From the NCBI GenBank assembly GCA_021432655.1, contig MU271247.1, positions 1 through 64,000 of the forward strand: a stretch of DNA of 64,000 nt, written 5' to 3'. Of the stretch, positions 1 through 64,000 are shown one piece after another (the stretch's first letter is position 1; each line of letters begins with the position of its first letter). The translations under genes were made by a program, and so were the position numbers. The notes below the pieces were generated by a model that was given only the letters and a program-made list of their open reading frames with translations, did no database searches and had not been told where the DNA came from. Source of the DNA: Atractiella rhizophila. Lineage: Eukaryota.

Positions 1-3000
1 ATACCTGAGCCTCCCTTTTGAAGGACGGAGTCGGAGAGATGGAGGTAGTGCGAATTCTCGATAGAGGCTGTGGATGAGACGAAGGAGAGAGCCTTGGGAC
101 GACCGGCGGAGGCGAAGTCTATGATTGCGAGGGTAGAAAGGACATTGGCAGAGCGCAGCTTGGAATACGGGTAGACCCAGTGCACCTGTCCACCAAAAGA
201 GACGTTAAGGAACAGCGGCTAGGGACGACGGAGGATTCTTTACCAAGGCCCCGTTATGCACAATGGCATCTACATCTTTAGACAACTGCTCGTAAGACCG
301 CTTGTCCAATCCAAACCTGTCAGTTTCCAGATTTCCAGCCACGACCTCGAGCCGCCCTTGCTCGACCCAACTCTCATTCCATACACCTCGTCCCTCCGAG
401 TTCTCCTTCAGACGCGACCTGGCTGTTGCATCGTCCTTAGCTCGAACGAGACAGATAACCTTAGCGACGTTATCCCGCTGCAACAAATCTTTAAGGATAA
501 ACGACCCCAGAAACCCTGTGGCTCCGGTAAGAAAAATGACACGCTTGCCATCCGAATGGTAGAGTGGAGGATCGTAAGACGGTCTGAGCTTCTTCAGTAG
601 CTGGACCTCGTCTTCGGCGTATTGGCGTGAGCTAATGTCTGTTGAGATCTTGGCAACTGCGTCTTTGCTCTCCTCCTCCACAAAACCCATGTCCTGATTT
701 CGGAGCTCATCGATCTGTCTCGCCATGCTTCTTAAGGTTGGGTACTCAAAGATGAGACCCAGAGGTGCATCTGGCGAAAATGCCTTCCGGATTTCGAATA
801 TCATTCGAGTAGCTAGGATGGAATGACCACCCAAATCGAAGAAGGATTCGTCGAGTGGAACAGGAGAGGGGATGTTTGTCAAAATTCGAGTCCAGATTGA
901 CTCCAGTGCCGCTTCTGTAGCGGTCCGCTTCACGTCCTTTCCAGTCTTCGAAGTGGAAGGCACAATGTCTGGAATTGTATCTGGAAATGGAAGTGCAGGC
1001 TTGTCAATCTTGCCGTTCGGGTTGAGCGGCATGCGTGAAAGAGGAACAAAAACTGAAATCCCTTCAGTAAATGACGACTTGGCAGAAAAGATGGACGAAC
1101 CAGATGGAATGCTGTAACTTGGCAGCTTGGTCTTGAGGTACTCCCTCATATCTTTGATCAGCTTCCTGTAGCGCCTCAGACCCCTCATTGCCTCCTCCTC
1201 TTTCCCCTGCTTCCTCTCGACTTCTCCTTCGCTCTCACTCACCATTTTGTCCGTCTCTTCTCCGCCTAATGGAACAAAGTAGCTCACTAGCACCTTTTCC
1301 TCGTATTTGTCTCTTCGGACTAGTGTAACGTTCTCTCGCACCAAAGGATGTCGGCTGAGGTGTGTATCGATCTCTCCCAATTCAATTCGGAAGCCTCGAA
1401 TCTTGATTTGATCGTCCGCTCTCCCCGTGCACTCTACCACGCCGTTCGGGAGATACCGACCCAAGTCCCCAGAGCGGTACATCCGGTCTCTAACTCCTTT
1501 CCAGTGTTCTGCACCATGCAGAGTATCCTCCCACTCAACAACATCCTGCTCTGGAGAACCCTTCCTCTTTCTCTTCCCGAGATTTGAGCTCGCGAACCAG
1601 TTCTCGACAAATTTAACCCTGTTATCCTCTTCCAGGTCGAGATATCCCTCGGCAAGACCACCGCTACGAACGTAAATCTCGCCAATTTCTCCAACCGCAC
1701 AAAGTTGTGTCTTGTCCTGCCGATTGACGACAAGAAGCTGGACGTCAACCATTCCGCTTCCGGCAGGAACAATGTCTTTTCTCGTCTTGAGGAAGGTAGG
1801 ATCGACAGACAGAGGAGGGATGGGAAAATACGAGACGGCTCGTTGAGTTTCCGTGGTTCCAAACATGTTGATGATCTGACAGTTGGACGCTAACTGCTGA
1901 AGACGCGTGCAGTCTCGCTTCGTAAGGATGTCTCCTACAAAGAAAGCATTCCGTAAAGAAGGAATTTGAGTTTTCGCTTGTGCTGAGAGTAACTGTCCCA
2001 TAGCTAGAGAGCTGGTAAGCCCTAATCCTGAAACAAAACGTTGAAGGTATTTGCTGACCTGGGGTGAGGTGAGTAACTGTCACCTCCTTATCGGCCATCC
2101 ATTGGGCCAATCTACCGGGAGTCCCAATGTCCTCAGCGGTGGGAATCCAAAGGCTTGCACCGAGGAAGAGAGGTGTGAACACTGTCATAGCGTCAGAACC
2201 TATGACCACTGGGTGAGGGAAGGAAAAAGCGCACTATCTCTCTGAATCGGATCATGGGCAATTCCACTGAGCATCGTAAACCTCTCGTTCTCTCCCATCA
2301 CGAATCGCTCGCTCATCCAACTGAAGAAGTGAGTGAGAGAATAATGCCTGCCTCTCACTCCTTTTGGGATTCCAGTACTCCCGCTCGTGAAACTGAGCGT
2401 CCCAATGCTATCTGGACCTAGCCCCACACCACTCGCTGGAATCTCGAGATCATCCGCATCAAGGTTGGGAGGAATGCTTAAGGAACCAGAAGAAAGGAGC
2501 TCCAAAGAAGGAATTTCAATTCGTAATGAGAGCTGTTCAGCGACGTACTGGCGCACTGATGGTGGTAATGTACCAGCACGAGAGAGGGTGATTAGAGCCC
2601 TCGGACGGGCGACTGAGAGGTATATTTGCTGTCTAGTGGGTGGATATGCCGGATCTGGGTTAGCGTGGCGTTAGCGCTTTTATTCTCAAAATTATGGCAT
2701 GGCACACCAATGACACTGAAAGTGCCCCCTGCCATCAAGGTCCCCACAACAGCCACCAGTAGTTCGACGCCTCTCGTACTGAAAATAGTGACTACCTCCT
2801 CTCTTTTCAAACCATTCTTCAACAACACCTTCGCGACTCTCAATGCTGCTCGATGGATTTGAGCATAGGAGAACCGTCTCTGCTCATCGTCTCTCTCTTC
2901 TACTACACATAACCGCTCCGGTGATGTTTCAGCATGACGAGCAAAGATATGAGTTATAGGGCCTGGCCAAGATGTCCAATGCAAATTGGCGCGAGGATTG

Positions 3001-3851
3001 GGAATCACTTCTCCCGCTTGAGTTTGGCCCTGTAGCTCTTTCCATTCGGCAGGGGATGAGAAAACCGGCTCGTGGATTGGAATCTTGAAAATTTCGAGAT
3101 CAGGGTTGTGCGACGTCTTAGTGAGGAGACATTCGAGCTGAGAAAAGATGTGTTGAATGCGTCGTGGGGAGAAAAGGAGGGAATTATAGGTGATCGTCAG
3201 TGTGGTGGGTGGGAGGGAAGGCAGCGCGTGCGTCGACATCTGAGAAGGAGGGGTTGAAGGCGGCGATGACGAAGAGAGAGAGAAGACAAGATCTGTAGTT
3301 AGAGAGGTCGAAGAAAGGAACGGCATGCTTGGTCCTCGATCCATCTCATCCAAAAACCTCACACGAAACAACGGTTCTGTGTCCCCTTCCTCTCCTCTGG
3401 CTTTCTTCACTGCCTCTTCAATCATCTCAAAAGGCACATTGAGCTCCTCCGCTTCCTTCTCCTGCCATACAACCCGCCTCACAAGGTTCCAAAACCCGTC
3501 TCCTGGCTCCAAGCCGACCTTGACAAGTAAGGGATCCCTCGCAATGGGTGAACTAGTCGCGACAACGATTTCACTCTCGGCGGTGTAACGAGCAAGGAGA
3601 ACCAGAAGGCCAGCGAGGACAAGTTGAAAGACGGTTGGTGGTGAGGCATCTTCTTCATCCTCTTCTTGATGGTATGATAGACGGATGAGGGAGGATAACA
3701 AGCGAGGGGAGAAGGTAAAAGACTGTAACGCTTCAATGGAGCGTTCGTGTCCTCGTGGTGGTCGCGGATAATCGGTTGGGAGCGTAAGCGTCGGCGAAGA
3801 GAGGAGGGATGGTACGAGACGAGACAGACGCTCTTCTTCAGTTAGAGACAT
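1..3851 (-). CDS. LYS2: L-2-aminoadipate reductase (NRPS-like A-T-R), multi-exon, 3' end beyond window start
   Basis: Adenylation motifs [27 protein letters not shown] and [15 protein letters not shown]; carrier-domain motif FFDLGGHS; reductase motif [12 protein letters not shown] and HNGALV; N-terminal [12 protein letters not shown] introns (e.g. 2655-2707). Confidence 0.96.
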
Positions 3852-5731
3852 TTTATCAGATGCGCACATATTGAAGTCTAAAACAGCGAACTGTTAGTAT
3901 TCCTTCCATTCCCTATTTTTATGAAAGGCTATAGTCCAGATAGTATCTTTCATACCTCCCAGCGAACCAGATCTTTTTTATCTCATCATTGTTCGCCTCT
4001 TGCAATGAACAACATGGCTTTGCTGTCTGCGTAAAGAATCCAAACCTTTTAACAATTTTGGAAACAGGCTTGCTATCACCTCAGCCGAAATCAGTGTTCT
4101 GCTTGCATCTCACGACCAATCTCGGAAACCAAACCAAACAAACCAGGTAAGTGTTGATACAAAAAACTGAGCACTTCAGACAACGGCACAACTTCGGTGC
4201 AAGTGTCATGTTACCATCAACAAATTGGGTCTACAAAGACATGCAATCTTCTCCAAGCTGATCAAAGCAATAGTTTGTCAAAATGTAAATCCAACATCTG
4301 TAAAGCTTCCTTAGTCGCACAACGTAGCCCACAGTTTTCGAAAGCTGCCGATTTTTGTAAACAGTCAGAGCCAATTTTCACAGCAGCAATGCAGAAGGGA
4401 TCTTCGACGCTTGGGCCAATTAACCGAAACTGGTTGTGTCCACAAATCTGTAGGTACAGACCTCTGCACAAAACCACTCTCCCAAATCTTCGCCGTCGAT
4501 CAAGGATGAAGAAGTTGCTCACCGTGATCGGCGCTTTAAGTCACCAAAATATCCGTACTTTGGATCTTTTAAGGATGCTCTTCACCACTGACTGTGGTTA
4601 CTGTGCCTTTATGATCAAAATTTACAGAAATCTGAGATGTCGTGGACTGACTGGGCAGTTTCTCAATTTCAAATGCCGTCCCTTTTTCCGACCGCTCCTC
4701 AAAAAAATGATATGGCTTGACAGCCTGGCACAACCCACAGGTGTTTCAGCGTCAAGAACCGCCAAACATTCTCACTGTTACTCTAATTCGCTTATCCCTC
4801 GCGCTATGTCCCGCAATTTACTGAACAGATATCAAGAACTTTGAATTTCCCAATTGCTTGATTGCTGAATGAGTCCTGAAAGAGTCAGGTTATAATAACA
4901 TTGTTCCTTATTATTTAGTCGCTTTTAGTCACTTCAAGGTTGATAACAGCTCCTGAAACCTAGTTGTCGAGCGTTCGAGGACTCCTAATGAGCACTTTTA
5001 GCAGGATGTTTGATGATCGTCAGCCTATCCACCATGATAAGTTGTCGCATGCGGGTGTTGTTGAGGTCTTCTTGCCTATCGACCATTCAAGAGCGCGTGA
5101 ATACTCGTGCAAACGAGGGAGAGCTGTCTCGCAGTACGGGCTAATTACTCAGCGGCTCAATCTCTTGTTCCCTTTTCGAAATCTCAGCAGATCTCAAATT
5201 GGTGCTGCGAAAGACAGTCCACAAAGCTGCTGAGCGTCGCAGCTTTTACTTTCCCCTCTGTTTACTTGGTCAAGTTCGTACTAGCCGATTTCCTGTAATA
5301 AACCCAAGCTAATTGCACCTCAGACGCTTTGAAAGGACCCCGCCTTCGTAAAATGCTCGTTCGTGCTCCTTCCTGCGGTTGAGATTCAATTCGGATCTGG
5401 GCGTGTGCATGTCGACCGCAACCACCGAGCATTTTTGGAGCCTTCTCCGCCTCAGAAAGAACTTGCGGTTGCGCTTTGGATCCGTGGTCTTGAACTGCTC
5501 AAGCTTCCAGAATGCGCGGCACCACTTCAACACTGATACCCCCTTGAATAAGCAAGCGTGGAAAGGTGATCGGATCACGATTTTGGAATCTGAAGGCTTG
5601 ACATCCGCACATATAAACCTCATCGGTGGTCCTCAACTGCCCACTTCCCAATCTTGGATCCATCGCTTCCTAATTCGTGTATTAACTCTGCTCCTCTTTC
5701 CTCCCTCTCATCACCAGTCCCTCAATTCGTC

Positions 5732-6971
5732 ATGCTCACTCCTCGTCCAGGCAAGCTTTTAGCCTCCAAAGACTTCATCCACTACCGCCTCGTTGACTCG
5801 CCTGTCGCTGGCATTGCTGAACGTTTCTATGCCTTTCTCGCCTCCGATCATCCCAGCGCGACAGAATGTCGTTACGCTTATGCTACAGCATATATGGGTC
5901 ACGAGCTAGAATCTATGTCTGATTATTTGCTGGAGCACGAATTGGACGACAAGGTTCGCCAATGTTTTGAGAGACCGCCAAAGCTCGTACTCGCTCAAGG
6001 TACGCTTTCTGAAGCGCTCCCTCCTCCATCATCTGGAAAAGGGTTGTGGTGACCGACAAATAGGAACGATGAAGCCATATGGGCTTTTTGCAAAAATCGA
6101 TTCAGATGGAAACTCTATTCACTCCTCCGATCGCAGCCTATCCTCTTTCTCCACTGCTAGCAATGCAAATGTTGATCCATACGACGCTGTAAGCCCTCCC
6201 CCGCCTTCCCATCTCACAACGTAATTGAACACGTGATCCAGATCTTCCTGCCATGGACTGTTCATCAAATCCTCAAAGATTCAATTGAAGCGGGAGACGA
6301 GGAGGAGGAAATGAGACGATATGCCGCCTATTTCGCTTTTGCTTGCATTGTGCACGAAACAGCACACTGGATGGCTGTTTCCGTAAGTCATTTCATCCAC
6401 ATTCGATGAAAAGTCTTACGAGAGTGATAGCGACACGGGTACGTGCACGACAAAGAACGTGACCTTGCGCACGCGAATAAAATTATGGTCGATCGACAGA
6501 GGGGACAAATAACCATTCACTCCCGAAATGACTGGGGAACACATGCGAAGGAGCTTTTGTTAGGTCACGCCTTCCAATTCATGTGCGCTTTTCTCTCGTT
6601 TCCCTCAACAATGAAGGCAAGATTCGCTGAACAAGAGCCCGATTTCAGCTCGTATGCGGATGGAACTTCGGAAGTGGTGACACAGCGAATTCTACCCCTC
6701 AATCCCAATCTCAAACCTTCTCTCCCATCTGCTACACAGACCAAAATCATCGACTGTCAGATACCCATGATGATTGATATCACGAGGCATGGGAGCCCGA
6801 ACGTCAGAAGCGCGCCGAAATGGAGGACGGATGGGTTCCTCATCGTCACATCCATGTCGCCAGAGTATGTTCCTCTCTCGACCTCTTCCTGAAAGGAGGC
6901 TTCATATTGATGTGGTTTCCAGTGCCGCTTGCCACCACGGCGCTTGTCGCTCCCGACTAACTAAGCATTGA
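5732..6971 (+). CDS. Uncharacterised protein with HExxH (HETAH) zincin-like motif, paralog 1
   Basis: Spliced reading MLTPRPGKLLASKDF...FACIVHETAHWMAVS...NDWGTHAKELLLGHAF...ACHHGAC; exon-by-exon similarity to 8349-9745 confirms coding. Confidence 0.8.
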
Positions 6972-7114
6972 TATCCAGAGCATTAGGAGAGGAGAGATCG
7001 AATCTCAACTCACCTGCCGCTATTTCCCTGGCGAGATCTCAATCAGAGCTCTTGTTAACATCATCGTGTCGTCTCAGTGTCTAGAAAATCGTTCAAATCA
7101 TCGTTGTAGTCTTG

Positions 7115-7137
7115 GGAAGGAAGGAAGGAAGGAAGGA
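7115..7137. repeat. (GGAA)n microsatellite
   Basis: Run of ggaa units (gggaaggaaggaaggaaggaagga). Confidence 0.8.
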
Positions 7138-8348
7138 CTATTTGTACTCTCTCTCTCGATCAGTGTCCATCGCATAAATTTTCATCCCGTCCAATCGATC
7201 CCTTTCCCTTCACCTTCCATTCTAACTGTTCGAGCAAACATCTAATTGCCTTCCCACAGGAGAGTCAGTCGGGCCATGGCTCCTCTTACCCTTCGGGAGA
7301 AATGCGTGGGGATACAGAATGGATCTCTGAAGGAACCAGACTAAACGGAAACACCATTGCTTTGCATCTGTCGCAGTATCATCCAAAAGTTCGAGGGCCC
7401 CGGTGTTCTCTTCCTTCAACCACTTGTTAGAAGGGAAGAGATCTATGCGGCCTCTCTGGGATACTGTTTGGTTAGAAGCCAGCTGTCAAGGTCTTCCCGC
7501 AGTTATCCACTGTCTTGGGATTATCTGGTTCCTTCCTCCTTTGCTGGCAAAAAAGTTGCTGGAAAAACTGGCGTTTCAAAAGCAAACTGTCCTGCAGAGC
7601 ATTGACTTCCCAATGACATTGACCTGGAAGCTTGGCTCACCCTGAAACTAACTGTGCTGTAGTTAGAGTCACGGTGTCAAGTGTGCTCGCAAGCGCTCCG
7701 ATCAAATCAAAATCGGGGTTTTGGAGTCAAGATCTACGTTCTTTCACTAAAGTTCTTGATCGCTTCTAATTCGCTTACGGAACACAGAGATCAGAGGTCC
7801 TACGTGCCGTTTCTGCTGCAGACAGCTGGCGCTTTTGGGTATGAAAGCCCTCCTGACATGCTTTGCTTGGCTGCCAGATGGAAGAGGAAAGTTGGGGGAT
7901 ACCGAGAACGTTCCAAAGTTTCATTGTTTTAAATTGTTCCAAAGCGTTGGAAGATCTTCTAACCGTGAAAGAGAAGCGGGAAGAGTAAAAGTTCGTTATA
8001 AATCCATAAATCCTAGAGAGGCTCCTGCGTTGCATCCTCGCGTGTCCTGCATGATCTGGCCCAGGTTGATATCAAGAGGCCGTGTCGATGGATCGGGACA
8101 GGATTGCCACATTCTCATCCTGTCCCGCCTAAAACCTCTGTTGGGCTGTGGCTGAGAAAGGAGGTGGAACGGCATCATTTCATGGGATTATATGCCAAAC
8201 AATGCTTCCCCGGGCGTAAATTGCTAACGGCCATCTCGTACACCTTGAGCTTCCAGAACCATCCGTTATAAAGCTCTCCATCTGTCTTTGCATTCTTCCT
8301 CTTCCTTTGCCACTGCCCTAACAGATAGATCCCCCTCAACACCACATC

Positions 8349-9745
8349 ATGCTCTCCCCAATTCAGCAAAAGTCGCCAAAAGGCAAACTACTCGCTTCGA
8401 AAGACTTCACAAACTACCGATTCGTCGATTCTCCAGTCGCTGGCATCGCAGACCGTTTCTTCGCCTTCCTCGCTTCAGATTTGCCAGCTGCGACTGAATG
8501 CAGATTCGCTTACGCTACCTCCTTCCTTGGACGCCCACCGGGAAGTCTTGGGGATTATCTCGTCGATGAAGAGCTGGACAGGAACATCAAAGACTTCTTT
8601 GGCAGACCGCCAAAGGTTGTGCTTGCGCAAGGTCGGTCATTTCTTCTTTCAAATCTCCGGCCCCCTTTCCGGCTGCTTCTAGTTTGAATGAAACGACCAT
8701 GATCAATGCATGAATGGACATTAATGGGCATTAATGAACGGCGGGATAGGTCCAATGAAGCCTTATGGTCTTCTTTCCCGACCATCTGATTCAAGTTCAG
8801 ACGGCGCGTCGTCGCGTTCCAATTCCATCTCTCAACCCAACCAAGTCGACCCATATGAAGCAGTATGCCTGTTCTTCCATGATCTTGAGAAGTAAGTCCT
8901 CATGTGACTGCAGATCTTTCTTCCGTGGACCGTCCATCAGAACCTGAAAGACGCCATTGCGGGCGGAGAAGAGGAGGACGAGGCGAGGCGCTACGCTGCT
9001 TACTTCTCATTTGCTTGTCTTGTCCACGAAACGGGTTCGTCTTTTGCATTTTTCCGTCTGGTCGATGGGTAACTGATATCTGTTCCGAATAGCGCACTGG
9101 GTGGCTGTTTCTGTTCGTCTTTCTTCCCCTGCCTCTGCGTTGAATGTCACCCATTGAGACTGGGAGTGTAGAGGCATGGATACATTCCTCACAAGGATCG
9201 CACAGAAAATGTGACGAGCTTAGTGGTGGATCGGCAACTTGGGCAAGTAGTGATTCACCGTCGGTAGGTCACTCTCTTTGCTGTAATTTCGTTCGCTTAT
9301 TGATGTCGATAATGAAGTGACGATTGGGGTATCATTGCCAAAGAGCTCTTGTTGGGACATGCGTTCTGCTACATTGTTCGTCTCCCGTTCTCGTTCTCCA
9401 AACCGGCTGACAATGTTCTACAGAGCTATGCAGATGGAACATCAGAAGTAGTGACCCAACGAATCCTCCCCGTCAATCCCAAACTCAAACCGTCCCTACC
9501 ATCTGCCGTCCAGACCAAGATCATTGATTGTGAAATACCGACGATGACTGATATCACGAGGTATGGGAGCCCAAATGTTCGGGAACCGCCGAAGTGGAGG
9601 GATGGGGGATTCTTGGTTGTAACTGCAGTCACACCTTTGTAAGTCGTTGATCTAGCCATCATATCTCAAACATTGAAAATTGACTTTGAACGTTGGGGAT
9701 AGTTCGGTCTGCCACCATGGCGATTGCACCATCATGAGGACTTGA
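8349..9745 (+). CDS. Uncharacterised protein with HExxH (HETAH) zincin-like motif, paralog 2
   Basis: Spliced reading KGKLLASKDFTNYRFVDSPVAG...FACLVHET|AHWVAVS...DDWGIIAKELLLGHAF...VCHHGDC; collinear with paralog 1. Confidence 0.8.
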
Positions 9746-11292
9746 GGCGGAGCCATGTCCAACGACAGGGGATGAGGACAGCCGTGAATGTCCAATTCTC
9801 TACGTTCACGTTACGTTCAGCTACGACTACGATTTCGACGTTTCGGTCTCCTCGATTCACTTTTGCGGCCTTCTTCTCGGTATATCACCTCCAACTCGTC
9901 TTCAAAGTGTTTCGTCAACCACTGATACCGACTTTCGTATTTCATGCGGGATACGATATTTCTATTTGGGTTGGAGCAGGTTGGAGTCTCGGTGCTAGTG
10001 TTATTGCCGTCTCTTTGTCTTCTCATGGCATCCCCTGCGAATTAAGTGGTTTGTGATGCTGGTAGAGCGTCCGTTGCATTTTTCTCCTACTGATTCGTTA
10101 TTTCCCTCGGCTTCCGAATGATTTATGAGAAAGGAGGGATCGTATTGCGCTCCGTCGAGGTCTATTTGTATTGATTGCACGCGACTCGAATAGATTGTTG
10201 CAATATAAGTCTCATCGCTCTTCGAATCTCAATGTACGATGTGGTTTTTGTTTTCTCACTCTTGCACGATTACTCTCATATATCCGTTTGCTTTGGGTGC
10301 CTGAATTCAGTTAAGTTCAGTGCTTTCACCTGAGAGACTGGAAGGCGTCGTGTTCTGCGGTGTATTGTCATGGACAGGAAAAGCTAAACTAGAATGTTGT
10401 CTAATGAGATTAGCGACGCATTATTGTCCAAGGAGAAGAGTAAGGGAGATTGGTGTGATTTGTGGTTTGCTTAGCTGACTGCTTGGGCAAATGGATGGAT
10501 GAGCTTTCTTCCTTAGCATTTAGCAGTGCATCAGGGCCAGATCTATTGTCAGTGGACCCAGTTCATAATTGAAATCTCCACCTAGACCTAGGCCATCAAC
10601 AAACCCTGAACTCGATACTGAGTTGACAATATAAACAATCTTCATCACGTTTGTTAGTACCCAAGACAACATAAAGGAATTTGATATTTCCCACGTGCAA
10701 CTCTGATCGAGTCAAATCCTCCTTTGTCCCAAAGGAAAGGAACGACCATCTGGTTCTGCACTTCACTTCACACTCGTAAACGGTTAAGTGAGTAATGGAG
10801 ACATGTTATTAGATGACTGGAGCGGTGGGTTAATAGGACGGAAGAATCCTTGCAGCTTCATGGTGCGTCGTCTCCTAAACTTGAATCAGGGTAGCCTTTC
10901 TCTTGCGTTCGAGTCTGCTCTTCCTTTGTTCGCATGGATACGAGAGAATGAATGATCATTCCATGCGAGACACGGTGATGTACTTATAACAAGACTGGGA
11001 CACTCCATCAAAATGGTGCACTAAATGAGCAGCACTAAAAGCCAATATCCAATATCGAACGATCCCAACTTGTACTTCTTTTAAATCATCTCCAGAAGAA
11101 TAATTGAATAAATCTTCTCTGGGGGAATAATACCAAGTCACGACAAGCAATGAAGGCGTATGCACACGACATAAAGGGGAATGAAGCAACACATCATGAT
11201 GGACCAAAACTGCACTAGCTATCTCAAGCTTCCCTTTTACTTCTACTGCCTCTCAAAGAAACCTTCCATAAATAGAAAACGAGGTTCTAGTT

Positions 11293-13084
11293 CTAGTTTT
11301 GGTATTTATCCATCTCTTCGTGTTCGTCCCTCCCAATCTTCATGATGCCGATCCCCTTCTCCGCTTCTCCTAGGTCGTAGTACTTCTCAGTCATCGAAGA
11401 ATCGTCACCTGCTCCTGTTCGGCTCCCTTCCTGTGAAGGCGACGTGTTCCCAGGAAGAGAAACCATTTGGAGGTCCGTGCGATCAGACGTAACTTGGGTG
11501 TGCACCTGTTGCATCAACACTCACGTCAACACTTAACTCTTCTCTTGGGAATTATGATATGATGCTGTAGGGAGCACTGGGGAGGAAGGGGGCACGAACA
11601 TGTACATTTGTGTCCGCCCCAAAAGTATCGAGCCCCAAAGATCGTGCTGACTTTGCTTTCTTCGCGTTCTTCTGTGCCACATACGCTCGAATCTTTGCGG
11701 ATTCTTCGGAAGGATCCGATGACATTTGAGAGCGGTTCGCACGGTTGATCGTGGGTGAATGCAGTCGGTTCATGATCATGAGAACACAGTTGACTGTCAT
11801 GACAAAAGGCTTGTTAGGCGAAAAATAGAGAGAACTCAATGTTCAAACACGAACTGTAAGTCTTCACGACGATGAAGTTGGAGCCGATGTGGTAGAGCTT
11901 GTCTTTGTATGTCCTGCATAGAGAGTCAGATCACAATTCGGGTTCTGCTGATTTGGAAGTGGGACATACAAAGAAAGTATCAAGTCTGTAATTTGGACAA
12001 TGGAGGGCAAGAGTCCCGTCTCTAGCGTCGTCCTGACCCACTACCCATCCAAAGTTAGACCAGTGGAATGTGAAGGTGTAGAGTTAGGGACGGACCTTGC
12101 CGACTAGTTTCTCCGTCTTCTCAAAGTCCGTCTCCCTCTGTTGCATCTTCAAATAAAAGATGAGCAAGAAGCAGAGCGTGAAGTCGCAGACTGAAGCGCC
12201 TCCTAGCCAGAACGAAGCACTGTATGAGAGGTCGGGGTACCATGTTGGCAAGGCGCGAGTTGTCACGATTCCAGTCCAGATGGCGCCGCTGAACCCAAAG
12301 AGGGAAACGCAAAGTAGGATAGCTAGTAGACTGTCCAAACAAAAAAGGCATGAGACGAGCACGCGACCATAAAGAAACGAAAGAAAGGTGACTGGAGACT
12401 AACGCGAGAACCATCCTTCGATATTTCCAGTATTTGGAGACGCGGTACAGACGGCGCATATATGTGATATGTGTCAGTGTTGCCTTCCCTCATCGTTACT
12501 CGCTTGTGGTTCAAAGAAAGTGGCAGACAAACGATGAAGCCTCCAAGGATCGTTAGCCCAAATACTGTTTTTGGGACATGGTCAACCGCGAGACCGTGCA
12601 CCAGGCCGTCCGCGATGTAATCGGCAGCAAATGAAAATTTGAGGATCCTTTACGTCAAAAGAATGAGCAGCGGGCATGAGATGGCAGTGGAACCTACATG
12701 TCAATTCTATGCCCAGCATGGAGTCAGTTTCTGCCAGTTGAGGAGAGCAGAAGGTGCGCACATGTCTGCAACCAAGAAGAGGTACAGGAACACATATGTG
12801 ACCCTCGTCGAAGATGAAGGCGGTAATCGTGCCATCTTTCGAAAGACGAGGTAGCTTGCGTGTCATTGAGCCTTTCATTCAAGAGACAACTTGTAGCTTC
12901 ACTCACAACTGCGAGCTCGCGTCAGCCATGGTAGAATGCAGGAAAGAAAATGGAAGTGCCCTACCTGCACAAGAGAAATACCAAAGAGGGTAGTCGTAAT
13001 GTACATCCCTATCTCAAGAGGGAGGATACCTTCCCTCGCCAACTTGTAGGTGTAAGGGATATGATCAGGAAGTTCAGACGACAT
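11293..13084 (-). CDS. Multi-pass membrane protein, DUF6534-like (basidiomycete-expanded family)
   Basis: MSSELPDH...LEIGMYITTTLFGISLVQ; hydrophobic exons; SVCDFTLCFLLIFYLK...TTLETG pattern; polar C-tail. Internal exon boundaries not fully resolved. Confidence 0.65.
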
Positions 13085-14104
13085 GTCTGCTGCAATCGCT
13101 GTGACTGAGTGGCTGAAAGAGTCGACAAAAAGGAACGAGTCTGGAGACTGAGGAGAGGAAAGAAGAAGAGAGTGACCGTTCTTATGCTCGGGCTGGATGA
13201 GATCAAGCAAGTTGAAAATTCCTTCTCGTCGTTCTCATTTCTACCCATTACGTTTAGTGCCTAACCAGTTGCGCGCCCACCTTCGCTCCCAAATCAAACT
13301 AATGGGAAAATTCAACCGTCCGTAGCAAGGTTAAGGATGTTACAGCTTGTTCGAAGTCCTGACATTGGCGAGCTACGGTGTGGTGAGGTCTCCGACGCAC
13401 AGGGATTGGCGAACCATTTTAATATTTAGGTTGATCAACGGCCTTCTTCTTCCTTCGACCATCTCCACGCAGTCGGATAAGCCCAAAAGAGTGGAAGGAC
13501 CATGGAGCAGAGATTTTGTTAGAGTTACCAGAGATTAACGCGAATATCGAAATTGGTTGCGCACGTTGATGAAAGTTATCCCGTTTTAAGAGAAAGCTTC
13601 CATTCTGGATGTTGGTTCTCAGAAGCAGTTCCTGTTGGGAACGTTGAGCGTTGCACACCGTCTTCCAAACCTACATGCTGAATCACAGAATTTGTTTGAC
13701 AAACTCGGTAGGTGCATGTCGAAATCGAGGGTAGTGTGGAAATTGCACGGTCGGATCTCGTTTCTGTGTTTGGGAGTACAAGCAGGATGCGTAGCAAGAT
13801 CGACAGAAACGAAGGCCTGGTAGAAACCATGAGAAGACGACTTTCCAATCCAATGCTCCAAACTCGGACGGTTCGCCTGATTTGAAGCAACGTTGAAGAA
13901 CTAGAAATCAGTGGACAAGCAGCGAAAGAAGGGAGAAACCGAGAAAACTGCTCCATTTCGATTCTAATCGCCGGCCGCGACTCAAGCTCACACTTAAAAT
14001 CACCATTCAGTTTGCTTGCAGAGGTAAGGGACCTCTGGGGAACTTCCTATCCACCGTCGCCACCGTCCGAGCCTAGCTACTCCATGAAGACTAGTCAGTC
14101 CGCA

Positions 14105-16766
14105 ATGAAGGTCATCCTGTTGCAATTTGCTTCGCTTCTTCCCTTCATTAATGCCTTTGAGATCCGGGTAGCGAAGGAGACAAGTTGCGCTTACGGTGAC
14201 AAGTGTTGGCCATCTAAACTCGAGTGGGGTCTATTCAATATCACCATTGGTGGTATGCAGTTCAGTCCGCCCAGGAGACAGTCCTGACCCTGGTCCTGGG
14301 CAGGCAATTTGATCGCTCCAAAGCCCGCTGCAGCGGTCTGTCATCGAGAGCATTATGACGCAGCCGCCTGCGCTGATGCTCAAGCAAACTGGGCTATCGA
14401 CCAGTGGCAAGCAGATCAGCCGGGTGGATACGCCTACGGTGCTTTTAGCGACGGACTGGGTCCGAACAACTCTTGTCCTATCACTGGAGACATCGATTCG
14501 CCTTGTTCCCAAGGTGAGTAGTTGGAGCATATCCTTCCTTAAGTCGGTATGTTTATCTGGTGACGATTAGGTCAAGTTCCCGTTCTAGCTGCGAATGTCC
14601 AGAACAAAGCCCACATTGTCGCCAGTTTGCTCTTCGCTGCCACACATAATCTAAAGCTGCGAGTCAAGAACACAGGTGGGTTGGAACCTGTCCATCATCC
14701 GAAGTGAAAAGTCTGAGAAGAAGCTTATGCAGGTCATACCTTGACTGGTCAGTCTCAAGGCACCGGGAGCTTTGCCATTTACACTCACAACCTCAAGGAG
14801 TAAAGTCCTTCCTTTCCTGAAGTTCTTCGAATTGAGTCGTTTTCTAGCATCAAGTTTGTTGACAACTTTGTTCCTTCCGGTTCGAAGAAAGGAGTGGGAT
14901 CTGCCGTAACTTACCAAGCGGTTTGTCCTCCCCAACACTCGTATGAGCTAACCTGACTAGACTCACCTTTAGGGAGTCCAATTCTACGGTATGCATCCCT
15001 TCTCATCGGTGTGGACCATTCTGAAGTTCCTGCCAAGAGCTTTATCCTGCTGCTGGTACGGGTTCCGTTTCACTAATTGTTCTCTGGCAAAACTGACCTG
15101 CATTAGATGAGGCTGGTGTCATCGTTATTGGCGGCTCTTGCGACAGCGTGCGTTGAATCTGGACCTCTTGATACTGTGCTGAGACGTTGAGCAGGTTGGC
15201 GGTGCTGGCGGCTACTGGCAAGGGGGTGGACATTCGTAAGTCCTGTTCCTGACACATTCATGACCCATTCAAACAGGATGTGTGCGTGAAGACATCTCAC
15301 TCCTCATTACGGACTGGGTCTTGACAATGTGGTACGTTGCAATCTCCCCTTGGCTCAAGCCATTCTTGACGTATGCACAAGCTCGAGTTCACCCTTATTA
15401 CTGTAACTGGCGCCATTCTCAAGGTAAATGCGAACACGTACCCAGACCTTTGGTGGGCTGTCAGGGGTACGCCTTTCTAACGTCTCCACAGAACCGAAGT
15501 CTTACTTTTCTGTAGGTGGGGGTGGAGGGACATGGGGAGTAAGTTACTCTCGACCAGCTCTGAACTTGTACTGATATATCCACTCAGGTCATCTTCGATG
15601 TCACCTATAAGACTCATCCCGCCCTCAAAAACATGCTGGCCATCAACTACCAATACACTATCCCCAACACCGACCTTTACGAGGCTTCCCTCAAATCATG
15701 GATTGACTTGACTCCGGTTCGCCTTTCCCATCGTCTCCTTCCTCATTAACCAGTTGCACAGACGATGCGAGACTATGGCATGACGGACATCAGCGCCGCG
15801 GATCGTACCGCTCTCGTCATCCTGGGAACCGTGTTTCTCCCTAACGTGACGGACGTCTCTACTGTCGATGAGGTTTTCGCTCCCATCTACCAATTTGCGT
15901 CGGACAACAACGTCACTTTCACTACGACATACAACCTTTATGATACCTACTGGGATATGGTCAAGAATGAACCTTTGGCCACTCGCCCTGGTGGTCATGA
16001 GGATGCCGTCGTGTCTGCTGCACGGTTTGTGTGGTTCCCCCATCTCTTGGGCCATATAGAGATGATGATCTTCTTCAGACTTGCTCCCAGAAGCGCTTAC
16101 GCGAACACTACAGCGCTGGCGAAGTTCCTTGCTGCCCTTCCTGCTACATATATGTTCGATAGTCAGTTTCTCTTCCTTCTTCCTACCAGTTGTCTTACAG
16201 GTCTTCTGCAGCCCCTGGTGGAAAGGCAACAGAGTTCAGTGTTGACTCCGCTTCTGTCAATCCTGCGTGGAGGGGTGCTAATGGCGCTATTGCCGAATAC
16301 ATCTGGTGAGTTTGCTACATCATTCTGTTTTTTTCGCTCAAGATCAGGAAAGGTATGAGGGATGGACGAATGCTGGACCTGCTTCAGAGCAGATTGCTGT
16401 CAGGCAGGGTGCCGTGGAGAAACTGAAGACATTGACTGAGATCATTGGATCTGATGCCGTCTATTCGAACGAAGCTAACCCCGTACGCATCACGCCTGTC
16501 ATGCTTGCTGAAATGAACCTCATACCGCTGTTTAGGATGAGGATTACTTTCCACACAACTTTTGGGGAAGCAACTACGATCGTCTTCTGCAGATCAAAAA
16601 GAAGTACGATCCCAAACGACTGTAAGTGTACCTTCTTCAATCCACAACTACCCGCTAATTTAGTTCTTCCAAGACTCACATGCAATGTCTGTGTAAGTTG
16701 GCTCCTACTTTCGCTAGTTTATAGAGAGCTGACACGACTGTTCAGATCGGCTGGAATGGATATTGA
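14105..16766 (+). CDS. Secreted FAD-linked oxidoreductase (berberine-bridge-enzyme-like, FAD_binding_4 + BBE domain)
   Basis: Signal peptide MKVILLQFASLLPFINA; CWPS..EW; RVKNT|GH (FAD-linking His); VGGAGGYWQGGGH; WAVRGGGGGTWGV; YSNEA...FWGSNYDRLLQIKKKYDP; many short introns. Confidence 0.9.
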
Positions 16767-17537
16767 TTATACCAAGGAAGTTTCAAAGGCATTTGTACAG
16801 CCTTATAAATGTTTCATCTTTTTATTCCCCTCGGTTCCATTATACCTTATCGTTTCGTCAAACCTGTCGTTTTGTTGCATTTTCCGAGCAAACGGTTCCT
16901 TAGCGGTTTCTAAAGAAACACCTAAGTCAAGCTGCATTTCATTTGTTACTGTGGTCCCTTGCCATAGCTGCTGCGGGCATCATCTTGCAATATCTATTGC
17001 GTTCATTCTCTTGCTCTTCAGACTACCCAATCAGCTCCCGCAAACATAGCACGACGACTTGATTGTATTCACCCCAGGCTTCTTGTTGGGAAAGCTGCAC
17101 AGAAAGCTGAAAGTGCTCAGGTCTGTTCAAATTCCGGTGGCAGGGGTTAGAATAACCAGGATGAATTTTGTCACAATCATCTACAACCTTCGTCCCAACG
17201 ATCGAAGGGGATTTGGTATGGCAAGGTATGAAAAAGTCTGAACCAAAAACGGATGTGGGGGAGTAGTAAGGAATATAGATGGGAGTTGATGGACTATTTG
17301 ATTATTTGGACCACGAACGGATGAAATGGGATGGATTGAAGGAGGGGGCGGTGGGAAATGACGAAGCACTGAGAATGCGACGAAGAACCGAATCGATATA
17401 GGAGAGAAGAAGAGGGAGAGAGAGATGCGGGATGCGAGAATATGAGCAAGAAAGAAACTGTGCCATCACTACACGGTCAGCACAACCTGAGGAGATGGGA
17501 AAGATGAAAGGACGCACCCGAAGAAAACTAAGAGGGG

Positions 17538-18856
17538 TCACACATCGATATAGATCAACATCGGCTCTCCAACGTCTGTGATCTCCGGAATTGTGCATTT
17601 AAGATCAAAGCTCTTCGACAACACGATTTTGAAGACTATTTTATTCAACACGTCAACCAATCCGAAGGCTCAATATAGAAAGAAGCGAAACGACGCACTC
17701 TTCTGAACATTTATCGAATGACTGGTAGAACAAAAGATCAAAGGTGCCTTCATCGCCCTGGCAAATCTTCGGCTCTGCCTCGTAATCTCTTCCTGCTCGT
17801 CCCTCGAGAAATTGGAGAAATGATCGTATTTGGTTCCTATCAGGAATGGGATGGCTGTCTGCTCGCCCAATAAACCAGACATATTAGCTCCAAAGGCAAA
17901 AAAGGACGGAGAAAGGATGGATGAGACCTTGTTGAACCCTCGTGCCTGACGATACCACTCCTTGATCGAATTGAGAGTCGATTTCCGCGAGAGATCAAAC
18001 ATGAAAAGAATTGCGACCGCATCGTTGCATACCAGAGGGAGCATGTTGACGAACTCTCGCTGACCTGTCACATTTGGAAACATGAGCATGCAGACGCGAA
18101 ACGGCGAGAAAAGTCAGCGGTACAGGTAAATGTGACATACCTCCTAAATCCCAGATACTGAAGGTGATCTCAGTGTTCCGGATCGAAATCTACCCTCTCC
18201 GTCAGCTATCCATCTAATACGACCCCTGTCTGAGACACATACTGTCTTCTCCATGAAACTATGCAGATTCTCATCAATCCGACGAACTAGAAGAGAAAGA
18301 AGAGACGTACTTCACTCCTAACGTCTGGATGTAGTCCTCATCAAATGATCCCTCGACGTATTTGACCATGAGCGAGGTCTTGCCGATCTATCATCCCAAA
18401 CGAATCAGATGTGCTCCAGTTTAACCACATCTCAGAAGCAGGAGAGGAGGTGGCAGACATACCTGTGAGTCGCCGACCATGCCCACCTAATCATGAATGC
18501 ACAATTCAGCTTCCCTGGAACGCTTGCAGGCCAGCAAATGGAGAAGAGGTACCTTCAATACCACACTAATCCCGTGTTCAAGCTCAGCATTCTGCACGGA
18601 CCCAAAGTAAAACTGAAAGAGAGAAGAGGACGTACCTATTCTTCTCCCCTGCCTCGGCTCCACCTTTCTCTAGCGCTAACGGACCAGCGGAGTCTGACAT
18701 GTCTACCTGAGCTAAAGTTGAAGTTGAAGAGCGTCGTGAAGATGGAGCTGTAGAAGTGGGTGGTGAGTACTGCTCTTCTTGGCTATCCAGCGCCGCAAAG
18801 AATCTAATGGTAGTAGGAGAACTAGGAGGACTAGATAAAACGATGCCAGCGGACAT
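17538..18856 (-). CDS. TEM1: Septum-promoting / mitotic-exit small GTPase (Spg1/Tem1)
   Basis: Spliced [39 protein letters not shown]...[51 protein letters not shown]...FDLKCTIPEI. Confidence 0.95.
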
Positions 18857-19225
18857 TCTGAGCGAAGGGATAGATAATATTGTAGGAAGGTAAAAGAGTA
18901 GAAGTTGACTGGCGCGTCACGACTGATTCGTGTATGAGAATAAGGAGCTCGAGCCCCGACGACTTCACATCAACACAGCTCAGATGGCCACAAGAGATGC
19001 AGCACATGGCTCCTCGTCACCTTAAATGCGACGTCCTTTCCCTTTGGTGCGAATCAGAAAGGACAAAGAGGCGTACCTGAGTGTCCCTTCCTATAACATG
19101 AAACCACCAAAACGCTTGCGATATCCTACCTGGTATACTCTAACCACCCACACACTCGGTTGCTGAGCTGGAGTGACGCTTGCTGCTGGTGAGTCGAGTG
19201 ATGGAGATGGCGGGAGAGGATGCTT

Positions 19226-23422
<4,197 letters not shown>

Positions 23423-23493
23423 GTTGCTTGATGATTTGTTGTTGATAAGAAATGGGTTGGTCGTAAGGTGGCGGCCACTCCTGCCGATCGACT

Positions 23494-23543
23494 GCTTATA
23501 TATTCTGGGAGTTGAGTCATGTTTCCTTCCAGAACTTCCGAAA
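23494..23543 (-). promoter_or_regulatory. Putative polyubiquitin TATA box and imperfect heat-shock element
   Basis: TATATAAG on the minus strand ~75 nt upstream of the ATG; TTCcaGAActTCC at 23527-23539 resembles nTTCnnGAAnnTTCn. Confidence 0.4.
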
Positions 23544-23687
23544 ATGCAGCACGTGAACAGCTCACGATCTCCAGATCTACGTATCGTCTTGGTCTTGTGT
23601 TGTCTATTCAGGTCCATTGCCCATATTATTCAAGTTGCCAGCCATTCTTATAGTAGTTCTTTCATATCAGTTTAAGGAAGGCGAAGC

Positions 23688-24479
23688 ATGTCGTCGAACT
23701 CATACCACTTCTTTCTCATTGGAACACTTGACAATCCACTTTACACACTCTCCTTCTCCTCTTCCCGGGTATCATCCCTCCCGCCATCCTCAAATCAAGG
23801 CTCCACTTCTGCCGCTGCGTTTTCAATATTCGGAGCTGTAGCAGTACCTGCTCATGTACCTGGTGCGTACTGAGTGTTGGAAATTACAATCAGCTGATGG
23901 TTAAGGAAAGGGACCAGTTCGGTAGGCTACCCATCAAGCAAAACAGCTCCAGGTGCCTCTCATGTCGCTGAACTGGTAGCACATGCGAGTTTAGATTGTA
24001 TAGAGGACGCGATGTGGACTCAGAATGGGATGTATGTCTCCTCATATCACAGAATTCTGTTCTTTCATCTTACCTACGAGTGCCAAACAGCAATGCTCAT
24101 TGTCAATTGGCGCTATAGGTACCTCAAAGCAGTGGACAAATTTCATGAATGGACTGTCTCAGCATGGCTGACACCAGGGGGTGAGCCATTTTACCCTCTA
24201 CTAGAATCGCGCTGATGTGATGATAATGGTAAAAGGGATGAAACTTGTCCTTCTACACGAGAACAAAGCCGACGATGCGATCCGTCTTTTCTTTCAAGAG
24301 GCGTGGGAGGCATATGTCAAGGTCTGTCCCACACTTCTTCAATATCTCCTCTCCTGTCCAATCTTTGGTTAATGCTGCTTGTTTAGTGTCTACTCAATCC
24401 TTTCCATTATGTCAATAAACCCATCACGAGTCGCACATTTGATGCTAGGATTCGAGGAAGTGCAAAGAAAAATCTATGA
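23688..24479 (+). CDS. TRS20: TRAPP complex subunit, sedlin family
   Basis: YHFFLIGTLDNPLY...VAHASLDCIEDAMWTQNGM|YLKAVDKFHEWTVSAWLTPG...LLNPFHYVNKPITSRTFDARIR. Confidence 0.92.
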
Positions 24480-24639
24480 TTATAACCACCTTCCCATCGC
24501 TCCATCAAGTACAAATTGAAGTGCAGCACGCAACATGCATCGCGGTTGAACGTATGAAGTGTCACTCAAGAAAGCAATTGTTACGCTCCTCCTTCCTTAA
24601 AGTTACAGCAGCCATCCTCTCCTCTAGCATGCTCGATTG

Positions 24640-26124
24640 ATTTACATCATACAAAGACAACAGGGATCATGATAGTCATCAGAACACAAAAGCGGTCCAT
24701 CTTTACCAAGGGACAAACCTATCCTTGGCGTCGAAGAATTTGTCCCAACTCTTGCTCATGCTAAGCCAACGAAACGATTCATCCTCTTTCAAGGCTACCC
24801 CAAAACCTTTGATTTCAAACGTCTGAAGTGTGGTGATGTTTCCGAACACTTTTTCTGCTAGTTCCGAAGTGATGTTGCGTTCCTCCTACATTCACTGTGA
24901 TCAGATTATGTTCACACAACACGAAATAATGAAACCTACAGAACGGGAATTCCTTATCCATCCTTCTGCCTCTGCTCCCATGTATGAATTCCCACACCAT
25001 GGTAAACTATAACCGACATTCAGGTCAACGGTCGGTGGAATCACCAGATGGGAGAGGTTCGGGAATTTTCGTAAGGACGGAATAAGCTCCTTTTGAAGAA
25101 AATGTCAATGAAATTTGTCAAAAGAATGATTCGGCGCACAAAAACGCTCTCCCGTTCATCATAAGGTCGCTGTTTTAGGCGACCACCAAGTTCTACCGTA
25201 GATAGTGTTGGAAGGGCATCGAAGACATCTACTCCAATAAACTTCAGCTCAGTCCCCTTTCGTGAGAATCCTACCGTCAACTTCCGCCACAGTCCACTCC
25301 TGCTGCTCGAGTGATAGCTCAGAAAGATTGCGATTTGCAGCGCTCTGCAACAGTTGTTTTATGTTCTCCCGTAGCCTGCCTTGTTCGCCATATTCGTGAA
25401 ACCTCGTCCACCAGGACGGTGCTGTGATGTCCAGACTTTGGAGATTTGGAGATACGGAAACAAAAACCGAACAACACGACATGAGATTCAAGCTCTTCAA
25501 GTTGTCTAATTGATCAATGGTTGAAGAGAAGGTGCTTGTGAAGTGTTCTTCGTCTTCGGGAGGAATCAGAAGCGCAATCTCATCCACCAACGGAAAGTCC
25601 TGCAGAAGGTGAGTGAAAATTGCTCCCGCTTCTTTGACAGTATCGTTGCTAGTATCAGTAGTGGTGTCGACTTCAAGATGAAATTTCCTGAATTGTCGTC
25701 AGCAATTACCAACGAGCCGAGGAGGAGAGGACCTTGTATACTTCCTCATCGACTGACAATCGTCCAACATTGTCAGCTTTTGAAGCAGCCTTTCCCAGCT
25801 TCCAATCATTGTCACGTTCACAAAGCTCTCTCCAAACCCTCCAACATCTTCAGCGCACCAAGCTGAAATAGCATCTGTCGTTGCCTCTCGGACTTGGAAA
25901 GCCAAATCCGCGTCCGCGACCAGAACGGACAAATTATGAGGAAGTGTCTTGGGAGGTTCAATGCTGCCTAGTAAGATTTGTCGTGCGTTCTCCCAAGGGT
26001 CCAAAGATGCAGGTTCCTGGGCTTGTTTGGGCCAGGACTTCTGTAAGATGTTTTGCTCCAAGTATTGCCAGGGATCAAACGCGGCCGAGAGCAGCAAGAG
26101 AGTGGGAAGGAAGAGCAAATGCAT
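24640..26124 (-). CDS. Hypothetical secreted protein, multi-exon; 3' end approximate
   Basis: Signal-peptide-like MHLLFLPTLLLLSAA followed by successive minus-strand ORF blocks (25699-26124, 25249-25590, 25041-25280); no recognised family. Confidence 0.45.
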
Positions 26125-26596
26125 GACTACCGCCTTGTTCTGCTAGTCCCTCAAGAAATCACTCGATTTTGCTCCCCAGAGAGCAGATTGAGCTTTAAGG
26201 GAGGGAGTGCCACGTCAAGGTTCGTGGTACATGGATTGAACAGACAGCCCTACAAATGCCGCGGGGTGTCAAGTCATGCTATGGTCGAAGATCTAAGCGG
26301 TGAGAGACCTCGTTATCTGAGCTCTATGTGATTGTTACGTATCCATAAGTTTCGCTTTAGTTTTTCATGCAGAATTTATTCCAAGTTGACAACGCCACCG
26401 ATATATCATTAACCAGAGCCGCAACCGAAGTGAGGGCAGCATGTTCATTTATAATGCAGATTGCATTTGACAAAGAATTGAGGATATCTTCTGAAATATA
26501 ATTGTAGCTAAAAAGACAGATGTTAACAGAAACAACATTTCCAAGGCAAGGAGGTTGATTTTCCCCTCAGGTTGTAGAGAAAGACGAATCGCTTAT

Positions 26597-27346
26597 TCAA
26601 ACATTGTAACCATAGCCGTATTGCGGTTGGTTTTGGTTTTGATTTTGCTGCTGAGCATCTGAGTTGTAGCTCGAGTTCTGGTACACAGGCTGCTGTTGGG
26701 GCTGATAACTTTGTTGGGGTTGTTGGACATTCGTCGCAGCTGCCGTCGTCTGCCCATTATGGGTGGGTATTATAGGTTGCGTCATGTCCAGAATACGCTT
26801 GGGATTAGCCACCGCGGCAGGTCTATGACACTTTCAATCATTTAGTCAGCAAGTGCAAAATGAACGAACCCGGGAAAAGTGAGAGAGTTGACAAATGACA
26901 GAAGGAGGAAGACCACGCCGCAGAAACCTATGATTGCGCCGGCTCTGCGACCTTCTCGTCAGTTCATTGTTCACCCTGGCACGAAGTAAGGCAATGAGAC
27001 CGTACATATTCAAAAATAATCTATCGCTCAAATTGAGCACTCCAAAGAGCACATAAGCCGCTCCCCTGCACACTCTTCACTCTCTGTTCTGCAAGCACGA
27101 AAAGACGACGAACCGTCCTCCAAAAGTCCACCAGCCCTTCCAGTTCTCCACCAGTTTATTTCTGGCATTCTCACCACCTGGATACCTTCCCAATTCCGTA
27201 GCAGCGATCAAAACACCAAATAAAGCGGTATAAGCTCCAATGAGCGCATTGGAGAAGCTGAAAAAGATGAAATGTCCGACTGCACCGACGATAAGGGCTG
27301 CAGCGACGACGAGGTTGACGAGACGGAAGAGAGCGGAGATTTCCAT
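26597..27346 (-). CDS. TVP15: Golgi membrane protein, COPI-associated (Tvp15-like)
   Basis: MEISALFRLVNLVVAAALIVGAVGHF...IGAYTALFGVLIAATE...WWTFGGR|GAAYVLFGVL; Q-rich tail. Confidence 0.75.
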
Positions 27347-27643
27347 AAAGCCTGCTTTAGACGTTGGATTTCCTGTAAACGAATGTTGGGAACGAGTGTT
27401 GGCAGCTAATCAGCGAGTAGATGGTGGAATTTTGACAGTGTTTTGAAGCACAAGCACCTGAAGCACAGAACCAGCCTGAAGCACGAAGGAAAAGGAAGGT
27501 GTTTCGTCCGCGAATCGGCCCGCTTTATCAACATTGCGCTGTCTGGCGTACCTGGTGTACGTTGGACGTACGTCACCTCAAACCACCAAATCATCCTCAC
27601 TCCCAGCAAAACCTCTCTTTCTCCCTTGCATAATCTCCTCAAA

Positions 27644-28265
27644 ATGTCCTTCGTAATTGCAGGTAACGTCTTTCTCTGGTGCTCCGCATATTCGAATTCT
27701 CATGTCGTTTCAGGCCGAAAAGTCGCTTCCGAATACGTGAGCTCAAACAGTCAACTCTCTGTCCAAAGGTGTGAACTTACATTGGTGGAAGATCGCTATT
27801 GCGACGTTTACAACCTTTGGGCTCGGTGTTTGGGCCGCTACCCGCGGTAAGAAGTCGGAGCAGAAGGTTGTGGAGCCTGTGAAGCAGAGCATTGGTAATG
27901 CAGTCGGGTAAGCTCCTTCTTGCTCTGAAAGTAGAGAGAAAGCAGTTTGGCAGCGGCGCTGCTGCGTGGACGCTTTTGCACCACTGAGTAACACTGAGAA
28001 ATATTTTTCGTATGTTTCTTCAGGAGTGACCTCCTGCTCTCTCCGAGGTGGAGGCTGCACTACTTGAAAGTGAAATAATGGTCGAATAAGCTTTTCGTGG
28101 CCAGATTGGTTTAGCAAACAAAATCGCTTGACATTCCCTTGCAAAACTTTCCAACATATCACATGCTGACAACATTTGATGGGGAATAGAGAGGAGGAAG
28201 CTTTCATCCGCGACTTCGTAGCTCGTATGGAGAGGGAAGACACAGCGACGAAGAAGGCACACTAA
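27644..28265 (+). CDS. ATP19: Mitochondrial ATP synthase subunit k, copy 1
   Basis: Spliced MSFVIAG|RKVASEY|IAIATFTTFGLGVWAATRG...GNAVG|EEEAFIRDFVARMERE; short N-terminus, one TM helix and EEE.FI..F motif. Confidence 0.75.
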
Positions 28266-28960
28266 TATCATAACTCACCGAATGTCTCCTTCTACCACCA
28301 TAGATGGAATACAACAGTCGATGCCGTCCCTGTCAAGTTAGTTTGTTGTGAGGTTGTGGAGCGGACTCAGAAACCTTGGAGTTGAGTTGTTGCTTTTCAA
28401 CGAAGGTTTGTCCCAGCCATCGTGTTCCCAGTCTCTTCCAAGCATCCTACCCAGCGAAGAAAGTGATCCATCAAGTTCTCCTTCCAGTTGAGCCCGTCAT
28501 TGAAGCAAACTCCCCAACGTCCCCTTAACTTTACACCCTTTCCATACGTCCCATTCTTGTATCAGTACGGAGGTCTCATCCCTACAGTGCTGTGTTATGA
28601 GGACCATTTGAGGCAGGTGAAATGCCAGAACTAGACTTGAAGTAAGATGAAAGGTGGAACAACAGCTTTTCTTTTAGGATTAATTTCTTTAGCAAGCATC
28701 GTCTGAACTCAACTCAGCACCTGTGGAGTATATGTTGCTGAGAAAGTTCTGTATTCACATAAAGTCCCTTCAATGCGTAGCACTGTAACTTCTCCTATGT
28801 AGAGATAATCCAGGAATGATAATCTTCAATATTCGACAACTTGCACGATTTGCCAATAGCAATTCCGTTTCCGTAGTTTAGTCTGCCATCAAACCTTAAT
28901 TTGCGGCTGATTGTTTTCTTTAAGCAAAGACATTCACAGGTAAGAAGAAAGGAGAGCAGG

Positions 28961-29596
28961 ATGAAGATCGAGCAGTGTTCTTTCTCAGGATTCAAGATCT
29001 ACCCCGGCAAGGTGCGTCTTTCTCTCCTAGTTATCTGCGGAATGGTTGGCCGAAGTGGGTTGCTGGCAGGGTAAACTTTACGTTCGCCTCGATTCTAAGG
29101 TCTTTCGCTTCGTATCTTCCAAGAATGAGAGCCTTTTCCTCCAACGCAAGAACCCCCGAAAAATCGCTTGGACCACTGTTCGTCTACCCATCTCATTCAC
29201 GACCTCTCCCTCATCCGCTCATTTATGTATTTGGGACATGGATCAATAGGTTTACAGGCGTGTCCATAAGAAGGGAATTACAGAAGAGATTGCCAAGAAG
29301 CGCTCGCGAAAGACCGTGAAGCACCAGCGAGGAATTGTTGGCGCTGACATGGCATCTATCCTCAAGCTTCGGAACCAGAAGCCGGAGGTATGTGCTCTCC
29401 ACATTCAATAGTGGCTGTTTTCTGAGCTCTTCGGTTATAGGTGAGGGACGCGGCTAGGGCTGCTGCAGTGAAGGCGGCTAAGGATGAGAAGAAGGCGAAG
29501 GAGGAGAAGAAGAAGGCATCCAAGCCTAAGGTCTCGATCGCTGGTGGTGCCAAGGTTAGCAAGCAGTCAGCAAAAGGTAGCAAGGCTGGACGATGA
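28961..29596 (+). CDS. RPL24: 60S ribosomal protein L24 (eL24), copy 1
   Basis: [31 protein letters not shown]...[24 protein letters not shown]. Confidence 0.97.
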
Positions 29597-29946
29597 GCAA
29601 TCCAATCCTCTTCTATTGTTCAAAAAAAAAAAAAAAAAAAAAGAGCGGAGATTTCCATAAAGCCTGCTTTAGACGTTGGATTTCCTGTAAACGAATGTTG
29701 GGAACGAGTGTTGGCAGCTAATCAGCGAGTAGATGGCGGAAATTTGACAGTGTTTTGAAGCACAAGCACCTGAAGCACAGAACCAGCCTGAAGCACGAAG
29801 GAAGGTGTTTCGTCCGCTCATCGGCCCGCTTTATCGTTGCACTGTTGAGCGTACCTGGTGTACGTTGGACGTACGTCACCTCAAACCACCAAATCGTCTT
29901 CACTCCCAGCAAAACCTCTCTTGCAGCTTAGCCTAATCTCCTCAAA

Positions 29947-30543
29947 ATGTCCTTCGTAATTGCAGGTAACGTCTTTCTCTGGTGCTCCACGTATTCAAAG
30001 TCTCATGTCGTTTTAGGCCGAAAAGTCGCTTCCGAATACGTGAGCTCAAAACAGTTAACTCTCTGTCCAAAGGTGTGAACTTATGTTGGTGAAGATCGCT
30101 ATTGCGACGTTTACAACCTTTGGGCTCGGTGTTTGGGCCGCTACCCGCGGTAAGAAGTCGGAACAGAAGGTTGTGGAGCCTGTGAAGCAGAGCATTGGTA
30201 ATGCAGTCGGGTAAGCTCCTTCTTGTTCTGAAAGTAGAGAGAAAGGAGTTTGGTAGCGGCGACGCTTTTGCACCACTGAGTAACACTGAGAAATATTTTC
30301 ATGTGTTTCTTCAGGAGTGACCTCCTGCTCTCTCCGAGGGGGCTGCTCTACTTAGGATGGTCGAATTAGCTTTTGTGGCCAGATTAGTTTAGCAAACAAA
30401 CCGCTTGACTTTCCCTCGCCAGATCTTTTCGACATATCACATGCTGACAACATTTGATGGGGAATAGAGAGGAGGAAGCTTTCATCCGTGACTTCGTAGC
30501 TCGTATGGAGAGGGAAGACGCAGCGACGAAGAAGGCACACTAA
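29947..30543 (+). CDS. ATP19: Mitochondrial ATP synthase subunit k, copy 2
   Basis: Same exon structure as copy 1, with synonymous changes and one T>A substitution. Confidence 0.75.
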
Positions 30544-31231
30544 TGTCACAACTCACCGAACATCTCCTTCTAGCACCCATAGATGGAATACAAACAGTCC
30601 ATGCCGTCCCGTTCAAATTAGTTCAGATGCACATTGGACTCAAATGCTTCAAATGCCATTTAAGTTGCTGCTTTTCAACGAAGGTTTGTCCGAGCCATCG
30701 TGTTCCAGTTTCTGCCAAGGATCCTACCTAGCGAAGAAAGTGATCCATCAAGTTCTCCTTACAGTTCATCCCGTCAACGAAGCAATTTCCTCCTACGTCC
30801 TCTCAACTTTTCACCCTTCCATACATCCTGTTCTTGTATCAGTACGGATGTCTCATCCCTACAGTGCTGTGTTGAGGACCATTTGAAGCAGGTGATGCCA
30901 GAACTAGACTTGAAGTAAGATGAAAGGTGGAACAACAGAGGAATAAATTTCTTTAGCAAGCAATGTCTGAACTCAACTCAGCACCTGGGAGGATATGTTG
31001 CTGAGAAAGTTCTGTATTCAGATAAAGCTCCTCCACTGCGTAGCGCTGTAACTTCTCCTATGTAGAGATAATCCGGGAAGGATAATCCCCTTCCCCTCAA
31101 GAGTCAACAATTCCAGCGATTTGCCAATAGTAATTCCGTTTCCGTAGTTTAGTCTGGCTCGAACCTTAATTTGCGGCTGATTGTTTTCTTTAAGCAAACG
31201 ACATTCACAGGTAAGAAGAAAGGAGAGCAGG

Positions 31232-31869
31232 ATGAAGATCGAGCAGTGTTCTTTCTCAGGATTCAAGATCTACCCCGGCAAGGTGCGTCTTTCTCTCCTA
31301 GTTATCTGCGGAATGGTTGGCCGAAGTGGGTTGCTGGCAGGGTAAACTTTACGTTCGCCTCGATTCTAAGGTCTTTCGCTTCGTATCTTCCAAGAATGAG
31401 AGCCTTTTCCTCCAACGCAAGAACCCCCGAAAAATCGCTTGGACCACTGTTCGTCCACCCATCTCATTCACGACCTCTCCCTCATCCGCTCATTTATGTA
31501 TTTGGGACATGGATCAATAGGTTTACAGGCGTGTCCATAAGAAGGGAATTACAGAAGAGATTGCCAAGAAGCGCTCGCGAAAGACCGTGAAGCACCAGCG
31601 AGGAATTGTTGGCGCTGACATGGCATCTATCCTCAAGCTTCGGAACCAGAAGCCGGAGGTTTGTCCTCTCTACATTAAATAGTGGCTGTTTTGTCTGAGG
31701 TCTTGGGTTATAGGTGAGGGACGCGGCTAGGGCTGCTGCAGTGAAGGCGGCTAAGGATGAGAAGAAGGCGAAGGAGGAGAAGAAGAAGGCATCCAAGCCT
31801 AAGGTCTCGATCGCTGGTGGTGCCAAGGTTAGCAAGCAGTCAGCAAAAGGTAGCAAGGCTGGACGATGA
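31232..31869 (+). CDS. RPL24: 60S ribosomal protein L24 (eL24), copy 2
   Basis: Exons appear identical to copy 1; differences confined to introns. Confidence 0.97.
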
Positions 31870-32095
31870 GCAATCCAATCCTCTTCTATTGTTCCACACC
31901 TCCTTTCCGCGCTATGAAATACGTATGTTATGCTTGTATGCCATGGATTTATTCGGTGAGCGGTCGTGTTGCCTTTGTGGAGTGGTGGAAGTCAACAGAC
32001 TCTCTTTCGCACTTCACCCTATCTAACGTCTCTTTGATGGAGGACTTAGTAACGTGTGCATGTGCAAGCAGGTCAGTATGATCTCTAGGCTACCA

Positions 32096-33169
32096 TTAAG
32101 TAGTCATATAAAGAGTAATCCCCTTCCGTTTCTCCGTCATCTTGACCAAATCATTCCATCTTCCTGGCTGATGCCTGACGATAAGAGTCTTCAAGCCTAA
32201 ACAAGCCTTGTCTCTTTTTCTCACATCTACCAGACCCGCTTCCTTTAAGGGCTCGATAAATGGGCCGGTGGGCCTTCGTTCCAATCCTTCGATCTCCTCT
32301 CCTCCAAGTAAAGCATGCATGAGAGCAGTAGTACCGTCCGCAAAGAAATAGAGATCCAATTTCGTGACAGACGGAGGAATGTGATAATATATTGTGGGAT
32401 CCCGGAGGGACGTTTTGTAGTACAGTTTAAGAGTGAGAGATTCGAGCAGTGTGAAAACTGAAATGACAGGGAAAACATCTAGTTCGGGCATGGTTAGGTC
32501 CAGTGATAGATGTCGTAGGGAGCTAGGCATGTGGTTTGATGTGAACGGACTGATGGGAGTGACGATGCTGAGAGACTCGAGGGAGAGGTGTTGCAGACCA
32601 TGAGGAATGTTGACGTTGCGCAAGCTGAGTTTGCGTAAAGTGCAGGGGAGAGCGTCCGTGCTTTCAACCTGGAATGCATATAGAAGGAGTTCTTCTAGGA
32701 AAGGAAAGTGGGAAAGCTGGGGCAGCGTTTGGCGTGCTGGCGACTCCCAGCCATTAGATGTAACTTGAATCGCCAGACTAACAATTCGGATATCAGCAGC
32801 TGAGCAAATTGACGCCACGCACTCGATTTGTCGACCAAACGTGGATTCAGCCAGTTCCATTGCCCAACTAATGGATATTTTCCGCAATCCACTCATCAAA
32901 CTGAGGGCTTCGACCTGCTCGGAATCCAAATCGAATGTCGAATCAAAATCCAGCTCTTTGATAAACTGACAAAGTCGCGTATGTTTGATCAAGTGTCCCA
33001 GGTATTTCGCATTCATGCTCTGCATGACGAGGGACATCACCAACGGGTAGAACGCGTGTGAGATGACTGAGAGACGTTTCAGATTCGTGTCGTTCCAATA
33101 GAGGAGCGAGACGATCTCTTGAAGGATTTCGGGAGGGAGACTGGATAGACTTCCAGTCGATTCAGACAT
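32096..33169 (-). CDS. F-box protein with LRR-like repeats (single ORF)
   Basis: N-terminal LSSLPPEILQEIVSLL; LxxLxL repeats (LRKLSL, LRHLSL, LESLTL, VTKLDL). Confidence 0.8.
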   Translation of the reverse strand: MSESTGSLSSLPPEILQEIVSLLYWNDTNLKRLSVISHAFYPLVMSLVMQSMNAKYLGHLIKHTRLCQFIKELDFDSTFDLDSEQVEALSLMSGLRKISISWAMELAESTFGRQIECVASICSAADIRIVSLAIQVTSNGWESPARQTLPQLSHFPFLEELLLYAFQVESTDALPCTLRKLSLRNVNIPHGLQHLSLESLSIVTPISPFTSNHMPSSLRHLSLDLTMPELDVFPVISVFTLLESLTLKLYYKTSLRDPTIYYHIPPSVTKLDLYFFADGTTALMHALLGGEEIEGLERRPTGPFIEPLKEAGLVDVRKRDKACLGLKTLIVRHQPGRWNDLVKMTEKRKGITLYMTT

Positions 33170-33909
33170 GATACGCCTCGTGTAGGAAGAATTTCGAAAT
33201 TGAGTAACGTCAACTGAGAATCACCGCCGTCTCCAACACAACAGTGGGTTGATTACTGATTGATGCTGCTCTCTAAAGCTTCCATAAGTACGCGAAGCAG
33301 GTAGTCGCAACATGAACTCACTGTGTACCCTAAGAATGGTTGATCCGCTTCAAATGTAGAACTTCATATTCTAGTCAACAACACAGTTCGTGATGTGGTG
33401 GTTTGCTTCTCGGACATAGATTCAGAACCGCAAGGCAGTGCAAGCAACTCTGGCGGAGGCATGTTATCTGAGTAAACATCACGAAGTCATCATGGACATG
33501 AATATAATATGCCTCGATGGGTTGCAAAGAGCGACAGAAAGCCTAAACCTATGGGACTACTCATATGGCAAAATGCTTCGTTGTGCTGTGAAGAACAAGT
33601 TCATTTTGGTTGTAGGTGGCCGTGAATTCAACGCAGCAAGGAGAGCACGAAATTGAGAATTTCAACACATATACCTCAACGAGTTGAAGTAACGTTGAAG
33701 CTGTCGCAACAAGTGCGAGAGGCAAGTGAGTGAAGGGGTGGCGGCAGTGTCGGCGTTTCCAGAACAGGAGCAACAAGAAGATTGCCTGTGACATCATGAT
33801 TCCCTATTCCTCTTATTCCAAACAATCTTCATTTCTACCAACTAACTCACAACCACCTGGACAGTTTGAAACCTCAAAGACTTCATAAACATTTATAGCA
33901 ACAAAGTCA

Positions 33910-36900
33910 ATGGATCTACCCTCACTCGTACGACTTACCGATCCCATTCGTCGCCTCGTCTCTGGACGTAAGGCAAGATGGACCTCGAAAGACTATGATT
34001 TGGACTTGATATACCTTACTGATCGCATAATTATTATGGGATATCCTGCTTCAGGCCTCGAGGGTTTGTATCGAAACGATAGAAACGTAGTGAGGAAGTG
34101 GCTCAAGGAGAGGTATGGAGAGGATGGGTGGTGGATCTTTAATTTGTGCGTCTCTTCTTTTGCAATCGAATTTCGAAGTGCGGTGTTTTTGGAAGGAGAG
34201 CGTTAGAACTAGTATGGCTTTCCATTTCACCTTTGAGGTCCTTTGGCTTCCTCCCAGGGTGGAGCTGCTGCCATCAAAAAGCTTGCATATAATACGACGC
34301 GAGCGTTTTTGACATTGAATGGCACATGTGCTTGGTACATTAAATTCTCGCGTAGTGTCCAAATAATCTGCTGGACCCTTTGTTTTGAAAACACATCAGG
34401 GATCTGCTTTATGAAGCATATGTAAAGCACCATGATCTAACCTTGGTCTACACATACATTCCATTTCCATCGAAACTTGTTGTGCATCTCCTAACTCGCA
34501 TCTCAAAGTCAAGTTCTATGCCAGCTCAGACTTGTGATACAGCGCATACTGTGAAATGTATGTTTCCTGCCTCGCTCTTTTTCAGTCTTCCGGCTATATT
34601 TCGTTTTGGCAATTCATGCCTTACCTCCAGCATACAGCTAGATGGTTTGGAAAGCATTGAGGTTAGGTGAAAACTGACACTGAGGCATGGGATGTTAATA
34701 TGCCGGACGATGAGATGGGGCGAGAGTGCAAGAGTATCCCACAATTTATTCTGAACATATATCAGCCAAAACGCCAGTCTCTACTTGGACTTTGCCTTCC
34801 TTTTTAACTGAAAATGACAAAGAAAAGGCAACCTCACATTCATTGCTGCTGCTAGAGCAGTTCGGTCTGTGAACCTAGCAGCTCTCGTATTGCACTTTCA
34901 CCAACGTGAAAGTGCTGCGCTCCCAACTCTACAGCTCTGGGCTCGTGTTTGTTACTGTTGATGGTGTCGAACTTTTGATGCCGCCTTTCAAAACAAATGG
35001 TCCGTGCGCAACAAGGTGCGCACGGACACATTAGGTTACCATCTTGCCTGTCCAATCTACTTTCACCATCTGAGTGGGTGAGACAATGGAGCACTGACTA
35101 TGTTCAATCAGCTGTCCACGTTTTGAGAACCAGTATCCCGCAGAATTTTTCTCGAACCGCGTCTCGCGCTATCCATTCCCAGGTTCCGCCTCTTTTTCTC
35201 AGGCAGAGTAGAATTCATGCGTAAATAGATCATCACCCCCCACCACTTGCTCTGATACCGATTTACGTGCACAAGATCAAAGAATGGATGCAAGGAGATG
35301 AAAGTCGAGTCTCAGTGATTCATTGCAAAGGTAAGTGCATTCTTTCAAGTCCAACATTATGTTCAAATCGTTCCTAGCTGGCAAAGGACGGTCCGGAACG
35401 ATGGCCATTTGTTACCTCCTATTCATGCCTTACCTCCAGCATACAGCTAGATGGTTTGGAAAGCATTGAGGTTAGGTGAAAACTGACACTGAGGCATGGG
35501 ATGTTAATATGCCGGACGACGAGATGGGGCGAGAGTGCAAGAGTATCCCACAATTTATTCTGAACATATATCAGCCAAAACGCCAGTCTCTACTTGGACT
35601 TTGCCTTCCTTTTTAACTGAAAATGACAAAGAAAAGGCAACCTCACATTTATTGCTGCTGCTAGAGCAGTTCGGTCTGTGAACCTAGCAGCTCTCGTATT
35701 GCTCTTTCACCAACGTGAAAGTGCTGCGCTCCCAACTCTACAGCTCTGGGCTCGTGTTTGCTACTGTTGATGGTGACGAACTTTTGATGCCGCCTTTCAA
35801 AACAAATGGTCCGTGCGCGACAAGGACAAGGTGCGCACGGACACATTAGGTTACCATCTTGCCTGTCCAACTACTTTCACCATTTGAGTTGGTGTGTGAG
35901 AATGGAGCACTGACCATCTTCAATCAGCTGTCCGCGTTTTGAGAACCAGTATCCCGCAGAATTTTTCTCGAACCGCGTCTCGCGCTATCCATTCCCAGGT
36001 TCAGCCTCTTTTTCTCAGGCAGAGTAGAATTCATGTGTAAATAGATCATCACCCCCCACCACTTGCTCTGATACCGATTTACGTGCACAAGATCAAAGAA
36101 TGGATGCAAGGAGATGAAAGTCGAGTCTCAGTGATTCATTGCAAAGGTAAGTGCATTTTTTCAAGTCCAACATTATGTTCAAATCGTTCCTAGCTGGCAA
36201 AGGACGGTCCGGAACGATGGCCATTTGTTACCTCCTCTCCCTCCCATCTATGCCCAAACCGCCACAGCTCGCGTCCAATCGCTCAGCCTCTCTGGGACCT
36301 TTACCGTCCGATAGTCCTCACGATTCTACTGCGTCTCTCAACTCTTCGAGCACCAAGACTGGCGCTGTTGCCCGTGCTGGAGAGGGTCAGAAAGGTACTG
36401 GAGTAAGGGAAGCCGATCAAGAGAAGGCCCAACGCTTAGTGGAAGGCCTTACAAATCAGATGCTAAGTTCAGGCAAGGGGAATCCCTTATCCTCTAAAGA
36501 GAAGGAAACGCAAGAAACTGCAGATGATCCCAATAATCCAGGTGGGAATATGAAGCTCGAACAGGGGGAGCTTCCGCAAGAAGCAGGGAGAAAAGTGCAG
36601 ACTGGAGATGAGAAAGAAGAGGGAGAGAAGACGGCGAGTCAGAAGATCGTGGATAGTGTCAGGAAGGGGGCAATGGCTAAGGATGTAGAGGATATCGGAC
36701 CAAGTTCGCAAGCTGCTAAGGAAGAGGCTCTTGCAATGGCTGACAAACTCGCGTGCGTTCTTGTCCCTGACAAAACATTCGATCACTCATAGGTCCTGCA
36801 GACATGTTTTTGAGTACGCGAACACTTTGACCTATTTTCCCTCGACTAATTGCATTCAGTTTACACACGTCTCAGCGGATGAAAGGTCGCGGTCAGGGCG

Positions 36901-37851
36901 TCTCGATCCCATCCCAGCGACGATTCATTGGTTACTGGTCGAAACTGCTCAGCGATCAAGATCCCCGCCCCTGGATGAATGGCGGAAGCCGGGAGAAGAG
37001 AAGGATGATCGAGCTGACTTGGATCAAAATTACGATGCCAGATGAAATGCCAGGATTTCCGAGGTTGCTGTGGAAGAAGCGGCTTAGCGTGCAGGTCTGT
37101 ACTCTCCTTGTGGCGCGAGATGCTTCATTGAAATCCATGAAGGTCTCGCGCTATCGAAGCTCTATTGTGGACGATCTCGAAGCACAAGAAGTTCAGCTAG
37201 CGCAAATTCACCAGCGGGAGAAGGATGACAAGCTCACTGACGATGACCGACAGGTTTTAAAACTGTGGGATGACGATGAACGGTGGGATGACCAAAAGGT
37301 AATGTTTGAAGCCATTGGTGGATTTAGGGAGGAGAATCGCTCCGCTTCAATAGATCCAGAAGTCAGTTTTACCACTTCGGCTGGGTGGGAATATTAAAAG
37401 CGCATTTTAGGCCGATGATACCATTGACGAGTATATTCCTGGTAGTACGAGTCGGCCTGACAGTCCCATAACGACAACATCGGCCATGCTCTCAACGGCC
37501 ACAACTCCATCCACGACGTCACTGTCTTCATCTTCAACTTCAGAAGCATCCACAGTGAGGGTACGAAAGCTTGTACCGATACCGACGTCCAACACGCAAC
37601 AAGATCAGCGGAGTTCTCTGCTCTTTGATGCATATCGCGAGCTTCAAATCAAATTACTCATCGGTGGACACGGCAAGAAGCACTCGAAGTTACCTGACGT
37701 GGTCTCCCTTGGCTATTTGTGGTGGATTCCCGGCTTTCACGTACCTTCGACAGAACAGAAGGGAAGTATCATCTTCGACAGAAGCGAGCTCGACTTCTTC
37801 AAGAAACAGTCTGGGATTCGGAGGGTCGAGATTGGTTGGGCATGGGCTTAG
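33910..37851 (+). CDS. TEP1: PTEN-like phosphoinositide / dual-specificity phosphatase; catalytic exons present twice because of an internal duplication
   Basis: IRRLVSGRKAR...DLDLIYLTDRIIIMGYPASGLEGLYRN; NF|CPRFENQY; YPFP|DHHPPPL; IHCK|AGKGRSG; GVSIPSQRRFIGYW. Confidence 0.93.
34612..36236. repeat. Tandem duplication ~0.81 kb (34612-35420 / 35421-36236) within the PTEN gene
   Basis: Both copies run from attcatgccttacctccagc to gttacctcct, with few SNPs and small indels. Confidence 0.95.
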
Positions 37852-38514
37852 GACGCACACCCCCTCTAGATTGGATTCCTCTGTCATGCTTGCTTGAACC
37901 TTGAAGGACATTGCTATTACTCACCAACCAAAACCATTGTTGGGGATTCGAGAAGATTCGTTTTGATCTGGCTATCAACGACATTCCTTTCCAGATCGAC
38001 GCCGGCATTTACTGAACGTTCCTTTTGTCTGGGACTCCGAATATTAGCTTCGGAGCACGTTGTGTTGACTGCATCCACCGTTTTCAACCTCTTTCCTATA
38101 TTCCCAGGTTGGATTGTTCTCACAGTTTTGTACCATCTGGTCGGGTCCGGCCTTATTGAGGAGAGGACAACATCTGGCCAAAGATGGACGTTTCTGGGCC
38201 TTTCGCTCCTGTGCTGTCAGTGCAGTTGAGATTGCCGTTCTTCTCCCGTGCAGATCCGACCGTTCGTTGAAAATTTGGGCTGAGTTTCGCTGAGAGGCCG
38301 AACCAATGGCAAAACGTATCAGAAGCCAAAACCGCCATGTTTATCCTAAACTCAACGTTGAACGTTGAACGGGCTTGATCTCTTACGGAGCGGCGCTGCG
38401 TTTGAGCTTCTCGCTCAGACTTTCATATAAAACGATGACCCAATGAACTTCGCTTCCACTCTTGCTCCTTGGAGTCAGCCCCAGTTTCTTCTTGCAATCT
38501 GCCTTGTCACAACA

Positions 38515-39891
38515 ATGTCGGGTGTTATTGTCCCTGCAATGAGGTTTGCGAAGACGGTTTATTACTTGACACGTTCTGGTATGCAAATTTCCGTAATTTG
38601 CCACAAAGCCATGCCTGATCCAAGATGGTGCGCGCACAGACTTCAAAACTGTCATGGTACGTTTTATCTCCCTGTTTTGGCACAAGATTGCTAACCTCAT
38701 ACACAGCTTCCAATTGTACGCTCCTCCTGGCAATGGTGACAAGTGGGATTCTCAGTTTTCGCAGCTCGTCTTCTCCCAATCCGTCGTCGACTGGCATTCA
38801 ACACCTCGCTTTCTAGCCACCGCTCTCTGGCTCTACATGGTGTTGATTGAGTTTTGCCTTTCAAACCAAAGCTCAGGTTCGTTCATTGCCTTTTGCGCCA
38901 GAGCCGGCGCACTGATTTTGGGAGTCGGAGCAGGTGATTCGCCAGTAGAAGATGCTCACAATAAACCATATCGTCCTATCCCCTCCGGTCTCATGTCCGT
39001 AGAAACTGCTCGTAGGCTCCGGTACATCATACCCTTCGTTAATGCCGTCCTCAGCTATTACCTCGGGTGCGTAGTTCCCTATCGTCCTCAAAGCACAGAA
39101 GGAGTTGATCTGGTGGTCCAAAGAGGTCGACTCGCTGTTCTTGCATCCGTGACGTTGACTGTGATAGACACACTGCACAATGACCTAGGTCTTGCCCGCC
39201 AATGGTGGGGTAAATCGTTGCTGGCTGCAAGCTGCTACCCAATGGGTGAGACTCTTTACGCAACAAGGAAATTTGGCCAACACTGTGCGTGTATTAGGAG
39301 AGCTAGGCACAATAGCAGTTGCCCGTAAGTTGCCAATTCTTTGTTCGGAATGTTGATTGTGACACATGGATAGGAGGTGGCTCTACTGTTAACCTGCATC
39401 AGTTGATTGCAGTAGCAGTCTCAGGTCCGTTCTGAGATCATTGACAGCGATTTCCTGACTAAAGAAACGCAGCGATTGTGAACATCACCACAATTCACGC
39501 CCAAGATACCCCTGATGTTATCGGAGATGCTGAAGCTGGCAGGAAAACGCTTCCGATACTGTATCCAACAATTTCTCGAGCAAGCATACCACTGGTTTTA
39601 TTAGCCTCAACTCTAGGCGTGATGCAGATATCGGATGCACATCCTGCGTTCGTGTGGCTCATGGTCGTTTTCTGCTTCATCACCAGCTTGAGATACATTC
39701 TGGTGCGCCGGCCAGAGAAAGAGATGCCGTCGTTTGTATTGTATGCCGTAAGTCCAAATTCCTCTCTGAGACTAGGCTGAATTTGTTGAGAACAGGTTTG
39801 GTTGAGCTTACTGCATTGCAGTCTGAGCTCGCTCAAGGACGACATTCTGTCAAACGGCTTGACCATGCGGACAGACCTGCTCCAGTTTTGA
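38515..39891 (+). CDS. UbiA-family prenyltransferase, probably a UbiA-type terpene cyclase
   Basis: YYLTRS|DFKTV; FCLSNQ...EDAHNKPYRPIPSG; HAQDTPDVIGDAEAGRKTLP; multiple TM segments. Confidence 0.85.
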
Positions 39892-40707
39892 TTGTTCAGC
39901 CAGCTATAAGCATGTGCCATTAGACACCGTCTTGCAGTTCTATACACCTTCAACTTTGTCCCCGGATGCGTTAGATGTCTTATTATTTCTTGGTTTACAC
40001 ATCAGTCGGTAGAATGTGTATTTCTGTCCTCAGCTTCACCTGCTTCGTATCATCAATGTTGTTCTTTTACGGATCGAAGCAGTTCTTCATCTGGCAATTT
40101 TCTCAAAAGCATTATTCACTTTTCCACGAAGAATAATGAACTTGAACATGTCTACCATCGCGGACAGAGTAACGGAGGTATGAGGAAAGGTTTCAATAGC
40201 AATCATCATATACCCTTTACAGCATGTGTCTCTGAATCACACTAAACTCAGACTCAAAAACGTACAGCCTGTGATAATGGCTGACGGACTGGGCTGACAT
40301 TTGAAATATCCGACATTGACACAACCTTTCCGTCCGATAAGACTCCGAACCATGCTACCAGCGCAAGGTGCTAGATATACTTTTCATTACGCTGAAAGCT
40401 TACAAGTTATCCCCATCCGTATTCATGCCGACTCATTTAGGGCACTCGTGCGTCGGCTCGGCGAGACTCTCGTGAGGGAATATTGTTTTACAGTCTTCCC
40501 TCGCAACTAAGTATGTGTAGGATCGTCATCAAACATTGTCACATTGATGGCGCCGAATGCGCGAAGGAGGCGAAGCATTCTGCTGAGATTGCAGCTTCAT
40601 CTCTTCAGCCCTTATAAGCAACGAAATCGACCTACCCCTTCTTCTAGACCGTTAGTTGGAGAGTGAGATAGATACCAGCATTAAATAGATTGTTGATACC
40701 ATAGATC

Positions 40708-42453
40708 ATGACCCTTGTTGAAGATACTGCAGGTACCCTTTGTGAGTACCTTATATCCATTGAATGGCTTTACATTGACATTGTGGGCATAATAGTGATC
40801 GGATCATGGGTCAATACAGCGCTTTGGGCATTTGAGATGGCTCTTGCCTATCTTTATTTCAAGAAATGGACTAGCGATTTTGTTGTCCTCCAGATCGCTG
40901 TAGTCTTGGTGCGCCTTTCATATCCCATCTGAAAAAGGACTAAGAAAATGCCAGGTGGGTGTGTCGGACACACTTTGTACTATTGCCAGCCAGATTGGTA
41001 TGCTTTCCCTGACCTAGCTTGTCGTTAAACTGAGTAACAAACAGGTGTTTATGATGTCTGCATTTCCAAATTGAAGCCGAGCGCAACTGACCAACATACA
41101 GTACACCATATCACATTGGGGTCGTGAGTTTTGGTTTCTCTTACACTGCTGGGAATTGACATATCTTCAGAGGACGCATACCTCGCGACGCAAGTGTGTT
41201 TATTCCTTTCGAATGGGTCACACTGTTGCTGATCGTGTGTCCAGCATTGGCCCATCCCAAGTTCGTTCTCCACTCTTACCCGTTATGCCTCTGATCTGGC
41301 TGGCGCCAGCTTACCTCATTTCTACCGCTGTCACTTCCCTGATCGTCCAGACCTACCTGTGCCATAGATACTGGCAATTAAGCTCGAACAACTTTGTGTC
41401 CATCGTTCTCGCTCTACTGACCCTAGTCTCCGTATGTTTGTCTTCGAGCGATTTATGGGATACTGACATTGTTCACAGTTCGGAGGAAACATTGGTCTGT
41501 GGCGATTTTTTAAGAAAGCAATGTCTCTGATACCTACTCTAGCCGTCTGCGTTGCCGTTCTCCGATATACGTCTTACTTGGACAGGAATAAAATTATTCC
41601 TCAGGTCATGTTCGTCGTCCCTTGCCAGAGCATTCGAAGGAAATGGCTTATCCTCTTCTGCCAGAGTTTGGTTTTGCACGAAGGCAGCCACAGGTCAGCA
41701 ATCCGCTCACTGAGGGGAACAATACTTTCTAAGCTCACTTTGGAACTAGACATTTCCATTTGCGGCGCCTTGATCTGGTACCTCATCCAAAGTAAAAGAC
41801 GGGTTATTTCTGAGGATAGACGATCGCTAACGGTGCAGATAACTGGGCACGCTATTGAAACAGGTATGTCTACTCGCAGTGCATGTAACTAAGGCTAATG
41901 TATACCAGGTTTTGTTACATCTCTTGCCTGTTCGTTTTGCACGCTCTTTGCAAGCAAGCGCTAATTTTATTCTGCCATGACAGCATTGGCAGCTTTCAGT
42001 AAGTGAGCCCTCACTTTGCACAAAAATGACTTATACTTGATCGCAGTTCTCTTTGTACGCAATAACAACACCAACGCGTCCACTGCGGTAGGACAATCCC
42101 TGGGACGGCTTTGTAAGACGGCTTTCTTTCTCTAACGGTTGTCTAACCCGCTGCTTTAGACGGGCTTTGCCTCCTCTTTAATCTTTTGTACCGGAAACTG
42201 ATCTTGGTGGACGACCCTTTTCACCAGTCTTCCCCTTCCACAACGAACAAGGATGACAGCAGAGTGGTTATCCATAAGAATGTTCATGTGTCCACTCTTC
42301 CGGTATGCTTTTCTTATTCACGGTCACTACGAGCAGAAGGGTACTGAAACATTTCGTATACAGGCAGGGGCCGCGTCGTACTCGGTTGATCTGCACAAGA
42401 AAGGGCAACCTGATGATTATCTAGATGATAAACGCGTGCCAGTCATTGCATAA
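40708..42453 (+). CDS. Multi-pass membrane protein, DUF6534-like, micro-exon rich
   Basis: IGSWVNTALWAFEM...YTISHWG...WPIP...IVQTYLCHRYWQLS...DISICGALIWYL...AIETG...VGQSLGRL. Confidence 0.8.
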
Positions 42454-43232
42454 CCGTTGTTTGTACTCTCTATGCGAATTCACACTCTTTTCTCTGCAGT
42501 GTCCTCAGACGATGATCCGTCATTGGAGATGGCCGATACTGCACAGAGAGCGTCTCCGAGATAGGTTGAGGCTCGAAGAGTCCATCTTTTTGCTTATTAT
42601 CAGGGTTGAAAGCAAATCTTCATTTTTGCTGAGTCCAGCGTTGCTTATTACGAACGAAGCCTTAGACGGGATGCTGGTCCTTGCCATGCTGACATCAAGT
42701 AAGTGAGAAATGTTATACTTGCATTCCAGGTATTAGCAGCTTGTCCAAAGAACAATCAGGAGCTTGAAGCTCGTAAAAAATCAGAGGCACTTCTGAAGAT
42801 TTCGAGAGGACAAAGCGACTAAATTGGTCCCTTTTTGATCCTATCCTAAGTAACTGTAAAGAGAGAAATACAACAGGCACCGCGAACAGATACCACTAAG
42901 TACTGAAGACAAAGGAATAAAAATGTAGACTTTAGGTGTGGACGATAGCTACCAACAGACGTTACGGATTAAGATTTTGTTTTGTTTTAACCGAAGCCAA
43001 CAAAGAGGAACGTAGGGATGAGAGACGAAGGAAGATATCGAGGTAAGCAATAGTAGAAGGCATGACGGACGGAAGGATGGGTGGTTGATTGGTTGCGTAT
43101 ATCGATGGATGGATGGTTGTTTGATGAGTGGACAAATGATGAAGCAAACAACAAAGCAAAGCACTTCGAAAACAAAAACAGCGCACTGATTCTCCCACAC
43201 CTTTCATTTTTATCCTTTTAGGATAGTTAGAT

Positions 43233-46200
43233 CTAGACGGCCAACTCCCTTTCCTTCTTGTCCAAATGGTCCCTATGTCCATGTGCAAACGGTGCAGACG
43301 CCTCCAACACCCTCTCCTTCTGATCTTCCTTCTCCTTCTCCCGCAGGCTCTCACCATCATGGTCTTTCTCTTTCGTGCCAAGATCTGACGACGAGACGTC
43401 GTGTAAGTCCTCGTCTTCCTTCTCAGGGAAAGTAGCGAGGATGGGGGCGTCGACAAATGTCTCAGTTGGAGGCCAGAAATAAGAGAGTAGAGAATAAATG
43501 ATGATAGTGAGGACGATACCCCAGAGCCAACCGACGAGGAAGATCCATTCTATCGATCCCACATGCACTGAATCGCATCGCATTCAATCAGCATTCATCA
43601 GAGACATTCAAATAGAGAGAAGAGACGCGTACCATCTGGGTTGATCGATTGAATCAATCCAGGGAACGCGGGAGGGACGACGAGGAGAAGNNNNNNNNNN
43701 NNNNNNNNNNNNNNNNNNNNNNNNNNNNNNNNNNNNNNNNNNNNNNNNNNNNNNNNNNNNNNNNNNNNNNNNNNNNNNNNNNNNNNNNNNNNNNNNNNNN
43801 NNNNNNNNNNNNNNNNNNNNNNNNNNNNNNNNNNNNNNNNNNNNNNNNNNNNNNNNNNNNNNNNNNNNNNNNNNNNNNNNNNNNNNNNNNNNNNNNNNNN
43901 NNNNNNNNNNNNNNNNNNNNNNNNNNNNNNNNNNNNNNNNNNNNNNNNNNNNNNNNNNNNNNNNNNNNNNNNNNNNNNNNNNNNNNNNNNNNNNNNNNNN
44001 NNNNNNNNNNNNNNNNNNNNNNNNNNNNNNNNNNNNNNNNNNNNNNNNNNNNNNNNNNNNNNNNNNNNNNNNNNNNNNNNNNNNNNNNNNNNNNNNNNNN
44101 NNNNNNNNNNNNNNNNNNNNNNNNNNNNNNNNNNNNNNNNNNNNNNNNNNNNNNNNNNNNNNNNNNNNNNNNNNNNNNNNNNNNNNNNNNNNNNNNNNNN
44201 NNNNNNNNNNNNNNNNNNNNNNNNNNNNNNNNNNNNNNNNNNNNNNNNNNNNNNNNNNNNNNNNNNNNNNNNNNNNNNNNNNNNNNNNNNNNNNNNNNNN
44301 NNNNNNNNNNNNNNNNNNNNNNNNNNNNNNNNNNNNNNNNNNNNNNNNNNNNNNNNNNNNNNNNNNNNNNNNNNNNNNNNNNNNNNNNNNNNNNNNNNNN
44401 NNNNNNNNNNNNNNNNNNNNNNNNNNNNNNNNNNNNNNNNNNNNNNNNNNNNNNNNNNNNNNNNNNNNNNNNNNNNNNNNNNNNNNNNNNNNNNNNNNNN
44501 NNNNNNNNNNNNNNNNNNNNNNNNNNNNNNNNNNNNNNNNNNNNNNNNNNNNNNNNNNNNNNNNNNNNNNNNNNNNNNNNNNNNNNNNNNNNNNNNNNNN
44601 NNNNNNNNNNNNNNNNNNNNNNNNNNNNNNGCGCACCGTTGGCACCACTGATCGTGTTACCCGTCACATTGACCGAGATCTGAGCAACGGCCCATGCGGC
44701 AGAAGCGAAGAAGACAGCAGCTCTGGAATCCCACTTGGCAATGATGGCGAATGGGGACCAAAGATAAGTGCCGTAGACATCGTGAGAGCAAGAGGCACCA
44801 ATGATACCGAAGAGGCCAGTGATGAGATAGAAGAAGGGGAGGGTGACCAGCTGGAACCACTGCCAAAGTGGGCGCTTGGTATAACGAGAGAAGTCGGGAC
44901 TACATGCCATTCATTCTTAAGGTTCTTTCTCGTAGAGGAGTCGGGGAAACGTACATGTTCACTGCTACGGTGGAGTAACCGCCGATGACGGAGTTGAGAG
45001 AGAACAACCAAGCGTGAGTGAACGCGGTGCCATGCACTTGGGACTTCGCAGCAAGAAGGGCTCCTCCTCCTCCGGCCTTGTCAGCGATCCAAGCAACGGT
45101 GGCGATCATGACGCTAAATTTTGGCCGTGAACACAGCTACATACTTGGACAAGAGGAGATACGCTTACGCAGGCACAACCAGGACTTTAAGGATGAAGAG
45201 GAAGCGGAGTTTGGAGGGATGAATGAGGAGGAAGGGGTACTGCAAGAGCCAGAAGAGGAAGCTATGTTAAAGTGCCTTAGAATGTCTCTTTTAAATTTGA
45301 TGAAAGTGACTTACTAGGAAAGCAGCTGCTGGCTCGTCACTCCACCTCCCTTTGGGAGATGATTGGGGAAGTGAGCATAAGAGGGCCAAATAGCGCGAAT
45401 CATGCCAGTGATTGCAGATCCACCTGTGGCGCCAAGTCAATCAAATTTGCACACAGCGAATCAGAAAAATAGGGAGGCATACCATTCCAAGTATTGATGC
45501 CGAACCAAAACCAACTCAATATCAACCTAGAAACGACGGCAAAGAGTGAAAAGTAATATCCGAATGATGTGCGAACGGTCATCGGGAAGGGAATGTGAAG
45601 GTAGGCGCCCATCGCACCATTGAGGACCATCGCTGCAGTGCATAAATGAGTGCCGTAGAGGGATGGAGAGAGAAAAGGAGCAGCATACGAATGGACAAGA
45701 GGAAGGAGCCAAGCGCCATGATTCCCATGGATTGGCGCCAATCAAGGCCGAGCGCGACGATTGAACTGCCAAGCATCACCATCCGTCGACCGTTTAGTAA
45801 TCGCTTCATTGCTCCCTACCTACTGGCGGTAGGGTAGAGACAGGATAACTTACGCAGCTTTTTGCCAGATGGTTGCGGTGAGAAGGTCGGAGAACCAGTA
45901 GGCAGCTGTTCGTTGCAGCTTTGTAAGCACAAGCACCCCTGCGACAACTCGAGAAGAGGAAAAAGAGAGAAACGGCGTACCCCATGTCCAGAAACCCCAT
46001 GTTCGCTGCCATGGTGGTGTCGGATCCATATCGGCATTGGTATCCACTCCCTGCTCAACCCAACCAGCAAATCCGGCCAAGATTCAGGGCACCATCCGAA
46101 ACGTAACATCACGGTGGCGAGGTGAGATGTGCCATCCAAGCAATCAATAAAAAAGCAACATGCAAAAGCAATGTCAGAATCTCCATCGACCAGCCATGTA

Positions 46201-46367
46201 CAGATAAGGTGTAACGATGGGAGACGCACATCAGGAGCATAGGTGCTCTTGGACCTTGGCAGTTTCCAAGCGCTGATAGAAGTCGACTTGGACTTCACCT
46301 CCTCCACCTTCCTCTCCCATCTCTCCCCCGCCCTCTGTCGCAAGTCGCTGGCGTTGAGATTGACCAT
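43233..46367 (-). CDS. NCS1-family nucleobase/allantoin permease (Fur4/Dal4-like), interrupted by an assembly gap
   Basis: NADMDPTPPWQRTWGFW; YWFSD; LNGAMGAYLHIPFPMTVRTSFG; PDFSRYTK; QISVNVTGNTISGAN; terminal TM followed by FWPPTE. Confidence 0.9.
43691..44630. other. Assembly gap (940 N)
   Basis: Run of N. Confidence 1.
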
Positions 46368-47931
46368 CTGTTACTATCCGTTTTCTTCTCGCACCTTTTA
46401 ACGGGTAACGATAAGTCGTTACGTATAGACGTCGGAGTGTGGTTGTTAAACCTGGATTGACCCTAGATTGACCTCAAGTGAAGTGAAAGGCTGAAAGGGA
46501 AACACGAAGGAAAGGAGGGTTTTTATGTTTTGGACGGAGCAGTTCTCCTCACGTCCTCGCAGCAAGTTTGAGCCTGAGATCGAATAAGGTTTACTACCCA
46601 ACTTTCCAAACTTTTTTTAAACCCTCTCAGAAACAAGCTCGAGAGCCGTGCTCAATACATCGCTTACAGTTCCCTCAAGAATTAAATTCTCTGTCAAAGA
46701 AGAACCTTTGCCGATCTCCCATTCAGTGCTTGATATTGCACTTTGCCCGGGATGAATGTTCTCGTGCTCCACGCGGCCGACACTTGCTGTCTCTGTTGGA
46801 CTTCATTCAATGCTATTACGAATCGTCGCGAAGAAGTCGCGAAGCTTGTCGGCAAGCCAGGGCAACACAAAGGGGAGCAACAAACAGATGCCAAATGAGG
46901 AACCTGCTGATTTCCTCGATTTTCTTGAATTCAATTCGGCTCCTGGAAATCCCTGCCCACTTTTCTCTCATCTCATTTCATTATGATCCAGAGGTTCGAT
47001 CCAGTCTCAATCTACAACCTGTACAGTGGAGAAGGTGCAAGAAGAGTAGCTGTCAAAACGACTGAGCTTGTAAATAGGAAAGGAAGGCCGTGATGACATC
47101 TCTTCATTGGAAAGTTCAGGTTCTGAGCTAAAGAGGTGCGTCACGCAACGAACGTGCGGACGTCTGGTGCGCTTGAGCTTGAATTTTGACATTAGACTTG
47201 ATTAGACAGAAGCCAGAATGTAAGGGCCTGTCGCGGTCAAGCATCAAGATGTCAAAGCATTACCGATGGAGGTTGCGGGAGTGTTGCAGTTTGTTATGTC
47301 CCAAGTAGATCCAAGTGTAGTGAAGATTGAAGGTGAAGGAGAGATATGATCGAGGAACTGGAGAGGCTGGGAAAGGCTTTTGGTGCCCTGCATGAAGGCA
47401 TGAAGGTGATAAAGCGATAATTCAGTGTTCGAGTTTGGGGTCTAGTTCGATCGTTGGGGATAGTGCAGCTCGTGCATTGCATGACTGAAATAAGGATTGA
47501 CAGAAATATTGAAAAGTGATGGAGTTCAGTCTGCATGAGAGTCGATCACGATCATTTTGCACCACGGCCGTGAAAATGCATGTAAAATGGGGTCAAGTCT
47601 TTACATTGTCCTGTCCTTGAATTGATCAGTTATCAGCTCCGCCTCTGTGTACATAAGCAGCATTGGTCATCGCACCTTATTCTCGCACCATTGGCCCCAA
47701 GATGATTCCATTCCTATTGATCCAAATGCGTAAATGCTCTTTAATTTATCTCAACTTGAATCTAGAGTGAGAACAAAGCAGAAAGGGCGAGACGAACGTT
47801 GTGATCACGGTTCCGTCAGGACGAGCCATCCCTCACCATCCTCGCCCAGACATCCAATGCGACCCCATCCATCTCCTTCAACTTCTTCTCCTCCACCCTC
47901 CTCTCCTCCTTCTTCCCCTCATTTCTTGCCG

Positions 47932-49450
47932 CTATTTCCCCCACTTTCTATTGCCAGCAGCTCCGCCAGCTACGACCCCGCTCCCAGTCTCACCATTCAT
48001 ACCGTCATTCGCGTCTCCAGAAGCGGAAGGAAGTTTGAGGGGATGTGCAGGCGTGGTCGAGCCCGGTACCCAACCGTCAGCTTCTACGTCTACCCAACTC
48101 ACTCTCATCCCCTTCGGCACTTTCTCCTTGTCCATCTCGCTCGGCGCGGGTGTTGGGGGGAGCGGCTTGCGATTTCTCTTGCTCCTTGCCGCTGTGAGTT
48201 CGGGAGTGGCTGGTGGTAAAGCTCCAACTGCTACTGTCTCTCCTTCTCCTTCTCCGTCGTCGCCGTTAAGACCTGTGTCTGAGAAACGGATTTTTCGTGG
48301 TGCCTGAGCCTTGGTCGATGTACCGTTTGAGGTCGAGGAATGGAGAGAGGACAAAGAGTGTTGACGCAAGATGGATCGCCTTTTATTCTTGTTCTCCTTG
48401 AGAAGCGAAAACATGTTTCCTATCCTTTCATCCGTACTTTCATCTGTCCTTCCCATCTCTACATCTACATCTCCACCTCCGCCTCCATCAATCCTTCCGC
48501 CGCTTTCCTCTGTTATAGACATCGATGTCGACAGAGTAATGCTAGGGGCCGTTCCATTCTCCAAAGCCCTCTTCCTCGCCCTCCGCCTCGCATTTCGCAG
48601 CTGCGTCCTGCTCTGTCCCTCTCTCGGCGGCACAGGATGAGGCTGAAGAGTAGATGTACTAGTGTGTGTGCGTCCGGCGAAAGTGAGTGGGAAATCTGGT
48701 GGAGCAGGAGGGAGAGTAAGCGAGGAGATGGAAGACTCGCTGTTGTTCGTCTTGTCGTGAAGAGGAAGAGAAGGTGAGTTCTGAGAGAGGATGAGGTGTG
48801 TTGGGGAGCGTTTTTGAGATGAAGAGGATGAACTCGAGGAGGAGGAGGAGGAGGATGACGAAGAGCTGGAGCTGGAGGAAGAGGTGGAAGAGGATCGTGC
48901 GCGCGGTTTTGCGATTAATTCAGGTTTGGGCTTTGGTGAAGTTTTCGTTGTTTCAGCGCGTTTTGAGGAGGATGATTTCGAGTCCGAAGCGGAGGAGGAA
49001 CTGGAGGAGGAGGAGGAGGAGCTTGGTGACGGTGAAGGGGGTGGGGAGGGATCAAGTTTTCTTTTCTTCCTTGGTGGTTCCTCAACGTTGTCACCATCGG
49101 AATCGACTATTGATCTATGCACAACATGTCATACCATTAGTCTATTTCAAGTGAGAGAAAGAACACAAACACGCAGACTACGTCCTTTTCCTACAAAAAA
49201 AAGTTCAGCCACCCCGAATTTCGTTGAGAGAGCGAGTAAAGCATACTAAATCAACCACCTCCCCTACTGAGCTCCCATCCAACAGTTCAAACCCCTCGAC
49301 CTCCAACGTCAGCCTCCCTCGCTTTACTTTCAAAGCCGGAAAGTTGGAGAGGACGAGCTTCTTCAAATCCCTGATGGTAAGCGAGGAAGATGGGAGGGGA
49401 AGCCATGCTTTCGTTGTCGGAGTTATGAGGCGGAGACGCGTTGGAGCCAT
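47932..49450 (-). CDS. Coilin-like nuclear protein with poly-Ser tracts; 3' end uncertain, possibly further exons to ~47.6 kb
   Basis: N-terminal MAPTRLRL...LTLEVEGFELLD; PPREGQSRTQLRNARRR; APSE...VPKGMRVSWVDVE, motifs I recall from fungal coilin/Mug174-like proteins; low-complexity S/K middle. Confidence 0.6.
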
Positions 49451-49687
49451 TGAACTCTCCTTTCCTCTGCGCCTACCAGTTACTTCTGCTTAAGAACAAC
49501 TTCAGTGGAAAAGTTGGGTCTGAAGTTTGCACTGTCTCTGTTTGGAGAGAAGTGGGTACAGATAACATGACTCATGTACGGCAGCATTTTCAACTCACCC
49601 AGATCGACCCCTTCCTGGACCGTCTAACCCGCAACACGCCAGCTCACGTTTAGGAGAAAGGGTTGTAACATTAGAAAGGAAGAAACC

Positions 49688-50530
49688 ATGGCAACAGATA
49701 TTGTGGGACAGACTGTAAATATCACGGTAGAATTCGGGTGCGTCCTTTCTCAGGTTGTTGTTCTCATAAGGAAGAAGAGATACTTCTTTCGTCCGATAAA
49801 CAACAAAAGAGGAGATTGTAAAGAGAATAAATTTGTTGCATTGAGGTAACGTCGCTATGGCCAAAAATCGTCACCTAACTGTTGTACGTTGTTCATGTTG
49901 GCATTGAGCCACTATTGAAAAGTTCCGACGAATCCACATGTGAACTGGCTACACGCCGGCATCACCTTACAATAAAGAAGAGTCGCTCTTCCTTATCATC
50001 CTTTTGCGTCAAAGGAGATTACTTTTGTTCCCGACAACTGTCTACATGATGTTGTTCCCTTCTATCTGATATGGGATTCAAGCCTCATCTTCTCAATAGT
50101 GGCGGAATGGATGCACTCTTCTCCAATAAGAAACGACACCAACTGTCCCTCCCATCATCCTATCTTCCTTCTACCCTACCCTCTTCGTCCTCCAATGCAG
50201 ACAGTTCGGCGATAAAAGGTGAAGGAGAGAAACGAACTGACATCCGTTATCTCATCTCTTACCTCCTACACCACCATCTGTCCGACAAGAATCGACCTGA
50301 GCTCTTTGCACAAGGAGAGAGCGTGTGCGTCCCTCACTCATCCCTCATACCTATCCTGCTCTATTCTGCTTTCCCATTTTCTGTCATAATCTGATATCTG
50401 GTCGGTTTGCAGCCGACCGGGGATATTAGTCTTGATCAATAGCACCGATTGGGAGTTGGAGGGCGAACTCGAGTATGAAGTGAAGGACGGAGATGAGGTC
50501 GTGTTCATTAGCACACTGCATGGCGGTTGA
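49688..50530 (+). CDS. URM1: Ubiquitin-related modifier 1
   Basis: [26 protein letters not shown]...RPELF...|[38 protein letters not shown]. Confidence 0.96.
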
Positions 50531-53147
50531 CTTCCTACTGCCAAACTTTTGCTCTTTTCATCGCCCTGTCCTTCTCACTTCGGATTGACAGACTTAAGAG
50601 AAGCGGAAAACATATATAAACGATATATTCGGGAGAAGGCGCAACGCGTAAAGCAAACGCGGTACGCAGGATACAAGCCTTGCGTTTATGTAGCAACCTG
50701 TGATCCAGGCCTATCCTCCTGGTATGGAGGCGGCGCTACGGTGAAACTGGCAGAATGTTCATTGATTCCTGATTCTATCCCAAGGTAGGATCAAAGGCAG
50801 CCTTGAAGGGGATCTCTCAAAGCTCCTTCCCTTGAGCCTTCCGTGCAGTGCGGAACCGAATCTTTGGCGCTGTCCTAGAGACCAAGCAATCTGAATGTTT
50901 CAATCAATATGTTTCTAAAAGTGCGAAGGGATACCAGAGGAAGGAAAGAATCTCCTCTTCCATCGCAGACTGCAGGAGGTATCAAATTCAAATGACGGGG
51001 AGAGCATATTCTTTTCCTCCTCTATAAAAGTTCCATTCCGTCAACCGCAATGGACTGTGGTGCCTTGGAGTTAGTTCTTAGGATCCCAATGCCCCTGTCT
51101 ATGACATTACGATTACACGAATGAGCGCCTGAACAGCGACTTTTTCTTCCAATTCTTACATTTGACATGGCTTGACTCGCATTTCCATCTGCCTTCAGGT
51201 CTCTCCTCGACGCATATTGGCGAAGATTGAGTAATCCGTCAAAGGTGCAAATGGGTTTTCCCTCAAAAGGCCTTCCAGGTATACTGTCGACAAACACTAC
51301 TAGGATGCCACTTGTGATGACACTGTTTGTTGCACTGCGATATTGGAGGTGAACATTCCAAAGCTCGCTTTACATAACAATTTCGTAAATTTGCTCTTCT
51401 TCTCCTCGTCAACCATGACTCTTCTGTAACAGTTTCTTGAGCCAGGGGACCTTCATTGTCTCATGATTGTGAAGACGCAGTACACCTGTCAACGTTTACA
51501 TCATATTTGTTCTGAAGTGCTGTTGATTCTCGTCAGGTTTGGTCAATCGTACCGATATCATTATGCGACTGCCTATTCGATTTGAATGTTCGGGTTAATA
51601 TCTGACAAGCGACCTCGAGCGTCTTATTGCTAAGCTATGCTAAAAAGAAGAGGATGGTGGACCAAGCAAGTCTGCTATCCCCTTCTTGTTTCAAATAGGA
51701 CTCTCTCTAAACCAAGATTGAATATTACGCGAACTATTTCCGCCAAAACCAAAGTGCCCGCGTCTGAAATGCCAGACAACTGGCATTTTTTTTTTCATTA
51801 CAGGCGGGACATCAGGTTCATCAAACTCCTTCACCATTCTCTGGTCCCTTTTTTAATATCCCAGACAGAATATAGGTGCTTGACAGCGAAACATCTTGAA
51901 AAACATGCGACTGTTTACATCTGCCCAGGCAGCAGTGCGAAGACTGAAACAACTTTTGAGAACCTGAGGAAGCGGCCACTGAACCCAAGAGCCAAGTAAA
52001 ATATTTGGAGATGGAAATGTGCGATTTGAGGATGCTACAACGCGCTGCCCAAACATTTCTGATGTGCGCCAACTTTACTCTTGAAGTTCTTCCACAACTC
52101 TGAATCTGACAGTACGGAGCATAAACTCGATGTCCTGATCAATAATGCGTTCGTATTTCTGTTTGTTGTTCGTATCACTGACTCTTTCTTACGCAGTGGA
52201 ATCTGGCGGCTTGCAATTGAGCAGCTCGCCGCGCAGATTAGGATCTGACCTTTGGGGTCAATGTACCTGGGCTCCATGTCTCGCACGCCGAAGTCGCCCA
52301 TTGTCTCACTAGCCTCCCTTCCACATTACAAAACGGGAAAAGATGGTTGATTATAATACCCTCAATGACGGACCAGCGAGAAGAGCCATGATGCCGCAGA
52401 TACTCTATTGCCAGAGTAAATAGGTGCGGTATTCTATTCTACATTGCAAAAAGACTGAGTTCTGTATGAGGGCTCTCATCCTCTCTCAACTTACCTCGGT
52501 TCCCCAAGGTAAGGGACAAAACATAACGCTCATAATTCAGGTTGGTTTCGCAGTTAGAATGCACGCACGCTCATGAAGTCTACAGGAAACTGCAAAACAG
52601 GTATGACGAGAGGCGAGGCTGCTGGTCCAATCAAGGTCCTCTTTGTTCGTTCCCTCACGCTTTCATCTCTTGCCTCGAGCACATGATATCTCCAGGACAT
52701 GATCGTCTATCCGCCCGAACTAGGTTGCCTTGGTTGGCCGGGAAAGGGGGAACGGTGCACCTTTCTTTGCGATCTTTTCCACCACTGCAAATATCTTCCA
52801 GTATCTCGTACCCTGGGCGCGTTACGGGGAACCGAAGAAGGATCATTTGTGTGAAAGAAGCCATGGTTCTCGCTCCTTCCCTGGACAGCACGTGATTCAC
52901 TTGAGACAATAACGATATTGTGGTGTACTGTAGGAAACTATGATAAGTTCTCTCCGCAGATACTATTGCTAATATAACCTGGATATCTCCCTCCTATTGC
53001 GCCGTGTCTTGCTCTCGCCATCAGCAGTGTTCATATCCCCGCTCTTCCCCACAACCTGTCATAGCCCGAACACAGTTACATTTTAAAGGCTTAGGGCCAA
53101 CAAATCCACCCAACGTCCCTCAGATTATCCACTTGCGAAGATACAAA

Positions 53148-54831
53148 ATGGGAGGCCTAGGAGCTGAGCTTTCACCAGATAATCTCACGATTCCTCAGAA
53201 AAATGTCGGATTCGTGCTGAGAGGAGTGAAGGATGTCGAATTCGAAGAGATGCCGATGGTGCAAGCATCTGATCTAGCTGATGATGAGGCTCTCGTATCT
53301 CCTCGAAAGGTGGTCACTTTCACTTACATCTCGGTCGAATCTCAATGTCGTTTCCAATCAGACAGGGATCTGCGGCTCAGACGTCCATTTTCTCCAACAT
53401 GGGAGAATTGCACATCTTGTCGTTAAGGCTCCAATGATATTAGGGCATGAAACATCTGCTGTTGTGGTGGGAGGTTCGGTCCTCTCAATTCAAGGGGTTG
53501 TCCATTGAGAACTCTGAAATAGTCGGAAAAGGAGTGAAGCACCTGAAAGCTGGGGATAGAGTGGCGCTGGAACCTGGGCAAACGTGTCGCGTCTGCTCGG
53601 ATTGCAAGAAGGGGAAGTACGAGCTTTGCCCCCATATTGCATTCGCGGCTACTCCGCCAACTCATGGGACTTTGCAAGGATTCTATCGGCTCCCCGCTGA
53701 CTTGTGCGTATCCTCTCTACACCACCTACGGCAGCTGACTCGTAGTAGAGCTTACAAACTTCCTGATGTCTGTCTCAGTCCTTTCTCATCCTCTCGATTG
53801 TCGTTGACTATTGACATTAGAACGTCACGCTCGAAGAAGGAGCCATGATCGAACCTCTCTCCGTTGGCGTTCATGCCTTATGGAGAATAGCGGAAATGAA
53901 GCCTTCCTGGAACGTCTGCGTTTTTGGTTGTGGACCCGTTGGGCTCCTCACAATGGCGGCAGCTCGTGCTATGGGTGCAAGGAGGGTGATAGGTGTAGAT
54001 ATCCAGGCTTCTAGGATTGAATTCGCAAAGGGATATGCGGCCAGCGACACATTTATTCCTCCTGCCCGTCCGTTCTCTTGCTCAACTTTGATCTGCACAA
54101 TCTGTTAACTTCTCGACGATGCGTCGTTTGAATGGTAGGGGAGGAAGGAGAATCGCCCATGCAGTACTCCAGGCGATCCGCTGAGCTAATGTCTGCAAAA
54201 CTGAGCATCGCTGAAAGAGGACTGGAGGGCATTGATCTCGTCGTCGATTGTTCTGGGGCCGAAAGTTCAATCCAAACAGGGATTTGGCTCGTCAAACAAG
54301 GAGGGACCTGTATTCAGGTCGGGATGGGACACGAATTCGTCAACATTCCCATCACCGCCCTGCTCGTAAAGTGCGTTGCCCTTCCATTCTTAGTTGACGG
54401 AGTTTGCGAAGCTGTAAAGCGGCGGTGACTATTTCCTAATGGTTTTTATATGAAGGGAAGTTAAGTTGAAAGGGTCATTCCGGTGGGTCCTGTTCTTCTC
54501 TAACTTTCTTCCCAAGACCTGGAAATACAATTACTAAGTATTGCAACGCAAGATATGGCCCTGGAGTCTACGAGAAAGCACTTGACCTGGTTGCCCGCAA
54601 GCTTGTGGATCTCAAACCGCTCATTACACACAGGTCCGTCTTCCATCCTCGCCCTGTCTATTCAGTTGCGATAGTTGCGCTGGAGGGCAAACGGACTGAT
54701 GGGCGGGTTTGATCGTGAATAGGTACAAGTTTAGAGATGCGAAACGCGCGTTTCAGACTACACAAGAGGGGAAAGGAGAGGATGGGGTGAACGCAATTAA
54801 GACCATGATTGACGGCTACGTTGGGGATTGA
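53148..54831 (+). CDS. Zinc-dependent polyol dehydrogenase (xylitol/sorbitol dehydrogenase, MDR family)
   Basis: TGICGSDVHF; MILGHETS; DRVALEPGQTCRVCSDCKKGKYELC; FAATPP; FGCGPVGLL; QVGMG; KGSFR|YG. Confidence 0.93.
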
Positions 54832-56248
54832 AAAATTGGACTGGGGTGAAGTTGCCATGTCAGCTTCTCTCATCGAGATGTGTCTCTGAAAGACTGAAGG
54901 AAATTCAAAGCCTTTGAATGGGAAGTGTACCCCAAATGAAATGTTCAAAGTGCTAGTGATCCATCAACAATATTGAAAATATTGACAGTTATACCCTGGA
55001 CGTTTCGTACCATTTAGCTGGTCAGATCTTTATGAGAATTACACTCATCAAACTCTCCTGCGGCATTAAAGCGAAACATTAATGATTCTTCAGCCCTTAT
55101 TGAATACTTACGAGCATCTTCCTTGAGGATTGCGTGCACGATCAACTCAGCTCATTGTGATGACGAGGAACGCGAAGGCAATAAAGTGTCATGCGGAAGC
55201 AGCGCAGCGTTAAGGAAGTTGTCGCAAAGCAGAACTTGAAGACGAGATGTCGATCGAACAACTGTGGAAACAGACAGCTGACATGTGCTGACATCTCTGT
55301 CAGCACGTCTTGTTACCGCACACTCAAACATTGCGTTAGATTGCATAAACCATAGTTTCTTAGCTTCAAGCAGTCCAACTCAAAGCTTTACGCCGAAGCT
55401 CAATTAAGGATCTACCTTTGGATCGACAGAAGCAGTCGAAGTTGAAGCAAGGAAGAGTCAAAGAAGAAGGCAGGAGAAGGACAGTCGGAGTTTGGATATT
55501 CCGTCGTTTTGGGATTATCGATGTCGAAATGAAATTGAGATTACCTTTTGGCAATTCAAAAAACGCGGCCGTCTCGTCGATCCTGTCAGCGCTATCCTTG
55601 GATTGGATTTTTGTGCCTTTTGTGCGTTGGAGGTCGTTGCCTCGTCTTCAGACTAATATCTGGTTCCATCAGTTATTGTGAGGGACTCCAAGAACTTGAA
55701 GCGGTTGTCGTTGTGTCCAGTTGTGTCGTTGTCGTGCGTCGATGCGCCTGAAAGCAACTGCCGCCCTAAACCTCTGTCCTGGTCCTCATCTCGCAGCAAA
55801 GCTCTTCTGGTGGCGAGATTCTCAGGACTGGAATAACACATTCATCGAAGGCTCGCTCTGAAACTGCTCGCTTCCCTCCCACGATTGATTTGCTCGGGCC
55901 TTCCGAGTCTGCGACGAAACATCCTTTAGACAGCCGCTGAAAAGGGTGGCGGACGCCGTTTCATCTTTAAAATCGCGATGAATTGTTCCTAACGGCACAG
56001 GTCGTATCTCGCTGCGCTGGGGTGAACGGGGACCTCCAACGACTTCCGCCGTACTGCAACGGATGTTGATCATCCTCGATCAAGTGTCGCACCCAATTTC
56101 GATCCCTTAAAAACTCTCCACCCTCCAATGCCACTGCTTGGCCCCCTTTCACCACCTTTCTGCCTGTCGACGCCTCCCTCCCTTTGGTCGACATTATCTG
56201 TAGACTGTACCACATCAATCTTTCCTTTGCCTCCCAATACCTTAAATC

Positions 56249-57978
56249 ATGGGAATAGTCGAACAGACCGTTGGGTCAATTAGTACGCTTCATTGTTTTT
56301 CTTGCATTATGACATGCTGAAGCTATGTCTATGATGTTAGTGATCGCGTCATGGGTCAATACTGCCTTGTGGGCTCTCGAGATTGTACTCATCTATCAAT
56401 ACTTCGCGACATTTGGGGATCGTGATTATTGGCTTCTTCGACTTGCCGTGGTTGTCGTATGTCTCATCCCCTGCCTTGCGAAGGCGCTGGAGAGCTGACA
56501 GGAAATAGATGGCGCTTTCAGACACGCTGTGTACCGTGGCTAATCAAATCGGTATGAGTCTTCCTTCCTCTGCAGGTCGCGTCCTGAAGTCAATTTGAAT
56601 AGGTGTATACGATGTACGATTGCCTTATTTGTCGATTATGAGCAAGTGACTAATTTAATTCGTTGAAGTACACCATAACGCATTGGGGAGGTAAGGTCTT
56701 CGCTTGTTTCCTTCAGAGCAAAAAAGCTAAGAAAATGTCGTGCAGAGGATCAATACCTTGCCACTCAAGTGCGTTTATTTTCTCTACCAAACGGTCATCG
56801 ATATTTATCTTCATTTCTCATGATTAGCACTGGCCAATCCCAAGTTTGTTTTCCCTTTTTCTGTACTCGCTTTTCCTAACTGACTCAAATCTTGGATAGC
56901 ATACCTCATCTGCACGGCTGTCACCTCCTTCATTGTCCAGACATATCTCACCCATCGATATTGGCGGCTCAGCAGGAACAACATCATCGCTGTCCTCTTG
57001 GCCTGCCTCACGCTCCTTGGTGTGCGTTTTTCTATTTTGGATCCTACCCATCGATGAATGAGGATGTACAACAAGCTAATGGGGTGGATGGATAGGTTGG
57101 TGCAAACATTTCCGTCGCAGTCGCAGTCGTCATCTATACCTCTTATGAAGAGCGGAGCAAAATCGTTAAGGAGGTAGTGTGCGCAATTTCCACCTCTATG
57201 CATCAAATATCGGTTTAACAAGACGAGCAGCATCTGGTTCTGCGCAAAAGCAGCCACGGACATCTCCATCGCTTCCGCCCTCGTCTTTTACCTCATACAG
57301 TTCAGGAAGAGGACGGTGTTTGAAGAGACGCGAAGTCACTTGGTGACAATGATGCTGTACGCTATTGAGACTGGCGCAGTCACGTCTGCCGCTGGTATGT
57401 TTCCGCACTTCCGTTCATATTATGCCCTGACGAGCTCCTAATTACAAGCTCTCACGGCGTTCGCCCTCTTCGTCCAAAACGTCCGCGTTTCTTCTAACCA
57501 CTCACGTTTTCTTGGCTCATTCTTGCGTTTAGAACAACTCCAACGCTGCCACAGCATTTGGGCAAAATCTTGGACGGTTGTACGCCGTCAGCATGATGTT
57601 CAACCTGCTCTTTAGGAAGCTTATGATTCGAGACAACCAACCAAGAGGAAGCGAGAAGACAACTCCATCCTCGACAGCTTACCCAATGCGAAAGAAGAAC
57701 CTCGCTGGCGTGCTGGAGACGGACATCACTAACACAGGTGTTATCATCAACCATCAGAGCATTACTCACGTTGACGAGGTGCGTATTTCGCTATTTATCC
57801 TTCCAGATAGGCGAAATTGATCGAGGTGGTTGCATAGAATCGTTCGAGAATCATTACCCCCTCCTACGCGTCTCATAACGGAGCAATGGTGAATTTAAGA
57901 GGGGCTCATGATATGCTCGAAGAAGACAGCGTGATGGGGGACAAGAAGAAGGCCCTGGATGAGATTCACGTCGTCTAG
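56249..57978 (+). CDS. Multi-pass membrane protein, DUF6534-like, paralog of 40708-42453
   Basis: IASWVNTALWALEI...YTITHWG...WPIP...IVQTYLTHRYWRLS...DISIASALVFYL...AIETG...LGRLYAVSMMFNLLFR. Confidence 0.8.
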
Positions 57979-58290
57979 AGTGTAGATTTTTGATATTCTC
58001 TCTCAAAATCGGCAAAACCAACATTGCGAAATGCACTTTCACATAAGCTGGTCTTCAGGCAACCCACCCCTGGAAGGATTGTAGTACTTAGTCGTAGTTA
58101 CCCTAGGATCATATAGAGCAGTTAATGAGATAAGTCGTTAAATCTCATCCTATTCACTTCTACATTGGGTACGGACACAAGTAAAATTGAAATAATGAGT
58201 TTGAAATCCAGAAAGTCGAAGACCACGAAGAACTGACAAGACACATACTGTTCCTCAATATTTAATAATAGATTGCGTTCGTAAACTGGT

Positions 58291-61200
58291 TCATGCGGGC
58301 ACCGGCGTCTTGCGACCTTGGCTAATGAGGGCCAGCCGCTCCTCACGCCTCGATGCTATTCTTTCCTGCGTTCTGGAAGGCGGTCGTTGTGGTAGGTTTG
58401 CAGGAGTGGTAACTCGGTCCTTTGAAGAGAGTCCAGACTTGGGAGTAGGAGCTTCGTTTTCCTTGTCCGCTTCTTCCATCACAGGCTCGACCGTACTCGT
58501 CCGCTTCGCTCTCGGCTTGAATTCATGGTTCATCAGAGGAGTTTGGAACGTAGCAAGGTCGTGATGAAACGTTCGACGCGCGCGAGCGGTGGAGAAGTTG
58601 GCGTTAGATACTGCACTGTTGAGGACACGGTTTGACGGACGACCTGTCGGCATAGACGAACGAGCGGTGGAGGGGACCGTGGACGCTGTTGTGGTACTCG
58701 ACTGAAGCTTTCGCCCTTGTGACTCTCGTCGCATTTCTCGTTTCAGCATAGAAAGCTCTTGCTGCTTCGCCTGTGCCACCCAATGGATGAGCTCAGATAT
58801 ACATGAACAGAAGCAACGCACTTCAAGAGCAATGTTGAGACCTTCCACATCATCCGCAAGCTCGCCGTTAGCTTTGTGAAGCTGAGCAATCGCAACTGTA
58901 TTTCTCATCAGCGAAGATTCAACCTGGAAGTATCATCTCACCATCTCTCTCTGCCGAATCCATTCGCATCCTGCCCAATCGTGCTTGACAATCCTTCAAC
59001 TCTTTGCTGAGATTTGACACCTGACTCGCCCTCTCTACGCATTGGCTACACTCCTTGTTGACCTGAGTTTCAAGTTTGAACTTCAACACGCTCAATTCTT
59101 TCTCGCACTCCGACCGTTGAAGTGAGGTGATCTTCAATTCATCCTGTAGCATGCGTACCTTTTCTTCGTTCTGAGCCGCATCGGTTCGAAGCGTCGACAC
59201 ATCAGCGAGAAGGGTATCTACTTGTTGCTCAAGTGCCACTTTGAAAGCGCGGTCGTGGGACGCTGATACAGATTGCGCATTTAATCGATTAACCTCTTCC
59301 TGTAGTGCTGAGGTTTTTTTTTCCAGATCGAAACGTCGATGCACGGCGGACTCGTAATCACGTTTGAGAGTGGTCGAGAGCGCATCGAGCTCAGAGATCT
59401 CCTCACGAAGTCTGCTGTTTTCTTCCTCTAATTGGCTTTGGGATCGCTGTTGGTACTGAATGTCTGACTTGGACCGTGTGACAACTTCTTCCAATTCCCG
59501 GATCCTTCTTTGCAAGTCTTCCTCTTCCCCCTTAGTTGAAGAAATCACCTGTTCCAATCGTTCGAGCTCCTTTGACTGGACCTGAAGGGCGTCATCCTTC
59601 ATAGCGAAGGCCTCTTCGGCTTCGGTTAGGTGTGCCACAGCAGTTTCGCGTTCGTCGCAAGCTTTTGCGAGATCGAACTCTAGTCGATTCTTCTCCTTCA
59701 TCAAAGCCGCCTTTTCCTCCTTCAAGCGATCAATGCTCGACTTGAAGGTGCCGAGTTCTGCTTTCGCCATCACAAACTCCTTCTGAGCTTTGTCTCTCGC
59801 CTCGACTGCATCTTTGGCTTTCTCTCTTTCCAGCTTAACCGTAAACTCATCGTCTTGAATTTGGCTGGATTGGCGCCGCATTTCGATTTCGGCTGCAACG
59901 AGCTCTTGCTCGACCCCTTGAAGACGTGAACATGTGTTCTCCATGCTCCTGACCACACCTTGCAGCTGGATGCATTGCTCTCTTTTCTCTTCCAGCTCCA
60001 GCTCCAGCTCTGCTACTTGGCTCTCCAGCTCTCTCCTATCCCTTCCGACCATGGACATATCTCGGGCTTTGTTGATTTCCAGGTCCCTCGCTCGTGTCGC
60101 CGCTTGGACGGCTTGATCTCGAAGGTCCGAATTTTCTTGCATCAGTTGCTCCATGCGAGTCTCATAAGTCTCAGCAGCCGACTCAGCTTCTTTTTGTGCC
60201 GCTTGAGCATGCGACAGTCGAATTTGGAGGTCTCGAATCTCAGTCTTCGCGTCCATCAGCTCTCCATCGTCCACCTGGGACAAGGTCTGGGCTGGGACAG
60301 CTACAGTGTCTGTGTTCCATTCACCCTGCCGAATACGGCTCAGGGCAGTCGTGAGAGAGGTTGTGGCTGGTGATGTGCTTGAACCGGAAGGCATTGACTC
60401 CCACTTGCGGGCAGTATCAAGGATTGCTTCCCATTGGCTATCGGCCTCTTCCTTCTCTTTCTCTTGTAACTGAAGTAGCTTGTCCTTCGCTGCAATATCT
60501 TTCCGAAGATTGATGACTAAGGCGAGCAAGAGCGAGTTTTTGTTGGACTTGACATGAAGGAGATCTCGCTGAGAATTGAGCAAGTCTCCAACTGTCGCTT
60601 CTTCGAAATCGAAGAAAGCTGTTTCATCTTCGGGCAAACCATCTGTGAGGCATAGCTCTGGAGGTGCAGATAGGCGAGCCGTTCGAACCGGTTTGGCGCT
60701 AGGCAGCGGTAGAGAGGCTGAGGCTGAGGCTCCTGCCCACACAATAGGTGGAGGTAATGGCGAGGCAGGTCGATCAGTAAAAACGGATGGGAATTCCGTC
60801 TCTTCCCGATTGTTATAGGCGAAGGATTTGGCTGCCGAAGGAGTATACCAAGCGAGAGAGGCGGAATTGTCGACACCCGGAGTGAAGATGATAGACCCTT
60901 CTTCATCCGATTTGCTACTTGGAGGCTGTCGCGCGGGGGTTATCAAAGCTTCGTCAACTAAATCTGATTTGAGGTCGCTCGTAGTTTCTTCCTTAGCTTT
61001 CGTCCCTGGAGGTTCAATGTTATCCGACTTCAGCAGTTGGTTGAAACCGTAAGCTGGGGGTCTATTGTCAAGGTCAAGCGAAGACTGAGGACTGGCAATT
61101 CTGGAACGAAAAGGAGTGCTAGTGTGTCTCGAAGCGGCGAACGAATCGATACGGCCAGCGGGAGTTGGTAAGCTGATCGAAAGGCTGTCAAGATTATCTT

Positions 61201-63973
61201 CGTGTGTAGGGCCTTCAGGCGGTGATGAAAATGATCGATTAGTACTTCTTCGACTGAGGTTTCTGATACTTCCTCTGGACAAGGAAGTGGGCAAGACATT
61301 GCGAGAGATATCTAAAAGATGGTAAGCGAGAATGAAGGAACTGACACGTTGGAATACTACACACCAGCTGAGGCGTCCTTTGCCACACTTTGGCCTTCTC
61401 TGCGCGATAAAGAGGCTCGAAGCGAATTCCTTCGTGACGCACTCTTTTTAGAGTTCGTTGAAATATTCTGTATCGACAAGCTTTTGGACATATCTTTCTT
61501 TGAGACATCCTTTGAGAGCTGAGACGTCTCTTCCTTGCCCGCCGAAGTTCTCTTGTCTTCATCCTCATCATCACTTGCGAGCAATCTTGACAGCTCGACG
61601 CTTTTATCCAGAGCTTTAAAGATAGCCTCTTCGTCCTTGGAGAATTTCTGGCTACGAGATCCAAAAGGACTCCGTTGGCCAGATAAAGAGGTTGCGTCCA
61701 CAGCAGGTGAAGCTGGATCCGAAGCTCTGGACGATTTCGAAAGACGAAGTGACGTCCTTAGGGAATCTTTCAAAGACGGTTGCTCCCGACGATTACGGGA
61801 AGCATCTGAAATACTATCCCACTCAGCAGAGAATCCTTCCTTCGGCTCGTCCCTCGCTGGCTCTTCTGCGTAGCTCGTGTGCGGTGGAATGGGAAGCGCC
61901 ATTGTCTGCGAGACGGCGTTGGGATAGTCGAAGGTGACCAGGGAGACATTTGGAGATATTGGGACGGGACTCGCTTCGCGGTCTTCCCCCTCTGCATGAT
62001 CTTCCTCCTTCTCAACATCAAAACTCGGAATGCCAGCAACCAATTCGCTCAATCTTCGCTTGGGCATCATTTTCTTGAGCGCTGAAAGGTCCCCAGTACT
62101 TTGGTTCATTGTCAGCTCTTCAAGGAGAGACGCGCGCTCCATTTGTAATGGCTCTTTCTTGGGCGTTGTCACGACCGGTGCTGGAACGGGAGAAGAATTG
62201 TCGCTCATAAAGCTGAGGTTCAGAGACGAAGCAGAGACAGAACGTTCGCGCTCAGTCACTTGAAGTTGGGACGCAGGACGCTGGGGACCGTTCTGGACAT
62301 TCGACAGTGGCCGGATGGATGTGGAGAGCGATGGGGATGCTGATCGTGCTCTTGACAATCTGGCACCCTGTGGCAGAGGGGTGTACGAAGCGGCGAGGGG
62401 AGAAATGGTCCTTGCACGAGCAGTCACAGTGGGGGGAGGCGACGTTCTATTGACCGGAGTCTTGACTGCAACAGAAGCAGCGAGGTCTTGCATGCTTGCA
62501 TCCTCCTGAGCAAAAGTTCGACCCTCCTGCCGACTTCTACTCAGACGCTCTAGATGTTGTTCTTCCTCTTCCTCGATGACGCTTAATCCTTCATGTTCGC
62601 TCCGATCTCCTAGGCCGCTCAACCCCTCCATACTCTTCAATCCATGTGCCACTTCGGGTTCCGAAACGTCAAAAAGATTCGAGATATTGAGCATCGTGTT
62701 GCTGAACTTGGCAGTGAGGTTGCCGCGAGTTCTTCCCTCTCCTCCGTCCCCACCATACGAATGAATCCCAACGCTGAGGTCCATCCCATCCTCGTCTCTC
62801 TCCGCTACTGATTCCGCATCCTCGCTGAACCCTTCAAACGAATCCTCCTCTATCAGCTTCCCTTCCGGTGAACGAACACTCCTGGGATGAGAAGGTTCAC
62901 TGCTCCCGCTCTTCTCCAAGGAGGATTCGGGAGATGGGATCAGGCTCTTCAGACTTGCCATTAGGCCATCCCCTCCGTCACTCGCAGAAATAGACGATTC
63001 TCTGTCCACAATGATGCTCCTGCTCCTCTTGGATGGGGTTGGACGCAACAATCTGGAAACATAAACGTCCGATCCAGCAGGCGAAAACGGCGCCACATCA
63101 TCGAAATGAAGTTCGGAGTCGTCAGCATCAACATCAGGCGGCAGCAACGAAATTTCACTATCCTCCGCTTCTCTCGCGAAACTTTGATCCTGTTCTGAAC
63201 TGCTTTCCACCATCTCTCCGAGTCCCACGGAACGTCTCTGCTTGACGTGTTCAGGCGAGGGCATCTCAAGCACAGCGGAGAACTGAACACTCTTCCCGCT
63301 GCCAGGAGTACGCTTGATGATACTCCTGATACTGGGAGTGCTCGACTGCCGCTGAAGCGTTGGAAGCGGAGTCATGGGCAACTGCGCGGGGGTAGGCAGG
63401 GAGTGACGCTTTGTCTTCTTCATAGAAGAGGAAGGAGTAGGTGAAATAAGTCCTGGATCTTGTTCCTGTTCCTGTTCCCCTTCTGGGGAGGAAGAGAAGA
63501 CGGTAGGTGGCGGAGAGACGACTGGCGTAGTAGATAGGCTGCGTTCGCGCTGATTTCTACTCTTCAAAGGGGTCTTTTCCTCTTCCTCGTCCTCCATCCC
63601 TTGAGATGAAAAGCCCGAGTCTCCTAAAATGTCCATAGAGAAACCCTTGCTATAGAAACTTGGTGGTGTGTCGGGAAACGGGGAGAAAGGTTCTTTTGCT
63701 TCTTCGCCCAGAGCAAAAGTAGACAGTCCAGGAGAAGATGCTGATGTGGTTGCCGGATTGAGGGAGCGAACACGCGGGTGTCGGAGGGAGCTGGAGGGAA
63801 GGGGTGGAGGTAGTGGAGAAGGGGTTGTTGATTGTTTTCGAGGTAGTGGCGCGCGAGCTGGTGTCGATGTTGGTGATAATGTAATAGATAGATTCGAGTC
63901 CTCTGTAGGGTTATGATTCCAATTCATATCCATCCACTCTGCAGGTGAAATACTCACCTCGAGACGCTTCCAT
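58291..63973 (-). CDS. Large protein with disordered N-terminal half and coiled-coil C-terminal half, Cut12-like spindle-pole-body candidate
   Basis: Three long ORFs joined by short introns; first exon MEASR; SIIKRTPGSGKSVQF motif; long heptad-rich region; C-terminal DVEGLNIALE|AKQQELSMLKR. Confidence 0.8.
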
Positions 63974-64000
63974 GATTGGGTCCAGAGCTGTTGCAGTGGA

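Follow-up and report, generated by a model that had tools for sequence, protein, structure and literature searches.

The window analysed here, a 64,000 nt stretch of Atractiella rhizophila DNA, contains a PTEN/TEP1-like gene transcribed on the + strand, whose exons, introns and intronic features are listed in Table 1. The exon 1 product is 56-64% identical to eight of the 41 candidates in a protein search, seven of the eight being named basidiomycete entries, and also matches PTEN/VSP chains in the PDB. A gene model joined by coordinates has no stop up to and including the catalytic HCKAGKG motif. It matches P0002 with an E value of 6e-65, its 3' end being only partly modelled. The four introns modelled in addition to intron 1 are 46, 47, 40 and 46 nt (range 40-47 nt). 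We note that no Atractiella PTEN protein is present among the 41 candidates, and public gene models may miss a PTEN exon 1 that lies behind a long intron. Elsewhere in the window, the product of a Lys2-like frame (205-2019) shares 97% identity with an Atractiella rhizophila protein, with the next match at 62%, which points to this fungus or a very close relative as the source.

Table 1. Coordinates of the PTEN-like locus and of features within its first intron.
Feature	Position	Strand	Details
Exon 1, PTEN/TEP1-like	33910..34145	+	78 codons + 2 nt; from translation
PTEN intron 1, 966 nt, U2-type	34146..35111	+	phase 2 in codon 79; GTGCGT...CAATCAG
5' hairpin	34269..34324	+	only long stem predicted with high confidence in the 5' 400 nt; pair probabilities 0.74-1.00
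Inverted repeat, left arm, 18 bp	34373..34390	+	17/18 matches to right arm
Domain A, predicted rod-like, many G-U pairs	34556..34762	+	helix probabilities 0.67-0.99
Domain B, predicted hairpin cluster	34791..35090	+	Watson-Crick stems of 7, 8, 10 and 11 bp, with further weaker stems
Perfect 10-bp hairpin	34892..34915	+	pair probability 1.00; U-U mismatch in copy 2
Inverted repeat, right arm, 18 bp	34986..35003	+	last 4 nt overlap the 11-bp hairpin
Perfect 11-bp hairpin	35000..35027	+	pair probability 0.89; two GTGCGC motifs resembling the 5' site of the intron
Branch-point motif ACTGAC (putative)	35093..35098	+	from sequence; branch A predicted at 35097, position unmapped
Exon 2	35112..35182	+	RNA contigs and joined gene model
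Intron 2, 46 nt	35183..35228	+	joint in X3 contigs
Exon 3	35229..35330	+	RNA contigs and joined gene model
Intron 3, 47 nt	35331..35377	+	joint in X3 and X5 contigs
Tandem second copy of 34612-35420	35421..36236	+	97% identical, 19 differences

The RNA evidence consists of assembled contigs from four runs (X3, X4, X5 and X6) among the 18 listed; the other 14, which include two further soil metatranscriptomes with shares of 0.05-0.07 and both DNA runs, carry no weight here. Contigs from two of the four, X3 and X5, carry a joint from 34145 to 35112 with GT and AG at the ends of the skipped 966 nt, and the PTEN intron 1 proposed in the initial annotation is therefore real; its removal restores the reading frame in the contigs and in the joined model. 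The GT...AG ends and a branch motif close to the 3' end are those of a U2-type intron. As far as the contigs tell, the intron is precisely excised in one GT-AG step, and they contain no alternative joint within it at a 5% share. X6 contigs cover exon 1 only, and one X3 contig runs through the 5' splice site as far as 34476. Run X4, a soil metatranscriptome, provides two 151 nt contigs of similar depth, 34744-34893 and 34903-35053, which are probably the mates of one molecule because they are of read length, equal in depth and 9 nt apart; that molecule could be a stable RNA, but equally pre-mRNA or DNA. No cover is listed for X3 between 34496 and 35078 or for X4 on the exons, and such contig gaps prove nothing.

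The intron has no credible open reading frame, as had been proposed from inspection: the longest stop-to-stop frame is 93 codons, and none of the 15 frames scanned (out of 29 listed) reaches the Pfam cut-off. Long frames at 43691-44630 are artefacts of a scaffold gap of 940 N. Several sequences in the intron resemble splice sites. AAG/GTGCGC at 35013-35021, in the 11-bp hairpin, resembles a recursive-splicing point and the intron's own 5' site, and weaker points of this type are seen at 34664 (TAG/GTGAAA) and 35032 (TAG/GTTACC); the contigs contain no splice joint at any of the three. At 34205-34217 an AG, five bases and GTATGG could mark cryptic splice sites or a micro-exon of 5 nt. They lie 61-68 nt from the intron start, an ordinary intron length, and this candidate has neither an upstream branch motif nor a joint in the contigs.

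In the alignment, residue 78 of the PTEN-like protein corresponds to residue 69 of the human protein. Human PTEN intron 3, which PMC5599331 places after c.209 (c.209+1), is at the same codon and in the same phase, although no relationship in sequence is to be expected. The comparison set comprises 47 metagenomic PTEN-like loci, none of them closely related to Atractiella. Of these, 33 are fungal-type (many redundant, and including two Rhodotorula-like loci) and are continuous across the site with no intron; two basidiomycete loci, L040 and L042, contain introns of 60 and 56 nt at the same codon and phase, and the others are protist-like (10) or broken (2). The position common to L040, L042 and human intron 3 suggests that it is old, a parallel gain being less likely. 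Introner-like elements are introns at newly created positions, and the apparent age and shared phase of this one argue against such an origin. Intron 1 has no sequence similarity to the 47 loci (best E value 1.8), and none of these related loci has a long or similar intron.

A more uneven picture emerges from the folding of the intron. The initial annotation described an end-to-end array of hairpins, and all of the stems it named are present where it placed them. The array itself does not hold: the 645 nt at 34146-34790 fold with a z score of -0.41, with 11 of 40 shuffles folding as well, and stems of at least 7 bp are only mildly enriched across the intron (8 against a shuffle mean of 3.7, with 12 of 300 shuffles reaching 8). 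In the intron ensemble the stem of the 5' hairpin (34274-34312) has mean pair probabilities of 0.92 and 1.00, and those at 34792-34831 and 34848-34882 (gctgctag/ctagcagc) have means of 0.91 and 0.69; catgcctta/tgaggcatg reaches 0.90 with flanks, and tgctttat/gtaaagca only 0.22. Two perfect short-loop stems of at least 10 bp, as found here, are matched in 0 of 300 shuffles.

The whole intron folds at z -4.0 (20 shuffles) and the segment 34791-35111 at z -5.8 (40 shuffles). Domain B scores -4.34 as RNA on the + strand, -3.22 as RNA on the - strand and -5.06 as DNA on the + strand, each with 0 of 200 shuffles as good, and a 200 nt window at domain A (34546-34745) scores -3.7 (+) and -2.7 (-). Both domains fold somewhat better on the sense strand, where domain A is rich in G-U pairs. 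A background scan scored both strands in 878 windows, each 120 nt long, over about 53 kb (all but approximately 24,960-32,040 and 60,900-64,000, about 10 kb), and among its 869 running means over four windows the best on the + strand starts at 34801. The folding excess of the 3' half is accordingly real, with a z score that is not near zero and the strongest sustained + strand stretch of the scan, and the 5' 645 nt taken as a whole fold like shuffles. The strongest single 120 nt score (z -6.0, 12 shuffles) is on the - strand at 33061-33180, near the start of a 374-codon frame (32096-33220) without a Pfam match. Pairing between the two halves of the intron is at chance level (of 70 shuffles, 7 equal the total energy and 10 the gain), and the global fold shifts once exon flanks are added. 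Taken with the scores of the separate halves, these predictions indicate that the local hairpins of the 3' half are robust and the end-to-end architecture is not.

The segment 34612-35420 is followed by a tandem second copy whose differences are most frequent centrally and disappear towards both ends, and the same is seen in two other tandem pairs in the window. These, at 19226-22109 (86% identical) and 27327-31894 (91%), have few differences at their ends and many between, and are probably haplotypes assembled in series. An array of 228-290 nt units at 22052-23340, with introns in some units, is presumably a polyubiquitin gene. The X3 and X5 contigs that pass 35420 do not go back to 34612, and the X4 contigs have the copy-2 base at 34841 together with copy-1 bases at later positions. 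We infer that 35421-36236 probably represents the other haplotype, placed in series by the assembly, although a true duplication that splicing skips is still conceivable. Run X3 contains two exon alleles, with five differences in 142 nt of exon 1 (33942-34083) and one in exon 3 (35329), and the second of these alleles differs from the copy-2 form.

Copy 2 retains the 11-bp stem, with an A-U pair changed to G-U and a 6 nt insertion in the loop, and the 10-bp stem gains one U-U mismatch, both as originally reported; the mismatch changes the stem from -15.0 to -10.8 kcal/mol. None of the 12 intron substitutions between the copies is compensatory. On the whole-intron fold seven break pairs and one keeps a pair, and on the 3' fold four transitions keep pairs, six transversions break them and two are unpaired. 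Divergence is lower in 34612-35050 (seven events in 439 nt) than in the last 61 nt (eight events), but its deficit relative to the small introns, which have 3 events in 93 nt, is not significant (Fisher p 0.20, with six events entered). An X3 variant at 34280 is compatible with the 5' hairpin through a shift of a bulge; among 168 single changes, 5 stabilise it to the same degree.

The initial annotation saw no terminal repeats, which is correct for the intron ends; inside the intron it overlooked an 18-bp inverted repeat. None of 300 shuffles equals this repeat, nor does any of 64 tiles of the window, although the tiles cut through the pair itself. Its 12-bp core pairs at 0.55 in the intron alone and at 0.02 with 50 nt of exon flank, and the repeat is therefore not a stable predicted helix. 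Judged as the terminal inverted repeats of a MITE or similar non-autonomous transposon, the arms (17 of 18 positions matching) are 631 nt apart and internal; by eye the flanks differ, with no target-site duplication beside the repeat, which together with the overlap of the right arm and the 11-bp hairpin argues against a clean transposon end. Fungal MITE and fold-back inserts are similar in being non-coding, with an inverted repeat pair, hairpins that score as DNA and lineage-specific expansion of old introns, but differ in the target-site duplication missing here and in that the repeat of intron 1 is internal and overlaps a hairpin. Helitron 3' ends consist of a hairpin, then CTRR, then a host T, and on the - strand a CTAG is present 13 nt past the 10-bp hairpin, but by eye the next base is G. 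The 64-kb window has no further copy of the intron besides the tandem duplicate, similar DNA is absent from the plasmids and phages searched, and the hairpin patterns are absent from viral contigs. The 11-bp hairpin pattern does occur in 28 prokaryote loci, and these are chance matches because BLAST (four matches of at most 43 nt) shows no similarity beyond the stem.

The scenario we favour as the most economical, with a probability of roughly 0.55, is a lineage-specific expansion of an old intron carrying passenger hairpins, probably as the relic of an insert. In the Atractiella lineage an ancient intron, sited where human PTEN has its intron 3, would have swelled to 966 nt from an original length of about 55 nt. 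The added sequence would be mostly an old non-coding insert. It may be what is left of a decayed non-autonomous mobile element, perhaps the 631 nt that separate the arms of the 18-bp inverted repeat together with their flanks, or it may have arisen through local fold-back events. The hairpins would be passengers that fold locally, bring the splice sites no closer together than random sequence does, and would be degraded along with the lariat; the data need no separate RNA product. Expansion is supported by the intron sizes in L040 and L042 and in the remainder of the gene, and an insert by the rarity of the inverted repeat in shuffles. That the hairpins are passengers is suggested by core stems that are purely Watson-Crick and score as well for single-stranded DNA and on both strands, by the lack of compensatory change at all 12 sites and of any Rfam match, and by the chance-level pairing between halves. 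Counted against an insert with passengers are the absent target-site duplication, the overlap of the right arm, the lack of a second copy in the window and of a protein remnant, the sense-strand bias and the G-U richness of domain A; the lower divergence of 34612-35050 and the location in domain B of the only X4 cover also weigh against passengers.

A second explanation, unlikely but deserving of consideration, is that a structured non-coding RNA of about 500-700 nt, restricted to this lineage, resides in the intron and is trimmed after release from the lariat. The 18-bp repeat would close it as a helix, and domains A and B would form its body. This reading is consistent with the strongest sustained + strand folding in the scanned window in a sequence that is single-copy there, with the pairing of the 12-bp core in the intron alone, and with the X3 variant at 34280 and the four transitions (of four) at paired sites of the 3' fold that keep pairing; intron-hosted RNase P and MRP RNAs are reported in animals (PMC9849065). 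The two X4 contigs are the only hint of expression and, as one probable read pair, may derive from DNA or pre-mRNA. Against it, the closing helix is lost with exon flanks, transversions between the copies break stems (the 10-bp stem among them, the variants being unpolarised), and the PTEN loci compared include no long orthologue.

Nor does such an RNA fit any known class. No Rfam family reaches its gathering score in the 64 kb, and sub-threshold matches such as mir-310 (24.3 bits against a gathering score of 48) are chance; no tRNA was found. For RNase P/MRP there is a partial RNaseP_nuc match (8.1 bits, E value 3.4, gathering score 28) on the - strand at 34896-34849, which is rejected, and no pairing CR-I/CR-V set in order on either strand by the familiar consensus patterns. 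A box H/ACA RNA is rejected since ANANNA (34990) and ACA (35028) flank a 28 nt hairpin with no guide pocket and are both mostly paired in the ensemble, and a box C/D RNA since there is no exact RUGAUGA and the lone + strand site with one mismatch (34707) is changed further in copy 2. Familiar motifs of the hammerhead, SRP helix 8, Sm site, snR30, U3 and Pol III boxes give nothing coherent in the intron, and the U1-like words CUUACCU, ACCAUGAUC and AUUGCAC are present but out of order.

The Ustilago maydis telomerase RNA (PMC9564094) is alike in being a structured region of about 1 kb in a basidiomycete protein-coding precursor, but is described as derived from a 3' UTR and as carrying the template UAACCCUAA for TTAGGG, which the Atractiella intron lacks on both strands. 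A TTAGGG template is missing from the + strand of the intron at up to two mismatches and has one two-mismatch match on the - strand. A TTAGG telomere variant is known in some basidiomycetes, and template words of that type are near chance (a 7-mer at 34437 on the + strand, and 8-mers at 35038 and 34667 on the - strand). No convincing telomerase pseudoknot or closed P6.1 stem is seen in the intron by eye. An intron-hosted telomerase RNA is known in nematodes. A literature search surfaced no Atractiella telomere repeat, no report of a Pucciniomycotina telomerase RNA and none of a PTEN-intron RNA in basidiomycetes. We consider it improbable that the intron encodes an undescribed, lariat-processed RNA of 500-700 nt closed by the 18-bp repeat, be it of a new class or a far-diverged form of an essential RNA, for example the telomerase RNA of Pucciniomycotina.

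The folds could instead act in cis on PTEN, masking cryptic splice sites and tuning retention or premature termination, with some transcripts then routed to decay by the in-frame stop at 34204-34206; we regard this as doubtful. The X3 contig reading past the 5' site is compatible with this but is what ordinary pre-mRNA yields, and two GTGCGC motifs, one of them in the context AAG/GTGCGC, lie under the 11-bp hairpin, although the two are a single palindromic event and no alternative joint at a 5% share accompanies them. Among the closest known systems are the long structured U2-type introns of Saccharomyces (class 4, Rangan et al., PMC12350175), where intron stems are described as protecting cryptic sites and affecting splicing, and where a zipper stem is defined as at least 6 bp at high confidence with a linker of 42-85 nt to the 5' site and branch point. 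Intron 1 differs in having predicted folds alone and no zipper-stem excess, in being twice the usual yeast long-intron length, and in belonging to a basidiomycete with introns of 40-60 nt. Its 7-bp zipper candidate is weaker than the shuffle mean (-5.3 against -6.3 kcal/mol, with 127 of 200 shuffles as good) and its core falls from a probability of 0.76 in the intron alone to 0.0 with flanks; the effective distance from 5' site to branch point is mid-range among 63 shuffles.

The suggestion in the initial annotation of a structured non-coding RNA or splicing-control element keeps the folding excess of the 3' half in its favour, but is otherwise possible and unsupported. With no long orthologue among the loci compared, no compensatory change between copies and no known class that fits, no structural conservation is seen within the reach of these comparisons.

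On the favoured reading, the intron is a modest case of an ancient intron position absorbing 900 nt, with splicing accuracy kept, in a genome of 45 nt introns. If a stable RNA were nevertheless made, this would add a new intron-borne RNA to a fungal subphylum where the catalogue of non-coding RNAs is poor; an apparent loss of most H/ACA families is described for several Pucciniomycota (PMC5824354), and the screen in PMC8216456 is presented as one of Ascomycota only. Its synthesis would then be coupled to a gene of the PI3K pathway.
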